DNA of 64,000 nt. Origin: Bacteroidetes bacterium HLUCCA01. Its GTDB lineage: Bacteria > Bacteroidota > Rhodothermia > Balneolales > HLUCCA01. The stretch's first letter is position 1; each line of letters begins with the position of its first letter. The DNA lies in assembly GCA_001314545.1 (NCBI GenBank), contig LIHN01000001.1, positions 276,180-340,179 of the forward strand, written 5' to 3'. Below the pieces are notes generated by a model, which saw only the letters and a list, made by a program, of their open reading frames with translations, was not told where the DNA came from and did not search any database. The position numbers and the translations under genes were made by a program. Of this stretch, positions 1 through 64,000 are shown one piece after another.

Positions 1-2
1 AA

Positions 3-188
<186 letters not shown>

Positions 189-776
189 TTTTCGGCCTCC
201 ATTGGTGCCGATTACGTGTCTATCGATGGGTAAGGTATCCTGAACTGGCGCAAAGCGGCAGCTGGGTGGGAATATTGTTCACGGTGACACCCGAAAATAC
301 ATTGGTGCCCGATTCTTCTGTGTCAGTACTGTTGCTCACCGGTCCATGTGGCATGTGTGTTGGAGTCCGGCCGGTATTGGCTGTTTTATTAGAGCCTTTA
401 TCGCTGTATATTGTCAATGCCTGAATAACTCAGGCAAAAACTTGTTTCACCACATAACGCTGTACGGACTATATAGTGAGCTCTGATCAGATATATCATG
501 CTTTTATCGACGCTGTTACGCGTTGTGTGGTCTTACTTATACGGCTGAACCAGCCAGCAGATGACGCCCGTCGTCAACGTAATGCTGAAATGGCCGTCTC
601 TTCTTCTTTGGTTGCCTCGCAATCAGTTAACAGAAATTCTGAACCATCAGATACCTGGCCCTCACCAGGAGCCACCTCACCGTTAGATCTACTATTTTTC
701 AGGATGCGATATTACCTTCACCGGTTGTCGGACAACAGTGCTGTGCCAGGAATCTGCTTGATCACTCTCAAGCAAC

Positions 777-3551
777 ATGAAAAATCAAATTATCATACAC
801 GCTGCTGGAAAGCAGACTCGTATTGCCTTACTTGAAAACAATGAACTAGCTCAGTTATTTATTGAATCACCGGAAAACCAGCGCACTGTAGGCGACATCT
901 ACGTGGCGGAAGTCCGAAAAGTAATGGGGGGAATTCGCGCGGCATTCATTGATATGAATACCCCGAAAGATGCCTTCCTCCACTTCTCCGACCTCGGAGA
1001 ACATCTCGATGACTATCTCATCATGCTTAACGGGCAGGATGCCCTGCCCCAGGATGCACATAAAAGAGTGCGTGAGTTCCGGGAGAAAAAAGATGATTCC
1101 CAAAACACCAAAAACGGTACCACGGCCGAAGAACAAAATCTTTTAGGTAGCCTTCTCAAACCCGGGCACAAGGTACTGGTACAGATTGTCAAGGAACCTA
1201 TCGGATCCAAAGGCCCCCGGGTTTCAACCAATATTTCCATCGCCGGTCGATTTCTGGTGCTTATTCCCATGGGCGACTATGTAGCCGTCTCCAAACGCAT
1301 CCGCAGTTACAAGGAACGTCGTCAACTTCGGCAAACCGTAGCCGATATCCTGCCGGAAGGATTCGGTGTTATTGTGCGAACCGTAGCCGAAGGCGTTGAT
1401 CAGAAACTCATTGAGGAGGATTTGAACGATGTACTGGAAAAGTGGAATAACATTGTCAAAAACCTGCAGGGGGCCAAGCCTCCTACCCTGCTGCACCGCG
1501 ATCTTGACATGACCGAGAGTCTTGTGCGCGATCTGTTCGCCAAAGACTTTGAGCGAATTCTGGTCGATGACCCCAAGATGCATAAAACACTGAAGCATTA
1601 TGTATCGAAGATTGCTCCCAACTTGCTTCCGAATATCCAGCTGTATAAAGGCAACACGCATATATTCGATCATATGAATATCATGCAGGATGTGGAGTCG
1701 GTATTCAGTCCGAGGGTTAAGATGCCAAGCGGCGGGTACCTTATTTTTGAACAGACCGAAGCCATGTATGTGGTGGATGTTAACTCCGGCAGGTATGCGG
1801 CCAAAAAAGCACAGGAAGACAACTCTCTGAAAACCAACCTGGAATCGGCCCGGGAGATTGCCAAACAATTACGACTTCGTGACATCGGCGGGATTATCGT
1901 TGTGGATTTCATTGATTTGCGCGATGAGGTTAACCGCAAAAAGGTTTACGATGAGCTGAAAAAGGAATTCCGTAAAGACCGGGCGAAAACCAACGTGCTG
2001 CCGATGAGCGATTTCGGACTGGTTCAGATTACACGGCAGCGTATCCGTCCCAGTGTTGTCAAATCGGTCAGCCGGGTATGTCCGATGTGCGGTGGCGGAG
2101 GAAGCATCGTGTCTCAGAACACGATTTTGTCGGATATCGAAAGCTGGCTGTCCAAATTCCGTCATACCACCACATTCCGCTCCGTTGACCTGCACATCAA
2201 TCCGTACATGCGGGGTATGCTGACCAAAGGCTGGGTAAGTCAGCATTTCAAATGGATGCTCAAATACCGGCTCCGTATTGGAATTATTGAAGACATAAGC
2301 CTGTCTATGAACGACTATAAGTTCACCTTATCGGGTTCAGATGTTGAAATAACAGAGACCATACTGCATGAGCAATCCATTGAAGCTGCGATAAAGGCTG
2401 CTGAGAAAAGTATAGCCGAGCTGGAGAGTGAGCATAAGCGCGACAGTACAACGCTGGATATTTACAAAAAAGCGAAATCACGCAGTGAACAGTCAAGCAG
2501 AAATGGCGACTCCCGGGGCAGGACCACAAACGACGATGCAAATCGCTCCAGAGATCGCTCTGATAATGACCAGCGCGGCACTGCAAGAGGGCGATCAGCC
2601 GCATCCGACGAACCCAAAGGACCACGCCGCTCAACTCCGGCCAAACAGGCTGAACCCATTGAAGAACCAATGCAGGAGACCGAAAAGCCTGATAAAACAA
2701 CAAAAATTCAGGCTAATCCCCAGCGTAGAAACCAAAAAATTTCAAAGTACTACAAGAAGAGCGGCGATGAAGGCGAAGAAGATGTGAATACATCCGGTGA
2801 ACAGCCGTCTGCACCCAAGCCGGCCGAAACGCCAAAGCCATCGGTACAGGATGCTGAAATTCCCGATGAGCTCTCCCATCTGCGTTCGGCCTGGGAAGTA
2901 GCCAAGGAATACAAGCGTAAACGGGAAATGGAGCTTCAAAATGAAAGCAACGCCCCTGCCATGCCTGACGATGGTGACAAACAGGAAAAACAGCAGGAAC
3001 CCGAAACGAAGTCTGCACCTGCAATCACCGTAAAAAATCCGGAAACCCCGGCGAATGGGCAAAACGAAACGAAGCCTGATGATGCGTCAACCCCGGAAAA
3101 ACAGCAGGATGTCGTAAATGATACCTCGAAATCTGATGGGGATAGTGACGAGCCGGAAAGTGAATCGACCGAGGTAAAAGAAGAAGCGGTAAAAGCCGCC
3201 TCCGGTATTGTTCAGGCGCTTGTAGCTTCCAGCAAACTGAAGGAAGATACCCCTGCTGAGGAAGCCGATGAGGAAAAGGAAGATTCAGCCCCGGAACAGG
3301 ATACAACCGAAGTTGTTGAAACTGAAATCGTAACAGACCAACCCGTCAAACCGCGTAAAAAGACTGCTGCAGCAAAGACCGCCAAGACCAAGAAAAAAGC
3401 CCCGAGTGGCAAGAAGGCCAAAACTGCGGAAGAGGTAGCGCGAAAGACGGCAGCTAAGCGAAAAAGCAGCCCTGCCAAAGAAGACGGGCAAAACGCCGAT
3501 GATCGTGTTCAGCCGGATTCGGATACACCAACACAAACTACAGGCAACTAA
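777..3551 (+). CDS. Ribonuclease E/G family endoribonuclease with ~400-aa low-complexity C-terminal extension
   Basis: 924-aa ORF. The N-terminal ~520 aa carries the RNase E/G core: an S1-like start (GDIYVAEVRKVMGGIRAAFIDM), the catalytic block AMYVVDVNSGRY...AREIAKQLRLRDIGGIIVVDFIDL, and a Zn-link-like CPMCGGGG. The rest is a K/E/P/D/S/T-rich tail. Confidence 0.9.
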   Translation: MKNQIIIHAAGKQTRIALLENNELAQLFIESPENQRTVGDIYVAEVRKVMGGIRAAFIDMNTPKDAFLHFSDLGEHLDDYLIMLNGQDALPQDAHKRVREFREKKDDSQNTKNGTTAEEQNLLGSLLKPGHKVLVQIVKEPIGSKGPRVSTNISIAGRFLVLIPMGDYVAVSKRIRSYKERRQLRQTVADILPEGFGVIVRTVAEGVDQKLIEEDLNDVLEKWNNIVKNLQGAKPPTLLHRDLDMTESLVRDLFAKDFERILVDDPKMHKTLKHYVSKIAPNLLPNIQLYKGNTHIFDHMNIMQDVESVFSPRVKMPSGGYLIFEQTEAMYVVDVNSGRYAAKKAQEDNSLKTNLESAREIAKQLRLRDIGGIIVVDFIDLRDEVNRKKVYDELKKEFRKDRAKTNVLPMSDFGLVQITRQRIRPSVVKSVSRVCPMCGGGGSIVSQNTILSDIESWLSKFRHTTTFRSVDLHINPYMRGMLTKGWVSQHFKWMLKYRLRIGIIEDISLSMNDYKFTLSGSDVEITETILHEQSIEAAIKAAEKSIAELESEHKRDSTTLDIYKKAKSRSEQSSRNGDSRGRTTNDDANRSRDRSDNDQRGTARGRSAASDEPKGPRRSTPAKQAEPIEEPMQETEKPDKTTKIQANPQRRNQKISKYYKKSGDEGEEDVNTSGEQPSAPKPAETPKPSVQDAEIPDELSHLRSAWEVAKEYKRKREMELQNESNAPAMPDDGDKQEKQQEPETKSAPAITVKNPETPANGQNETKPDDASTPEKQQDVVNDTSKSDGDSDEPESESTEVKEEAVKAASGIVQALVASSKLKEDTPAEEADEEKEDSAPEQDTTEVVETEIVTDQPVKPRKKTAAAKTAKTKKKAPSGKKAKTAEEVARKTAAKRKSSPAKEDGQNADDRVQPDSDTPTQTTGN

Positions 3552-3557
3552 TACGAT

Positions 3558-4100
3558 ATGAGTTTCAACCTGCATGCAACTACGGTTGTTGGAATCATTC
3601 ACAATGGCAAAGCCGCCATTGGCAGTGACGGACAAGCTACACTGGACAAAATGGTAATGAAGTCGACCGTTCAGAAAGTACGCACATTGTACAATGGTAA
3701 AATCCTTGCCGGGTTTGCCGGCTCTACGGCCGACGCGTTTACCTTATTTGAAAAATTTGAGGAAAAAGTGAATCAGTATGGTGGCAATCTGCAGCGGGCA
3801 GCCGTTGAGATGGCTAAAGAATGGCGGCAAGACCGATACCTTCGCCGGCTCGAAGCCCTGCTGGTAGTCATGAATAACGAGAAAGGTCTACTCATATCAG
3901 GACAAGGCGACGTTATAGAGACGGATGATCAGATACTGACCATCGGTAGCGGTGGCTTTTATGCACTGGCGGCTGCAAGAGCCCTTAAAAAGCACGCACC
4001 GCACCTGAGTTCAAAGGAAATTATTCAGGAGTCGCTAACGGCAGCCGCCGACATTGACATCTACACCAACCACAATATTACGATTCTGGAGATCGACTGA
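3558..4100 (+). CDS. hslV: ATP-dependent protease subunit HslV
   Basis: [24 protein letters not shown]... and GSGG motifs are typical of HslV. It starts 6 nt after the RNase stop. The catalytic Thr-Thr is preceded by 7 residues (MSFNLHA), so either a propeptide is removed or the true start is uncertain. Confidence 0.9.
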
Positions 4101-4101
4101 T

Positions 4102-5514
4102 TTGAAGAAACTTGACGAACTGACCCCCAGTCAAATTGTTGCCGAACTCGATAAATACATCATTGGTCAGGCCGGTGCCAAAAAAGCCGTTGCTATTGCC
4201 CTGCGTAACCGTTGGCGCCGTATGCAGTCAGACGATGGGATTCGCGATGATATCATGCCCAATAATATCATTCTTATTGGTCCTACGGGTGTGGGTAAAA
4301 CTGAAATTGCCCGAAGACTTGCACGTCTCGCTAATGCTCCGTTTATCAAAGTTGAAGCGACTAAATACACGGAAGTCGGCTACGTCGGACGGGATGTCGA
4401 ATCGATTATTCGTGACCTTACCGACCTTTCCATTACCATGGTCAAGGCCGAAATGCAGGAGCGTGTAAAAGGTAAAGCTGCAGAAAACGTTGAAGAACGT
4501 ATACTTGACCTGCTCATTCCTCCTCTGAAAAAACCTGCCGGTTTTGGAAACACCATGCCCCGGCTGAAATCTTCCGATGATGACTCTTTCGATGCCGGAA
4601 GAGCCAGCGATGAAGAAATGAACGAGCGTACGCGTGATAAATTCCGCGAGAAGTTGCGCAGGGGTGATCTTGATGAGCGAACAATAGAGCTGGACGTACG
4701 TGCCGGTGGTAATCCCACCATGCAGATATTCGGTCCTGCGGGAATGGAAGAACTGGGCATGAATATTCAGGACATGCTCGGAAACTTGACGCCCCGGAAA
4801 ACGCGCAAGAAAACCGTCAAGATCAAGGATGCACGCACGATCCTTCTGGCTGAGGAGGCCGAAAAATTGGTCGACCAGGATGCCGCCGTTCAGGAAGCCC
4901 TGGAAAGGGTACAGACTTCGGGTATCGTCTTTATCGATGAAATCGACAAAGTTGCGGGGGGAACATCGGGTTCAGGTCAGGGCGGTCCGGATGTGAGCAG
5001 ACAAGGCGTGCAGCGCGACCTCCTCCCTATTGTGGAAGGTTCATCGGTTTCGACCAAGTATGGTCTGGTCAAAACCGACCACATTCTGTTCATTGCCTCC
5101 GGCGCGTTTCACGTTTCAAAACCTTCCGATCTTATACCGGAACTTCAGGGTCGCTTTCCGATCCGTGTTGAAATGGACAGCCTGAATGAAGAAGATTTCT
5201 ACAATATTCTCACTGTCCCAAGAAACGCCCTTACCAAACAATACGAGGCCATGCTGGCTTCCGAAGGGGTAACGCTGCGATTTGACGATAACGCCATCAA
5301 AGAAATTGCACGTCTTGCAGCAGAAGTGAACGCCTCGGTTGAAAATATTGGCGCCCGGCGTCTGCATACAATATTGACCAGCATACTGGAAGAGCTGCTT
5401 TATCTGGTTCCTGACGAAATCCGTGAAGGCGAAGTACTGGTAGACCGTGAATACGTCCTCAAACAGATCGGCAGTATCGTGCAGAACCGTGATTTAAGTC
5501 ATTATATTCTGTAA
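4102..5514 (+). CDS. hslU: ATP-dependent protease ATPase subunit HslU
   Basis: LTPSQIVAELDKYIIGQAGAKKAVAIALRNRWRR, Walker A GPTGVGKTEIARRLA, and FIDEIDK. The track start at 4054 overlaps hslV. An in-frame TTG at 4102 immediately follows the hslV stop and gives an N-terminus of canonical length. Confidence 0.9.
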   Translation: MKKLDELTPSQIVAELDKYIIGQAGAKKAVAIALRNRWRRMQSDDGIRDDIMPNNIILIGPTGVGKTEIARRLARLANAPFIKVEATKYTEVGYVGRDVESIIRDLTDLSITMVKAEMQERVKGKAAENVEERILDLLIPPLKKPAGFGNTMPRLKSSDDDSFDAGRASDEEMNERTRDKFREKLRRGDLDERTIELDVRAGGNPTMQIFGPAGMEELGMNIQDMLGNLTPRKTRKKTVKIKDARTILLAEEAEKLVDQDAAVQEALERVQTSGIVFIDEIDKVAGGTSGSGQGGPDVSRQGVQRDLLPIVEGSSVSTKYGLVKTDHILFIASGAFHVSKPSDLIPELQGRFPIRVEMDSLNEEDFYNILTVPRNALTKQYEAMLASEGVTLRFDDNAIKEIARLAAEVNASVENIGARRLHTILTSILEELLYLVPDEIREGEVLVDREYVLKQIGSIVQNRDLSHYIL

Positions 5515-5637
5515 AAAGGAAACTATTTTCCGAATACCGGCTTTATTGTTTATAGTTACGAGCGGTGTATACCACAGCGCTATTTGTATCGTTCATAGTT
5601 GCAGAACCCAATTTCTTTAATTTCAGAGAACAGAATT

Positions 5638-7545
5638 ATGACTATCCGCCGATTTTTGGCTCCCAACCTGCTTGCACTCCTTATACTTGGCATCGCCTGG
5701 ACTCTGGGCTACGAAAACATCCTTAAGGAGGAACGCAACGATCAGGTTAACCTGCAAAAATACATTCAGGTTCAACGTGTTATACTCGATAACCACTACA
5801 ATGAGGTTAACATCGAGAAACTTTATCTGAGCAGCCTTAAAGGATTTGTGCGGAATCTGGAAACCGAAGATCTCACACTTACCGACACACCTCTGGATAC
5901 AACGGTCTCAGAATTGCCGATCGGGTCACTTCGTGAGTCGGTACAGCATTTTGAGCGTGCATACCGATATTTAGCCAGTATGGCTCCTGACACCGATCTG
6001 GCAGCACGTACCGATGATGCAATAATCGGGATGTTTGCCATGCTGGATCCTCACTCCAATTATCTGGAGCCGGAGCGCACGGAACGCGAACAGGAACAGT
6101 TCAGCGGACGCTTTCAGGGTATCGGCGTTCAATTTGATATCATCGATGATACCATTACGGTCATATCGGCAATATCTGGTGGGCCCTCGGACAAACTGGG
6201 CATTCAGTCAGGAGACCGAATCATCCAAATTGATGACACTAGCGCCGTTGGGTTCACCAACACACAGGTAGTCAACCATTTAAGGGGCCCTAAAGGTACC
6301 ACCGTAGACGTTGTTGTTCGTCGTCCTCGAATGAATAATCCGTTAAATTTCACCATTACCCGTGATGATATACCCCTGTATACCGTTGACGCCAGCTACA
6401 TGCTCGATGAGAATACCGGGTATCTGAAAATCAGTAACTTTGCATCTACTACCTACGATGAGTTCATGCAGGCAATGAGTGATCTGGAGTCACAGGGTAT
6501 GCAGAAACTGGTTTTGGATCTGCGTAATAATCCCGGCGGCTACCTCATACAGGCATTCCGTATTGTGGGGGAATTCTTCCCGGCGGGTACGCCTATCGTT
6601 GAAACACAAAGCCGACATGTCCGATTTGTTTCGGAATATGAAACCCAAAGAAACGGTCGCTACCGCGAAATGCCGCTCATCGTAATGGTTAACGAAGGCT
6701 CCGCCTCAGGCTCAGAAATTGTAGCCGGTGCTATACAAGACTTTGATCGCGGACTCATTGTCGGTCGCCGCACTTATGGTAAAGGTCTGGTTCAGGTAGA
6801 GTATTCACTGGTTGACAACAGTAGTGTTCGTATTACCACGTCACAATATACCACACCATCAGGCCGACTCATACAGAAACCCTTTATTGACGGTCGCGAG
6901 GCGTATGCTTACGAGCTGTTCGAACGCGAAACAGACGCCCTCACCGATGCCAGACACTTTGTTGAGAATGTTCCTGATTCCCTTCGTTTCATGACCAACA
7001 GCGGCAGACCTATTTATGGCGGAGGGGGCATTTTGCCTGACCATATCCTGCAGCGTGATACCACCCGAAGCTTTGTTTTTGGTTTCATGCGACAGCGTAA
7101 CCTGAATACCGAGTTCGTCAGGGCCTATTTAGATGAATACGGCGAAGACGTACGCACTGAATGGAGTGATAACTTCGAGGGTTTTGTAAACGAATTCAAC
7201 TGGTCTGATGCGTTCATACAAAGCATACGAAACCGAATGGAAGAAAATGGCCTGGTTCTTACCGATACGGTAGACGTCAATGATCCTGTACTGGAGGGCG
7301 ATCAACTGTATGTTAATCCACTGTCGTTCGAGCAGGACCGCTGGATTCTCGAAGGGTCGCTGAAAGCCGAACTTTCCCGGCAAATCTGGGATACGCAGCA
7401 TTATTTTCAGGTTTTCAACACCATTTTTGATGTATCACTCAAGGATGCTGTTACCCTTTGGAATGAAGTTGATGAACTCCGGGCGATGGCAGAGAGCAAC
7501 TCCCCAGCCCGACAGGAATCAACCAGTCTGTACAACAGGCAGTAG
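5638..7545 (+). CDS. S41 family C-terminal processing (tail-specific) peptidase with N-terminal membrane anchor
   Basis: PDZ segment GIGVQFDIIDDTITVISAISGGPSDKLGIQSGDRIIQIDD, S41 core LVLDLRNNPGGYL, and ...GSASGSEIVAGA...GRRTYGKG. ATG 5638 is preferred over the TTG at 5599. Confidence 0.85.
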   Translation: MTIRRFLAPNLLALLILGIAWTLGYENILKEERNDQVNLQKYIQVQRVILDNHYNEVNIEKLYLSSLKGFVRNLETEDLTLTDTPLDTTVSELPIGSLRESVQHFERAYRYLASMAPDTDLAARTDDAIIGMFAMLDPHSNYLEPERTEREQEQFSGRFQGIGVQFDIIDDTITVISAISGGPSDKLGIQSGDRIIQIDDTSAVGFTNTQVVNHLRGPKGTTVDVVVRRPRMNNPLNFTITRDDIPLYTVDASYMLDENTGYLKISNFASTTYDEFMQAMSDLESQGMQKLVLDLRNNPGGYLIQAFRIVGEFFPAGTPIVETQSRHVRFVSEYETQRNGRYREMPLIVMVNEGSASGSEIVAGAIQDFDRGLIVGRRTYGKGLVQVEYSLVDNSSVRITTSQYTTPSGRLIQKPFIDGREAYAYELFERETDALTDARHFVENVPDSLRFMTNSGRPIYGGGGILPDHILQRDTTRSFVFGFMRQRNLNTEFVRAYLDEYGEDVRTEWSDNFEGFVNEFNWSDAFIQSIRNRMEENGLVLTDTVDVNDPVLEGDQLYVNPLSFEQDRWILEGSLKAELSRQIWDTQHYFQVFNTIFDVSLKDAVTLWNEVDELRAMAESNSPARQESTSLYNRQ

Positions 7546-7606
7546 CTCTGGTAAGATCAACTCTATCGGGCAAACAGTATTCATTAATACGCCTTCATAC
7601 CTGCGC

Positions 7607-7641
7607 GCCGGCACTTGTACTACAAGAGCCGGCTTTTTTTT
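7607..7641 (+). terminator. Rho-independent terminator after the S41 peptidase gene
   Basis: GCCGGCACTTGTA / TACAAGAGCCGGC stem (11 bp, one mismatch, 3-nt loop) followed by T8 (7634-7641). Confidence 0.8.
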
Positions 7642-7722
7642 GCATTGAATTCATTAGACCTTGCCCTGCGAAAACCATACCTTTAGGCAACATTTATCAT
7701 CGATGCCTGTTAATCTTTTCCT

Positions 7723-8325
7723 ATGAATCTCACCGATTTGGGTCAGTATTTCGACCCATTCATTTTTGACTTCTTCATCCTCCCCGCCTTGATATTCTTC
7801 GCCCGTATGGTCGATATGACCCTTGGGACGCTGCGAATCATTTTTGTGGCGAGAAGTATGAAGGGTATTGCTCCGTTGATCGGATTTTTCGAATCCCTGA
7901 TCTGGTTATTTGCCATCTCACAGATTATTATGAACCTGAGCAATGTGGCCACTTATATCGCATTTGCAGCTGGATTTGCCGCTGGCAACTACGTTGGTAT
8001 TTACCTGGAAAACAAACTTGCTGTCGGATTACTGTCCATCAGAGCGGTAACAACCAATGATGCTTCCGATCTGATTAACTACCTGCGTGAACACAAATTC
8101 GGTGTAACCAGCGTATCTGCGTTAGGCGTTACGGGCAGAGTCCGCTTGATAATTTCCGTGATAAAACGAAAAGATCTGAATGCGTACATCAGCATAGTGA
8201 AAAAGTTTAACCCCAAGGCGTTTATTTCAGTGGAAGATGTAAAAAGCGTTCAGGAAGGGTTCTTCCCTACCTCACAACAGCGCCGGGAAAATCAGTTTTT
8301 CAAGACGTTCACCATGAGAAAATAA
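7723..8325 (+). CDS. UPF0316 / DUF2179-type small membrane protein
   Basis: Three N-terminal TM segments (ARMVDMTLGTLRIIF motif) plus a C-terminal soluble domain (LREHKFGVTSVSALGVTG), as in the YebE/UPF0316 family. Confidence 0.6.
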   Translation: MNLTDLGQYFDPFIFDFFILPALIFFARMVDMTLGTLRIIFVARSMKGIAPLIGFFESLIWLFAISQIIMNLSNVATYIAFAAGFAAGNYVGIYLENKLAVGLLSIRAVTTNDASDLINYLREHKFGVTSVSALGVTGRVRLIISVIKRKDLNAYISIVKKFNPKAFISVEDVKSVQEGFFPTSQQRRENQFFKTFTMRK

Positions 8326-8331
8326 CGGGCC

Positions 8332-10614
8332 TTACTTCAAAAGGCTCATCGTTCGGGTGAATTCAAGCCCGTCTACGTTTAATCGGTACAGGTAGTGTCC
8401 CGTTGGAAGGTTGCCGGCTTCAAACCGGTATTGATGTGCACCCGGTGAAAGCCGTTGATCCACCAGTACAGCAACCCTCCTGCCCAGAATGTCATATACA
8501 GACAGCCGCACCCGGGCAGCTTCAGGAAGTTCAAAACGAATGGTGGTCGACGGGTTAAATGGATTGGGATAGTTCTGCTCCAGCACAATTCGCTGCGGCA
8601 AAACTTCCGGATGCCCTTCATCTATAGAAACCGTTTGATTAAAAACAGCCGTGAGTGTAATGTCTTCCTCCCCCGGAGTAATCTGCATCGTCTGCATTGA
8701 ATCAGGATACTCAGCCCAATAATCAAACACCCATCCCGATTGCGGATGAGCAGTGACGGTAACCGGATTATCTGTAAAATATGATCCGGACCACCTCGAC
8801 GGATTGCCAATATTCCGAATACCCGGCGTGCGCTCACTCACCATGATGCTGTTTATCTGAACACTTCCCCGTAATGTGTCATTTACGCCCACATGAAAGC
8901 GTGTAAATCCCGGGAAACCCAGGTGGATGCGCATATGTTCATTTAGCGTATCGGGGCGTTCTGAAGCGAATCGGCGCATAAAATCTACGGCAATTTTCCA
9001 ATCATCTGTGGTCTGAGGTATATCCCATCGGTCAGGATAATACCCCATTCTGTCAAGATGTTCCTGTATATGCGGCTCAATTACCGAGGCCATTTCATTA
9101 ATGATTTCAATAACACGATCAGCTTGATACGCTGTATTCATCAAATCCATATGGGTGTTGGCAAACTGTCTTTTGAACTCAGGAAAGGTCAACAATCTTC
9201 TGAGCAGACGGGTCGACCAGTGGTCAGGTCGTGTTACACGCTGAATGGTGTTGCTGTATACATCCGATGTGTAGGTTGACTCACGATGTGTATCTGTCCA
9301 CCCGAATGTCATATCGGTATCAAACATCATCCACCTCCACCGACCATCAAGGGGAGCAGGTGCATCCGGATTACTGCCGTCCGGCGAACGATACCTCCAG
9401 AAATCGATATTATTATGGGGCCAGTCGCGATTATTGGCGTAAATATTGGCAAGCATATACGCTGTGAAGTTCTGCATATCCATGCGCTCACTGGCTGCAG
9501 CATACCGACGATTCGCTGATACGTACACGGCATCAAGTTCACTGAGCATGTTCTGATAGTGCGTGTTACTGCCCTCAATAGCCACGCCCGTACCGCTCAG
9601 ATAGTCAATCTGATTTTCCCCCAGGTTGTACTTAATCTCAAAGTAGTCATTGTCATAACGTTCACGGATGTTGTGAATACCCCAGAATTCTCCGTTGATG
9701 AACAGTATTGCAGGTCGGTAAGCCATGGTTTCAAAACCCAGATGTTCTGATATACGGTGCATGAGGGCATCCCGGAACATGGTTTTGTTCACATCCTGCC
9801 CGGAAGGACGCAGAATGAGGCGGTTGAAATTATCAAGAGATTGTTCCGGAAAAACTTGATAGCGAAATCGGGAAACGCCATAATCACTGCGGGAGTATAA
9901 CCTCAGGGATTTCAGGCGCATGGCTCTGGACAGACCACCGTGGATGCGAATTCCGATATTTTGTGCCAGAACGCGTCGACCGTCGGTTTCAAACATTTCA
10001 ACGTGTGCAGGTTTCTCTGTCTCGATTCCTCTTCTGAAATAATTAGCGGGCACTCCTCCCCGGTAGGTCATATCCAGCAAGCGGTTACTACCGGTATTCT
10101 GCCAGTTTTCATAATCAACGCCGGTAACGTATATACCATCCTGATGGGAGAATAAGTTCGTGGAGTCGGTTGCTATGGAGATAACCGGAAGCTGGTATCG
10201 CTCGTTTCCATCGGGGTGAATCAAATAGGTGGCACTTACGGATCGACTCCAGACACCGTCTTTATATGCTCTTGCCCTTATAACCGTGGCCATTTGAACA
10301 TTACCTTTCGGTGGTGCGTAGGTCATGTATCCGTGTGAAACCCGGTCAATGGTCAGAAGGTTTGGCGGATCTCCATCCCGGGTTTCGGCTAAAATGGGAG
10401 CGCTGTACCTGAAGGAAGCAGAGTCCGGTTCCGAGCCGTCCAGTGTGTAATATACAACAGCTCCGTCCACCGCTATGAGCTGTACTTCCTGATTCTGCGT
10501 GTACATACCTGCCTGCGGAATGAAAAACGGCGGCGTGATCGACTGGGCTTGTAAAAGGGTGACGGCAAGCAGCAATATAAAGCTGGCCGGAAGTAAGGCT
10601 TTGAAGAATTTCAT
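8332..10614 (-). CDS. Secreted CotH kinase-family protein with T9SS C-terminal sorting domain
   Basis: Signal peptide MKFFKALLPASFILLLAVTLLQAQS. An N-terminal chitobiase/Fn3-associated-like segment (VYYTLDGSEPDSASFRYSAPI). CotH-like core (LILRPSGQD, NRDWPHNNIDFWR). C-terminus NYPNPFNPSTTIRFELPEAARVRLSVYDILGRRV...YLYRL is a type A T9SS sorting domain. Confidence 0.75.
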   Translation of the reverse strand: MKFFKALLPASFILLLAVTLLQAQSITPPFFIPQAGMYTQNQEVQLIAVDGAVVYYTLDGSEPDSASFRYSAPILAETRDGDPPNLLTIDRVSHGYMTYAPPKGNVQMATVIRARAYKDGVWSRSVSATYLIHPDGNERYQLPVISIATDSTNLFSHQDGIYVTGVDYENWQNTGSNRLLDMTYRGGVPANYFRRGIETEKPAHVEMFETDGRRVLAQNIGIRIHGGLSRAMRLKSLRLYSRSDYGVSRFRYQVFPEQSLDNFNRLILRPSGQDVNKTMFRDALMHRISEHLGFETMAYRPAILFINGEFWGIHNIRERYDNDYFEIKYNLGENQIDYLSGTGVAIEGSNTHYQNMLSELDAVYVSANRRYAAASERMDMQNFTAYMLANIYANNRDWPHNNIDFWRYRSPDGSNPDAPAPLDGRWRWMMFDTDMTFGWTDTHRESTYTSDVYSNTIQRVTRPDHWSTRLLRRLLTFPEFKRQFANTHMDLMNTAYQADRVIEIINEMASVIEPHIQEHLDRMGYYPDRWDIPQTTDDWKIAVDFMRRFASERPDTLNEHMRIHLGFPGFTRFHVGVNDTLRGSVQINSIMVSERTPGIRNIGNPSRWSGSYFTDNPVTVTAHPQSGWVFDYWAEYPDSMQTMQITPGEEDITLTAVFNQTVSIDEGHPEVLPQRIVLEQNYPNPFNPSTTIRFELPEAARVRLSVYDILGRRVAVLVDQRLSPGAHQYRFEAGNLPTGHYLYRLNVDGLEFTRTMSLLK

Positions 10615-10634
10615 ATCATGGATGCACGGACATC

Positions 10635-11384
10635 CTACATGAAATAATCCATGAGCTTGTCCGGAGAAGAGTTACCAGAAAATAGTCTGAGATGATAATA
10701 CTGTAATAAGGTAAGCGCTGCCGTCTCCGTTCGCAACCGGTTACGACTGATTAAAAGCGATTTCCCGCCCACTTTTACAACATTTTCGACTTCCTCCGGC
10801 GTAAACCCACCCTCCGGTCCCACAAGAAGAAGCGTCGGTTTAGCGGTCTGGTCAACGGACAGGTCGATGGATTCTGTCGCTTTTTCATGCGCCATTATAA
10901 TCTGCTGATTCCCCGCAGCAGCACCGTCCATAATCGCATGAAATCCAGCCAGCTCAACAGCTGGTTTCCACATCTGCAGCGACTGCTTCATCGCGGCAGT
11001 AACCACTCCCTCCATCCGGTCCAGACGGACCTTGCCGCGTTCTGAACGAGACGTATGCATCCAGATCAGCTTGCCAATACCCACCTCTGTTGCTTTTTCA
11101 GCCAGCCATTCCATACGGTCGCGGTTTTTTAGCAGTCCGACAGCCAGGCTAAGATTATGGTATGCAGGTTGCGGTGTCTTCAGAACCTTCTGCAATGCAA
11201 TAGTGACCCTTTTTTTGGTCGCAACTACAATGGAACCCTTTCCAAGCAGTCCTTTCCCGTTGGTGAGGGTAATTGCCTCACCAACACCGAGGCGAAGTAC
11301 GTTGGCAACGTGATGCACTTCGTTTTCTGCAAGTTCACATTGGGTGCTGTCTTCCAGCAGCTCCTCAGTATAAAATAACTGCAT
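10635..11384 (-). CDS. rsmE: 16S rRNA (uracil1498-N3)-methyltransferase
   Basis: MQLFYTEEL...HHVANVLRLGVGEAITLTNGKG, ...LLVGPEGGFTPEEV, RLRTETAAL: RsmE signature blocks. Confidence 0.9.
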   Translation of the reverse strand: MQLFYTEELLEDSTQCELAENEVHHVANVLRLGVGEAITLTNGKGLLGKGSIVVATKKRVTIALQKVLKTPQPAYHNLSLAVGLLKNRDRMEWLAEKATEVGIGKLIWMHTSRSERGKVRLDRMEGVVTAAMKQSLQMWKPAVELAGFHAIMDGAAAGNQQIIMAHEKATESIDLSVDQTAKPTLLLVGPEGGFTPEEVENVVKVGGKSLLISRNRLRTETAALTLLQYYHLRLFSGNSSPDKLMDYFM

Positions 11385-11387
11385 GAA

Positions 11388-11609
11388 TCAGCTTGCAGTA
11401 TTACTGTTCAGATCGTCTGGCGATAAAACGGTCTTCCCGGTGCAAAGCATAACGCGAACATAAGGATGGCAAAGACCACAGTTTCCTCCACACCACCCTC
11501 GTTTCATCATCTCTTCGAGCGTAGTGACTTCATGCTGGATTGCCAGCTCACGAAGCTCCTCAAATGACCTTTTATGACAAATACAACGGCTGACCTGATA
11601 GGCGCTCAT
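11388..11609 (-). CDS. BFD-like [2Fe-2S]-binding small protein
   Basis: 73 aa with a C-x-C ... C-x2-C pattern (RCICH ... CGGNCGLCHPYV), typical of the bacterioferritin-associated ferredoxin-like domain. Confidence 0.7.
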   Translation of the reverse strand: MSAYQVSRCICHKRSFEELRELAIQHEVTTLEEMMKRGWCGGNCGLCHPYVRVMLCTGKTVLSPDDLNSNTAS

Positions 11610-11611
11610 AC

Positions 11612-12799
11612 TTATCCCCCCTTAAAGTGCTTGCTTAACTTAAGATTTTGTCCCTGGTAGTTACTTTTAATATCTCTTCCGTAAATAAGCTCCGGCATTT
11701 CAGTATTCGGCTCAAAAACCATGCGGAAAAAAGTCTGTCCGTCTTCTATGAGAAAAGGCACGTCATGGGAACGTACCTCGAGTACGGCCCTGGCTCCGCC
11801 CCGGGCCACATCCCCGCCAAATCCACTGTCAAAGAAACCAGCATAGTGTGTTCTCAATTCCCCTGATCCGGTATCATAGGGTACCATTTCAGCGGCAAGA
11901 TGGACCGGTATCCGGCATCGTTCGCGCGACGCAAAGATATAGAATGCTTCCGGCTCCAGAATCAGGTAATCCTCTGACTGGGCATAAATCGGATCCCAAA
12001 ACTCCGGAACACGGTAAAAATCAATGCGATCCAGGTCGATGAGGTCTCTGTTTTTCTTTGCCTTATAGCCAACAATCTCACCTTTCTCGCCATGAAGACT
12101 CACACTCATAAACAGACCGTTGCCTACCTTAAGCTTGTCTACAGGTATTGGTTTTTCGTCCTGGCCGAATAAAATAGGGTCACTGGCATGTGTTCGGAGA
12201 ATGTCTTCATCACTCAGCACTGAATATCCATGGCGTATTCGCAGCTGGTTGAGTGTCTGACCGGTTCGAATACGAACAGGGAAAGACTTCGGTACAACTT
12301 CGAGGTAGAGTTTTCCGGAATATCCGGGGGTTATTTCTTCAAAACGGTGCGAAAAATCGGTAATTACACGGGTAAAGATATCCAGCCTGCCGGTAGAACT
12401 TTTGGGATTGGTTCTGGCTGAAAGCTTATCGTCCATATAGATTTCCGGGTATCCGTCTTGATTCAGTGACGGTCCTGATGGCAAATGCAGCTCTTCAAGC
12501 AATGGAATGATATACGTACAATTTGGCTCCAGAACAGCGCCGTCTTCGATGGAAAATGAGTGTTGTGTTAATTTTCCAAGCTTGGAAGCAACGGTTTCAT
12601 TTTCGGGAAGGAAGCTGCATCGCACCCGGTGGGCAATTTTACCCAGACGGAGATCCAGGGAATTGGGCTGAAACTGTCCGGGTTCCAGAGGGTAGTCATC
12701 CGGTGTCCGGATTACATTGAACTCCTTGAGCAGACGCAGTTTCTGTACCGGCAAAACGCCCTTGGTTCTCAGATAAAATGGGGTGACGGAGCTGGACAT
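11612..12799 (-). CDS. Long-form 2'-deoxycytidine 5'-triphosphate deaminase (DCD family, ~390 aa)
   Basis: The N-terminus GVLPVQKLRLL...IRTPDDYPLEPGQFQPNSLDLRLG and a duplicated dUTPase-like fold length match the long dCTP deaminase family. The assignment comes from family memory, not a search. Confidence 0.7.
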   Translation of the reverse strand: MSSSVTPFYLRTKGVLPVQKLRLLKEFNVIRTPDDYPLEPGQFQPNSLDLRLGKIAHRVRCSFLPENETVASKLGKLTQHSFSIEDGAVLEPNCTYIIPLLEELHLPSGPSLNQDGYPEIYMDDKLSARTNPKSSTGRLDIFTRVITDFSHRFEEITPGYSGKLYLEVVPKSFPVRIRTGQTLNQLRIRHGYSVLSDEDILRTHASDPILFGQDEKPIPVDKLKVGNGLFMSVSLHGEKGEIVGYKAKKNRDLIDLDRIDFYRVPEFWDPIYAQSEDYLILEPEAFYIFASRERCRIPVHLAAEMVPYDTGSGELRTHYAGFFDSGFGGDVARGGARAVLEVRSHDVPFLIEDGQTFFRMVFEPNTEMPELIYGRDIKSNYQGQNLKLSKHFKGG

Positions 12800-12808
12800 C
12801 TCGCTGAC

Positions 12809-13300
12809 TCAGGGTTTTATAATATCGACGGCGCCGGCCAGTTCATGGATAACCTCCCATTCTCTGGCCGTGAGGGGCTGAATGGACAAGCGTGAGCCCT
12901 TTTTCAGGAGCATCAGGTCTTCAAGTCCTTGAACGTCATACAAGTCTTCGCGCAGCACAGGCGGATCAAACTTCTGAACAAATGTCACGTCAACGAGCAT
13001 CCATCGCGGATTTTCTTCAGTACTTTTCGGATCGAAGTACTTTGAGTCGGGTTTGAACTGCAGATAATCCGGATAAGGCTCGCTGCTCACGTACATGGAT
13101 CCGACAATGGCCAGCGGTTTGGCATTGGAATGATAAAAAAGCACACCATCACCAACTTTCATTTCGTCGCGCATGAAATTGCGGGCCTGATAGTTCCGGA
13201 TACCGGTCCAACGTGTGGTTTGATTTTCGGATTGGATCAAATCGTCGATGCTGAACTCATCGGGTTCTGACTTCATCAGCCAAAATCTGCGATTGGACAT
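12809..13300 (-). CDS. EVE (PUA-like) domain protein
   Basis: FWLMKSEPDEFSIDDL...WTGIRNYQARNFMRDEMKVGDGVLFYHSN...PRWMLVDV is the canonical stand-alone EVE domain pattern. Confidence 0.85.
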   Translation of the reverse strand: MSNRRFWLMKSEPDEFSIDDLIQSENQTTRWTGIRNYQARNFMRDEMKVGDGVLFYHSNAKPLAIVGSMYVSSEPYPDYLQFKPDSKYFDPKSTEENPRWMLVDVTFVQKFDPPVLREDLYDVQGLEDLMLLKKGSRLSIQPLTAREWEVIHELAGAVDIIKP

Positions 13301-13440
13301 AGTAATGATTCTTTCGGATGGTACATGATGGATACGGCCTGCGCTGACCCAGCTGCCAGCTTACCAAATGTAACAAATTCTGTCCACTTAATTGGCTAGT
13401 TTAAACCTGAAAACACAAACCTGTATTTGACCCCTGAATA

Positions 13441-15096
13441 ATGAGTATATATCGCGTCCTGCCCGGATTACTACTGCTGATTCTGCTGAGCTGCACCGCT
13501 GCTGAGCAAAGACCATCGGAATTAAAACCCGGTGAACGCACTACCCTGCAGATACTGTCTACTACTGATCTTCACGGATGGGTATTGCCGTTCAATTACG
13601 CCACCGATCAGGTTGACGAGCGGTACGGTCTCGCTAAAGTTGCCACCCTCATCGATTCGGTACGCCAGACAACGCCCAACCTGTTACTGCTGGATGCGGG
13701 CGACTTCCTGCAGGGTAATCAGCTCGCCGAGTACTATGCCCGCGAGGATGCATCCAGTCCGAATCATCCCCTGCTTGCCGCAATGGAGCTGCTCGAATTT
13801 GACGCAACTGTTGTCGGCAATCACGAGTTCAATTTCGGAGTGCCCTATCTTGACAGACGTATAGCACAACATTCTATACCCGTTCTGGGTGGTAACGTTT
13901 ACCGCAACGGAACCGATGAACCCTACTTTAAACCTTTTCTCATCCGTAATATAGGCGGCGTCAACGTAGGGGTTGTGGGTCTGACTACACCGGGGTCGGC
14001 CGTCTGGGACCGACCGCGCGTTGAAGGTATACTTCGGTTCGGGGATGGAACAGAAGCCGCCGGACGTTTTGTGCAGGAAGCGCGTGCTGCCGGAGCCGAC
14101 ATCGTTGTTCTGCTGGTTCACGCTGCCATTGAATCCGGCTCATCCTACGATATCGAATCGGTGGCTATGGAGAACTTCGGCCGGCAGGCAGTTGAAACAG
14201 TTCCGGGTATTGACGCGCTGATAACCGCGCATTCCCACCGGGTTGTTGAAAGGCTTAGCATAACCGCTCCGGATGGTCGGGAGATACCGGTAATTCAAGC
14301 AGGTCGATGGGGGTCTCACCTGGGCATCATTGAACTGGAGCTGGAAAAAATGACGGACGGTTCGGTACAGACCGTTGCCCATCAAAGCAGGGCAATTGCA
14401 GTAACTCACGCAGCCTCTCACCCGGATGTGACGGCGCTGATGGCCGCCTCCCACGAAAAGGTTCGGGGCTATGTGAATCAACCGGTTGCAACTACCCCGC
14501 AGGTCTGGGATGCCTCAGAAGCACGCATAAAAGACACCCCCATCGTTGACCTCATTCACTATGTGCAGCTCGAAATAACCGGCGCCCAGCTATCGGCCGC
14601 ATCGGCCTTCAACCTTAATGCCCGACTCGGACCGGGTGAAATAACCCGACGCGACCTGGCATTGATTTATCCCTACGAAAACATGCTGTACACCGTTGAG
14701 CTCACAGGGGGCCAGATTCGTTCATATCTTGAACATACTTCGCGCTACTTTACCGGTACATCCGGCGGGCAGCCTGAAATCAACCCGCAGTGGCCCGGTT
14801 TCAATTTCGACACCATAGCTGGTCTGACCTACACGATGGATATCCGACAACCGGTGGGTGAACGTATCACAGATTTACGCTTTCAGGGAAGTCCGGTTCG
14901 TGATGATCAGACCTTTACCGTAGCCATGAACTCCTACCGTGCAGAGGGCGGCGGTGGGTTTAATATGCTGCATGATGTTCCGGTGCGATGGAAGTCTGAA
15001 ATACCCGTACGATCGTACCTTGAGACCTGGCTCCGCGACAAAGAGATCGTACAGCATGAAGACGTATTTGCCACTAACTGGCAATTACGCTATTGA
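13441..15096 (+). CDS. Bifunctional metallophosphatase / 5'-nucleotidase lipoprotein (UshA/CpdB-like)
   Basis: Lipobox LLSC, metallophosphoesterase motifs TTDLHG, DAGDFLQGN, GNHEFNFG, and a C-terminal 5'-nucleotidase domain (YPYENML, NSYRAEGGGGF). Confidence 0.85.
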   Translation: MSIYRVLPGLLLLILLSCTAAEQRPSELKPGERTTLQILSTTDLHGWVLPFNYATDQVDERYGLAKVATLIDSVRQTTPNLLLLDAGDFLQGNQLAEYYAREDASSPNHPLLAAMELLEFDATVVGNHEFNFGVPYLDRRIAQHSIPVLGGNVYRNGTDEPYFKPFLIRNIGGVNVGVVGLTTPGSAVWDRPRVEGILRFGDGTEAAGRFVQEARAAGADIVVLLVHAAIESGSSYDIESVAMENFGRQAVETVPGIDALITAHSHRVVERLSITAPDGREIPVIQAGRWGSHLGIIELELEKMTDGSVQTVAHQSRAIAVTHAASHPDVTALMAASHEKVRGYVNQPVATTPQVWDASEARIKDTPIVDLIHYVQLEITGAQLSAASAFNLNARLGPGEITRRDLALIYPYENMLYTVELTGGQIRSYLEHTSRYFTGTSGGQPEINPQWPGFNFDTIAGLTYTMDIRQPVGERITDLRFQGSPVRDDQTFTVAMNSYRAEGGGGFNMLHDVPVRWKSEIPVRSYLETWLRDKEIVQHEDVFATNWQLRY

Positions 15097-15142
15097 TAAT
15101 ATCCCACCCGGCTGGCCATGTTCATGCCCGACCATATAACAG

Positions 15143-15180
15143 AAAAAAGGCCTTCATTTTTGTTGTGAAGGCCTTTAAAA
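15143..15180. terminator. Intrinsic terminator between convergent genes (best oriented for the minus-strand M1 peptidase gene)
   Basis: AAGGCCTTCA / TGAAGGCCTT 10-bp stem with a 9-nt loop, flanked by an A6 run on the left (a U-tract for the minus-sense RNA) and TTT then A-run on the right. Confidence 0.75.
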
Positions 15181-15201
15181 AAATGAGGTTTAAAAAACAG
15201 G

Positions 15202-17154
15202 CTACTTTTCCCAGACATTGTTGGATCGCTCAGCATCCGGAAAATGTCGATTGGCATCAATTTCCACTCGGACTACCCCGTTGTAAGGAACTTCCAGCTG
15301 AAGCTGTCTGCTTCCGGCCAGCCAGGCGTCTACACTTTCGTGGATGAATTCCACCTCCTCACCGTTTTCCAGCGTCAGCAGAAGGTGCACCGGCATTGGC
15401 GCGTCCCCGTTATCCAGCACCGTAATCAGCGTATGATCGTCAGCGGGTGTAACCGTGCCTACGGCCTGATCCATCAACCAGGTTTCGTAATACCAGGCAC
15501 GCCAGAACCAGGTCAGGTCGCGACCCGACTCAGCTTCAATGAATGCAAACCAGTCCCATGGACTCATTTTTTTGAAGGCCCATACCTGAAATAAGTCCCT
15601 GTGAATCTGATAAAAGGTCTCTTCGCCCAGCACCCCGCGCAATGCGGCTAAAATGGTGGCGGGTTTCTGATACGATGCAATCCGAAATGCCATTCCGGTG
15701 TTATGATAATCAGACCAACGCATCATTTCACCTTCCTGGCCGCTTCGTGCAAAACGAAGATACGATTGTCGGGTCAGTTCGTAGTGATTCAGATTGGGCA
15801 GGAAGTCCTGTTTGCCGCTGTCCGTCTGAAATACCGTATAGCCCTCGTCAATCCAGCTGTGCCGACGTTCATCGGTGCTGACAATCATGGGTATCCACAT
15901 ATGGGCAATTTCATGCAGGGTTACACTGTACAAGGCAGCAGGACCGCGCGTGTTATAATCGCCGATAACGGTCATCATGGGAAATTCCATACCACCACCA
16001 ATGATATTGCCGGCTTCAACGGCTGTCATGTGTGGCCAGGGATAGGGCAAGCCGGTATACTCCGACAGAAAAGTGATCGAGTGCTGCATATATTCAACAG
16101 ATCTGGACCAATAGGGAGCTTGTTCGCGCCAGAAGGAATGTACCTGAATAAACTCTTCCTGCCCGTCGCCGGAACGGTCTCCAACGGAGGCCCTGCCACT
16201 ATCCCAGAAGGAGGCTCTGGTTGCCGAAAAGGCAATATCCCGGACCATTTCAGCCCGGAAATTCCATGTTAACGTGTCTCCTTCACCGCCACGGGTAGCC
16301 GCGTAGCCGAAGTCATTTTCTGTAACTATCTGTACGGTTTCATCGCTGCCTGCCGCACGGTTGTAGCGATCAAGGATATGCGGTGCCAGCACCTCGGATG
16401 GATTCAGAAATTCACCGGTGCCCATAACCACCCAGTCAGCTGGTGCAGAGATACTGATATCATAATCTCCAAAGCCGTGGTAAAATTCAGCCTGCGAAAG
16501 GAACGGATCCGGATGCCAGCCTATCATGTCGTCATACGCTGCCATCCTTGGATAAAAATATCCTGCGTAAAAAATATCGTCTGAATCGTGACCAACGCGT
16601 CCTCCGGCACCCTGCTGGGGCATTTCCAGGGTGTAGGCAATATCGATGGTTACCTGCTCGCCGGGAGCCAGAACACGTTCGGGAACAATCATAAGCCGGG
16701 TTCCATTAACCGAATAGCGCGAAACGCCCCTTAATGCGGGTTCAATCAAGGATCCGTCAACAGAAACCTCCCCCAGGGTAATTGCATCGGTTACCATAGC
16801 CGGCTCCAGGCGGGTTGCTCCAGCCTTATGCATATTCAGATCAAGATCCAGCTGAAGCGTGAAAAGAGAGTCGGGGGAGTTATTGTGATACCTGATCTGT
16901 ACCGTAGCATCCAGCAGCTGCCGGTCCGGATGGTAAACCGCATCGATGGTATACTCCGTAAACTGCTGCCAGTAGTTTGCACCGGGCCGTCCGTCCGGAG
17001 TTCGGGTTTGGTTTTCCAGTGCATTGAGATAATACAAAGGCTTCTCAATAGGATTGACGAAGGGACGTTCTGTTGGAGGGGTCTGCGCGTTGCCGGGCGG
17101 GCTGAACAGTAAGGCCGTGAGTAAAAAAATGACAGCTGCGATGTAGTTTTTCAT
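15202..17154 (-). CDS. M1 family zinc metallopeptidase (secreted)
   Basis: Signal peptide, plus HEIAHMW ... WIDEGYT (HExxH-x18-E gluzincin motif). Confidence 0.8.
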   Translation of the reverse strand: MKNYIAAVIFLLTALLFSPPGNAQTPPTERPFVNPIEKPLYYLNALENQTRTPDGRPGANYWQQFTEYTIDAVYHPDRQLLDATVQIRYHNNSPDSLFTLQLDLDLNMHKAGATRLEPAMVTDAITLGEVSVDGSLIEPALRGVSRYSVNGTRLMIVPERVLAPGEQVTIDIAYTLEMPQQGAGGRVGHDSDDIFYAGYFYPRMAAYDDMIGWHPDPFLSQAEFYHGFGDYDISISAPADWVVMGTGEFLNPSEVLAPHILDRYNRAAGSDETVQIVTENDFGYAATRGGEGDTLTWNFRAEMVRDIAFSATRASFWDSGRASVGDRSGDGQEEFIQVHSFWREQAPYWSRSVEYMQHSITFLSEYTGLPYPWPHMTAVEAGNIIGGGMEFPMMTVIGDYNTRGPAALYSVTLHEIAHMWIPMIVSTDERRHSWIDEGYTVFQTDSGKQDFLPNLNHYELTRQSYLRFARSGQEGEMMRWSDYHNTGMAFRIASYQKPATILAALRGVLGEETFYQIHRDLFQVWAFKKMSPWDWFAFIEAESGRDLTWFWRAWYYETWLMDQAVGTVTPADDHTLITVLDNGDAPMPVHLLLTLENGEEVEFIHESVDAWLAGSRQLQLEVPYNGVVRVEIDANRHFPDAERSNNVWEK

Positions 17155-17183
17155 AGTTATTCGATTTAGGTAGAAAGTATAGC

Positions 17184-17768
17184 CTATTTCCGGGTGAAGT
17201 ACGCAGGTTCGTTACCCGGTTTCCACTTTATATTGCACCCGATACTGGGAAATTGCTCAACCGGTATGGTCTGGCCATCCAGCAGCTGATCTATTGCACC
17301 GGCAAGATCTTTACCGGTTACCGGAGTGGTACTTCCGGGTCGTGAAGAATCAAATTGCCCGCGGTACACCAGTTTTCGATCTTCATCGAACAGGAAAAAA
17401 TCGGGCGTACATGCCGCGCGATAGGCATGGGCTACATTCTGGCCGGCGTCGTACAGGTAGGGAAACGGATAGCCGAACTGTTCTGCCTCCTCCTTCATTT
17501 TCTCCGGCGAATCATCCGGATAATTATCCACATCGTTAGACATCACGGCAACGATTCGAATGCCTCGTTTCAACCAGTCAGCCGATAATGTGATGAATTG
17601 GTCGCGGATGTGTTTTACGTACGGACAATGATTGCACCAGAATACAACCAGTAATCCTTCTCCGTCGGCAATTTCGTTGAGGTTAACAGGTTCACCCCGC
17701 GTGTCGTTCAGGGTAAAATCCGGTGCGATGGTGCCCAGTTCCAGCATTGTTGAGTTAACAGCAGCCAT
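17184..17768 (-). CDS. Thioredoxin-fold thiol-disulfide oxidoreductase (AhpC/TSA-like)
   Basis: VVFWCNHCPYVKH CxxC motif in a ~190-aa thioredoxin-like protein. Confidence 0.75.
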   Translation of the reverse strand: MAAVNSTMLELGTIAPDFTLNDTRGEPVNLNEIADGEGLLVVFWCNHCPYVKHIRDQFITLSADWLKRGIRIVAVMSNDVDNYPDDSPEKMKEEAEQFGYPFPYLYDAGQNVAHAYRAACTPDFFLFDEDRKLVYRGQFDSSRPGSTTPVTGKDLAGAIDQLLDGQTIPVEQFPSIGCNIKWKPGNEPAYFTRK

Positions 17769-17789
17769 AAATTGTGTTGAGTTTGAGAG

Positions 17790-18983
17790 TTATACCGGCG
17801 GGTGATCGTGAATTGCCTGAAGCAAAACGGCCAGTGTTTCAGTTAATGTTTCCTCGGGGATGGTCAGAGGCGGAGCCAGTCTGACCAGGGTATTGGAGTG
17901 CAGCGTCCAGCCAAGCAGGATCCCCTGCTCCAGACAAGCCTCCACAACCGCGCGTGTCTGCGCAAAGGTTTTCAGCTGAAGTCCAAGCATAGCTCCTTTT
18001 CCACGAATTTCGGTGATATGGTCAGATTTCAGCACCGACCGTACCCGGTTCTCTATCCGGAAGGCCCGATCCATCAGCTTATCACGAAGCAGCACGGTCA
18101 AAGCAGCATGGGCAGCCGCAGCACTCACAGGATGTCCGCCAAATGTGGTTACATGGTTGAGTGGCGGATTGTACATAAATGCTTCGAAAATAGCGTGCGA
18201 GGAAGCAAAAGCCCCTATTGGCATACCTCCGCCCAGGGCCTTGGCCATGCAAAGAATATCCGGGACAATTCCGTAGTGCATAAACGCAAACAGCGCCCCG
18301 GTTCTACCCATACCGGATTGTATCTCATCAAAAATGAGCAGCGCCCCGGCTCGGGTACACTGTTGGCGTACCTGAGCAAGCCATTGCGGGTCAGCCTGAA
18401 TGATGCCACCCTCTCCCTGTATGGGTTCCATGATCACACAGGCAACCGTCTCGTCAATGGTGCTGAGCTGCGCGTAGTCGTTAAAGTTCAGAAAGGTGAC
18501 GTCAGGCAACAGTGGCAGGTATGGATCACGGTAAACATCACGGCCCGTTACACTCAGGGCCCCGTGGGTATCACCATGATAACTGTTACGGAATGCGACC
18601 ATACGCTTCCTTCCGGTCGCTTTTTTGGCCAGTTTGAGTGCACCTTCGTTAGCTTCCGTTCCAGAGTTAACAAAATATATTCGCTGAAGATTATCAGGCA
18701 AATGACTAGCAAGGAGTTGAGCAAGATTACTCTGGGGTTTTTGCACGAACTCGCCGTACACCATAACGTGCATATGCAGGCGTACCTGCTGCTCAATTGC
18801 CTCAATAACCTCCGGATGGGAATGCCCCAGCGTACTCACGGCAATACCGGATATGAAATCGGTATACCGCCTGCCGTCTGTCGTGTAAAGGTAAGGTCCC
18901 TCAGCGCGCGCAATTTCAAGCCCCAGCGGACTGTCGCTGGTCTGCGCTATATGGTTGAAGAAAGCTTCTCTGGGATTCGTCAT
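17790..18983 (-). CDS. Class III PLP-dependent aminotransferase (acetylornithine/ornithine aminotransferase-like)
   Basis: FVNSGTEANEGALKLAKK, LIFDEIQSGMGRTG, and TFGGHP blocks of the class III aminotransferase family. Confidence 0.85.
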   Translation of the reverse strand: MTNPREAFFNHIAQTSDSPLGLEIARAEGPYLYTTDGRRYTDFISGIAVSTLGHSHPEVIEAIEQQVRLHMHVMVYGEFVQKPQSNLAQLLASHLPDNLQRIYFVNSGTEANEGALKLAKKATGRKRMVAFRNSYHGDTHGALSVTGRDVYRDPYLPLLPDVTFLNFNDYAQLSTIDETVACVIMEPIQGEGGIIQADPQWLAQVRQQCTRAGALLIFDEIQSGMGRTGALFAFMHYGIVPDILCMAKALGGGMPIGAFASSHAIFEAFMYNPPLNHVTTFGGHPVSAAAAHAALTVLLRDKLMDRAFRIENRVRSVLKSDHITEIRGKGAMLGLQLKTFAQTRAVVEACLEQGILLGWTLHSNTLVRLAPPLTIPEETLTETLAVLLQAIHDHPPV

Positions 18984-19101
18984 GAAAAAACGTAGTTGTT
19001 AGACTGACCAAATTAGACATTTATAACGGCAGCTGGAATCAAAACCTGTTTAACTGTGTTAATTAACCAGTTACAACGGCCTGCAAAATAGTCAACGTTC
19101 C

Positions 19102-20235
19102 ATGAAATATACGCTCCTTTTACTGCTCTCGCTGACATTCACGACGCTGAATGCACAGGATGCCAAAGATTACTTTCCCCAAACATCCGGTGCAGCATGG
19201 CAGTATCGGGTTGATGTGACCCTGAACGATTCAACCACTACTTCATTCACTAGAAACGATGTTCTCACGGCGGTTTCTGATACGGCTGACGTTCGATACA
19301 TCACTCTGACCAGTATCCCCGCCGGAGTGCAGACACTGAAACTGCGAGGCGACTCCGTTCGTGCATCGCTTAACCTTGCTCTTCCACTCGCCGGTGTCCT
19401 GGAGCTTGACTCACTTACAGCCAATCTTCTGGGAGGCAACACACCTGAAACAACGCTGTTCACCACAAATGCACCGCTAGGCCAGCTAAACGAACAAAAT
19501 ACCCTGCGACAACGCATCGAAACGCCCCAGCAACTACGGGACGCCATTGAAACTGATGGAGTTTTTGCATTCACCCTCAGCGATTCACTGGATGTGGTGG
19601 TAACGCAGTCTTTTCGCCGGGAGGCCAATGAGCTGCTCATCCTTCCGGCTGGTGAATATGAAACCATTCATATTCAGACCATCCTGGCAATGTCTGCGGA
19701 AATTGAAGGCCAAACGGCTTTTGGCACGCTTCGATTAACACTCCCACTGCTTGAAGATTATATCCTTTATTCATGGTACAGCGCAGGAACAGGTCTGGTC
19801 CGACAAAAAGCTGATCCCCGGGTTATCTCTGTTGCAGACAGCCTGCTGCAGGCCGACACCCCGCTCGATAGCATCGCCATTCCCGGATTCGATATGCAAC
19901 TTACCGAATTCAGTCCGACAGCTGAAACAAGTACGGCTAGTTCAACGCCCCTGGCAAGCCAGGTCCGCCTTCATGCCAACTACCCCAACCCCTTCAATCC
20001 GACTACAACCATCCCCTTCGAACTGGATCAAACGGCCCGTGTCAGTTTGAGTATCTGGGATGTGCGCGGAGCCAGAGTGGTAGTGTTACTGGATCAGACA
20101 TTGGGGCCTGGTATGCATCAGGTACAATTTCAAAACGCGAGAAATTTATCCAGCGGAGTCTATTTTGTACGTCTTGAAGCACAAACGGTGTCCGGCGTTA
20201 TTCGGCAGGTACAGCCGATAACGCTCGTAAAATAG
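19102..20235 (+). CDS. Uncharacterised secreted protein with T9SS C-terminal sorting domain
   Basis: Signal peptide MKYTLLLLLSLTFTTLNAQ. C-terminus NYPNPFNPTTTIPFELDQTARVSLSIWDVRGARV...GVYFVRL. I recognise no motif in the ~270-aa passenger. Confidence 0.7.
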   Translation: MKYTLLLLLSLTFTTLNAQDAKDYFPQTSGAAWQYRVDVTLNDSTTTSFTRNDVLTAVSDTADVRYITLTSIPAGVQTLKLRGDSVRASLNLALPLAGVLELDSLTANLLGGNTPETTLFTTNAPLGQLNEQNTLRQRIETPQQLRDAIETDGVFAFTLSDSLDVVVTQSFRREANELLILPAGEYETIHIQTILAMSAEIEGQTAFGTLRLTLPLLEDYILYSWYSAGTGLVRQKADPRVISVADSLLQADTPLDSIAIPGFDMQLTEFSPTAETSTASSTPLASQVRLHANYPNPFNPTTTIPFELDQTARVSLSIWDVRGARVVVLLDQTLGPGMHQVQFQNARNLSSGVYFVRLEAQTVSGVIRQVQPITLVK

Positions 20236-20815
20236 CTTCAAATTCACTGAAAATTGCTGCTGACTGGTCCTTCGCGTACCAGCGATGCAAGGCTTCGGCC
20301 ACTTCTTTACCCGAGGCTCCCTGCTGAATCAGATCCGTTCGCACCTTTCCGGCGGGCTCTGGTCTTGGGCCCCATACAAAATACTCCCGGAGTGTTTCGG
20401 CATCCAGTCCTATGATTTTTGGGATGGAACGGGCACCGTTGGTCAGATAGTGATCCATGATCTCCGGGTTCTCATCACGAAGTATAAATCGCATGGAAAG
20501 AAGCGGGGTTGTATCACAAATTTTTTGAACAACCGGTATAATCTGCGCCGCATCCCCGCACCAACCTTCGGTAATCGTCAAAAAGACGACAGGCCGATTC
20601 AGCGTTTGCGTACACTTTACGATGTCTTCCGGTACCACGGTGGTTTTCTCCAGTCGCTTCATCCGCACCAGATTCATTTTGGTGTAGTTTGTCAGTGACT
20701 CGGACTGTTGAGGGCCTGTCACCAAACCCTGACTGAACAAATCTTCAATAAGTTTCTTGTAAGCCTGGTAGTCCATGGCCTGTTCCAGTATTTCCCTTGC
20801 TAACACGTTGTGCAT
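20198..20815 (-). CDS. Thioredoxin-like family protein (single-Cys WCGD motif)
   Basis: VVFLTITEGWCGDAAQIIPV resembles the Bacteroidota thioredoxin family protein class. Its 3' end overlaps the convergent gene by 38 nt. Confidence 0.6.
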   Translation of the reverse strand: MHNVLAREILEQAMDYQAYKKLIEDLFSQGLVTGPQQSESLTNYTKMNLVRMKRLEKTTVVPEDIVKCTQTLNRPVVFLTITEGWCGDAAQIIPVVQKICDTTPLLSMRFILRDENPEIMDHYLTNGARSIPKIIGLDAETLREYFVWGPRPEPAGKVRTDLIQQGASGKEVAEALHRWYAKDQSAAIFSEFEAILRALSAVPAE

Positions 20816-20921
20816 TTCTGTAACTATTTTTCAATTTAGGTTATGCGTTAAATTTCGCCATTTTCAGGCTCAAATGCCGATATTTCTACCCGAATCGCAT
20901 CGCAATGTGTATCTTTTCACT

Positions 20922-21821
20922 ATGGACATTCAGATGTATGAAAACTGGGAAGAAGAACAAGAACACCACGAAGAAAAGCTGCAATCGGTTGTTATACCCT
21001 ACCTTGAAGCCAGAAGCCGGGGTGACCGGCAGCCTGTAACCGATTTTCTTTTTGAATATTACAGTTTCAGACCCGGTAAGCTTATGCGATGGAATCCCGG
21101 AGCAGGTGCGCGGGTCAGCCCATCATGGTCGCCCCCGGATCACCGTTACAAGAAAGGTAACTCCGGATGGTTTCTCGATCCCGCTGACTTTCCGGTAAAA
21201 CGAATGGATTCCCTGCAATGGCTGATTACATTTCAGAAGGCCATACTGAGCAAACCGCCTTCGTATGGTTGTCACGGACTACACGAATGGGCCATGGTTT
21301 ATAAAAGCAGCGCGGTTCGCCACAATCAACTACCGCTTCGCTTACCCATGGACGAACTCGTAGATTTTGTGGATTCCCAGCAAATCAGATGCTCACATTA
21401 CGACGCTTTTCGTTTCTTTACCGACCAGGCCCGACCTTCGAATCACCTGCAGCCCGAGGCCGGCAATCGTTTGCAACTGGAACAGAGTGGCTGTATTCAC
21501 GCCAATATGGACGTGTACAAATGGGCCTATAAATTTTTCCCCTGGATTCCCTCTTCCATTATTTCCGACGCATTTCTGTTAGCCGCCGAAGCGCGTCAGA
21601 TAGACATGCAGGCCTCACCCTATGACGTGCGTTCATACGGACTCGAGCCCATTCAAATTGAAACTCCTGAAGGCAGAACACACTACCTTGAGCGTCAGCA
21701 GTATATTACAATAAAAGCCTCTCCTATACGGGAGAGGCTTTTATCGGCATTAATCGAATTACACCAATGGGTACAACCTGGTACGGTTGCACCTCAGAGT
21801 CAGGATTTCCGGGGCGTTTAA
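20922..21821 (+). CDS. Conserved hypothetical protein (family sometimes annotated as 3-methyladenine DNA glycosylase-like)
   Basis: FLFEYYSFRPGKLMRWNPG, HGLHEWAMVYK, CSHYDAFRFFT, HANMDVYKWAYKF. I recall these blocks from a widespread uncharacterised family; the function is not established. ATG 20922 is preferred because the track start at 20775 overlaps the divergent gene. Confidence 0.45.
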   Translation: MDIQMYENWEEEQEHHEEKLQSVVIPYLEARSRGDRQPVTDFLFEYYSFRPGKLMRWNPGAGARVSPSWSPPDHRYKKGNSGWFLDPADFPVKRMDSLQWLITFQKAILSKPPSYGCHGLHEWAMVYKSSAVRHNQLPLRLPMDELVDFVDSQQIRCSHYDAFRFFTDQARPSNHLQPEAGNRLQLEQSGCIHANMDVYKWAYKFFPWIPSSIISDAFLLAAEARQIDMQASPYDVRSYGLEPIQIETPEGRTHYLERQQYITIKASPIRERLLSALIELHQWVQPGTVAPQSQDFRGV

Positions 21822-23233
21822 CCCACCCGAACACCGGCGGCCTGCGTCATAATATTAAATAGCTCCGTATTCATAACAAACGCGCCCAGAGAATCACTGC
21901 CAGGTCCCATGGCCGACAATTCCACGTGATCGGAGGTGTGAGCCGTACTTGTGAAACTCACAGCCGTGTAGTTCGCCATAATTCTTCCCATAACCGCACT
22001 GGTTCCGTTCATACGACCATAGGCCTCGCTGTACTCTCTTCGCATTGCACTACGAAGCATCTCGGCATGTTCTGCCGATACACCAATGCCGGTATGATGT
22101 TCAATAAGTTCTCGCATCCGGCTGACCTGCATTCCCTCATCCAATAACGGTAGCAGCGTTTCATTGGAAGCCTTGACTCCGGCAACTTTTTCGAGCATCA
22201 GCTGCGAATCCATATAGCCTGATCCTGTACCGTTCAACGCAGGATTGGCATTGCCGTGATCCGTTGTAACAATCAACAGTGTATCCGGATTAGCCCGAAC
22301 AAATTCCAGAGCAACGGCTACTGCGTCGTCAAAGGCAAGTTGATCAAAAATGAGTCCGGCCGCACAGCTGCCATGTGCAGCATGGTCAATCCGGGCTCCC
22401 TCAACCTGCAGGATGAAGCCACTGTCGTTGGTCAGATGTCTGAGGGCCTGGTCGGTCATTTCTGCAATGGTAGGTACATTTTGAGCCAGCTCCGGTGAGT
22501 TTCTGTGGTCAACATCGTACGGCATATGCTCCTGGGAGAAAATGCCGATGAGTCGGTCAGTTGAACGGGCCTGCTGCATTTCAGCTTTGGTACGTGCTAC
22601 ATGATAGCCGCTGGCCTGAAATTCTGAGAATAAATCACGACCGTCATCACGTTTTTGACCGTCAAAGAAGCGGTCGCCGCCTCCCAAAATGACATCCGCA
22701 CCGCGTTCAAGCATTTGAACTGCGATGTCGGCTTCCTGGCCTCTGGAGACCACGTTAGCAATGAAACTGGCGGGTGTTGCATGCGTCACACGGGCCGTAG
22801 AAACCAATCCGGTTTTCTTTCCCGCATCTCTGAAATAAGTGAAAATTGGGGTGTAGGTCTCCCCTGATGGTCCCATATTGATGGCACCGTTATTGACGCG
22901 TCTGCCACATCCCCAGGAAGATCCGGCTGCAGCGGAATCCGTGACCATCGAATTCAATGAGGCGGTATCCATAAGGCCGCGGGTCACCTGCTGATCCTGA
23001 TACATTGAAATCCAGGTACTCCGCCTGCCATCCTGAATCATTCGCATCTGGTCGGCCAGGGCCAGTGTGCCGGAGCTCATTCCGTCACTTACCATGATGA
23101 TTACATTTTTTGCCTGACCCTGCCAGTCTGCAGCTCTTGTGCGACCAAGGGCGGTGGTTCCAAATGTGGTTCCAGCCAGCAGTCCGGCCAGACCGCCGGT
23201 TTTCAGAAAATCTCGTCGGGTAAATGTGGACAT
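21818..23233 (-). CDS. Alkaline phosphatase (PhoA family) with twin-arginine signal
   Basis: MSTFTRRDFLKTGGLAGLLAG Tat signal, DGMS and VTDSAAAGSSW (active-site Ser region), and TTDHGNAN. Confidence 0.85.
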   Translation of the reverse strand: MSTFTRRDFLKTGGLAGLLAGTTFGTTALGRTRAADWQGQAKNVIIMVSDGMSSGTLALADQMRMIQDGRRSTWISMYQDQQVTRGLMDTASLNSMVTDSAAAGSSWGCGRRVNNGAINMGPSGETYTPIFTYFRDAGKKTGLVSTARVTHATPASFIANVVSRGQEADIAVQMLERGADVILGGGDRFFDGQKRDDGRDLFSEFQASGYHVARTKAEMQQARSTDRLIGIFSQEHMPYDVDHRNSPELAQNVPTIAEMTDQALRHLTNDSGFILQVEGARIDHAAHGSCAAGLIFDQLAFDDAVAVALEFVRANPDTLLIVTTDHGNANPALNGTGSGYMDSQLMLEKVAGVKASNETLLPLLDEGMQVSRMRELIEHHTGIGVSAEHAEMLRSAMRREYSEAYGRMNGTSAVMGRIMANYTAVSFTSTAHTSDHVELSAMGPGSDSLGAFVMNTELFNIMTQAAGVRVG

Positions 23234-23321
23234 ATCAATAAAATTAGTCGTTAAAGTATCCGGGTAAACTACAAAATACCGTGTGTAGTATTGTTAACTA
23301 TTTGTGAAAGTTTCAGCTGAA

Positions 23322-24518
23322 TTAGTCGGCCAGACTTAACCGGCCCAGCGAGACCCAGTGAGAGTTCCCCTGTCCATCCGTGACCTCAAACCGGTTCCCG
23401 CACAAAAATTCGTTAGCCATGGCTGCAAAAAGAACCGCCTCCTTGGCATCCGGATCAATTCCGAGCGCTGCAAAGCTGGTAACCCGTCCCTGTGGCAATG
23501 CCTCCGCCAGGTTCTCCATGAGTACCGGATTATGAACCCCGCCTCCGCTTACGTACACCGTGAATGCACCGGGTGGTTTTGCGAACCGCAGGATGGCTTC
23601 AGCGATGGTTTCTGCTGACAGGCGGTTCAGGGTTGCAAGCAGATTTTCAGCCGCGATATCCGTGGTGCCAGATACTCGCCGGGCTTCTTCCACATAGGTA
23701 GTACTGAGCAGTTCAGGTCCGGTTGTTTTGGGAGGAGCATCCTGGTAGTAGGGATGTGTTTTCAGGGCCTGGAGGAGCCCTTGATGAACCTTGCCAAGGG
23801 CGGCGACCCGACCGCCATCGTCGTAGCGGGCGTCATCTCCGGTCAGTCGAATGAATTTGTCCATAAGTGTATTCCCTGGACCGGTGTCAAACGTAAGGGG
23901 CAAACCGGAGTCAGGTTGCCCATCCAGAACGGTAATATTGGATATACCTCCGATGTTCAAAAGAATGCGGAACTCGCCGGGGTTTGAAAATAAAATAGCA
24001 TCGCCGTACGCCGACAACGGCGCGCCCTCCCCGCCGGCCGCAACATGTTTTTGGCGGAAATCCGAAATCACGGGAATACCCGTTAGGTATGCCAGATGGT
24101 CTGCGTCACCAATCTGCAGGGTTGCGTTGGGTATACCGGGCTGGTTGTGGATCCGGGCCGGTGCATGCCTGACCGTTTGTCCATGAGAGGCAATTACATC
24201 TATGCCGGATGCTGGCAGATCCCATTGCTTTAATTTTTGGCCAATCATTGCGGCATGCCAATGTGCGAGTTGGGTATGAATCAACGTGAATGCTTCCATA
24301 TCCACTTCTGGTGAAGTAGCAAGTTGGAGTAGAACGGCCCGTTGTTCGGCTGAATAGGGAGTTGAATCAAAATGCAATACCTCACATTGGGTATGCAAAC
24401 CTGAACCCGTAAATCTGCAGACCGCCATATCCAGTCCGTCAACCGAGGTGCCGGACATTAAACCCAGTATTATTCGGCTTTCAAGAGAACCAAGTGCCGA
24501 TACGTCAGACAATGCCAT
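23322..24518 (-). CDS. anmK: Anhydro-N-acetylmuramic acid kinase
   Basis: ILGLMSGTSVDGLD near the N-terminus, with NIGGISN and TGPGN blocks. ATG 24518 (MALSD...) is preferred; the track's longer ORF (to 24695) would overlap the divergent small gene. Confidence 0.85.
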   Translation of the reverse strand: MALSDVSALGSLESRIILGLMSGTSVDGLDMAVCRFTGSGLHTQCEVLHFDSTPYSAEQRAVLLQLATSPEVDMEAFTLIHTQLAHWHAAMIGQKLKQWDLPASGIDVIASHGQTVRHAPARIHNQPGIPNATLQIGDADHLAYLTGIPVISDFRQKHVAAGGEGAPLSAYGDAILFSNPGEFRILLNIGGISNITVLDGQPDSGLPLTFDTGPGNTLMDKFIRLTGDDARYDDGGRVAALGKVHQGLLQALKTHPYYQDAPPKTTGPELLSTTYVEEARRVSGTTDIAAENLLATLNRLSAETIAEAILRFAKPPGAFTVYVSGGGVHNPVLMENLAEALPQGRVTSFAALGIDPDAKEAVLFAAMANEFLCGNRFEVTDGQGNSHWVSLGRLSLAD

Positions 24519-24633
24519 ATATTCAGCAGGAATGTGTGATAAATTTCCTGTAAAGTACGCAGGATGAGAAACTCTTGTATGTACTATTTTACCCTTTGCG
24601 TTAACTTCTGTAAATACCAACCATGCTGCCACT

Positions 24634-24873
24634 ATGATTCCGGATGACCTTTCCAATTTCGAAAACGATATCACTGAACTTGTAGAAAAGCTCAAAAAAA
24701 CCTTTAACAGTCAGAAAGCCCGTTGGTTTCATCACGAACAGACCGACACCCTGTACGTTGAAATTTCAGGTCTTGAGGCTATGTCTGATGATATCATAGC
24801 AGACAAAGCCGGCCCCGTACTGGATGAACTGGACCTGGACTTTGAAGAAATCGTATTACTACCCTACTCCTGA
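24634..24873 (+). CDS. Small acidic hypothetical protein (79 aa)
   Basis: The ORF ends 6 nt before the threonine-synthase-like gene, suggesting co-transcription. No recognisable motif. Confidence 0.35.
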   Translation: MIPDDLSNFENDITELVEKLKKTFNSQKARWFHHEQTDTLYVEISGLEAMSDDIIADKAGPVLDELDLDFEEIVLLPYS

Positions 24874-24879
24874 CTTTAC

Positions 24880-26571
24880 ATGCGTACCTACACATTGTCC
24901 TGCTTTATGTGCGGACAAGAAAACAGCGAAGATCTGACCAACACCTATTGCACAGCCTGCGGGGGTGTACTGACCGTGCGGTACCACGGCTCATCCCCTG
25001 CCATTCAATATCCCTTGGAGACCGTAGCAACCGATGAGTTGCGCACACAGCCTACCGAGCTCCGCAAGCTACACAATCTGAGCCGGCGTTACGGCATCGA
25101 GATCTGGGGTAAGCTGGAATATCAAAACCCATCGGGCTGTTTCAAAGACCGGGGCAGCTTTATCGAGGTGCAGAAGGCCCTGGAACTGAATCGGGATGCC
25201 ATCTGCCTGGCATCAACTGGAAATATGGCCGCATCGGTAGCCATGTACGCCTGCTATTACAATATCCCCTGCTACGTATTTGTACCGGAAAATACGGCCG
25301 AAGGAAAGCTGGCTCAGGCCAGCATCTATAACGCAACGGTCTTGCGAATCAAGGGCGACTTTTCCGCGTGTGAACAACTCTGTAAAGCCTTCGCACGATC
25401 CGGCAACTATTATCTGGCCGGAGATTATGTGTTTCGTGAGGAGGGGCAGAAATCCGTCAGCTATGAAATCCTGCATCAGCAGGAACACGACTTTGACGCA
25501 GTTCTGGTACCGGTTGGATGCGGAACCAACTTCGGGGCCATTCATAAAGGATACCACGAAGCACTTCAGGCGGGATTAACCAAAAAAATTCCCGCTCTGA
25601 TCTGTGTTCAACCGGAAACATCCAGTCCTGTAGTTGAAGGTATTTTTAAACGCGAAAAAGTGATTAAGCCGAGCGTTACAACTATGGCGACCGCTGTGGC
25701 AGCTGCCGATCCTATCGATTTTCACAAAGTACAAAAGGGTATCGAGGAAACCGATGGCCGGGCGTTCACCGTAACCGAGTCAGATATTCTGGAATCCTTA
25801 CAGGAAATGGCTGTCAGCGAGGGCATCTTCACCGAGCCCGCCTGTGCCCTCCCGCTTGCTGCGCTGAAAAAGGAACAACGGTGGTTCACCGGTAAACGAT
25901 GCCTGCTTATGCTCACCGGTACCGGTCTTAAAGACACCGGTGTTGTTGCACGCAATGTACTTCCCTCACCGGTACTACCCAATGATGTAGCTCAGGTAAT
26001 TGATTTCATTGAATCCGGATATCCTCAACTACAACGCGAATCGTTTGGCAAACCACGTGATACGGTGCTTACGCAAATTCGCTTCTCCAGTGATAAACAA
26101 GAACGTTTCGAGGACTACCTGAACCGTATAGGCAAAAAGGGGAAAACACTTACCCCGCGCGAAACCGAAGCAATTCAAACGCTTGTTTTCAATGACGACA
26201 GTGATTTGAACTTTCCGCTCAAAGTAACAGACTACACCATACTTATGCGTAAAAATGGTCTGGTTGCAGCCAGCGTGCTGGCCGATATGGGCGGAACGGA
26301 GCTGGAAACCAGCCACGAAGGTGTAGGACCTCTGGATGCAGTACTCGGTGCAATGGATAAGCTTACTGCAGTAGTCTTCCCCGTTTCTCTTGTAGATCAC
26401 GCCCTGGAAGTACTGAGTCCGGGCACCAATGCTCTCGTGGTCGCGTCAATCACGCTGGAGCATAACGGGAATCAGGCACAGGGAAAAGCAGCATCACCCG
26501 ACGTTATTGAAGCCGGTTTGCACGCCTGGATAAAAGCTTTCGCTGTTCTCCACAAAAGATACGCCCAATAA
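24880..26571 (+). CDS. Threonine synthase-like PLP enzyme (N-terminal Zn ribbon) fused to a C-terminal LeuA_dimer-like regulatory domain
   Basis: CFMCGQ-x14-CTACGG zinc ribbon, NPSGCFKDRGS (PLP lysine) and ASTGNMAAS as in short-type ThrC. The last ~120 aa (26206-26568), HEGVGPLDAVLGAM...LVDHALEVLSPGTNALVVASITLEHNG...GKAASPDVIEAGLHAWIKAF, match the isopropylmalate/citramalate synthase allosteric domain pattern. Confidence 0.7.
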   Translation: MRTYTLSCFMCGQENSEDLTNTYCTACGGVLTVRYHGSSPAIQYPLETVATDELRTQPTELRKLHNLSRRYGIEIWGKLEYQNPSGCFKDRGSFIEVQKALELNRDAICLASTGNMAASVAMYACYYNIPCYVFVPENTAEGKLAQASIYNATVLRIKGDFSACEQLCKAFARSGNYYLAGDYVFREEGQKSVSYEILHQQEHDFDAVLVPVGCGTNFGAIHKGYHEALQAGLTKKIPALICVQPETSSPVVEGIFKREKVIKPSVTTMATAVAAADPIDFHKVQKGIEETDGRAFTVTESDILESLQEMAVSEGIFTEPACALPLAALKKEQRWFTGKRCLLMLTGTGLKDTGVVARNVLPSPVLPNDVAQVIDFIESGYPQLQRESFGKPRDTVLTQIRFSSDKQERFEDYLNRIGKKGKTLTPRETEAIQTLVFNDDSDLNFPLKVTDYTILMRKNGLVAASVLADMGGTELETSHEGVGPLDAVLGAMDKLTAVVFPVSLVDHALEVLSPGTNALVVASITLEHNGNQAQGKAASPDVIEAGLHAWIKAFAVLHKRYAQ

Positions 26572-26621
26572 TCTGTTCTGTATCCCTTAAAAGATCCGAA
26601 TAGTATACCCGGACAGCCGCT

Positions 26622-27335
26622 CTAATTGGGTATGGGGGCTTCCGGGTTACTCATCAGGATAAATCCGCGCTTGCGCACCGTCTGTATGTATTCCTTATCT
26701 GTTTCCTCGGCAATTTTTTTGCGCAGGTAACTAACATACACGTTGATGAAATTGGTCTGGGTATCAAATTTGATACCCCATACCTTGTCGGCAAGTTCCT
26801 CTTTTTCAACAACCTTATCTACGTGCTTCATAAAATAGGTCATCAGATTGAACTCGTTGTTGGTCAGCCAGACAGGGTTTCCACGGATAGTAAACTCACG
26901 CTTAATCAGGTTCAATTCCATTTCACCGCAGCGAAGCAGCTCGGCGTTACCGGATGAGCCGGAATCTGATTGATCGCGCGATCGTCTGGTTATGGCCTCA
27001 ATCCGGGCAATCAATTCTTTGTTATCAAACGGCTTGGTCAGATAATCATCTGCTCCGGATGAGAGTCCCAAGACTTTGGTATCTATATTTTTACGTGCTG
27101 ACAGTATGAGAATGGGCGTTTTGACACCCTTCTCACGTAAATCAGCACAAACTTCCAGACCACTTTTGTCCGGAAGTGCCAGATCAAGAATAATGCAGTC
27201 GTGCTGCGACTGCATAGCCAGTTTTTCACCCTCCAGCGCCTGCGGAGCAGTTACTACTTCAAATCCGTTTTTTTCAAGGACTCGCTGTACCAGTGTGCGT
27301 ACAACATCATCATCTTCGATAACCAAAATGCGCAT
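26622..27335 (-). CDS. OmpR-family response regulator (receiver + winged-helix)
   Basis: MRILVIEDD..., DCIILDLALPDKSG, ILILSAR, and a C-terminal LTNNEFNLMTYFMKH...YVSYLRKKI...IQTVRKRGF. Confidence 0.9.
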   Translation of the reverse strand: MRILVIEDDDVVRTLVQRVLEKNGFEVVTAPQALEGEKLAMQSQHDCIILDLALPDKSGLEVCADLREKGVKTPILILSARKNIDTKVLGLSSGADDYLTKPFDNKELIARIEAITRRSRDQSDSGSSGNAELLRCGEMELNLIKREFTIRGNPVWLTNNEFNLMTYFMKHVDKVVEKEELADKVWGIKFDTQTNFINVYVSYLRKKIAEETDKEYIQTVRKRGFILMSNPEAPIPN

Positions 27336-27445
27336 AAGCCCGTTTGAATGTTTACTGATGATTTTCTTTCACTCTTCTAATCATTGTAAATATCGATAAA
27401 ATTAGAACAAAACAAGAATCTAATCGGCCAATTTGCAGAAATAAA

Positions 27446-28147
27446 TTATTTTTCTGCTGTCGGGTATCCGGCCTGCTTCAACCAGTCTTTCGCCGCCTCA
27501 ATGTAAGTCTGGGAAAGTTTATGGTTTTCGTCAACAAGCTTTATTTCGGCATCTATCCCATGCCCTTTCAAGAAATCAACTGCTTTAATCTGCGGTTCAG
27601 GCAAAACGGTTCGATCTTTAGTCCCGTGAATGGCCAGTATTTTCTGATGCCCCATACTTTCAAGTTTTGCATCCGTTAACACTTCGGTCTTATACCGACC
27701 CGCCATGACAATAATTTCATTGGTGTGTTTCCACCGGGTCATACCGAAATAGCCAGCCTGGTACCCACCCATTGAGTACCCGATTACGCAAAGTCTTGAA
27801 ACGTTGATAAACTGTCGGACATGGTCAATAATTTCTTGTATAAACTCAGCCGTATACTCCAATGATTTGATGAATGACCCCTGCTTGCCGTTATACAGAT
27901 ACCACATAAACCCCCACTTTTTTTTATGGGACGTCAACTCGGAGTCCGCATATGGACCCTGAATATACAGATGGTAGGCGCTGAAGCTGTTAAAAGATTG
28001 CATCGCCTTTTCATAGCTTTTCAGGTTCTGGCCACGACCATGTAAATAGACAATCATGGGTTTTTCTGCCCCCTGATCACCAGTTTCAACCAGCTTATAT
28101 GGAACTTCAACTTTAAATGAAGTTTTCCCCGACAATAATACGTTCAT
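27446..28147 (-). CDS. Alpha/beta hydrolase (carboxylesterase/dienelactone-hydrolase-like)
   Basis: GYSMGG nucleophile elbow, HGTKD, and a C-terminal His. ATG 28147 (MNVLLSG...) is preferred over the extended track start at 28288. Confidence 0.7.
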   Translation of the reverse strand: MNVLLSGKTSFKVEVPYKLVETGDQGAEKPMIVYLHGRGQNLKSYEKAMQSFNSFSAYHLYIQGPYADSELTSHKKKWGFMWYLYNGKQGSFIKSLEYTAEFIQEIIDHVRQFINVSRLCVIGYSMGGYQAGYFGMTRWKHTNEIIVMAGRYKTEVLTDAKLESMGHQKILAIHGTKDRTVLPEPQIKAVDFLKGHGIDAEIKLVDENHKLSQTYIEAAKDWLKQAGYPTAEK

Positions 28148-28373
28148 ATTGATTTCATAATTCGATTTACACAAAATTTGGCCAAATATAGTGTTTTTCA
28201 CAATCTGATTGACAGGTATTGACGGCCTGCAAAAATACAACAGGTGGAAAATAACCCTACAGTTCTTAATTTGGCTTACATAACGCAATCTCTAAAGCGT
28301 TACGTTTTTATAGAATGGCCGTTTACAATTACGCGTCTGTCAACTTGGAAATCATTAATAACCGTTTAAATCC

Positions 28374-29357
28374 ATGCGTGAACTCCGCACCGACTGGACC
28401 CTCGATGAAGTCCGTGATATTTACAACCAACCTTTACTTGAACTGGCTTACCAGGCTTCTGTAGTACACCGAAAATTTCAGTCGACCGGAGAGGTTCAGG
28501 TCTGTACCCTGCTGTCGATTAAAACAGGAGGATGTCCTGAAGACTGTGCCTACTGTCCGCAATCAGCACGCTTTAACACGGAGATTGATCCTGCCGGCTT
28601 ACTTCCGCTTGATGATGTTCGCGATGCAGCTCAGAAGGCTGCAGCATCCGGAAGCACCCGTTTCTGCATGGGTGCAGCCTGGAGACGAGTTCGAAACAAT
28701 AACGATTTCGAGCGGGTACTCAGCATGGTACGCGAAGTGAACGATATGGGTCTGGAAGTATGCGCAACGTTGGGAATGCTCACCCCTGAACAGGCAAACC
28801 GACTTAAAGAAGCGGGGCTTACGGCATACAACCATAATCTTGATACCAGCGAAGAACATTATGGTAACATCATCACCACCCGTACCTACGCGGACCGGCT
28901 TGAAACCATTTCACATGTTCAGAAAGCCAGGATTTCTGTGTGCTCCGGGGGGATTATTGGTTTGGGTGAAACCGATGAGGACCGAATTTCCATGCTTCAT
29001 ACCCTCGCAACGCTGGAAGAGCATCCGGAGTCCGTTCCGGTAAATGCCCTTATTGCCGTAGAAGGAACACCCCTTGAAAACCAGGAACGAGTCTCGGTAT
29101 GGGAAATGGTACGGATGATCGCCACTGCCCGGATTCTCATGCCCAAGGCCATGGTTCGTTTGTCAGCCGGCAGGGTTGAAATGCCCGTCACCGAGCAGGC
29201 TCTGTGCTTCATGGCCGGAGCCAACTCCATATTCGCGGGTGAAAAACTCCTGACAACGGCCAATAACGACATTGATGAAGACAAACAAATGTTTGAATTG
29301 CTCGGCCTGTCACCCCGTCCGGCACATAAAACACGTCGTGACACCCTGACGGTTTAA
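28374..29357 (+). CDS. bioB: Biotin synthase
   Basis: Radical-SAM [11 protein letters not shown] plus typical BioB blocks ([16 protein letters not shown]). Confidence 0.95.
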
Positions 29358-29370
29358 GCGTTTCAATGCA

Positions 29371-29403
29371 TAGGCTGCAGAAAAAGCGTAGGCTGCAGAA
29401 AAA
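29371..29403 (+). repeat. Tandem direct repeat TAGGCTGCAGAAAAA x2 (period 18 nt)
   Basis: 29371-29385 and 29389-29403 are identical 15-mers, each containing the palindrome CTGCAG. They lie in the bioB/bioA convergent spacer. Confidence 0.6.
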
Positions 29404-29478
29404 CGGAGACTTGTTACCTGCCGCGGGTTGCACAAGACAGGTACAATGTCCCCGGCCGGTCATATCCTATTAAAGATG

Positions 29479-29506
29479 AAAGGCGTTTTAGTAAAGCGCC
29501 TTTTTT
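29479..29506 (+). terminator. Rho-independent terminator of bioB (overlaps the bioA stop codon)
   Basis: AAAGGCGTTTT / AAAGCGCCTTT hairpin followed by T6 (29501-29506). Confidence 0.65.
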
Positions 29507-30798
29507 ATTGCCTCCAACAATCGGCCGATGTCTTTATAGGCTTCGCGAAGTTCATCGTCGGTGATGCAATACGGGGGCATCAGATATAAAACCTGACCCA
29601 ACGGTCGGATCAAAAGTCCGTACGCAGGAGCCATCTTTTTTATTTCTGCGGCTATACGGTTAAAATATCCATCCCGTTCGGAGGTCTTAATGTCAACAGC
29701 CGCAATCGTTCCCCGGACCCTCCATCGGTGCAGAAACGGGAACGTTGCGCATAACCCTGCCATTTCCACCTCGTGTATCCGCTGAATAGATTTGCGCTGT
29801 AAATCACTCTTCGGCAACAAGTTCAGCCCTGCACAGGCTGCGGCACATCCCAGAGGATTGGCCGTGTAGGAATGGCCGTGCCAGAGCGTCTTATTGGCAT
29901 CATCGTGATTGAATGCACGAAATACTTCGGTAGTGGTAAGTGTGAGCGACATAGGCAAAAACCCTGCAGTCAGCCCCTTCGAAAGGCAGATGATATCAGG
30001 TTTTGTCGCCGCCTGCTGCCATGCAAACCAGTCGCCGGTTCTTCCAAACCCAGTCATCACTTCATCATAGATCACAAGTACGTCATGCGCAGCAGCCAGT
30101 GTATGCAGCCGCTTCAGAAATTCGGGTCTGCACATATTCATGCCACCGGCACCCTGAATAAGTGGTTCAATCAGAATTGCTGCAAACAGGTCGCCACCGT
30201 CTGTAAACAACCGTTCAATTTGACGCAATATGTGATCTTCCTTATCCTGAACTCCGGTATCATCATGCCAGGTAGACGCATACGGCACACGGTCGAAACG
30301 AATCAACCAGTCGCGAAACGGTTCGTTGAAGACCGATGGCTCGCCGGCTGACATGGCCCCGACTGTATCACCATGGTATGCACCCTCAAATGTGAGTATG
30401 CGTCTGCGATTGGTCTGACCGGTATTGTGCCAGTATTGATAGGCAATTTTCAGCGCGACTTCCACGGCCGTTGAACCGTTATCGCTGAAGAAGGCATGGC
30501 CGAAATGATGCCCGTTCATTTCCAGAAGCTTATCGACCAGATCTTCGGCGGGCTGATGGGTAAATCCGGCAAAAATTACGTGTTCCAATTCCTGTGCCTG
30601 GCGCGAAATAGCTGCTGCTACTTCCGGATGTGCATGCCCATAAAGATTGACCCACCAACTGGAGATCAGATCTTTGATTTGTCTGCCATCCTCAAGGGTC
30701 AGCCAAATTCCCTGTGCACGCGTAACTTTAATGGGTTGTGTATAAGCCTTGCCATGCACGGTAAACGGCTTCCAAATTTTAGGCAGACTGTCATCCAT
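29488..30798 (-). CDS. bioA: Adenosylmethionine-8-amino-7-oxononanoate aminotransferase
   Basis: Class III aminotransferase with BioA-type blocks (WPFT-like N-terminus, FFSDNGSTAVEVALK, VIYDEVMTGFGRTG), within the bio cluster. Confidence 0.9.
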   Translation of the reverse strand: MDDSLPKIWKPFTVHGKAYTQPIKVTRAQGIWLTLEDGRQIKDLISSWWVNLYGHAHPEVAAAISRQAQELEHVIFAGFTHQPAEDLVDKLLEMNGHHFGHAFFSDNGSTAVEVALKIAYQYWHNTGQTNRRRILTFEGAYHGDTVGAMSAGEPSVFNEPFRDWLIRFDRVPYASTWHDDTGVQDKEDHILRQIERLFTDGGDLFAAILIEPLIQGAGGMNMCRPEFLKRLHTLAAAHDVLVIYDEVMTGFGRTGDWFAWQQAATKPDIICLSKGLTAGFLPMSLTLTTTEVFRAFNHDDANKTLWHGHSYTANPLGCAAACAGLNLLPKSDLQRKSIQRIHEVEMAGLCATFPFLHRWRVRGTIAAVDIKTSERDGYFNRIAAEIKKMAPAYGLLIRPLGQVLYLMPPYCITDDELREAYKDIGRLLEAIKKALY

Positions 30799-31498
30799 GA
30801 CTGCGCATCACCTCCAGAAAACGCTCACCAATACCGCTTTCTTTCCACACAGCATCCAGCATAGCGGGATTTATGGTATCCAATTTATGGACAGAACCCA
30901 ATCTGGGTACACCCGAATAGTGCTCAACAATACGTTCATTTTCCGGATTCGAATCACCGTTCATTACAAAACCTGCTACCTTCAATCCTCTATCAATAAG
31001 CGTATTGATGGTCAGCAGGGAGTGATTGATGGTACCCAATGATGAACGAGACACAACGATTACCGGGGCTTTTAAATCGCTCATGAGATCTATGAGCAAG
31101 TCACGTTCATTCAAGGGCACTAAAACTCCACCGGCTCCTTCAATTACCAGCCAGGGATTATTTACCCTGTTCCGGTCAGGCCAGCTGAAATCACTTCGTT
31201 CGATGTGAACACCATCCAGCCGGGCTGCCAGGTGCGGTGATAGCGGTTGCTGCAATACCCATCGCTCCTCAACAAAATGCTCCGGGGGCAGCTGTGTGAA
31301 TGAACGTACGGTTTGTGTATCCGTCATCCCATTGTCAAGACCACTTTGGACCGGCTTCCAGTAGGCTGCATTAAGTCCGCGGGTCAGCAATGAAGCTACC
31401 AATGTTTTGCCAACACCGGTATCCGTACCGGTGACCCATAGGGGCTGATACGCCGGTACGGTTTTATTTTTTTCGGATTCCACCAAAGGTAATTCCAT
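30791..31498 (-). CDS. bioD: Dethiobiotin synthase
   Basis: LWVTGTDTGVGKT P-loop, EGAGG, and bio cluster context. Confidence 0.85.
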   Translation of the reverse strand: MELPLVESEKNKTVPAYQPLWVTGTDTGVGKTLVASLLTRGLNAAYWKPVQSGLDNGMTDTQTVRSFTQLPPEHFVEERWVLQQPLSPHLAARLDGVHIERSDFSWPDRNRVNNPWLVIEGAGGVLVPLNERDLLIDLMSDLKAPVIVVSRSSLGTINHSLLTINTLIDRGLKVAGFVMNGDSNPENERIVEHYSGVPRLGSVHKLDTINPAMLDAVWKESGIGERFLEVMRSHG

Positions 31499-32276
31499 AA
31501 GTTACATGAAAACTTTTACGGTTCTTCTGTTTCCAATGCTCATCCAGCTGAAGTACCGATCCCGGACTGTTGCGCTGTCCCGATCGTTGTGTGCCGGCAC
31601 CAATGCGTTTGAGGTTACGGAAAAAGTCAGCCGGTGAGTCGAACACTTCGGTGAACAACTCCATTGAAAAAAACTCCCATGAGTAAAGGGACGGATCGAG
31701 TGGAATAGGTGCGCAGGGTGGCAGGGTGTTACCGGTAAACGGGATTCCGGTTTCAGCGCAGAGCGCTTTCCATTCGGGGAAGCATCGTTCATCCAGGTAT
31801 GAATACATGAGCATCCCTGCTGGTTTCAAAGCCCTGAGATACTGATTGAGTACCGCTTCGGTATCGGCGAACCACTGCGCTGTGAGCGCAGTAAAGATAA
31901 GTCCATACGTATCATCCGGCAGTTGATTTTCGCCGTCTATATTGGAAAAGTGGACCTGCAGACGCTCTGGGATGTTTAGGTCCGCCTGGCATGCCTGAAG
32001 CATTTCGACCGACAGATCCGCAGCGGTGAACTCACCCCCGGGCAGCAGGGAAACCATTGGTTGGGTGACAAAGCCGGTACCACAACCAATTTCAAGGTAC
32101 GGCGACTGCAGCGAATCCGTGAACTCCTCGGCCAATTCGGCGAATCGCTGCGCTGCCTGGCGTTGCACATGGGCATACATATTGTAGGCCCTGGCTTTAC
32201 TGCCAAAACTGGCTGCAACCTGGTCTTTAACTTGCAGTGATGAATTATCCGAATCTAGTTTTTTGGACTTAGCCAT
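31464..32276 (-). CDS. bioC: Malonyl-[ACP] O-methyltransferase
   Basis: FGSKARAYNMYAHVQRQAAQRF... and the EIGCGTG SAM-binding motif, within the bio cluster. Confidence 0.8.
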   Translation of the reverse strand: MAKSKKLDSDNSSLQVKDQVAASFGSKARAYNMYAHVQRQAAQRFAELAEEFTDSLQSPYLEIGCGTGFVTQPMVSLLPGGEFTAADLSVEMLQACQADLNIPERLQVHFSNIDGENQLPDDTYGLIFTALTAQWFADTEAVLNQYLRALKPAGMLMYSYLDERCFPEWKALCAETGIPFTGNTLPPCAPIPLDPSLYSWEFFSMELFTEVFDSPADFFRNLKRIGAGTQRSGQRNSPGSVLQLDEHWKQKNRKSFHVTYGITFGGIRKK

Positions 32277-32968
32277 GTGTTATTTATTACTGATGCCAAT
32301 TCACCAACATGGGTAAGCGGCAGGGCATGTCCACCATTATCAATAAGGTGAACGTCCGACTGACAATGGTTAGCCAGCAGGTCTGCATGTTGTGACGGCA
32401 CTATTCTATCCTTTAACCCATGAAATATAAACACATTTGGAATACCGGCTAAATATTCCGGGGAGATATGGGCCTCGTTAAGCATGAGCAAATCAGCGTA
32501 CAGTGTTTCTTTGCAGTTGATCTGCTGCAGCCGGGCTATGACCTGCTGCTGCTCTTCTTCTTGAAGCGGATAGGTCATGTTTTGGTAAAACTCGTTGAGA
32601 ACGTTCTCCGGATTGTGCCCGAAAGCCCGGATCATTCTTCGGAGTATGGTTTTGGATGCTGCAGGATTGATATCATGAAAGTTTATGAATCCTGATATCA
32701 CAAAACAGTATTCGGCCCTTCGTGCTATGTATTGATCAACAAATAAACCTCCCATCGAGTGCGTCACGATGACGTGTCGTTCAGCGCGCGTATCCAGCTG
32801 GATTTCACGGGCCGGATACCATTCGTTGTAACCCCTGCTGCAAAAATGGTGCATCATCTTTCCGCCCGGTCCCACATCAATCAGCGGCACCATGTCCGTC
32901 CAGATAGCGGGTGTACAGGCCCATCCGTGGTACCAGTAGATGGCAGTATTTACCGGTTTTTCAGACAC
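32255..32968 (-). CDS. Pimeloyl-[ACP] methyl ester esterase, BioH-like alpha/beta hydrolase
   Basis: HGW...W, HSMGG nucleophile, GLKDRIVP and GGHA blocks. It sits between bioF and bioC. The subtype (BioH/BioG/other) cannot be resolved by eye. Confidence 0.6.
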   Translation of the reverse strand: MSEKPVNTAIYWYHGWACTPAIWTDMVPLIDVGPGGKMMHHFCSRGYNEWYPAREIQLDTRAERHVIVTHSMGGLFVDQYIARRAEYCFVISGFINFHDINPAASKTILRRMIRAFGHNPENVLNEFYQNMTYPLQEEEQQQVIARLQQINCKETLYADLLMLNEAHISPEYLAGIPNVFIFHGLKDRIVPSQHADLLANHCQSDVHLIDNGGHALPLTHVGELASVINNTWLSPKN

Positions 32969-34101
32969 TCGACCACACCCTTAAGTGATTCCGTACGCAG
33001 GTTGCTGTTTATCGTAAACCGCAATCGAGATGATCCCGCCGGCACCGTTGGAGGACGAATGGGTATAACCAGATATCCTTCCGATTTCAATTGTTTTGCC
33101 ATGTGCATGGTTTGGTCCTCGCTCCCGATTAGAGCCGGGACAATCTGTGAACGGGATCCGCTTACGTTGAAACCTGCTTCAATGAGTGCATTTCTGAACC
33201 AGGCTGCTGTTTCAAACAGAACACTACGTTCATCCTGCAAGGTCTCCATGAGTTGTACGGATGCCAGCGTACTGGCAACAACCGGCGGGGGAAGTGCTGT
33301 GGAATAAATAAAACCACTACAAAAATTAATCAGATACTCGCGCATTGCCGCGCTGCAAGCCGCAAATGCTCCGGCGGTTCCAAATGATTTACCAAAGGTT
33401 CCCAATACGATATCCACGCGGTCATTCAGATAACTCAGGCCCCGGCCACCTTGTCCAAATAACCCTAACGAATGGGCTTCATCAATAATCAGGATTGCGT
33501 TGTACTGATCAGCCAATGCCGTCAGCTCTGACAGATCTGCAATATCACCATCCATACTGAATACAGTTTCTGAAACGATGATGATCGTGGCATCCTTGCG
33601 AGCATGTTTTTGCAATAATGAGCGAAGGTGTGAGTAATCGGCATGACGGTACCGATGCAACTGGGCATCACTGACCCGCGCTCCGTGTAAAAGACTGTTG
33701 TGATTAAGCTTATCAAAAAAGAGCAGGGCGTTTTTGTCGGTCAGCGCCGGGATCAGCGTTGCATTCATCTGATACCCTGAGTTGAAAAGCAGTACGGCTT
33801 CACGAGCTATCCAGCTTGCCATTTCCGTCTCCAGCTGCTCATGCATCGTTGTGGTACCGGTTATAAGGCGTGACCCGGTGCTGCCGGCACCAAACTGAGC
33901 ATACGCCTGCTGACCTGCCCGGATGACTGCCGGATGCTGCGATAACCCGAGGTAGTCGTTACCGCAAAGATTGAGCAATGGACCCTCTTTGGTTTCAATC
34001 CATCCATCCCTGCGGCCATCGGCAGCAGCCATCGATCGCAACTGCCCCGCTAACGCCCGGCGGTTCAGGGCCTTGTGTATAAACGCTGCCCTTTCAGCCA
34101 T
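32950..34101 (-). CDS. bioF: 8-amino-7-oxononanoate synthase
   Basis: NDYLGLSQHP, DEAHSLG, and the TFGKSFG PLP-lysine motif. Confidence 0.9.
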   Translation of the reverse strand: MAERAAFIHKALNRRALAGQLRSMAAADGRRDGWIETKEGPLLNLCGNDYLGLSQHPAVIRAGQQAYAQFGAGSTGSRLITGTTTMHEQLETEMASWIAREAVLLFNSGYQMNATLIPALTDKNALLFFDKLNHNSLLHGARVSDAQLHRYRHADYSHLRSLLQKHARKDATIIIVSETVFSMDGDIADLSELTALADQYNAILIIDEAHSLGLFGQGGRGLSYLNDRVDIVLGTFGKSFGTAGAFAACSAAMREYLINFCSGFIYSTALPPPVVASTLASVQLMETLQDERSVLFETAAWFRNALIEAGFNVSGSRSQIVPALIGSEDQTMHMAKQLKSEGYLVIPIRPPTVPAGSSRLRFTINSNLRTESLKGVVECLKNR

Positions 34102-34106
34102 GGGAC

Positions 34107-35201
34107 TTAATCCTGGCGTAGTGTATCAACCGCTGACGGGTCGAACTCCGGATTGGCCCTGAATGTGCGGGCCATCGCCTCAAATTGATATAAAAAACGA
34201 CGTTGACGGTAGCGTGGCGAAAACTGGGCAAACTCCATCATGTATAAGCGTCGCTGTTCAGGACTATGGAAAACATAATTCAGATACGGCCCACCCATTG
34301 AGAAGTCGCTCATTACCCAAACCCCGCGCGACTCATACGCCTGGGAACCGTTAATTTCAAGCAATTCCGTCTGATATTCCTGGCGATAATCCGTTCGGAC
34401 AAACGCATCTTCCCTGGAACCCCGGATGTAAATCTGTAGCAGGCTGTCACGGGTGGAATTGATCCATCGATTCGTGACAAAGTCGAGATCGTCTACATCA
34501 TCCTTATGCCAAACCCATATCCACCGGTCATTGTCTTCAAGGTATCTTCTGACAGATATGAAGTCGGTTGTGTCTACACCGGGGAAATAGTCATGCTGAA
34601 TGCGGAAGCTGAAACCACGGTGCGTAAACAGGCTGTCAGCCAGATCTTTGATTTCCCCTCTCCGATATACTTCTTCAGTCCATCGGTTTAACTCTGCGGC
34701 ATGAAGACTTCGCAAATGCGCACCGGCATTATTGCGTATTCTGCGTTCAAGGGCCTCGGGAGTGTCGGCTGTCTGAATAAGAATCCATTGGTCACGGTAC
34801 CAGCGGTCCTGCAGGGGAATTTCATACAGACCACCCTCCCGCACCCGTTGCTGAACCTCCTCACTGAGCAATGATCGCAGATATGCGCCAACGTTGCTTT
34901 CTTCGTCAATGGTAGCAACAATAAGCAGGTTACGATGCTTTTGAGCACGCTCAAGGTCAGCCTGTGTTCTAAGCCCTACAAATTTAAGGTCGTAACGGGG
35001 TTCAGGACGTGGCATAGTGAGCATGTACTCTCCATAAACGTCCCTGAGCGCTTGTTCCAGCGGACCCTCGTATCGGGAGGAGTCCATCAAAACGTAGACT
35101 TCGGAAGGCAGACCCTGGGCCCGTTGTCTATAGTCCCCGCCGCAGGCTGCTGTTATCAACGCTGCGAGTGAGATCAGTGTAATCAGTGTGGTGTTCTTCA
35201 T
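34107..35201 (-). CDS. DUF4837-like lipoprotein
   Basis: Lipobox LITAAC. The C-terminal block RGVWVMSDFSMGGPYLNYVF...FAQFSPRYRQRRFLYQFEAMARTF resembles DUF4837 as I recall it. Confidence 0.5.
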   Translation of the reverse strand: MKNTTLITLISLAALITAACGGDYRQRAQGLPSEVYVLMDSSRYEGPLEQALRDVYGEYMLTMPRPEPRYDLKFVGLRTQADLERAQKHRNLLIVATIDEESNVGAYLRSLLSEEVQQRVREGGLYEIPLQDRWYRDQWILIQTADTPEALERRIRNNAGAHLRSLHAAELNRWTEEVYRRGEIKDLADSLFTHRGFSFRIQHDYFPGVDTTDFISVRRYLEDNDRWIWVWHKDDVDDLDFVTNRWINSTRDSLLQIYIRGSREDAFVRTDYRQEYQTELLEINGSQAYESRGVWVMSDFSMGGPYLNYVFHSPEQRRLYMMEFAQFSPRYRQRRFLYQFEAMARTFRANPEFDPSAVDTLRQD

Positions 35202-35273
35202 ATGTTCCTCGGATTCTTCATGCCATAATACTGACCCTGAAGCGAAATTGGAACTGCATCATTATGCGAGTTG

Positions 35274-36074
35274 CTACTTTCCGTATTTTATTTCTTCGAC
35301 AAATTCACGGGTGCGGTCGAGCCAGTCGGAATTAGGGTAGTTTTTACGGATGGTATCAATCAAGGCACTGCCAACCACAAAGCCACGCAGGCCGGCTGAT
35401 ATCTGCTTGGCGTCCTCATGCGATTTGATTCCAAACCCGACAAGGACCGGATTTTTGGTAATATTGGCTTTTACCCGGTCAATAAAACGCGAAACCGATT
35501 GCGCAACCTGATCGCCATCGCGTGCACCGGTTACACCGGTAACCGAGACACAATAGACAAAACCATGTGATTTTTGGTCGATCAAACGCATGCGCTCGTC
35601 CGTTGTATTGGGAGCAACAAGGTAAATCAAAGCCAGAGCGTGTTTGTCGCAATACGTCTCCACCAAACCAGCCTCCTCAACGGGAACATCAGGAAGAATG
35701 AATCCGTCAACCCCGGCCGAGGCTGCTTTTTCAAAGAACTTCTCCACACCGTAATACAGAATGGGGTTGATATAGCCCATCAGTACGATGGGTATGGAAG
35801 AGGTAATACGCACCTGCTTGACCATCTCAAAAATTGAATCCAGATCTGTTCCCTGCTCAATGGCAACCTCACTGGAGTACTGGATTGTTGGCCCGTCGGC
35901 CAGCGGGTCACTGAATGGCATACCCAGCTCGATGATATCAGCCCCGGACGATTCCAGAGCCGCTATAATATCGGGAGTTACGGCAGGCTCGGGGTATCCG
36001 GCTGTGATGAACATGGCCATTACAGGTTTCTGTCCTGCCTTTTGGAAAACGGAAGTTATTCGGTCTGAAGCCAT
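35274..36074 (-). CDS. trpA: Tryptophan synthase alpha chain
   Basis: FITAGYPE, ELGMPFSDPLADGPTIQ, GFGI. Confidence 0.95.
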   Translation of the reverse strand: MASDRITSVFQKAGQKPVMAMFITAGYPEPAVTPDIIAALESSGADIIELGMPFSDPLADGPTIQYSSEVAIEQGTDLDSIFEMVKQVRITSSIPIVLMGYINPILYYGVEKFFEKAASAGVDGFILPDVPVEEAGLVETYCDKHALALIYLVAPNTTDERMRLIDQKSHGFVYCVSVTGVTGARDGDQVAQSVSRFIDRVKANITKNPVLVGFGIKSHEDAKQISAGLRGFVVGSALIDTIRKNYPNSDWLDRTREFVEEIKYGK

Positions 36075-36077
36075 TGA

Positions 36078-37292
36078 TTAAATAAATTTTGAAATGGTAG
36101 CCATGTCTTTATCTCCACGACCGGAACAGTTTACCACAACGACTTCCCCGGCGGTGGTGGTGGGCATGAGCGTATTCAGAAAAGCCATTGCATGTGCCGT
36201 TTCCAGAGCCGGAATGATGCCTTCCATGGAGGAGGTTAAACGCACTCCTTCCAAAGCCTCTTCGTCGGTTACCGGAACGTACTGCACCCGTTTAATATCA
36301 TGAAGGTGGGCGTGCTCCGGTCCAACGCCCGGATAGTCGAGTCCGGCGCTTACCGAATGGGCGAGGGCTATTTGACCCTGATTGGTCTGCAGCAGGAAAC
36401 TTAAAGATCCATGTAAAACCCCCGGGGTACCTTTTGCAAACGTAGCGGCCGTCTTGCCGGATTCAACACCATAACCTGCCGCTTCAACACCAATCAATTT
36501 AACATGTTCATCTTCAATGAAGGGATAGAAGATCCCCATGGCATTGGATCCGCCTCCTACACAGGCTACTACATAGTCCGGAAGTTTTCCTTCAATTTTC
36601 TGGAGTTGGCTGCGGGTCTCATCGCCGATAATTCGATGAAAATCGCGCACCATCATGGGATACGGATGTGGCCCGACTACCGAGCCGATGATGTAGAACG
36701 TATCGTCAACGTTGGTGACCCAATCACGAATTGCTTCATTCGTTGCGTCTTTCAACGTTTGCGAACCGCTGGTAACCGGACGAACCTCAGCTCCAAGAAG
36801 TCGCATACGATCTACATTAAGTTTCTGCCGTTCAGTATCTTCGGCACCCATGTAAACAACACATTCCATTCCGAAGCGGGCGCATACCGTAGCAGTGGCA
36901 ACCCCGTGCTGACCAGCACCGGTCTCGGCAATGATTCGCTTTTTGCCCATGCGTCTGGCAAGCAACACCTGACCCACCGTGTTGTTGATTTTATGAGCAC
37001 CCGTATGACACAGGTCCTCCCGCTTGAGATAGATACGGGCTTTCCCGAAGTGTTCGGTAAGACGCTCGGCAAAGGTCAGCGGCGTTGGCCGGCCGACATA
37101 CTCCCGAAGTAAAAACATAAATTCCTCGTGAAACGAAGGATCATTTTTAACGTTCGCATACGCCGCCTCGAGTTCATTGAGTGCCGGTATCAGTATTTCG
37201 GGTACGAATTTGCCGCCAAACCGACCGAAGTAACCGTTCTTGGTTGGACTTGTATATTGCATGGTTTTTGGTTCTATGAGACTACCCTTCAT
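36078..37292 (-). CDS. trpB: Tryptophan synthase beta chain
   Basis: [34 protein letters not shown]. The alternative start ATG 37262 would remove the 11-nt overlap with trpF. Confidence 0.95.
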
Positions 37293-37938
37293 TTATTTTT
37301 TCCATTTCTGCGAAAAAGGCTTCCATCAGCGCGAAATCTTTAACTCCGGGGGATTCTTCCAGTGAACTGGACAGATCAACAGCATAGGGTTTTACCGTCT
37401 GAATGGCCCTGGCGACGTTGTGCGTACTCAACCCTCCGGACAAAAATATATCATGATCTTCAACAAGGTCGCCAAGTACTTCCCAGTTGAACGTAGCACC
37501 GGTCCCACCGGGTTGTCCCTGTACGTACGTGTCAAAAAGAAAGTAATCGACATACTTCACGTACGGTTCAATCAGATAACGCAGGTGATCGTGATTCATT
37601 TCAGGGCTCACCCGAAAAGCCTTGATGATTTTCAGATGGTTCAATTGCTGGCAATATTCCGGCGACTCAGCTCCGTGAAGCTGCACCACACTGGTTCCGC
37701 TGCTCAACGCAGTTTGCTGCACATATTCCACCGGCTGATTAACAAAAACACCTACACACTCGGGACCTTCAACCCAGTTTATAATTTCCTTGGCATTTTC
37801 TGGTGAAATATAGCGGGGTGAGCCGGGAAAGAAGATAAAGCCCAGATAGTCAGCCAGCGCACCGGATGCATACCGGGCATGATCCAGCCGGGTTAGACCA
37901 CAAATTTTTACTTTAGCTTTTTTTTCGTCTACAAACAT
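37282..37938 (-). CDS. trpF: Phosphoribosylanthranilate isomerase
   Basis: [13 protein letters not shown]..., [11 protein letters not shown], and LSGGL. ATG 37938 is preferred over the extended track start at 37992. Confidence 0.9.
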
Positions 37939-37951
37939 GGCTTGTTTTTTG

Positions 37952-38746
37952 TTATTTCTGGGTTTTAGGCTGCTGAATTGCCTTGAGTGCATCTCCGGGA
38001 TGCTCGGCTTTCATAAATTGTTCACCAATAAGAGCCGCGTGTATCCCCTGCCGGGCAAGGAACTGTAGATCAGTATAATCAGACAGTCCGCTTTCAGAAA
38101 CCAGACATACACCGGATGGAGCCTGTTTGAGCAAGCTGACTCCACGGTGAACATCCACTTCAAACGTATTTAAATTCCGGTTATTGACACCCAGAATGCG
38201 GACCGAATCAAAAGTGATTTTGTTGAAATCGTCCTGATCATAACATTCAACAAGACACTCCAGACCCGCTTCTTCAGCAGCGTGGTGAAGCTCATCGAGC
38301 TGCGATGAAGAAAGAATAGCCGCAATTAAAAGCACCGCATCAGCGCCAAATCCACGGGCCTCCTGAATCTGGTAAGGGTCAATGATGAAATCCTTACGCA
38401 GCACAGGGACACGGGCCCGTCTGGCTACGGATTTCATGTAGTTAAGATGACCCTGAAAAAAAGGCTCATCGGTCAGCACCGACAAGGCCGCAGCACCTGC
38501 ATCCATGTACTGTCCAGCAATGGTTTCGGCATCAAAGTTATGACTTATGACCCCCTTCGATGGAGAAGCTTTTTTGATTTCCGCAATGATGCGAACCGGA
38601 TTTTCACCAGATATCAGCGCATCATACAAACTTTTCCGCTCCCGAGCGTAGTCCTCAAAACCCTGGAAATCGGTGTATCCTACTTTTTTTTTCCTGCGAT
38701 GAAGGTCTTCGCGGGTCTGATGTGTGATTTTTTGGAGGATACTCAT
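37952..38746 (-). CDS. trpC: Indole-3-glycerol phosphate synthase
   Basis: IIAEIKKASPSKG, LRKDFIIDPYQI, VNNRNL, SESG. Confidence 0.95.
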   Translation of the reverse strand: MSILQKITHQTREDLHRRKKKVGYTDFQGFEDYARERKSLYDALISGENPVRIIAEIKKASPSKGVISHNFDAETIAGQYMDAGAAALSVLTDEPFFQGHLNYMKSVARRARVPVLRKDFIIDPYQIQEARGFGADAVLLIAAILSSSQLDELHHAAEEAGLECLVECYDQDDFNKITFDSVRILGVNNRNLNTFEVDVHRGVSLLKQAPSGVCLVSESGLSDYTDLQFLARQGIHAALIGEQFMKAEHPGDALKAIQQPKTQK

Positions 38747-39783
38747 GAAAGCGACTCCGAATCAAGCTGGGTTGTGCAGTCAGCAAATGAATTCAGGGCA
38801 TGTAATGCCGCCCCGGTTGCCAGGCTTTCCCGCGCCATACGTTGCGCCTGAATCAACGAATCGGCTTTACCGCTGGCCATTATTCCAAACGCAGCATTGA
38901 GCTCCACAATACCATTCTGTGCGGCAGTTGCCTTATTGCTAAGAATGGCTCTGATAATTGCAGCGTTTTCAGCGGCGTCCCCACCCTTAAATTCACTTTC
39001 ATCAAACATCTGGTAACCCAATTGGGTTGGATCAAAACGGACACCTTCACTTGATACACGATGTTTCATTTCGAAGGTATCGGTCAAAGCTGAAAGGGAT
39101 ACTTCATCCAGCCCGTCATGCGCATGCAGGGTGATTGCGTAGTCAGTGTCCAGGTTTGCCAAAATACGCGACATATCATGGGCTGTCTGCCGATTGTAGG
39201 CACCAATTACCTGCCGTTTAACGCCGGCTGGATTCACCAGCGGACCAAGAATATTGAAAAATGTACGCATGGCCAGGGTCTTCCGGGCCGGCATCACGAA
39301 CTTCATGGCCGGATGAAACAAGGGGGCAAACATGAAGGCCATCCGTGTCTGCTCAAAACAGACTTTTACTTTGGCAGGCTCAAGAGACGGTTGTACACCA
39401 AGCTCCACAAGTACGTCGTAGCTGCCACTTTTACTTGAAATACTTCTGTTTCCATGCTTCAGTACCGGTACGCCGGCCCCGGCTACTACAAACATCGCCG
39501 CTGTCGAGATATTGAATGTACCGGCGTGGTCGCCCCCTGTACCGCACAGGTCAACGGCTCCATCGGTGTTTACATCCAGCTTAACAGCATGATCACGCAT
39601 GGTCTGTACAAAGGCCGTCAGCTCTTCAATGGTCTCCCCTTTTGAGCGCATTCCAAAAAGAAAGGCCGCAATCTGCATGTCGGGCACTTCGCCGTGAAGT
39701 ATCATTTGCAGCGCTGCTGAAGCTTCCCGGCCGGTTAACGCCGTTCGGTCGCTGATTTTGTGCAATATGTCAGAAAAATTCAT
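38743..39783 (-). CDS. trpD: Anthranilate phosphoribosyltransferase
   Basis: DLCGTGGDHAGTFNISTAA, KHGNRS. Confidence 0.95.
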   Translation of the reverse strand: MNFSDILHKISDRTALTGREASAALQMILHGEVPDMQIAAFLFGMRSKGETIEELTAFVQTMRDHAVKLDVNTDGAVDLCGTGGDHAGTFNISTAAMFVVAGAGVPVLKHGNRSISSKSGSYDVLVELGVQPSLEPAKVKVCFEQTRMAFMFAPLFHPAMKFVMPARKTLAMRTFFNILGPLVNPAGVKRQVIGAYNRQTAHDMSRILANLDTDYAITLHAHDGLDEVSLSALTDTFEMKHRVSSEGVRFDPTQLGYQMFDESEFKGGDAAENAAIIRAILSNKATAAQNGIVELNAAFGIMASGKADSLIQAQRMARESLATGAALHALNSFADCTTQLDSESLS

Positions 39784-40343
39784 GCTCGTACCCAGTTCTC
39801 AATTAGTTTTGGCCCCTGTACCGTTAAAATACTTTCCGGATGAAACTGAATCCCCTCCACCGGAAATTCCCGGTGCCTGACGCCCATAATTACACCATCC
39901 GGTGTTGTGGATGAGACTTCAAGCACTTGCGGAAGCGACTCAGGCCGAAGAACCAGCGAATGGTACCGTGTGGCCGTAAATTCCTGCGGGACTCCTGAGA
40001 AAATGGTCTTCTGGTCGTGCCGGATGACCGATGTTTTGCCGTGCATCAGCGAGGGTGCATGAACGACTTCTCCCCCGTAGACCATACCAATGGCCTGGTG
40101 TCCCAGACAAACACCCAGAACGGGTATTTGCGGACCAAAACGGAGTATTAATTGGGGGGTGATTCCCGCGTCTTCGGGTCTGCCCGGTCCCGGAGAAATC
40201 AATATCTTCGAAGGGTTTAACGCGGCGACCTCCTCAAGGGTGATCTTGTCGTTCCGAACCACCGTGAACTGGCTGGTATGACCGGCAACCAGATGTACCA
40301 GGTTGTAGGTAAATGAATCGTAGTTGTCAATAATGAGTATCAT
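39780..40343 (-). CDS. trpG: Anthranilate synthase component II (glutamine amidotransferase)
   Basis: MILIIDNYDSFTYNL, GVCLGHQ, FHPES. ATG 40343 is preferred; the track start at 40385 overlaps trpS. Confidence 0.95.
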   Translation of the reverse strand: MILIIDNYDSFTYNLVHLVAGHTSQFTVVRNDKITLEEVAALNPSKILISPGPGRPEDAGITPQLILRFGPQIPVLGVCLGHQAIGMVYGGEVVHAPSLMHGKTSVIRHDQKTIFSGVPQEFTATRYHSLVLRPESLPQVLEVSSTTPDGVIMGVRHREFPVEGIQFHPESILTVQGPKLIENWVRA

Positions 40344-40353
40344 GCATGCGATA

Positions 40354-41361
40354 TTAAAAGTGCCGTACAATTCCCGTTGCTTCACGAATGGGTTTCATCA
40401 CCGACTCGGCCCGTTCCCTGGCTTTCTCCCCGCCAAGCCGGAGAATGCGATGTACCTCATCCTCGTTTTGAGACAGTATTTTGCGCTCATCTCTGGCTTT
40501 GGCAAAGTATGCATCAACCATGTCAAGCAATGCTTTTTTGGCATGACCGTATCCATAGCCCCCCTCCCGGTACAGTCGTGCGATTTCATTACGGTCGGCA
40601 TCGCTGGCAAACAGGGAGATTAAGGCGAAAACATTGCAGTTTTCCGGGTTTTTGGGATTCTCCAGAGGCGTGGAGTCTGTCTCTATAGACATAACACGTT
40701 TTTTCAGCTCTTTGCCCTCATCAAATATCCCGATGGTGTTGTTGTAGGATTTACTCATTTTACGACCATCGGTGCCGGGTACTGTGGCTACGGCTTTGAT
40801 GATACGCGCCTCGGGAAGCCGAAGTAATTCACGGTTGTATGCCAGATTAAGCTTTACAGCCAGGTCACGGGTGATTTCAATGTGCTGCTTCTGGTCGGCC
40901 CCAACCGGAACAACATCAGCGTGGTAAATCAGAATATCGGCAGCCTGAAGTACAGGATAGGTAAACAGACCGATGTTGGCGGACAACCCCTGTGCTACTT
41001 TGTCTTTGTAGGAAACGGCTTTTTCCATCAGACTAACCGGACACAAACTGCCTAAGATCCAGGCAAGTTCGGTTACCTGAGGTACATCGCTCTGGGCAAA
41101 AAAAGTACATTTGGTGTAATCCAGACCAAGGGCCAGGTAATCCAGTGCGATATCAAGGGTATGCCTGCGCATGAGCTCTCCGTTGTGACGGGAGGTTAAG
41201 GCATGGTAGTTGGCAATAAAAAAATAGGCATCCCCCTGCTGCTGGAGTTCAATATGCTGCTTCATCGCCCCGAAGTAGTTGCCGATGTGCAGCCGGCCGG
41301 ATGGGGTGATACCAGATAAAATGGTTTTCCGGTCGGTAAGCGTTTGTTGTTCTGTTTCCAT
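40354..41361 (-). CDS. trpS: Tryptophan--tRNA ligase
   Basis: SGITPSGRLHIGNYFGA (HIGH) and KMSKS (GRKMSKSYNN), with the ~330-aa class I TrpRS architecture. It lies between trpE and trpG. Confidence 0.95.
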   Translation of the reverse strand: METEQQTLTDRKTILSGITPSGRLHIGNYFGAMKQHIELQQQGDAYFFIANYHALTSRHNGELMRRHTLDIALDYLALGLDYTKCTFFAQSDVPQVTELAWILGSLCPVSLMEKAVSYKDKVAQGLSANIGLFTYPVLQAADILIYHADVVPVGADQKQHIEITRDLAVKLNLAYNRELLRLPEARIIKAVATVPGTDGRKMSKSYNNTIGIFDEGKELKKRVMSIETDSTPLENPKNPENCNVFALISLFASDADRNEIARLYREGGYGYGHAKKALLDMVDAYFAKARDERKILSQNEDEVHRILRLGGEKARERAESVMKPIREATGIVRHF

Positions 41362-41387
41362 GTCTGTTTGATAATCGTACTATTTGC

Positions 41388-42857
41388 TTAAGCGTTCATT
41401 TCAAGAGCAACGGAGAGTGCTTCTACCAGAGCCCGGGCTTTATTTACCGTTTCAGCATATTCATTTTCGGGAACAGAATCAGCCACAATACCGGCTCCTG
41501 CCTGAATGTAAACGGTATCCTGAGTTGCCACCATGGTCCGGATAGCGATGCAGGTGTCCATATTCCCGGAAAAATCAAAATACCCGACTGCCCCCGCATA
41601 CGGTCCTCGTTTTGCTACTTCCATTTCGTCGATGATCTGCATGGCACGTACCTTGGGTGCTCCGCTAACGGTTCCTGCCGGAAAACAATGAATCAGGGCG
41701 TCAACTGCGCTGCGGTCAGCAGCAAGCCGGCCTTCTACATCCGAGACGATGTGCATCACATGCGAGTATCGCTCGATGGCGTGTGATCTGGAAAGCTTCA
41801 CGGTACCCGGGGTGCAGATTCGTGAAAGGTCGTTCCGACCGAGGTCGACCAACATAAGATGTTCGGCCAGCTCTTTCGGATCGTTTATCAGGTCTTTTTC
41901 GTAAGCTTCATCCTCTTGAACCGATTTACCTCTTGGTCGTGTGCCTGCTATAGGCAATACCTCGGCGGTTCCGTGTTGAACCCTGACCAGCACTTCCGGC
42001 GATGAACCGACAAGGGCAAAATCGTGAAAGTCAAGGAAAAACAGGTAGGGGGATGGATTTACCATGCGAAGCGCACGGTAGAGCATAAACTTGTCTCCGG
42101 AATATCCTTTGGCAAACCGCTGGGAGAGCACTACCTGAAAGATATCGCCTTCGTAGATATACTGTTTGGCCTTACGGACCATTTCATGAAACTGCTCACG
42201 TGTTGTGTTACTGACCAGCGGGGCTTCATCCAGGGAAAATGAACCCATGCTAACCTCACGATTGAGTGTCTTTTGCATGGTGTCAAGGCATTCTGTTGCC
42301 TGATCATATTGTTCACGTAAATCTGCGGAGGTGTCAATAAACACCGTTTTAATCATCACAATCTGGTGCTTGACATGATCAAAGGCGTAAATCTGGTCGT
42401 AAAAAGCCCACATAGATTCGGGCAACCCCAACGTATCTTCAGGAACATCGGGCAGGTGTTCGGTATAGCGAATAGTATCATATGATGAATATCCAACAGC
42501 CCCACCGGTGAGTCGTGGCATATTCTCCAGTTCAGGCTCGGTATTTTTACCAATCAAGGAGCGCAATACTTCGTAGAACGGCACGCCCTGATAGCGTGTG
42601 ACATCCCGTGTTACTGTTATCTGTAATTCGGGAACCCCCTTATCCATTTTCAGCACCTGATACGGGTTTACCCCCAAAAAGGAATATCGGGCCAGGTTTT
42701 CTCCCCCCTCAACCGATTCAAACAAAAACGGAAACGAACCTTCTTGTCGTAGTTTAAGAAACAGACTCACCGGTGTGAGGATGTCCGCCATGGCCCGTCT
42801 GGCAACAGGGATGGCGGTAAATTCGCCCGATAAATGTGAAAATTGTTCGAATGTCAT
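41388..42857 (-). CDS. trpE: Anthranilate synthase component I
   Basis: LFESVEGGENLARYSF, PSPYLFF, GAPKVRAMQII, GAGIVADS. ATG 42857 (MTFEQF...) is preferred; the 36-nt track extension runs into the attenuator U-tract. Confidence 0.95.
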   Translation of the reverse strand: MTFEQFSHLSGEFTAIPVARRAMADILTPVSLFLKLRQEGSFPFLFESVEGGENLARYSFLGVNPYQVLKMDKGVPELQITVTRDVTRYQGVPFYEVLRSLIGKNTEPELENMPRLTGGAVGYSSYDTIRYTEHLPDVPEDTLGLPESMWAFYDQIYAFDHVKHQIVMIKTVFIDTSADLREQYDQATECLDTMQKTLNREVSMGSFSLDEAPLVSNTTREQFHEMVRKAKQYIYEGDIFQVVLSQRFAKGYSGDKFMLYRALRMVNPSPYLFFLDFHDFALVGSSPEVLVRVQHGTAEVLPIAGTRPRGKSVQEDEAYEKDLINDPKELAEHLMLVDLGRNDLSRICTPGTVKLSRSHAIERYSHVMHIVSDVEGRLAADRSAVDALIHCFPAGTVSGAPKVRAMQIIDEMEVAKRGPYAGAVGYFDFSGNMDTCIAIRTMVATQDTVYIQAGAGIVADSVPENEYAETVNKARALVEALSVALEMNA

Positions 42858-42873
42858 GATAGTATTGGCTGAA

Positions 42874-42969
42874 TAAAACAAAAAAACCCACAACAGAGAT
42901 CTGATGCGGGTTCGTCAAAAATAATCCGGGTTATAAACACAGCTTATGCGAACCGCTTACTCAGCGGCC
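42874..42969 (-). promoter_or_regulatory. trp attenuator RNA: alternative 1:2 / 2:3 (antiterminator) / 3:4 (terminator) hairpins
   Basis: Coordinates descend on the minus strand. 1:2 is CCGCU (42967-42963) with AGCGG (42957-42953). 2:3 is GCGGUUCG (42956-42949) with CGAACCCGC (42914-42906), 8 bp plus a 1-nt bulge. 3:4 is AACCCGCA (42912-42905) with UGUGGGUU (42892-42885), followed by U7GU4. It ends ~17 nt before the trpE ATG. Confidence 0.8.
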
Positions 42970-43006
42970 ACCACCAATTTGCATTTTGTTGTGCTTTAAA
43001 TTTCAT
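42944..43006 (-). CDS. trpL: trp operon leader peptide MKFKAQQNANWWWPLSKRFA (20 aa, three consecutive Trp codons)
   Basis: My own translation of the minus strand: ATG AAA TTT AAA GCA CAA CAA AAT GCA AAT TGG TGG TGG CCG CTG AGT AAG CGG TTC GCA TAA. The Trp codons are at 42976-42968. It is too short for the ORF track. Confidence 0.8.
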   Translation of the reverse strand: MKFKAQQNANWWWPLSKRFA

Positions 43007-43011
43007 GCGGG

Positions 43012-43042
43012 CAAAATTATACCCTCTTGCTGGCAAAGTCAA
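43012..43042 (-). promoter_or_regulatory. Predicted promoter of the trp leader/operon
   Basis: Minus strand TTGACT (43042-43037), a 17-nt spacer, then TAATTTTG (43019-43012), which overlaps TATAAT (43021-43016). The leader ATG begins 7 nt after TAATTT. Confidence 0.55.
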
Positions 43043-43100
43043 TGAAAATTATTCAACCCGGTAAAAAACTCGCGGATTACCCCTCCGGATACGGACCTGG

Positions 43101-43129
43101 TTGACATTCGCGCGTATCAGGGGTATACT
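43101..43129 (+). promoter_or_regulatory. Predicted promoter of the lipoprotein/BNR/PorV-like operon
   Basis: TTGACA (43101-43106), a 17-nt spacer, TATACT (43124-43129). The TTG of this -35 box is what the ORF track used as a start codon. Confidence 0.55.
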
Positions 43130-43160
43130 TATATGTTTCCCCGAAACCCAACTGCCCGTC

Positions 43161-43994
43161 TTGAAAGCTTCCTTATTTTTCACCGTTGTCCTCGTTCTGA
43201 TCACCGCTTCCTGCTCCGATTTACCCGACCGCGATGATGCAGGTGAACTTCTGCGTATTGAAACGTTGCGTGTCAGCCCGCAGCAGGTGGACTTCACGGC
43301 CGCCGATGGAGCCGTTGACACCACCGTGGTACACACAATCGATATGACCACCAGCGCCCTGAGCAGCGGTACGCTACCGGATAACCTGTCGGTCAGCTAT
43401 CTGTTGCGTGATGCGGCCAGCGGAGCAGTACTTATTGAGGGGTCCAATCCATTACCGGATCCCGTGGGTAGGATCACCACCGAATTTAGCTATATCGTTC
43501 GTACCTTTGATGTGACGGATGTGGATGTGCAGATTTATGTAAGCCAGGGTGACGAACTGGCTTCAAATACAGCCCGTACCACCTTACGCTATCGTGGATT
43601 TCAGCTGGGGGTACCCGAAATACGCTCCACAACAAACCCGGACACGGTGCGCATCCCTGCTGATGGAGCGCAGCCTTCCGGTTTCCGGCTTCAGGCGCTG
43701 GCCACCCACTCCACAGACCAGCAATTACTTGACCGCGTACTGGTTGACATCCGCGATCAAAACAACAACTTTCTTCCCGGTTCTCCTTTCCGTCTCTACG
43801 ACGATGGTAGTCAGAGCGAGCTTCAGGGGGGTACTACCTCCGGCGACCTGATTGCCGGCGACAGTACCTTCACCCGGTTGTTTCAGATAAATTCCGGTAA
43901 CAATCCGGATGTGTATACTTTATTTTACCACGCCGTTGACAATTTCGGCACCAGCAGCGATACGCTTCAATCTACCATGAGATTTATTCGCTAA
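43161..43994 (+). CDS. Lipoprotein, predicted all-beta (two Ig-like domains?), function unknown
   Basis: An in-frame TTG at 43161 gives (M)KASLFFTVVLVLITASCSD, a clean lipoprotein signal plus lipobox. The stop TAA abuts the next gene's ATG. Confidence 0.6.
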   Translation: MKASLFFTVVLVLITASCSDLPDRDDAGELLRIETLRVSPQQVDFTAADGAVDTTVVHTIDMTTSALSSGTLPDNLSVSYLLRDAASGAVLIEGSNPLPDPVGRITTEFSYIVRTFDVTDVDVQIYVSQGDELASNTARTTLRYRGFQLGVPEIRSTTNPDTVRIPADGAQPSGFRLQALATHSTDQQLLDRVLVDIRDQNNNFLPGSPFRLYDDGSQSELQGGTTSGDLIAGDSTFTRLFQINSGNNPDVYTLFYHAVDNFGTSSDTLQSTMRFIR

Positions 43995-45557
43995 ATGAAA
44001 CATGTCTTTCCCGCGCTTCTGCTCCTGTTTTTCATCATACCATCCGCCTATAGTCAGTCGGGCGGTCCGCTGCAGGAACGCATCCAGATATTTTCTCAAA
44101 ACGCCATCTCCAATATCGGTGTCATCGGCGATACCGTTTGGGTCGGACCCCTGCTGGCACGTAACATTGCCAATGAGTTCGACTGGTTTATCCCTGAGAG
44201 CGCAGACTCCGTAAATGACGGCCGTGGCCGACTTTTCTCCATAGCCCTTGCTCCGGATACCGTTGTAGCAGGGCTTGGGTTTAACGATGTGATTGGCGGA
44301 GAATCAGTTCAGACAGCCCAGGGCTTCTACCTCTCCGTTGACGGCGGTGAATCCTGGGAATTTATAAATCCGCCTTTAGACGATACGGAAGCCAATACCA
44401 TACCGTATGGTGGTCAGAATATTTCGGCAATTCCCATCATCGTGCCGCAGCAGTCCCCGCCCTTTAACGTGGCCTTCCGTGGTGACGCTATTTTTGCGGC
44501 TGCCTGGGCATCAGGAATACGGAGATCACTTGATTTCGGACAGACGTGGGACCGAATTCTGCTCCCTCCTTTTGAGCTGGATGAACTTACGCCGGAAGGA
44601 ACCTATGATTTCGTGTTTGACCCCAGGTCGCCATCGCCGGGATCACCCAATGCAGGCAGGTATCCCAACGGATGGCAAAATTTCCTGGGATTCAGCACCC
44701 TGATTGACCGTGACGGCCACGTATGGGCAGGTACAGCCGGTGGAATCAATATTTCAGAAAACGCCCTGAATGCGCCGGCCGACAGCATTCGATGGAGGCA
44801 TATCAGAGCCGGTAGTTCCCGGCAGCAAATGATGGGCAATTGGGTAATTCGGATCCGGGAGAACCCGTCAGACGGCAGCATATGGCTCACCAATTGGATA
44901 ACCAATCCCGGCGAAGGTCAGGGCCTCGTGGTAACATCGGATAAGGGAGTTACGTTTACCCGACATCTGCAGGGAGAACGCATTAACGACGTCAACTTTC
45001 TCGGAGACACAATAGTGGCAGCAGGAAATAGCGGACTGTTCATCAGCACCGACAACGGAAACACCTGGATACGTCAGCCGCAAATCCGCTCAGCCAATTC
45101 ATTTTTGAAAGAGGATGCCCAGTTCCGCAGTGTTGCTGCTGGAAACGAGCGTTTTTGGGTGGGCAGCAGCGACGGTCTTATTACTACCACAGATTACGGA
45201 AACACCTGGGAAATCATCCGTGTCGACTTCCCGCTAGACGGTCGCAATCAATTTCAGGATGAAGCTCCTGCCGTATCCTCGTATGCTTATCCCAATCCGT
45301 TCAGTCCAACCCAGCATGGAATTGTGCGTATACGCTTCAGGTCAGAGCAAGCCGGTCAGGCCGTGATCGAACTTTTTGACTTTGCCATGAATCGAATTGC
45401 CCGCCTTGATCCAGTTGCTTTGTCTGAACCCGGTGTGTACGAAGCGGCATGGAATGGAACGGATGAAAATGGAATACGGGTTGCCAACGGGCCTGTATTT
45501 TACAGGGTTTCCATCCCAGGAGAAACCATCAACGGCAAACTTCTGATGCTTGACTAA
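43995..45557 (+). CDS. BNR/Asp-box beta-propeller protein (Ycf48/sortilin-like) with T9SS-type C-terminal domain
   Basis: Signal peptide ...IIPSAYSQ. Five Asp-boxes: SVDGGESW, SLDFGQTW, TSDKGVTF, STDNGNTW, TTDYGNTW. C-terminus YAYPNPFSPTQHGIVRIRFRSEQAGQAVIELFDFAMNRI...GPVFYRVSI. Confidence 0.75.
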   Translation: MKHVFPALLLLFFIIPSAYSQSGGPLQERIQIFSQNAISNIGVIGDTVWVGPLLARNIANEFDWFIPESADSVNDGRGRLFSIALAPDTVVAGLGFNDVIGGESVQTAQGFYLSVDGGESWEFINPPLDDTEANTIPYGGQNISAIPIIVPQQSPPFNVAFRGDAIFAAAWASGIRRSLDFGQTWDRILLPPFELDELTPEGTYDFVFDPRSPSPGSPNAGRYPNGWQNFLGFSTLIDRDGHVWAGTAGGINISENALNAPADSIRWRHIRAGSSRQQMMGNWVIRIRENPSDGSIWLTNWITNPGEGQGLVVTSDKGVTFTRHLQGERINDVNFLGDTIVAAGNSGLFISTDNGNTWIRQPQIRSANSFLKEDAQFRSVAAGNERFWVGSSDGLITTTDYGNTWEIIRVDFPLDGRNQFQDEAPAVSSYAYPNPFSPTQHGIVRIRFRSEQAGQAVIELFDFAMNRIARLDPVALSEPGVYEAAWNGTDENGIRVANGPVFYRVSIPGETINGKLLMLD

Positions 45558-46607
45558 ATGAAAACGATTCCTTGTTTTTTACTGGCCGTGGCCCTTGCCT
45601 TCGTGGGAGTATCGGAAACCCATGGTCAATCAGGAAATGCCGCTGCCTATTCCCGAATCGGATTAAGTCCACGGATTATAGCCATCGGAAATGCGTACGT
45701 AGCTGGCGGAAGTGAAGGAAATTACAGCTATTATAATCCTGCCCTGGCCGCACTGAACACGGAAAACCACCTCGACCTTTCCGGGGCTTCCATGCGATTC
45801 GACCGTAGTCTGGGCACATTGCAGGCTACCTTCCCCCTTCCCCCCAATGCAGGATTGTCCTTAGACATTGTTTATGCAGGTGTGAGCAATTTTGACGGTC
45901 GAACGCAAAGCGGTTATCATACTGAGTTTTTTGACACACACGATCTACAGCTGGGCGCAGCATTCGGTGTAGCGCTGAACCCCAGGCTGACTATCGGTAC
46001 CCGGATTACCTACAAGCTATCACGCTATACACTAACCGGTGTTGAAACTCCTTCCTCCGTGGGACTGGATCTGGGGCTTCGATACAGCATGACCGACAAT
46101 ACGGCGATTGGATTTGCAATTCAGGAGCTTATTAGTGAATTCGTCTGGGATACCTCCGATTACTATGGTACAGTAGGTTCGTTGCAAACCAATGACCAAA
46201 TCCCAACACGTATCAAAGCCGGGATATGGCACAACGTTCAGCAGCTCCCTGCAAACCTATATCTTGAATTCGAAAACCGTCGAATAACAGGACAACAGCG
46301 ATTCAATGAGACTGCTTTTGCCGGAACGGGCGCTGTAATTACAGAACGCCGGGAAGACGTTACATACAGCAGGTATTATCTGCGTGCCGGAATCTCTGCT
46401 CCGCTGCATGACAGGCTTGTTGTACGTGCAGGATGGCAATCGGGTCAGACCGATACAATGAACCAGTCACAACGGTTTTCATCAGGTTTTTCCATAAACT
46501 TACCGTTCGACCTGTACGCCCCATCAATTGATTACGTTTTTGTACGGGAACCCGGAGGGGTATCGTGGTTCCACATGTTCTCTCTGCGACTCAATCTAAA
46601 TTCATGA
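45558..46607 (+). CDS. Outer-membrane beta-barrel, PorV/PorQ-like (paralogue 1)
   Basis: Signal peptide, then AAYSRIGLSPRIIAIGNAYVAGGSEGNYSYYNPALAA, which resembles the sARa.aMGGA...NPA.la N-terminal signature of the PorV/PorQ (FadL-like) family. Alternating beta-strand-like sequence follows. Confidence 0.55.
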   Translation: MKTIPCFLLAVALAFVGVSETHGQSGNAAAYSRIGLSPRIIAIGNAYVAGGSEGNYSYYNPALAALNTENHLDLSGASMRFDRSLGTLQATFPLPPNAGLSLDIVYAGVSNFDGRTQSGYHTEFFDTHDLQLGAAFGVALNPRLTIGTRITYKLSRYTLTGVETPSSVGLDLGLRYSMTDNTAIGFAIQELISEFVWDTSDYYGTVGSLQTNDQIPTRIKAGIWHNVQQLPANLYLEFENRRITGQQRFNETAFAGTGAVITERREDVTYSRYYLRAGISAPLHDRLVVRAGWQSGQTDTMNQSQRFSSGFSINLPFDLYAPSIDYVFVREPGGVSWFHMFSLRLNLNS

Positions 46608-46611
46608 TGAA

Positions 46612-47562
46612 ATGAACTTACTCCGAATACTATTATTGCCGGTTTTTTTTGCAGGAAGCGTGGTGACGATGAACGCACAATCCGGCGGGTTGCAATTACT
46701 CGGTATCGGGCCGGAAGCCGTGTCTTTATCGTTGTCTGAGTCGGTCACGGCCCTGCCTCTTGGTCCCTCCTCCATGTTTACCAACCCGGCCCTGCTTCGT
46801 TACAGTGAACAGGCGGAAGTTTCCGTATCACACAGCTTTTGGCTGGAAAACTCTGCAAATTCACATGCCTCCCTGAGCCTGCCGGTTCGAGGAGGTCATC
46901 TGGGTTTTGGGGTGCTTACCTCAGGGGTAACCAATATCGAAGCCAGGCAGACACCCGGGCAGACAGCAGGTACATTTGATGTACGCTATTACGCTTTTTC
47001 AGGCAGTTACAGCACACGAATCGCTTTCGTTGACCTGGGTGTTACAGCAAGCTACCTGTACGAACAACTTTACCAACTGACTGCTACCGGATACGGACTG
47101 AATGCAGGGCTTCATACCAGTCTGCTTGATCAACGGGTACGTATAGGACTGGCAGCCCTGAATCTGGGTCGCATGAGTACGCTCTCCGAAACCAGAACCC
47201 CCCTCCCTGCTTTACTTAAAGCCGGAATCTGGGCCGATGCGGTGCAATTCTCGGTAGACAACAATAGTCAGATTCCTATTTTAATTTCATTTACATCGGA
47301 TGTGCACATCCCCTTAGACACCGATGAGCAAACTGAAGCATTTTCCGGCAATCAACCCTGGATTAGTGCCGGTACTCAGGTCCGATTTGCCGAATTAATC
47401 GATGTACGCGCTGCTTTTCGAACCGGAGATTCCAAAAGGCCATTCAGCTTAGGTATGGGCTTAAACATCGAGGAACTGATATTCAGTTACGCTTTTGTTC
47501 CTTTTGAAACGGGTTTTGGATCTACTCATACCGTCAGTCTGCGCTACCTGTTCGACTGGTAA
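46612..47562 (+). CDS. Outer-membrane beta-barrel, PorV/PorQ-like (paralogue 2)
   Basis: Signal peptide ...VTMNAQ, then LQLLGIGPEAVSLSLSESVTALPLGPSSMFTNPALL. It ends ...SLRYLFDW, an aromatic OMP beta-signal. Confidence 0.55.
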   Translation: MNLLRILLLPVFFAGSVVTMNAQSGGLQLLGIGPEAVSLSLSESVTALPLGPSSMFTNPALLRYSEQAEVSVSHSFWLENSANSHASLSLPVRGGHLGFGVLTSGVTNIEARQTPGQTAGTFDVRYYAFSGSYSTRIAFVDLGVTASYLYEQLYQLTATGYGLNAGLHTSLLDQRVRIGLAALNLGRMSTLSETRTPLPALLKAGIWADAVQFSVDNNSQIPILISFTSDVHIPLDTDEQTEAFSGNQPWISAGTQVRFAELIDVRAAFRTGDSKRPFSLGMGLNIEELIFSYAFVPFETGFGSTHTVSLRYLFDW

Positions 47563-47644
47563 AGGTAACCGGTTGTAAATTAAACCACCACCGCCCGTAC
47601 AAGTTTAAAATTCGGTAAAATGATTGCAGATGGGGCTTTTCCTT

Positions 47645-47679
47645 AGCTGTATTGCAGTAACTTATTGCCAAATACAGCT
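47645..47679 (+). other. Strong stem-loop ending 3 nt before the start codon of the thioredoxin-like lipoprotein gene
   Basis: AGCTGTATT (47645-47653) pairs perfectly with AATACAGCT (47671-47679). GCA/TGC pairs can extend it inside the loop. No U-tract follows. Confidence 0.4.
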
Positions 47680-47682
47680 GCC

Positions 47683-48180
47683 ATGAACATCCTCAAATAC
47701 ATACTGCCGTCTTTACTGCTGATAGCCGCCTGCGCTTCGCCGGAGCCTGATTCAACCTCGTTTGAGTGGATTGAAATGGATCGCGCTCAGGAACTGGCAG
47801 AAAAGCACGATAAGAAAATCCTTGTCAATGTGTATACGGATTGGTGTGAGTATTGCAAAAAAATGGATCAAACCGTCTACCAGGATTCCTCAATAATTGC
47901 AGCACTGGGCACCTACTACTACGCAGTCAGACTTAATGCTGAATCGGATCAGATAATAACATTCAATGGGGAGCCGATTACACATAGTGAACTGGCTGGT
48001 GAAATGGGCATTCGGTCGTATCCCACAATTCTTTTTCTACATCCAGACGGTGAACTCATCCTGCAAATCAACGGGTTCATGCCTGCCGATGATTTCCAGA
48101 ACATGATTACGTACATCGGTGAAGACATTTACCAGCGCAGAGATTTCCATGAATTCGCCTCAGGGGAAACAAATCGCTGA
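47683..48180 (+). CDS. Thioredoxin-fold lipoprotein (DsbD-gamma/DUF255-like)
   Basis: MNILKYILPSLLLIAAC lipobox, and VYTDWCEYCKKMD CxxC motif. Confidence 0.75.
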   Translation: MNILKYILPSLLLIAACASPEPDSTSFEWIEMDRAQELAEKHDKKILVNVYTDWCEYCKKMDQTVYQDSSIIAALGTYYYAVRLNAESDQIITFNGEPITHSELAGEMGIRSYPTILFLHPDGELILQINGFMPADDFQNMITYIGEDIYQRRDFHEFASGETNR

Positions 48181-48220
48181 TTATTAAGTCTACGGGTAGT
48201 TTACTTTTCTGCTCTCTAAT

Positions 48221-49033
48221 TTAGCCGACTATTTCATCTTCATCGGCAACCAATTCACTCCAGTATTGATGCGTAAACCGAAAGAGCCCCTTCATGATGA
48301 AAATGCTGAACGCAATCATCAATCCCCACTCCTGCAGCAGGATAATGATCAGCACATAGACGGCAAAAAGCAGAATTTTATTGCGGTTCTGACGAATTTT
48401 ACCATGTTCAAACCGTGGCACTTTATCGAAGGGTACGGTACTGACCATCAAAAGGGACAAGATGATAACCATGGGAATCAGTACGCTGTTCATCCCGTAC
48501 TGAAAACCTGAAAAAATCACCTCGTCATTGCGAAAACTCAGGTAAAAGCCAACGGTCATGATTGCCTGTACCGGTATGGGCAGACCTTTAAAAACATCAC
48601 TGGGTGCTGCCTTGGCATCTACGTTGAATCGGGCTAGCCTGATTGCTCCGCAAACTGCCGGAAGTGCTGCCAAAATGAGCCCGGGTACCTGAAGCTCATT
48701 CAGGCCAAAGTAGTACAGCAGAAACCCGGGAGCAACCCCAAAAGAAACAACATCGCTGAGGGAGTCGAGCTCAATTCCGAAAGCACTGGTTGAATTGGTA
48801 ATTCGTGCCATAAAGCCATCAAGGGCGTCAAACAACCCGGCCAGCACGATGAGCCAGGCGCCGTAGTGGAGATACCCCTCGGAAATCTGAATGATAGCCA
48901 GAAAACCGCAAAAAAGATTCATCAAGGTGAAAAAGCTGGGAACAATAACCCTGGGTATCGGCTGCTTGAAACGTTGCTTCAGGCGCTGGTTATAACGTTC
49001 GCGAATACGACTTTTAGGAGTAATTGGCGTCAT
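48221..49033 (-). CDS. pssA: CDP-diacylglycerol--serine O-phosphatidyltransferase
   Basis: DALDGFMAR-x8-G-x3-DSLSD CDP-alcohol phosphatidyltransferase motif in a multi-TM protein. 4-nt overlap with psd. Confidence 0.85.
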   Translation of the reverse strand: MTPITPKSRIRERYNQRLKQRFKQPIPRVIVPSFFTLMNLFCGFLAIIQISEGYLHYGAWLIVLAGLFDALDGFMARITNSTSAFGIELDSLSDVVSFGVAPGFLLYYFGLNELQVPGLILAALPAVCGAIRLARFNVDAKAAPSDVFKGLPIPVQAIMTVGFYLSFRNDEVIFSGFQYGMNSVLIPMVIILSLLMVSTVPFDKVPRFEHGKIRQNRNKILLFAVYVLIIILLQEWGLMIAFSIFIMKGLFRFTHQYWSELVADEDEIVG

Positions 49034-49689
49034 GGCTGGCTGATAACTTCACCAATAATCGTCTCACCTGCAACAATTTTATCACCCGGCTTAACTGTCA
49101 TACGAATATCGTCTTTAAACAGTAAATCCATTCTGGACCCGAATTTCATCATGCCGAAACGCTCTCCGGCTCTGATGACATCACCCTCGCTGATGTGGTA
49201 GACGATTCTGCGGGCAACATAGCCCGTAATCTGGCGGAACAGCATACGGGCTCCGGAAGCATGCACTACACCAAACTCGGCCCGTTCATTGAGTTCCGAG
49301 GCTTTTTCATGCCATGCCACCAGGTATTCACCCGGGAAGTAGTGAGCAAACTCAACAACGCCGGAAATTGGATTTCGGTTGACATGTACATCCATGGGCG
49401 AGAGAAAAATGCTGATCTGCGTGACTTCTTCTTTGAAATAACGCGATTCCTTCACTTTTTTTATGTCAATTACCTTTCCATCCGCAGGAGCAATAATAAG
49501 ATGATCTCCGTCCGGTATCACACGGTCAGGGTCCCGAAAAAAGAAGAGGGTAAAGGCTACAGAGGCAATCCCGAGAAATCCGACTATGTAGAGCCACCAG
49601 CCTCCCAGGAGCGAGCCTGCAATGACCATTAACATTCCGGCAACACATGCCTTCGCAATGACATTATACCCGTCTCGTGCCAGTTTCAT
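49030..49689 (-). CDS. psd: Phosphatidylserine decarboxylase family protein (short type)
   Basis: N-terminal TM pair, then ...GERFGMMKFGSRMDL (the G-S cleavage/pyruvoyl site region). Confidence 0.8.
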   Translation of the reverse strand: MKLARDGYNVIAKACVAGMLMVIAGSLLGGWWLYIVGFLGIASVAFTLFFFRDPDRVIPDGDHLIIAPADGKVIDIKKVKESRYFKEEVTQISIFLSPMDVHVNRNPISGVVEFAHYFPGEYLVAWHEKASELNERAEFGVVHASGARMLFRQITGYVARRIVYHISEGDVIRAGERFGMMKFGSRMDLLFKDDIRMTVKPGDKIVAGETIIGEVISQP

Positions 49690-51042
49690 TTACCCTCCGA
49701 TGACCCTGAGTATGTCATTGAATGTCACAAAAACCATCAGACCTATAAGCAAGACCATACCCACCTGCTGCAGTACCATACGTACCTTAAGCGAAGGTTC
49801 CCTGCGCGTAATTCCCTCATAAATGAGAAAGACCAGGTGACCGCCATCCAACACGGGAATAGGAAGGATGTTCATTATTGCAAGGGTGATGCTCAGCATC
49901 GCCGTAAACATCCAGAAGCCAACCCATCCGCCACGATCCGTAGCTTCCCGCGTTACTGTTGCTATCGCAACCGGTCCGCCGAGGTTTTCCCGAACCGAAA
50001 TACTGCCGCTTACCAGCCTGCCGAGCCCCTGAACAATTCCGATGGTGTTTTCAGCTGTGGTTTTGGTTCCTTCGATGACCGACGTAAACAAACCATACTT
50101 TACGTATTCAACCCCGAAAAAATCTACCGGATCAACCGGTCCAACCCCGATTGTACGGGTATCCGGATTGGGCGTAACTGTCAGGGCCAGGGTAGTATCT
50201 CCTCGTTGAACGGTAACATCAATAGCACCCTCAGCCGATCTGATCATAGAGGCCATCTGCATCCAGTACCCAACAGAGTTTCCGTCAACAGCAACCACCT
50301 GGTCACCCGGTTGAAATCCAGCCTGCTCGGCCGGTGATCCCCCCATAACCTGATCAATCCGTGATGGCAATGCATTTTGGATATCCAGGAAGCTTGGGTT
50401 TTCATTAAGCAAATCAAGAAGATCAGCTGGAGCCGTAATCCGTACAACAGCTCCTTCACGCTCAACATCAAAGACTACCTGACTGCGTGTGATATCCTGA
50501 ATGGAGACCAGGTTCCCAAACCGATACCGCTCTGTAGGGTTTCCGTTTACAGCCACAAGTCTGTCGCCGGTCTGAAATCCCAGATCATCTGCCAGGGAAG
50601 CCTCAGGAACATACAATCCGGCTACATTTTCAGCAGGAATGTGCTGGGCACCGTAACTGAAAAACATGATAGAATAGATTGCAACGGCCAGAATCATATT
50701 GAAAATCACACCCGCCGTAATTACAATGATGCGCTGCCATACCGGCTTGCTTCGGTACTCCCAGGGTTGAGGCTCGCTTCCGGCAAAATCCGTATCCATA
50801 CTTTCATCCACCATTCCGGTTATTTTAACATAACCGCCTAATGGTGTGGCGGAAATACAGTAATCCGTATCCCCCTTTTTGATACCGAACAAGCGGGGCG
50901 GAAAACCGATAGAAAAACGCTCTACACGCATTTTGAATAGCTTGGCCGCCAAAAAATGTCCAAGCTCATGGATGAGTACGAGAATGAAAATTGCGGCTGC
51001 AAATATCCCGATGGTTTGTAGTAAACTAAGTATTGATTCCAT
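49690..51042 (-). CDS. rseP: RIP metalloprotease RseP (site-2 protease)
   Basis: HELGHF zinc motif, two PDZ-like segments, and a C-terminal NILPIPVLDGG. Confidence 0.9.
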   Translation of the reverse strand: MESILSLLQTIGIFAAAIFILVLIHELGHFLAAKLFKMRVERFSIGFPPRLFGIKKGDTDYCISATPLGGYVKITGMVDESMDTDFAGSEPQPWEYRSKPVWQRIIVITAGVIFNMILAVAIYSIMFFSYGAQHIPAENVAGLYVPEASLADDLGFQTGDRLVAVNGNPTERYRFGNLVSIQDITRSQVVFDVEREGAVVRITAPADLLDLLNENPSFLDIQNALPSRIDQVMGGSPAEQAGFQPGDQVVAVDGNSVGYWMQMASMIRSAEGAIDVTVQRGDTTLALTVTPNPDTRTIGVGPVDPVDFFGVEYVKYGLFTSVIEGTKTTAENTIGIVQGLGRLVSGSISVRENLGGPVAIATVTREATDRGGWVGFWMFTAMLSITLAIMNILPIPVLDGGHLVFLIYEGITRREPSLKVRMVLQQVGMVLLIGLMVFVTFNDILRVIGG

Positions 51043-51045
51043 TAA

Positions 51046-52200
51046 TTAAATCGTGAGTTCTGTTGCAAAATTCCGTGCCAGCCTGTCAACCTGCGTAATA
51101 GTATCAACACTCAATGGTGATTGACTGGTAACATGTTCCAGCGATTTTTCAACAATTTTTGCAATACCAATATACGGAATTTCTTTGTCCAAGAACCGTT
51201 GTACAGCTACTTCATTGGATGCATTGAGTACCACAGGCGCATATCCTCCTGATTGAATCGACTCCAGCGCCAGACGAAAGCACGGATAGAGCTGCATGTC
51301 TACAGGCCGGAAGGTCCAGGTATGGCTTTGTGACCAGTCGATTCGGGGGACTTCAGCCGGCCAGCGGTCAGGGTAACTCAGCGCGTACTGAATAGGCACT
51401 CGCATATCAGGCAGACCGAGTTGGGCTTTTACCGAACCATCCTGAAAGGTTATCATGGAATGTATGATGCTCTGGGGATGGATGACAGCCCGTATTTTAT
51501 CCAGCGGTAATCCAAACAGCCAGTAGGCCTCAATAATTTCAAGCCCCTTATTCATCATGGTTGCCGAATCGATAGTAATCTTCGCACCCATATCCCAGTT
51601 GGGGTGCTTGAGTGCTTTCTCCACGGTTACGCCCGATAAGTCCTCAACGGAATAATCCCTGAAAGGACCTCCGCTCGCGGTAATGATGAGTTCTTCAATG
51701 GTATCCGGTGACTCACCGATCAAACATTGCTGTATGGCGCTGTGCTCCGAGTCGACCGGGAAAATGATGGGGTTTTCGCAGTCAATATGATTTTTTATCA
51801 GTTCCCCTCCCACAACCAACGATTCTTTGTTGGCCAGTGCAACCCGTTTGCCATGCTTAAGTGCAGCGCAGGTTGGTTTGAAGCCGGAAAAACCTACCAT
51901 ACTGTTCAATACCGTGTCAATAGCTGCATCTCCCATGAGCCCATCAAGCGATTCAGCGCCGAAAAAAAGCGATACCGGTACGCCCTGAATCGCTTCACGC
52001 AGGGCATCTTCATATGTAGCATCCGTCAGAACAGCAACTTCAGGTCTGAATAACCGAATCTGCTCTGCCAGCAGCTTCCAGTTACGATGTGCACTCAGCC
52101 CGAAAATCCGGAGTCTTTCCGGATGCGAACGGGCTACGCTCAGAGTTTGTGTACCGATAGAGCCGGTTGACCCCAGCAGAAAGATGTTTTGTTGACGCAT
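51046..52200 (-). CDS. dxr: 1-deoxy-D-xylulose 5-phosphate reductoisomerase
   Basis: IFLLGSTGSIGTQTL, LANKESLV, PVDSEHSAI, HPNWDMG. ATG 52200 is preferred; the track start at 52248 overlaps the upstream gene. Confidence 0.95.
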   Translation of the reverse strand: MRQQNIFLLGSTGSIGTQTLSVARSHPERLRIFGLSAHRNWKLLAEQIRLFRPEVAVLTDATYEDALREAIQGVPVSLFFGAESLDGLMGDAAIDTVLNSMVGFSGFKPTCAALKHGKRVALANKESLVVGGELIKNHIDCENPIIFPVDSEHSAIQQCLIGESPDTIEELIITASGGPFRDYSVEDLSGVTVEKALKHPNWDMGAKITIDSATMMNKGLEIIEAYWLFGLPLDKIRAVIHPQSIIHSMITFQDGSVKAQLGLPDMRVPIQYALSYPDRWPAEVPRIDWSQSHTWTFRPVDMQLYPCFRLALESIQSGGYAPVVLNASNEVAVQRFLDKEIPYIGIAKIVEKSLEHVTSQSPLSVDTITQVDRLARNFATELTI

Positions 52201-52210
52201 CGTACTATAA

Positions 52211-53119
52211 TCAAACCATAAATTTGTATCGGGAAACGGCTTCTTCAAACATAATGGCGTGCGCTCGAACCGTTTCGTCTACCGATGGTGCATATCCACC
52301 GGAAAGTAATAAAACCAGGGGTATTTCCCGCTTTGAAACTAACCGAATAACCATGCGGTCCCGTTCTCGGAGACCATCAGGTGAGAGTGAAAGCCGTCCA
52401 AAGCGATCTGTTTCCAGCGGATCTATTCCACCCAGGTAAAAAACAATATCTGCTTTAAAATCGGCCAGAATCTCCGAGAGGTTTTCCTCGAGTGTCATCA
52501 GATAGGCCGTGTCTTGTGTGTAGTCAGGCAGACCTATATCACGAGTTGATGCGGGTTTATGAAAAGGAAAGTTTTTTGCACCGTGCATGGAAAAGGTATA
52601 CACATTCGGTTCATCGCTGAATATAGCTGCGGTGCCATTTCCCTGATGCACATCCAGATCTATTACCAGTACGGTGTTTACCCACATACTTTGGCGTAAA
52701 ACACGAATTGCTACCGCAACATCATTGAATACACAAAAACCTTCACCATAATCAGAAAAAGCGTGGTGCGTTCCACCGGCCAGATTTCCGGAAACACCGT
52801 CCTGAAGGGCCATCATCGCCGCATTTAGTGTACCTTGCACCGCGAGCTGGGAACGAAGTGCAAGTGAACGACTCCAGGGCAACCCCAGTCGCCTTGCCTC
52901 TTTTTTTTCAAGTCGGCCATGCAGTATGGCCTGAACGTATCGGTTGGTGTGTACAGTCAGCAAGTGTTCTGTGAGAACCGGGCGAGGGTGAACCACATGG
53001 GAAGGACTTACAATACCTTTACCGGTAAGATAACGGTGTAGTCCCGGGAATTTTTTCATGGGAAAAACATGGTACTCAGGAAGTTCGGCCAGGTAGTCCG
53101 GGTGGTACGAAACTCTCAT
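52211..53119 (-). CDS. Histone deacetylase-family (acetoin utilisation/AcuC-like) deacetylase
   Basis: GGTHHAFSDYGEGFCVFNDVAVA, DLDVHQGNG, and GGY blocks of the arginase/deacetylase superfamily. Confidence 0.85.
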   Translation of the reverse strand: MRVSYHPDYLAELPEYHVFPMKKFPGLHRYLTGKGIVSPSHVVHPRPVLTEHLLTVHTNRYVQAILHGRLEKKEARRLGLPWSRSLALRSQLAVQGTLNAAMMALQDGVSGNLAGGTHHAFSDYGEGFCVFNDVAVAIRVLRQSMWVNTVLVIDLDVHQGNGTAAIFSDEPNVYTFSMHGAKNFPFHKPASTRDIGLPDYTQDTAYLMTLEENLSEILADFKADIVFYLGGIDPLETDRFGRLSLSPDGLRERDRMVIRLVSKREIPLVLLLSGGYAPSVDETVRAHAIMFEEAVSRYKFMV

Positions 53120-53853
53120 GCCTTCAGTCCGATTACGGCCAGCATTCTGCCGCTGTCACGACCTTGTCGTCTGTAGGAAAAAAAACGCCGATCTGTCATT
53201 GTACACCGGCCGTCAACACGTATTGACCGGGCACGTATTCCTCCCTCAACCATCTGATTCATCAAAAAACCCAGCAGATCCACATGCGGCTTATCTTTTC
53301 CCTGACGCAGAACAAACGCCGATGGAAACGAATCAGCGACTTCCTCGCCAACTTCAAAGGCTAGCGGACTGATACAGGGACTGATCCATGCGGCTATTTC
53401 TCTGGCGCCAAGCTCACGCATAGCCGAAAGTCCGGCGGGCAGGATGTTTGCGACTGCACCGCGCCATCCTGCATGAAACGCACCGATTACTCCGTTTTTT
53501 GTATCGGCCATAAGTACAGCGGCGCAATCAGCCACCAGTATTCCCAGTTCGATTTCAGGTCGATCGGTAACCAATCCATCGGCTTCACCAAGAATACCGG
53601 GGCGTTCTGCATATACGATGTGACTGCCATGAACCTGCTTAACCAGAGCCAGGTTTGCAGGATTCCGGCCAAGTTTGGTAAGCAAAAACGATCTGTTAAG
53701 GCTTGTGGCTTCCGCAGAACTTCGGGTATTTATGCCCATGTCGCCGGGAATTACAGCTTGCTCGCCCGCCGGCTCAATTCCAGGGGAAAGACTGAATGCG
53801 TTGAAAGCGCGGGCAATCCGGTTTTTGATAAATAAGGGTGGGGTTGTTTGCAT
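53116..53853 (-). CDS. pgeF: YfiH/PgeF family (DUF152) purine nucleoside phosphorylase / peptidoglycan editing factor
   Basis: VKQVHGS, LVADCAAVL, FHAGWRG, and C...FSYRR motifs. Confidence 0.85.
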   Translation of the reverse strand: MQTTPPLFIKNRIARAFNAFSLSPGIEPAGEQAVIPGDMGINTRSSAEATSLNRSFLLTKLGRNPANLALVKQVHGSHIVYAERPGILGEADGLVTDRPEIELGILVADCAAVLMADTKNGVIGAFHAGWRGAVANILPAGLSAMRELGAREIAAWISPCISPLAFEVGEEVADSFPSAFVLRQGKDKPHVDLLGFLMNQMVEGGIRARSIRVDGRCTMTDRRFFSYRRQGRDSGRMLAVIGLKA

Positions 53854-53878
53854 GCTGATTGAACACCAGAAATACCCG

Positions 53879-54745
53879 TCAGGATTCCAACGAGGTGTAC
53901 AAAGCCCGTGAGGCCACGGTCATGGGAAATTCCGTTTGAAAAAAAAGTTCGAACGCTTTAGATGCCTGACCCAGAAACATTTCAGTTCCGTATATGCATT
54001 GCGCGCCCGCCAGTTCTGCTTGCACCAAAAAACGGGTGCGTACGGGTCGGTAGACGATGTCATAGCAAATACTGCCGGACAACATGCTGATATACCTATC
54101 ATCAACCGGGCTTTGTCCTGTATCGGGATACATTCCCAGCGGTGTTGTGTTGACAAAAAGTACTGTGGGGGTGCCCTCAATCATCCAGTCATCGTACCCA
54201 GCCAAACGAACCCCTTTTTCAAGTTTCCCTTGGGTTTCAGGAGACCGTGAGACAACAACGATATCTGTCATACCCAGCAGTTTCAAGCCATAAACTACCG
54301 CTGAGGAGGCCCCTCCACTTCCGAAAATCACCGCCCTTCGACCTTTCAGAAACTCCGTATATGCATTCAGGGGGGCTATAAAGCCGGCTATATCCGTGTT
54401 CTCGCCCCGAAGCTGCCCGTGTTGGTGTGGTATAATGGTATTACAGGCATTGGTGTGCAGCACTGTTTGAGAGTAATCATCCAGCAAGTTCAATACATCC
54501 TGCTTCCAGGGTATGGTTACATTTGCACCCCGAAAATTCGGATGGTGCAATAGCGCAGGCAGCTGCTCCCGGGCGTCCGGGCTGACCTCAACGGCATAAT
54601 AGGTTACATCAATGCCCTGGTGTTTGAGCGCAGCATTGTGTATACAGGGTGAGAGCGAATGACCTATCGGGTACCCTATAACCACTGCAAAGGGTTGCTC
54701 GACGGAGGGCGATTTCAAGAATTTTGATAGCGACGGCGGTTTCAT
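53879..54745 (-). CDS. aroE: Shikimate dehydrogenase
   Basis: VIGYPIGHSLSP, NVTIPWK, NTD, and the GSGGAS Rossmann motif. Confidence 0.9.
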   Translation of the reverse strand: MKPPSLSKFLKSPSVEQPFAVVIGYPIGHSLSPCIHNAALKHQGIDVTYYAVEVSPDAREQLPALLHHPNFRGANVTIPWKQDVLNLLDDYSQTVLHTNACNTIIPHQHGQLRGENTDIAGFIAPLNAYTEFLKGRRAVIFGSGGASSAVVYGLKLLGMTDIVVVSRSPETQGKLEKGVRLAGYDDWMIEGTPTVLFVNTTPLGMYPDTGQSPVDDRYISMLSGSICYDIVYRPVRTRFLVQAELAGAQCIYGTEMFLGQASKAFELFFQTEFPMTVASRALYTSLES

Positions 54746-54792
54746 TTTTTGTATTGATTACGTGCAGTTTACTGGATGTCTACTGCGTAAAC

Positions 54793-54819
54793 AAAAAAAA
54801 GGGGGCTTTCAGAGCCCCC
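54793..54819 (-). terminator. Rho-independent terminator of the SRPBCC gene
   Basis: Minus-sense GGGGGCU / AGCCCCC stem (7 bp, 5-nt loop) followed by U8 (plus-strand A8 at 54793-54800). Confidence 0.85.
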
Positions 54820-54839
54820 TTTAAAGGAAAAATGAACTA

Positions 54840-55301
54840 TCAGGCCGTAGCTTCCTGACTTACCTCAGTATCATCGTTGAGCGTTCCGGCTTCAGCAGCT
54901 TCCTTGAAAGCCTGAAGTTCTGCCTGAAGTGTAGTAGAAAGGTTGGCAATAAATGCAGCTACGTCTTCTGAAGGATCACCAAAGAAGGTGCGGTAATCCA
55001 GACTGAAATCAACACGGGTACGGGTTCCGTTGTCCAGCGGTGTGAAGCGAATGGTTCCGGTCTGATTCAGGTTACCGTTGATGGTAATCCATGCGAAGCG
55101 GGTATTACGCAGATCATCAATTATGTTGGTTGTCCAGCGAAATTCTTCGCCGCCAATTTCCGTTACATATTCGAACGTCTGGGAATTAATCTTGTTAACC
55201 TGGTTAATCGACTTCATGAATTTCGGGAAATCAACCGGTGAGCTCATTAATTCATAAACCTTGGCCAGAGGCAGATTAACTTCGATATTTTCGTGCGCCA
55301 T
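54840..55301 (-). CDS. SRPBCC (START/polyketide-cyclase-like) ligand-binding protein
   Basis: ~150 aa: MAHENIEVNLPLAKVYELMSSPVDFPKFMKSINQV...WTTNIIDD...RFAWITINGNLNQTGTIRF, typical of SRPBCC. ATG 55301 is preferred over the track start at 55391. Confidence 0.7.
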   Translation of the reverse strand: MAHENIEVNLPLAKVYELMSSPVDFPKFMKSINQVNKINSQTFEYVTEIGGEEFRWTTNIIDDLRNTRFAWITINGNLNQTGTIRFTPLDNGTRTRVDFSLDYRTFFGDPSEDVAAFIANLSTTLQAELQAFKEAAEAGTLNDDTEVSQEATA

Positions 55302-55475
55302 AAGTAATGTTATGCTTCGTGGAGTTGTTAACTTTAACTTCGCGATGGCGATCACCGCTGAACGTACAGACACATGGTAATATGTATCCATAATTCACTA
55401 AAATTACGCAATTTTCCTTTCATCAACAATTTAATTTCAGTACCATTGTCAATTGTGCCCCATAAAAAGCTTTGC

Positions 55476-56828
55476 ATGTGCCGAGCAGCAGCGGTTTTAT
55501 CGCTAAGTTTTGTTTTTTTCTTTCTTGGTGCGTTCGGCTCCACCGGCAACGCCCAAACATCCTTTACCGGATTCCTGCGGCATGAAACCGGCGTGCAGCA
55601 CACCCGCTCCCAGGACGTGCTATTCTCGCGAAATATCATCCAGGCTGTTTTTTCATCCGAAAACGAGGATTGGACCATTCAACTGACTCCGTGGCTGGCC
55701 CAGCGTAATCCGTCGGGTGAAGCCATCCCTGCTGCCGATCTGCGAATAAGGGAAGCCTACGTTGGATGGGAGTCTTTCACATGGCAGATTCGTGCCGGCC
55801 GTCAGTTCATACCCTCATTATCGTCTTTCGCAGACCCGGGAAGCGATTTTTTTGTCCCGTATGATTTCTCCGAATTCCTCAGTCGCGACCCCTCCGATAT
55901 CGACCTGGGCGTCAATGCGCTGCGGGTGCAGCACTACAGACTCAACAACACCTTTGAACTCATCGCCATACCTGTTTTTCAACCGTCTACCCTTCCTGAC
56001 ATTGAATCACGGTGGAATATCATTCCGCTGGATGCCATCACCGGTGGTGTTGGTCAGCCAGTCATAGAAGAATCCAACCGTGACACAGACCGGCTGCAGT
56101 TCGGACTTCGCTGGTCTAACCGAACCTGGCTAAAATGGGATTTTAACGCCACTCTTTACAGCGGATATTACCCCCAACCAGCGTTTCGCAAGGAAGTTCT
56201 TTATGCTGATAATACCGGTTTACCAAGCGACATAGCGTTGAGCCAATCGTATGTGAACAGCACGGTCATCCTGCTTGAGACAGAATACCGAAGCAATCGT
56301 AACTGGGTTTCAGGAGCAGCATTGACCTATTGGTCAGACACGCCTACAGATACCTTCCCTGTTGCGCTCAGATCAGACACCACCCTTACATTGAATCAAC
56401 TGCTGGAAACCATCGAATCTTACAACCAAACTGCTTTTACCCGAAGCTCCGGGTTGTTCCAGGCCGCTTTTTTTGTCCAAAAAACCCTGATGGGCACGCA
56501 GTTCCGGCTCGGATACACTGCGCAACTGCTTGAAAACCATCAAAAAGACACACTGCAAGATTTCCTGTTTCAAAGCATCTCACTAAACGCATCGCGTCAG
56601 GAGCTCAATGACTATCTGCAAATGCTGCTGCTCGGTCGTTTTAACATTAATGGCAGGGACGCCTGGGTAAGCCCGCAATTGACGTATACCGTTTTTGACG
56701 GAGTGGCCCTGAGCGCAGGATCCCAATTTTTTATAGGAACCGAACCTGATCCTTTCTACGCACATCTCAGTTTCGCACCGTTGCGGCAAAATTCTTTTTC
56801 GTACCTGAAACTAACCGCGTACTGGTAG
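55476..56828 (+). CDS. Outer-membrane beta-barrel protein (alginate-export / DUF1302-like motif), function unknown
   Basis: Signal peptide MCRAAAVLSLSFVFFFLGAFGSTGNAQ. DLRIREAYVGWESFTWQIRAGRQ resembles the lrEAY...R.GRQ motif of alginate-export/DUF1302 barrels. The C-terminus is ...YLKLTAYW. Confidence 0.5.
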   Translation: MCRAAAVLSLSFVFFFLGAFGSTGNAQTSFTGFLRHETGVQHTRSQDVLFSRNIIQAVFSSENEDWTIQLTPWLAQRNPSGEAIPAADLRIREAYVGWESFTWQIRAGRQFIPSLSSFADPGSDFFVPYDFSEFLSRDPSDIDLGVNALRVQHYRLNNTFELIAIPVFQPSTLPDIESRWNIIPLDAITGGVGQPVIEESNRDTDRLQFGLRWSNRTWLKWDFNATLYSGYYPQPAFRKEVLYADNTGLPSDIALSQSYVNSTVILLETEYRSNRNWVSGAALTYWSDTPTDTFPVALRSDTTLTLNQLLETIESYNQTAFTRSSGLFQAAFFVQKTLMGTQFRLGYTAQLLENHQKDTLQDFLFQSISLNASRQELNDYLQMLLLGRFNINGRDAWVSPQLTYTVFDGVALSAGSQFFIGTEPDPFYAHLSFAPLRQNSFSYLKLTAYW

Positions 56829-56869
56829 ATGTTTGAACCGTTAACCATCTACCTTCAAACCCATGAATT

Positions 56870-59233
56870 GTGCGCGTAATTGCCGATTTCATTCTGGCAT
56901 ACCCCAGATTTATCCTTTCTGTCATCATTATCATTGCTATTTCGTCGGTTTATCCGGCCACACAGGTACAGACAGATTTCAATCTGGAAGGCTTCTTCCC
57001 GGAAGACTCCCCAACCATTGTTGATTATCAGCGACTCGCAGAGGAGTTCGGCCGAGATGACAATGCCATTGGTATCGCCTTCAAAGCGCCCTCTGTCTTT
57101 TCTGACTCTACCCTGCGGCATATAAAAGAAATTTCCGACCGACTTGCATCGATTCCGAACATAGAGCGTGTCAACAGCCTGTCATCCCTCACACGGCTGG
57201 AAGACAAACGTGGCATGCTTCAGACCGTGCCCTATGTGCAGTACGGTCGGGAGCGTGCGTTGCTATCTGAGCAGGCCAGAAGCGCACTGCTTGACGACCC
57301 GTTTGCGTCCAATCTACTGGTCAGTTCTGATGGCGGTGTTACCGCTATTTATATGGAAGTTAACGAAAAGGTTAACCGCTTTGACATCCGGCGGCAGGTA
57401 ATCAGTGACCTGAACCGTGTATTGGGTGAATACGCACACTTGTACGATTTCAACACGGCCGGCATCCCCTTCTTCCGTAACACGTATGTTGAATTGCTCA
57501 ACGCCGAAATACTCGTATTCGTAAGTATATCATCGGTTTTAATCATTGGCGTACTTTGGTTGATATTTGGCAACATCCGTGGCGTACTTGTCCCTATTCT
57601 GATTGTCTGGCTTACCATTCTATTCACTGTTGCCTTTATCGTTCTGACGGGTGGATATTTTGAAATCATGAGTTCCACCATTGCCCCCATTTTATTGTGT
57701 GTGGGGGTCGCAGATTCTATTCATCTGCTGATAAAATATCAGGATGCCCGTCTTACCGGGATGGCTCCCGGACCGGCCATTCGTGAAACGCTCATGATAC
57801 TGGGCAGCGCCACACTCCTTACCAGTATCACAACGGCCATTGGATTTGCTACTTTGGGAACTTCGTCGGTGGTTCCCATGCAACGATTTGGCTACTACAC
57901 CGCTGCCGGCGTATTGCTCGCATTCGTTATCACTATTTTCTTCCTCCCTTCTATTCTGCCGTACTTTCGTGATCTGAATACAAAAAAACCAGAATCGACC
58001 CGTTTTCACCACCTCACCGGACTTCTTCTGGAAAAGGTATACTACTGGGTTGTCCGCAATCACAAACCCATCGTGATAACCACGCTGCTCATAACACTTG
58101 TGTTCAGCTGGGGGGCTACATCGCTTAAAGTAAACGGCAAGATTTTTGATGATGTGGACGATGAACATCCGGTTATGCAGCAGAGCCAGTTCTTTACGGA
58201 TAACTTAAGCCCGCAATTCCCGCTTGAGTTTGTCATCGATACACAACGGGCAGACGGAGCTCTCAATCCCGATTTTCTGCAACGGGTAGCAGAACTCGAA
58301 AACCGACTTCATTCCATACCGGAAGTAGCCCGCACTACATCGATTACCACTATACTCACGCAGGTGAACAAAACCCTCACCGGAACTGCGGCGCTTCCGC
58401 TCAATCAGCAGACGGCGGCCCAATATATGCTGCTGCTGGAACTGGCAGATACCAGGGAATACGAACGACTCGTAAACTTTGACTACAGTACGGTTCGTGT
58501 GGCCGCCAATATAGAGGATGCAGGATCGTACCGGATCAACCAGATTCGGGATGAAATTGAACCATGGCTCCGGGAAAACTTCCCGGATGAACGTGTGTTG
58601 ACAACCGGTACCTCCATACTGGTTGGCGACATCACCCAAAATATTGTCGGTTCACTCACATGGAGCATTGCCCTGGCCTTCCTGTTGATTGCAACCCTGA
58701 TGGGCTGGCTGTTCAGAGACCTCAAACTCGTGCTCATCTCCATACTGCCCAATATTATCCCGCTGATGATTATGGCTGGAACCATGGGATTTCTTGGCAT
58801 TGATCTGAAACCTTCATCGGCCGTAGTCTTTACTATTGCTTTTGGAATAGCCGTTGATGACAGTATTCATTTTTTGGCAAGATTGCGTATTGAACTCTCC
58901 CGCCATCAAAACATGAACAAGGCGCTGGCGATTACTACCAAACGAACGGGCAGAGCTATTGTACTAACCAGCATTATCTTATTGATAGGATTTGGCATAC
59001 TGATTACAAGCGATTTCACCTCAACGCTTCTGATGGGGGCCCTGGTCAGTCAGGCCATTTTCACGGCTTTGCTGGCCGACATTTTTTTCCTGCCGGCTTT
59101 TTTATACTGGCTGAACCCGCGTCTTGGAACAAGATCAGGGTTTATCGACTCAGATATTCCCTTGCCTGAGCCCAGATTTGATCATGAATTAAAGCAACAT
59201 CCAGTTCTGCATCCACCGTCCGAAAACGCTTAA
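56870..59233 (+). CDS. RND-superfamily MMPL/COG1033 exporter (HpnN-like), 12 TM
   Basis: Two homologous halves, each with a large loop plus 5-6 TM, carrying GVADSIHLLIKY and GIAVDDSIHFLARL motifs. The GTG start follows an in-frame stop. Confidence 0.8.
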   Translation: MRVIADFILAYPRFILSVIIIIAISSVYPATQVQTDFNLEGFFPEDSPTIVDYQRLAEEFGRDDNAIGIAFKAPSVFSDSTLRHIKEISDRLASIPNIERVNSLSSLTRLEDKRGMLQTVPYVQYGRERALLSEQARSALLDDPFASNLLVSSDGGVTAIYMEVNEKVNRFDIRRQVISDLNRVLGEYAHLYDFNTAGIPFFRNTYVELLNAEILVFVSISSVLIIGVLWLIFGNIRGVLVPILIVWLTILFTVAFIVLTGGYFEIMSSTIAPILLCVGVADSIHLLIKYQDARLTGMAPGPAIRETLMILGSATLLTSITTAIGFATLGTSSVVPMQRFGYYTAAGVLLAFVITIFFLPSILPYFRDLNTKKPESTRFHHLTGLLLEKVYYWVVRNHKPIVITTLLITLVFSWGATSLKVNGKIFDDVDDEHPVMQQSQFFTDNLSPQFPLEFVIDTQRADGALNPDFLQRVAELENRLHSIPEVARTTSITTILTQVNKTLTGTAALPLNQQTAAQYMLLLELADTREYERLVNFDYSTVRVAANIEDAGSYRINQIRDEIEPWLRENFPDERVLTTGTSILVGDITQNIVGSLTWSIALAFLLIATLMGWLFRDLKLVLISILPNIIPLMIMAGTMGFLGIDLKPSSAVVFTIAFGIAVDDSIHFLARLRIELSRHQNMNKALAITTKRTGRAIVLTSIILLIGFGILITSDFTSTLLMGALVSQAIFTALLADIFFLPAFLYWLNPRLGTRSGFIDSDIPLPEPRFDHELKQHPVLHPPSENA

Positions 59234-59750
59234 GCTGGGCTGCCAAAACGTCAAAACCATTAATTACACGTTGGTAAAAGATATCGCCTGACTGCTCCAT
59301 TCTGTCGGACACATCCAGTTGCATGCGTTTTTTAGAGGTATCTCGCGAAATTTTCAGATAGAACGTCAAATCAGGCTCAAGTCCGTGTGAAGCGATGGTG
59401 TTTATACGGTCCAGTGTTTCCAGGGCAACAGCACCACGACCATAACCCTGATAAGCAACGGTTGAATCATAAAATCGATCCAATATTACAACAGCACCCT
59501 GCTCCAGCAGTGGTTTGACCGTTGAAGCAATCAACTGCGATCGGGCCGCTGAAAACAAGAGCAGTTCACTCACCGGATTGATATCCATTTCCGGGTCCAG
59601 AAGCATCAGACGAATTTTTTCTGACACTGCAGTACCTCCAGGCTCCCTGAAAACACGCACAATCCTGCCAAAAGCTTCAATTTTTTCTCGAAGTAAAGAA
59701 ATTTGCGTTGTCTTGCCGCTACCGTCAATTCCTTCAAAAGTTATAAGCAT
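59142..59750 (-). CDS. tmk: dTMP (thymidylate) kinase
   Basis: MLITFEGIDGSGKTTQ P-loop, REPGGT, and DRFYDST. Confidence 0.95.
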   Translation of the reverse strand: MLITFEGIDGSGKTTQISLLREKIEAFGRIVRVFREPGGTAVSEKIRLMLLDPEMDINPVSELLLFSAARSQLIASTVKPLLEQGAVVILDRFYDSTVAYQGYGRGAVALETLDRINTIASHGLEPDLTFYLKISRDTSKKRMQLDVSDRMEQSGDIFYQRVINGFDVLAAQLKRFRTVDAELDVALIHDQIWAQAREYLSR

Positions 59751-59752
59751 GA

Positions 59753-60361
59753 CTATAATGCTGCAGGTTTAGTTTCTTTGGGTAAAATGACACCAAGCGC
59801 AAAATACAGCAACACCGGCGAACCGTAGGCAAAAAAGAGACTGGCGATAAACGCTATACGAACCAATGTTGAATCAAGTCCAAGGTACCTGGCAATCCCC
59901 CCGCAAACACCGAGTAACCGGGAATCAGTTGCTGAGCGGGTTAACCTTTTGCGTTGAAGCAAGGCAAACTCTTCAAGCTTTGATTCTTTCTCATTACTTT
60001 GCTGCTCAACATTGCGCGATGTATTATTTCTCGACTTTTTTTTACGGCTGGATTTACGATCGCCTGAAAAATATCCCATTCCGATGAGCAGCACCATCAC
60101 ACCACCTACCAGAGGCAGGTACGTCAACAGGGCATCCGTCTGCAACCCCAAAGGAATAATGGATTGCAATACCGCAACAAAACCGACAATCAAAAATGCC
60201 AGTCCAGAAATAGTGATCAGATTAAACAAACCCGGAGTTCCCCCTGACGGCTTTTCAGCCTCCAGGTAACGTTGCAGTGTAGATTCTAAGTCAGCCTCGT
60301 TGACATTAAAGATGTCATCGGATTGCAATCCTGATTTTGACTTGGTGTGATAGTCTGCCAT
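59753..60361 (-). CDS. PspC domain-containing membrane protein
   Basis: C-terminal RLTRSATDSRLLGVCGGIARYLGLDSTLVRIAFI is a PspC domain. Two upstream TM segments and a K/R/S-rich linker. Confidence 0.75.
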   Translation of the reverse strand: MADYHTKSKSGLQSDDIFNVNEADLESTLQRYLEAEKPSGGTPGLFNLITISGLAFLIVGFVAVLQSIIPLGLQTDALLTYLPLVGGVMVLLIGMGYFSGDRKSSRKKKSRNNTSRNVEQQSNEKESKLEEFALLQRKRLTRSATDSRLLGVCGGIARYLGLDSTLVRIAFIASLFFAYGSPVLLYFALGVILPKETKPAAL

Positions 60362-60378
60362 AGTTCAACTTAGTTAAT

Positions 60379-60951
60379 TCATGTATCTGCAACTATACGC
60401 AGGATACCAGACTCAGTTACCAGCACATCAAGCTGCTCATCATGAGGCTCAATGGGTATATCACTGACAAGACAACAGTCCGGACAAAGTCCCACACGTA
60501 GTCCGCTGGCCCCGGCTAAAAAGCGGTCATAGTAGCCTTTCCCATACCCGATCCGGTTACCATATCGGTCAGCTGCCAGCAGCGGCACAATAATAACATC
60601 GGGTTCGTTCATATAGTCAGGTGATACTACCACGGGTTCCGGAATACCCCAGTCGGTAAAGCTGAATACCGTGAACTGATCAACGACAACCGCCTGCATG
60701 AGGCCGCCCGGATAGGTAATCGGAACGGCCAGGGGATATCCGTTATCAAGACAGTGTTTAAAAATAGAATCCGTGTCAATTTCGCGTTGCTTCACAGACG
60801 ATCTATACAAAAACACACCCGCGTTTTTATATTCTCCGAGCAGTTTTATACAATTCAGTGCGATTTGGCTACTCAGTTCACTCCACTGTTTTTCTGACAG
60901 GGAATTCCTCAGCTCACGACAGCGGCTTCGAACCTGAGTTTTTGAGCGCAT
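60379..60951 (-). CDS. 5-formyltetrahydrofolate cyclo-ligase
   Basis: IIVPLLAADRYGNRIGYGKGYYDRFL signature. Its start overlaps the bshC stop as TAATG. Confidence 0.85.
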   Translation of the reverse strand: MRSKTQVRSRCRELRNSLSEKQWSELSSQIALNCIKLLGEYKNAGVFLYRSSVKQREIDTDSIFKHCLDNGYPLAVPITYPGGLMQAVVVDQFTVFSFTDWGIPEPVVVSPDYMNEPDVIIVPLLAADRYGNRIGYGKGYYDRFLAGASGLRVGLCPDCCLVSDIPIEPHDEQLDVLVTESGILRIVADT

Positions 60952-62558
60952 TATACCTTAAATATTATATGCTTGTCTGTATCTATCTCCGTACAACTCT
61001 CAATGATACGGTCGATTATACCAAATCCGTATTTATTCAGCAGATATATAGATGCCAGTTCACGCTCCTGAAGATTCATCTGTGGAAATAGCGCATTTTG
61101 CACTTTCTGAATCCGCTTTAACTGAACTTCCAGTCGGTTTTTTTCTGACTTGACCATCTTCTTTGTCAAAGAGTGTACCGTGTTGATCTGCTCTTGTCGG
61201 ACGCGGTCCAGCGATGCAGAAAGCGTAGAATCGAACTGAGCCACGGCCTCAACCCGTGCTGCTGCCAGGGATTCGATTTCAGAGATCCAACGATCGGAAA
61301 ATTTTTGAATATCCAATGATTGGTTTTGCTTTACATACGCCTGTTGAAGATCCTCGACCCTGCCGAGGTAATCTTCCATAGTAAAAGGGAGCTCTTCCAG
61401 CAACCGGTCAATATTCTTTTCTACAACAACGGCACTTAAGCGTGGAACGATAACCGGCATAGCCATACCTAACGCCTGATACATGGCTTTCATCTGTGCG
61501 TAATAGGCAATTTCACCAGGTCCGGCTACATAGGCAATATTGGGGAGCATCAGGTCCTGCATGACTGGACGCATAAAAACATTCGGGGAAAAGCGCCACG
61601 GTTGTTCAGCAGCCAATGCTTCAAGCTCATCTCGGCTCATCGACAAATCGTTGAAGCTCCAATAATCATCATGACGCTGTAATTTGACCCTGAAACCATT
61701 TTCATCCAGCAGAAACCAATTAGACCGACCAACGTTGGCTTGTCTGTGGTATAGTTTTTCAAGTTTCTCAGACTGCAACTCCAGTGCCTCATACAATGCA
61801 TCCGCGGAATGCAGGAGGTGTACAATGTTATCGGACAAAAACACTTTCGCTTCCCGCGTTGCCGAGCCGGCCAGCACCAGTCCATAGGCACTAAACAAGC
61901 GCTGAATCAACAACCCGAATGCCTGGGCATGGGTTTTCCCCGGCGCATAGGCCTCGGTTAGAAGCTCAGAAACCTGACCTGAAAAATCACTCTCAGGAAG
62001 TAGTTCAACGACATGCTGAATGAACTGCAACATCCGTTCGTCCACGGAAATATGACCGGCTGGTTTTCCTGTATCAGGACCTTCTTCGGTTACCAGTTTT
62101 TGCCATTGCCCCCGGGATGGAAAGCCAAGCGTTGCGATTTCCTGGAAATCGTGGTCCTCATCAGCCAGCCAGAACACCGGTATTACAGGTCTGTTCAGTT
62201 CATCTTGCAACTTCCGGGCCTGTATAATAGTGGTTGCAATTTTATAAAGTGTAAACAGCGGCCCTCCCCCCACCGTAAGCTGCTGACCGGTAACCACCGT
62301 CAATGAAGTATGGTTGGTCCGCAGTTGATTTAAATTTTCCGCCACAGCGGGGATGGAGGTGTCATTTAATAAGTCCAGCACCCGCACCAGCTCTGAGCGG
62401 TCTTTATTGAAGGCCATCTGTTCGGCCTGCAGGGCAAATGACGCCGGACTGAACGGATTATGGGAGAAAAAATTCCGAATTTCTGGTTGACCTTCCACAT
62501 AATCACAAAATAACGTGCCGAACGGCAATCCACGAAATGTTCGTTGACTAATCTCCAC
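60951..62558 (-). CDS. bshC: Bacillithiol biosynthesis cysteine-adding enzyme BshC
   Basis: VVTGQQLTVGGGPLFTLYKIATTI, FWLADEDHDF, ~535 aa. GTG 62558 ((M)EISQRTFRGLPF...) is preferred. The track ORF extends to 62633 and would overlap the upstream gene by 86 nt. Confidence 0.8.
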   Translation of the reverse strand: MEISQRTFRGLPFGTLFCDYVEGQPEIRNFFSHNPFSPASFALQAEQMAFNKDRSELVRVLDLLNDTSIPAVAENLNQLRTNHTSLTVVTGQQLTVGGGPLFTLYKIATTIIQARKLQDELNRPVIPVFWLADEDHDFQEIATLGFPSRGQWQKLVTEEGPDTGKPAGHISVDERMLQFIQHVVELLPESDFSGQVSELLTEAYAPGKTHAQAFGLLIQRLFSAYGLVLAGSATREAKVFLSDNIVHLLHSADALYEALELQSEKLEKLYHRQANVGRSNWFLLDENGFRVKLQRHDDYWSFNDLSMSRDELEALAAEQPWRFSPNVFMRPVMQDLMLPNIAYVAGPGEIAYYAQMKAMYQALGMAMPVIVPRLSAVVVEKNIDRLLEELPFTMEDYLGRVEDLQQAYVKQNQSLDIQKFSDRWISEIESLAAARVEAVAQFDSTLSASLDRVRQEQINTVHSLTKKMVKSEKNRLEVQLKRIQKVQNALFPQMNLQERELASIYLLNKYGFGIIDRIIESCTEIDTDKHIIFKV

Positions 62559-63201
62559 GTTGACCCCTGAGTTTCTCAATCTCATCGCGCAGGCGGGCAG
62601 CCAGCTCATAATCTTCTGCTGAAACGGCCTCATTCAGATTCTTCTCGAGTAAATCAAGTCGCGTTTTGTCCGATTCAGTTTTTCGAACGGCCTTTTCAGC
62701 AGGGGTGGATTTGATGACGGTTCTTTTGGTCGGTGCGGCAGGAGCGGCAGATGGTTCAGCGTCTACTCCGGCTTCCCTGAGCACCTCGGCGGTTACAAAA
62801 ATCGGTGCTTCGAAACGGATGGCCACCGCAATAGCATCACTGGGTCGGGAGTCAACTGAAATTATTTCACCATTTTTTTGAATCAGTATCCGTGCGAAAA
62901 ACGTGCCGTCACGCAGGTCATTGATCTGCACTTCGTTCAGACTGCCGTCAAAAGACTGAATAATATGTTTTACCAAATCGTGCGTCATCGGTCTTGGCGG
63001 TTTGATATGCTCAAGCTCAAGTGCTATAGCCTGGGCTTCGTACGTTCCTATTATGATGGGCAGCCGCCGGGTACCGTTAATTTCATTGAGAATCAGTGCA
63101 TAGGCTCCGCCGCTACTGGGGCTGGTGGATAACCCTAGAATTTCTACCTGGACCTTTTCCAATCGTAAAACTCCCGTTTTCAGTTCGTATTTGGAATGCA
63201 T
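62548..63201 (-). CDS. Bifunctional nuclease (DUF151/BFN) family protein with C-terminal UVR motif
   Basis: ILNEINGTRRLPIIIGTYEAQAIALELEHIKPPRPMTHDL...SVDSRPSDAIAVA is the BFN domain. The C-terminal AEDYELAARLRDEIEKLR is a UvrB/UvrC motif. Confidence 0.8.
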   Translation of the reverse strand: MHSKYELKTGVLRLEKVQVEILGLSTSPSSGGAYALILNEINGTRRLPIIIGTYEAQAIALELEHIKPPRPMTHDLVKHIIQSFDGSLNEVQINDLRDGTFFARILIQKNGEIISVDSRPSDAIAVAIRFEAPIFVTAEVLREAGVDAEPSAAPAAPTKRTVIKSTPAEKAVRKTESDKTRLDLLEKNLNEAVSAEDYELAARLRDEIEKLRGQRGD

Positions 63202-63380
63202 AACTAAACCGGCAAGCCAATCATTCACTGCCCGGTCTTGTACCACCCAATGTTACGCAATTTTGACCAATGAATCTGTCGCCCGTAATGCAAATACGAT
63301 GAACTTTCCCCCTCCAGTCACCCGCATAAATTCAGCTAAGTGAATATCCAGTCTAAACAAATAAAGAATGGCCGCTTTAA

Positions 63381-63411
63381 TTGACATTTCACGCAGATGA
63401 CCCTAATTTTG
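63381..63411 (+). promoter_or_regulatory. Predicted nuo operon promoter
   Basis: TTGACA (63381-63386), a 17-nt spacer, TAATTTTG (63404-63411), located 27 nt upstream of the nuoA ATG. The track used the -35 TTG as a start codon. Confidence 0.55.
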
Positions 63412-63437
63412 CGCATCTTAAAACACACCCGACAAAC

Positions 63438-63827
63438 ATGTTCGAATTATACTTTCCCATTCTTCTTTTGCTGGGTCTCGCCGTTGTGCTGGCCCTGGCG
63501 CTCATGCTGCTGTCACGGTATCTGGGACCACACAGACCCAACAAACCAAAACTCATGCCTTATGAAAGCGGCATGGACCCCTACGGACAAGCCAAAGATC
63601 GCTATTCCGTGAGCTTCTTCCTTGTGGCAGTTGAGTTTATCGTATTCGATCTGGAAGTCGTATTCATCTACCCATGGGCTGTAACCTACCGTGATCTCGG
63701 GCCGGAATCATTTTGGTCGATGATGGTGTTTATAACCATATTGCTGCTGGGTCTGATTTATACCCTCAAAAAAGGCACATTGGACTGGGATTCAAAGCCA
63801 CAAACAGCCTCTGCAGCTCAAAAATAA
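63438..63827 (+). CDS. nuoA: NADH-quinone oxidoreductase subunit A
   Basis: MFELYFPILLLLGLAVVLALALM...YESGMDP...FFLVAVEFIVFDLEVVFIYPWA. Confidence 0.9.
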   Translation: MFELYFPILLLLGLAVVLALALMLLSRYLGPHRPNKPKLMPYESGMDPYGQAKDRYSVSFFLVAVEFIVFDLEVVFIYPWAVTYRDLGPESFWSMMVFITILLLGLIYTLKKGTLDWDSKPQTASAAQK

Positions 63828-63852
63828 TCAGTAATCAACCTCTCCACACACG

Positions 63853-64000
63853 ATGAGTATGGATAATACCCTTGGCGGTGACGGATTTCTTACAACCAAA
63901 CTGGACGCATTGGTAAACTGGGGCCGCTCCAACGCTCTGTGGCCAATGCCTATGGGACTTGCATGCTGCGCCATTGAAATGATGGCATTCGCCGGGCCTA
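63853..64000 (+). CDS. nuoB: NADH-quinone oxidoreductase subunit B, N-terminal fragment (runs off window)
   Basis: My own translation: [49 protein letters not shown]. The W(P)..[11 protein letters not shown] block is diagnostic for NuoB. Confidence 0.85.

Follow-up and report, generated by a model that had tools for sequence, protein, structure and literature searches.

A predicted ribosome-mediated tryptophan attenuator upstream of the trpE-trpS-trpGDCFBA operon in Balneolales

Introduction

Leader-peptide attenuation is a textbook mechanism that, to our knowledge, has been documented experimentally in few phyla. Balneolales, the lineage considered here, share the FCB superphylum with Bacteroidetes, for which an RNA motif named Bacteroid-trp (RF01692) has been catalogued that resides upstream of trp genes and is of the leader-peptide type. 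This motif was described as a likely cis-regulatory RNA of Bacteroidetes (Weinberg et al., 2010; PMC2864571). Classical trp attenuators with runs of Trp codons are also known outside Proteobacteria, from Corynebacterium and Streptomyces (PMC1262725; PMC4833913). Moreover, attenuators can precede genes for aminoacyl-tRNA synthetases, as is the case for pheST in gammaproteobacteria and, by prediction, for trpS2 in Streptomyces avermitilis (PMC1262725). Some leader peptides are encoded by leaderless transcripts. Experimentally mapped examples come from Deinococcus deserti, one of them belonging to trpEGD (PMC4007540), and from mycobacteria, where the leader peptides are encoded by poly-Cys short ORFs.

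We examined the region upstream of trpE in a window of 64,000 nucleotides (the whole stretch of DNA that was analyzed), for which a ribosome-mediated trp attenuator had been proposed from the letters of the sequence. Our computational analysis supports this original prediction through the energetics of the alternative RNA structures, the conservation of their pairings and the geometry of the ribosome footprint. All coordinates given below refer to the window.

Results

A leader ORF with three Trp codons precedes a trp operon

The operon occupies the minus strand and contains the following genes.

41388 to 42857, minus strand: trpE, anthranilate synthase component I (TIGR00564, 561 bits against a cutoff of 517.7), with its ATG at 42857; the first gene under the proposed control
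40354 to 41361, minus strand: trpS, tryptophan--tRNA ligase (TIGR00233, 294 bits against a cutoff of 176.75), located between trpE and trpG
35274 to 40385, minus strand: trpG, trpD, trpC, trpF, trpB and trpA, tightly packed or overlapping, each with an NCBIfam match

All of these genes pass the curated NCBIfam cutoff except trpF, which scores slightly below it (202 versus 215 bits). The placement of a synthetase gene within the operon recurs in related genomes, where a tRNA-synt_1b gene lies between trpE and trpG in 11 of 11 relatives. The upstream neighbour is encoded on the opposite strand and is transcribed divergently, with its own strong promoter-like site (TTGACA-17 nt-TATACT, 43101-43129), and so a terminator located ahead of trpE cannot be that of a preceding gene.

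The interval between this neighbour and trpE carries a short ORF.

42944 to 43006, minus strand: leader ORF, trpL-like, MKFKAQQNANWWWPLSKRFA plus a stop codon; 20 codons, from direct reading
43006 and 42946 to 42944, minus strand: landmarks of the leader ORF, its ATG (43006) and its stop codon TAA (42946-42944), from direct reading
42968 to 42976, minus strand: Trp run TGG TGG TGG, codons 11-13 of the leader; the proposed sensing site

Direct reading agrees with the original prediction of a 20-codon minus-strand ORF running from 43006 to 42944 with three TGG codons at 42976-42968, and all the coordinates that it gave proved correct against the minus-strand letters. Following the three Trp codons (WWW), the leader reads CCG CUG AGU AAG CGG UUC GCA, and then UAA.

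A scan for leader-peptide-like ORFs also turned up other repeat-containing short ORFs. The one further candidate with a T-run behind it that we inspected (CCC, 56608-56670) is contained in a 484-aa ORF, and we regard it as a chance occurrence.

The leader RNA can form competing hairpins

Downstream of the Trp codons, the transcript holds four segments whose pairings compete with each other.

42948 to 42971, minus strand: hairpin 1:2 (anti-antiterminator), extended to 9 bp by RNAfold, -12.5 kcal/mol
42967 to 42963 and 42957 to 42953, minus strand: core of hairpin 1:2, CCGCU paired with AGCGG, from direct reading and folding
42949 to 42956, minus strand: segment 2, GCGGUUCG, which pairs with segment 1 or segment 3 according to RNAduplex and masked folds
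42906 to 42914, minus strand: segment 3, CGAACCCGC, whose partner is either segment 2 (antiterminator) or segment 4 (terminator)
42884 to 42913, minus strand: terminator hairpin 3:4, GAACCCGCA U CAG AUCU CUG U UGUGGGUUU, -16.3 kcal/mol
42912 to 42905 and 42892 to 42885, minus strand: terminator arms AACCCGCA (42912-42905) and UGUGGGUU (42892-42885), from direct reading
42875 to 42886, minus strand: U7-G-U4 tract, composed of U7 (42886-42880), G, and U4 to 42875; the proposed termination point

The minimum free energy (MFE) structure calculated by RNAfold for 43010-42860 holds both hairpin 1:2 and the terminator, at -41.3 kcal/mol (z = -2.15, with 5 of 200 shuffles scoring as well). In the window, segment 2 ends 2 nt before the leader stop codon and overlaps the 3' arm of hairpin 1:2 by 10 nt, and the U tail ends 17 nt before trpE. 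The terminator hairpin includes an inner CAG/CUG stem. A simple consensus terminator scanner made no call at the 3:4 hairpin because, with this inner stem, the apparent loop exceeds 8 nt.

The alternative duplex 2:3, formed by GCGGUUCG and CGAACCCGC with one bulged C, has a calculated energy of -9.9 kcal/mol in the window. When the linker was shuffled, 28 of 500 sequences gave an equally good duplex, which is a modest advantage for a single sequence. Several structural details that had been claimed at the outset can be recognized in these results. The CCGCU located directly after the third Trp codon pairs with AGCGG, both as read and as folded. RNAduplex and masked folds agree that segment 2 can pair instead with segment 3, with one bulge and with nucleotides that segment 3 shares with the 5' arm of the terminator. 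Likewise, reading and folding concur on a terminator hairpin that is followed by U7GU4 before the trpE ATG.

The layout is conserved among Balneolales relatives

The closest relatives of the TrpE protein (65-79% identity) come from Balneolales, Balneolaceae, Fodinibius and Cyclonatronaceae, which places the organism, an uncultured bacterium, within Balneolales; an identical TrpE was found in a JGI metagenome only. We fetched 11 TrpE homologues by exact protein and read their upstream DNA, such that retrieval was independent of the leader, and obtained ten distinct upstream sequences. The leader layout is present upstream of trpE in all 11 of these TrpE-anchored relatives (65-79% TrpE identity). 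In addition, metagenome contigs were scanned for the pattern TGGTGGTGG-N65-95-GYGGGTTTTTT, which yielded seven further Balneolales-type leaders whose TrpE proteins are 57-65% identical to that of the window. The resulting comparison set comprises 18 leaders, seven of which were chosen by a pattern that requires WWW and the 3' arm of the terminator and leaves hairpin 1:2, segment 2 and the terminator 5' arm unconstrained. In other lineages, the same scan hit numerous leaders of comparable WWW-plus-terminator design, adjacent to TrpE genes of 30-45% identity.

Across the set, the features that are kept are the promoter, the ATG, the WWW run, a hairpin at the WWW boundary, and the terminator with its U-run. 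The ORF and its WWW run persist in 18 of 18 leaders (WWW in 17, WWR in the leader designated L081) while neighbouring codons diverge. The stretch preceding the Trp run is 8-11 codons long in 17 of the 18 leaders, with a mode of 10, and 15 codons long in the distant leader L193; the identities of the ten N-terminal codons vary. The peptide encoded after WWW differs by clade (PLSKRFA, PLV, PIR, SIR, SL, PVLNYIQAVARL, LLTKEAVGRL, PNAYTGSGIVA and others), and the first nucleotide of the stop codon lies at +7, +10, +22, +31 to +37, or +49 after WWW. Because both the post-WWW peptide and the sequence of every pairing segment vary, the targets of selection are the reading frame with its Trp codons and the pairing of the RNA, and not the peptide.

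Three results concern the terminator. First, the MFE fold contains hairpin 1:2 together with the terminator in all 18 Balneolales-type leaders, and a U-run follows the terminator hairpin in every one. Second, in an unguided MAFFT alignment of the 18 leaders, the outer stem of the terminator is 95.8% paired, compared to 28-55% when the partners are slid by 1-3 columns. Third, two pairs of this outer stem are altered on both sides, with one represented by A-U and U-A (7 versus 7) and the other by A-U and G-C, and another pair occurs as G-U, A-U or G-C. Almost no variation is seen in the terminator as a whole or in its inner CAG/CUG stem, with the TrpE proteins of the relatives just 69-79% identical to that of the window.

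In the MAFFT alignment, helices 1:2 and 2:3 fall into different registers between clades, and these helices were therefore handled separately for each sequence. The pair tables for 1:2 and 2:3 consist of per-sequence optimal duplexes, which are biased towards structure, and the shuffle test of 2:3 serves as the control. In 17 of 18 leaders, the first nucleotide of hairpin 1:2 falls in the interval from -5 to +3 nt relative to the end of WWW; in three clade-B variants the hairpin overlaps segment 2 by only 2-3 nt. Relative to 500 dinucleotide shuffles of the linker, the 2:3 duplex has a mean z of -2.46, and it reaches the 5% level or better in 10 of 18 leaders.

Covariation in 2:3 was assessed by anchoring on the well-aligned columns of segment 3. 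The G of CCCGC is matched with the C of GCGG in nine leaders, and the A of CCCAC with the U of GUGG in the other nine. Both partners of the distal pairs also differ between leaders, as illustrated by UUCG:CGAA in the window, CUCA:UGA in L213, ACUG:CAG in L089 and GGCCG:CGGCC in L193. The cores of 1:2 and 2:3 are invariant in the closest clade, and so this covariation comes from the deeper comparisons alone. The comparison of trpE upstream regions from 18 sequences bears out the expectation that tandem Trp codons would be kept and that the stems would carry compensatory changes. The case for a switch, as predicted here, is strong through these comparative data and not through the one sequence of the window.

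Ribosome positions would determine which structure forms

If the leader is translated, the position of the ribosome should determine which of the competing pairings is available. We assumed that the ribosome occupies positions -15 to +12 relative to the first base of its A-site codon. Placed with any one of the three UGG codons in its A site, it hides the 5' arm of hairpin 1:2 in all 18 leaders, and segment 2 stays exposed. When the A site is at the stop codon, segment 2 is covered in full in the window (9 of its 9 nt) and to at least 58% in 17 of the 18 leaders. The exception is L193, the most distant and most GC-rich leader, in which a terminating ribosome would miss segment 2. This tally sustains the earlier claim that the geometry fits the classical E. 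coli model.

The stop codon lies anywhere from +7 to +37 in the 17 leaders in which segment 2 is masked. Leaders with a stop at +7 to +22 have segment 2 at +8 to +23, and those with a stop at +31 to +37 have it at +14 to +29. This joint shift of the predicted segment 2 and the stop codon is what the classical model predicts, and it is hard to explain otherwise.

Folding with ribosome masks gives a similar picture. For transcripts ending before segment 4 and masked by a ribosome stalled on the Trp codons, pairing between segments 2 and 3 is seen in 18 of 18 leaders, with the partner of segment 3 located 8-34 nt after WWW in each case. With the mask placed for a ribosome at the stop codon, again in transcripts ending before segment 4, most of segment 3 is left unpaired in 13 of 18. 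The RNAfold comparison that had been suggested for this locus, with and without masking, thus has a favourable outcome, since hairpin 1:2 and the terminator appear in the MFE structure and 2:3 appears under the stalled-ribosome mask. The 2:3 duplexes have energies of roughly -10 to -13 kcal/mol and are weaker than the terminator at -16.3 kcal/mol. As a result, read-through must depend on kinetics.

A predicted promoter abuts the leader ATG

A candidate trp promoter is located immediately before the leader ORF.

43037 to 43042, minus strand: predicted -35 element TTGACT of the trp promoter, part of the best -35/-10 pair within 90 nt upstream, with a 17-nt spacer
43014 to 43019, minus strand: predicted -10 element TAATTT, which ends 7 nt before the leader ATG
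about 43008 to 43006, minus strand: predicted transcription start, estimated from promoter spacing

Hexamers of the form TTGAC(A/T) or TTGC(A/T) are present at the homologous place in 17 of 18 leaders, and in 16 of 18 a gap of 6-9 nt separates the end of the -10 element from the ATG. In L213, the -10 element ends 6 nt before an in-frame GTG, and use of this codon restores the 10-codon spacing. The leader of Fodinibius salsisoli (L088) has only a weaker promoter site at the corresponding place. Strict motifs like the promoter of the window occur just 12 times in 128 kb (both strands), from which chance placement of one in a 4-nt interval before a given ATG would be expected at about 4 in 10,000. 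Both this promoter next to the leader ATG and the presence of trpS in the operon are absent from the original prediction.

A start 6-9 nt after the -10 element would bring +1 onto the AUG or no more than about 3 nt from it, and this leaves no space for a Shine-Dalgarno sequence. The conserved promoter abutting the leader ATG suggests, on the basis of its spacing, a leaderless leader peptide. We regard this leaderless reading as evenly poised. A scan of the window found no long ORF preceded by the same promoter spacing, and therefore the long ORFs give no independent support for leaderless mRNAs being common in this organism. The related Rhodothermaceae, like Bacteroidetes generally, are without Shine-Dalgarno signals (PMC3155529).

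Known RNA families and other phyla

We used cmscan with permissive filters to search positions 42000-44000 against Rfam and obtained no match at E ≤ 10, including to Trp_leader and Bacteroid-trp. Nothing in the whole window reached an Rfam gathering score, and no Rfam family reached its gathering score at nine Balneolales-type loci. The Trp_leader scan that had been proposed for this element is therefore negative at E ≤ 10, with the positive control, a gammaproteobacterial leader designated L150, recognized at 41.7 bits against a gathering score of 41. The result for Bacteroid-trp was obtained without a positive control for the RF01692 model. The predicted Balneolales leader is a sequence family separate from Bacteroid-trp. 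Because the Rfam models for Trp_leader and Bacteroid-trp are blind to it, annotation pipelines will miss the element.

We also screened trpE loci from other phyla (45-49% TrpE identity), of which there were 74 among the matches listed in genome contigs. None of these 74 loci among the matches listed has, in the 350 nt upstream, a short ORF with WW and a T5 run after it, and a few gammaproteobacterial loci among the matches listed have short ORFs of the RWW type. The same screen recovered nine of ten Balneolales loci as a positive control; the one that it missed, L213, has a called gene start upstream of its leader. The predicted attenuator design is patchy across bacteria and consistent within Balneolales.

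Discussion

Proposed mechanism and alternatives

Taken together, the energetics, conservation, compensatory changes and footprint geometry make it highly probable that this element is a ribosome-mediated attenuator of trpE-trpS-trpGDCFBA. The start of transcription, the coupling of transcription to translation and the response to tryptophan are parts of the scheme that we infer. Transcription would begin at the leader AUG or no more than about 3 nt from it, and the 20-codon leader would be translated while RNA polymerase makes the next ~100 nt. When charged tRNA-Trp is scarce, the ribosome is expected to stall with a UGG codon in its A site, where it would sit over segment 1 (CCGCU and the preceding GG). 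The free segment 2, GCGGUUCG, could then pair with segment 3, CGAACCCGC, so that no terminator would form and polymerase would enter trpE. When charged tRNA-Trp is plentiful, the ribosome would reach the UAA and cover segment 2 or, if it had already departed, hairpin 1:2 would form. In either of these situations segment 3 would be left to pair with segment 4, and termination would be expected in U7GU4.

We considered three other explanations. An attenuator of this type might have an additional, non-exclusive function in which its terminated leader RNA of ~125 nt, the peptide, or both also act in trans. The precedent is rnTrpL/peTrpL of Sinorhizobium meliloti, as described in two reports (PMC6614838, PMC7298713), and it is also true that the terminator, including its inner stem, is conserved beyond what a generic terminator would need. 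However, this conservation is also explained if segment 3 is held to two partners, segment 2 and segment 4, and the sequence of the leader peptide is not conserved. We therefore judge a function in trans to be unlikely.

Still less probable, in our view, is a leader that is read by a trans-acting sensor, which could be uncharged tRNA-Trp acting as in T-box RNAs, a TRAP-like protein, or a nascent peptide that senses free tryptophan as TnaC does. T-box, TRAP and TnaC mechanisms are known to govern trp-related genes in other bacteria, and the logic of terminator and antiterminator would fit any sensor. TRAP leaders of the Bacillus type carry 9-11 (G/U)AG triplets, spaced by 2-3 nt, that overlap the antiterminator. 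In contrast, the leader (43006-42880) contains one GAG and zero UAG. Neither a T-box nor any other Rfam family was matched in the 2-kb region at E ≤ 10 or in the window at gathering score, and a TnaC-like arrest peptide is at odds with a post-WWW peptide that is not conserved between clades and a stop position that shifts. Furthermore, the alternative structures are sited by the Trp codons and the stop codon, which is what the footprint of a ribosome predicts.

We assign a similarly very low probability to the remaining explanation, that the hairpin is a constitutive or otherwise regulated terminator or an insulator, that the WWW ORF is fortuitous and untranslated, and that any control by tryptophan is exerted by a repressor at the promoter: short ORFs are frequent by chance, and our scan found other repeat-containing ones, but here the ORF, the length preceding the Trp run (8-11 codons in 17 of 18 leaders) and the WWW run are kept while the codons around them diverge, in 17 of 18 a hairpin begins where the WWW run ends, segment 2 follows the moving stop codon, and a constitutive terminator 28 nt before an eight-gene operon, with no promoter between, would silence the operon.

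Having favoured a ribosome-mediated attenuator, we can also join the separate observations into one broader reading. The element might be a distinct RNA family outside Rfam whose leader is leaderless and translated from the A of its AUG, independently of a Shine-Dalgarno sequence, and the conserved spacing of ~10 codons may time the ribosome relative to polymerase. A single sensor of tRNA-Trp would then co-regulate tryptophan synthesis and trpS, and the terminated RNA may act in trans. We advance this combination tentatively, as one that falls slightly on the doubtful side.

Implications

This well-supported example, with its covarying structures, would extend leader-peptide attenuation to Balneolales within the FCB superphylum. 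It offers a test case for the coupling of ribosome and polymerase in lineages that initiate without Shine-Dalgarno sequences, and for attenuation by a leaderless leader peptide. Placement of trpS behind the shared attenuator suggests a feedback arrangement in which the charging enzyme and the supply of the amino acid would rise together when charged tRNA-Trp drops. The Balneolales attenuator does not overturn current understanding; as predicted, it is a solid example of an expected kind of element.

Comparison with known systems

The leaderless leader peptides of Deinococcus deserti and mycobacteria resemble the candidate described here in promoter placement, given that nearly all the Balneolales relatives have 6-9 nt between the end of the -10 element and the AUG. 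They differ in that their starts were mapped experimentally, whereas the start at this locus is predicted from promoter spacing, and they belong to other phyla and have no sequence similarity to the Balneolales leader. In Streptomyces avermitilis, trpS2 has its own predicted attenuator, whereas here trpS lies between trpE and trpG and one attenuator would serve the whole pathway. A non-exhaustive search of the literature yielded no description of trpS within a trp operon behind a shared attenuator.

The closest functional counterpart is E. coli trpL, represented in Rfam by Trp_leader (RF00513). Both leaders comprise a short ORF whose tandem Trp codons fall at about codons 10-13, followed by four segments with the mutually exclusive pairings 1:2, 2:3 and 3:4, the last of which is an intrinsic terminator directly before trpE. 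In both, the stop codon adjoins segment 2, and the footprint logic is the same. The two nevertheless have no detectable homology in sequence or structure. The Balneolales leader has three Trp codons, compared to two in E. coli trpL, and its segment 1 follows closely behind the Trp codons, whereas segment 1 of E. coli trpL contains them. Moreover, the Balneolales leader has no space for a Shine-Dalgarno sequence, with the predicted -10 element ending 7 nt before the AUG, and its operon includes trpS. In a lineage and a sequence family that are uncatalogued so far, the predicted mechanism looks like the design of E. coli trpL.

Tryptophanyl-tRNA ligase within the trp operon

The gene order trpE, trpS, trpG is common to the window and to all 11 relatives that were fetched through TrpE alone. 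Handles of the form L081 denote loci from other genomes or metagenomes that carry trpE and its upstream leader.

40354-41361, minus strand: trpS (tryptophan--tRNA ligase), between trpE and trpG
About 3490-4700 in L081-L089 and L210-L213: trpS of the relatives, between trpE and trpG

Because trpS resides inside the operon, the single Trp-codon sensor predicted for the leader would co-regulate the charging enzyme and tryptophan synthesis.

Antiterminator and terminator

42905-42892: terminator loop region with an inner stem, CAG/CUG, found at the corresponding position in L081-L086, L210 and L213

This inner stem and its flanks are near-invariant, though the TrpE proteins of the relatives are only 69-79% identical to that of the window. 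In its optimal form, the antiterminator (pairing 2:3) of the window, L213, L087 and L211 also recruits UCAG from the terminator inner stem, which pairs with CUGA, a stretch made up of the segment 1 end and the loop. This extra pairing suggests that the antiterminator is longer than the original prediction described.

Promoter spacing and the leader start

43014-43042, minus strand: predicted trp promoter, in the same place in 17/18 relatives

Only 6-9 nt separate the end of the predicted -10 hexamer from the leader ATG, and thus, judging from promoter spacing, the mRNA from which the leader peptide is translated is probably leaderless or nearly so. Counted from this ATG, 8-11 codons precede the Trp run in 17 of the 18 sequences, most commonly 10.

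Leader variants

About 1850-1900 in L081: leader with its stop codon in the loop of hairpin 1:2

The stop codon of the window-type leader lies directly past segment 2, whereas in six relatives it falls within the loop of hairpin 1:2 (L081, L087, L089, L210, L211) or at the loop edge (L213). The leaders of these six span 13-17 codons, and the Trp run of L081 is WWR rather than WWW.

Some variants depart from the classical layout, either in hairpin 1:2 (L163, L088, L161) or in the stop codon (L193). In the first three, hairpin 1:2 and segment 2 overlap by only 2-3 nt, and therefore read-through might be the default when the leader is untranslated. In L163, a GCCCA located farther upstream, among the N-terminal codons, may be an alternative partner that sequesters segment 2. 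In L193, a ribosome at the stop codon would not mask segment 2, which lies too far upstream of it.

Other elements in the window

43101-43994, plus strand: divergent neighbor of the trp operon, with a near-consensus promoter and an ORF

The promoter of this neighbor (TTGACA, 17 nt, TATACT; 43101-43129) is a motif also kept in L081 and L083. Its ORF, which starts at a TTG near 43161 (MKASLFFTVVLVLITASC), reads like a lipoprotein when judged by eye, and no NCBIfam match was found for it. A gene of roughly 500-540 aa follows it in relatives, for which Pfam returns faint or weak BNR, Sortilin-Vps10 or FlgD_ig matches, or none.

A second strict promoter-like site (63381-63409, plus strand; TTGACA, 17 nt, TAATTT) carries hexamers identical to those of the relatives' trp promoters. 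The sequence after it, TGCGCATC..., offers no ATG at a spacing that would fit a leaderless mRNA.

A short ORF at 56608-56670 (plus strand), MTICKCCCSVVLTLMAGTPG, contains three Cys codons and has a T-run downstream. As a candidate leader peptide it is most likely a chance occurrence, because it lies inside a 484-aa ORF (55374-56828).

trp leaders of other lineages

The metagenome scan also yielded many GC-rich contigs from other lineages wherein a leader ORF with WWW or WWWW and a terminator directly precede trpE (L097, L113, L126, L157, L166, L184, L189, L195, L197, L199, L204 and others), with TrpE identities of 30-45%. The two of these leaders that were sampled, L157 and L195, match no Rfam family at the gathering score. 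Among the loci scanned with Rfam, Trp_leader is recognized only in the gammaproteobacterial L150, and trp leaders look thinly covered by Rfam.
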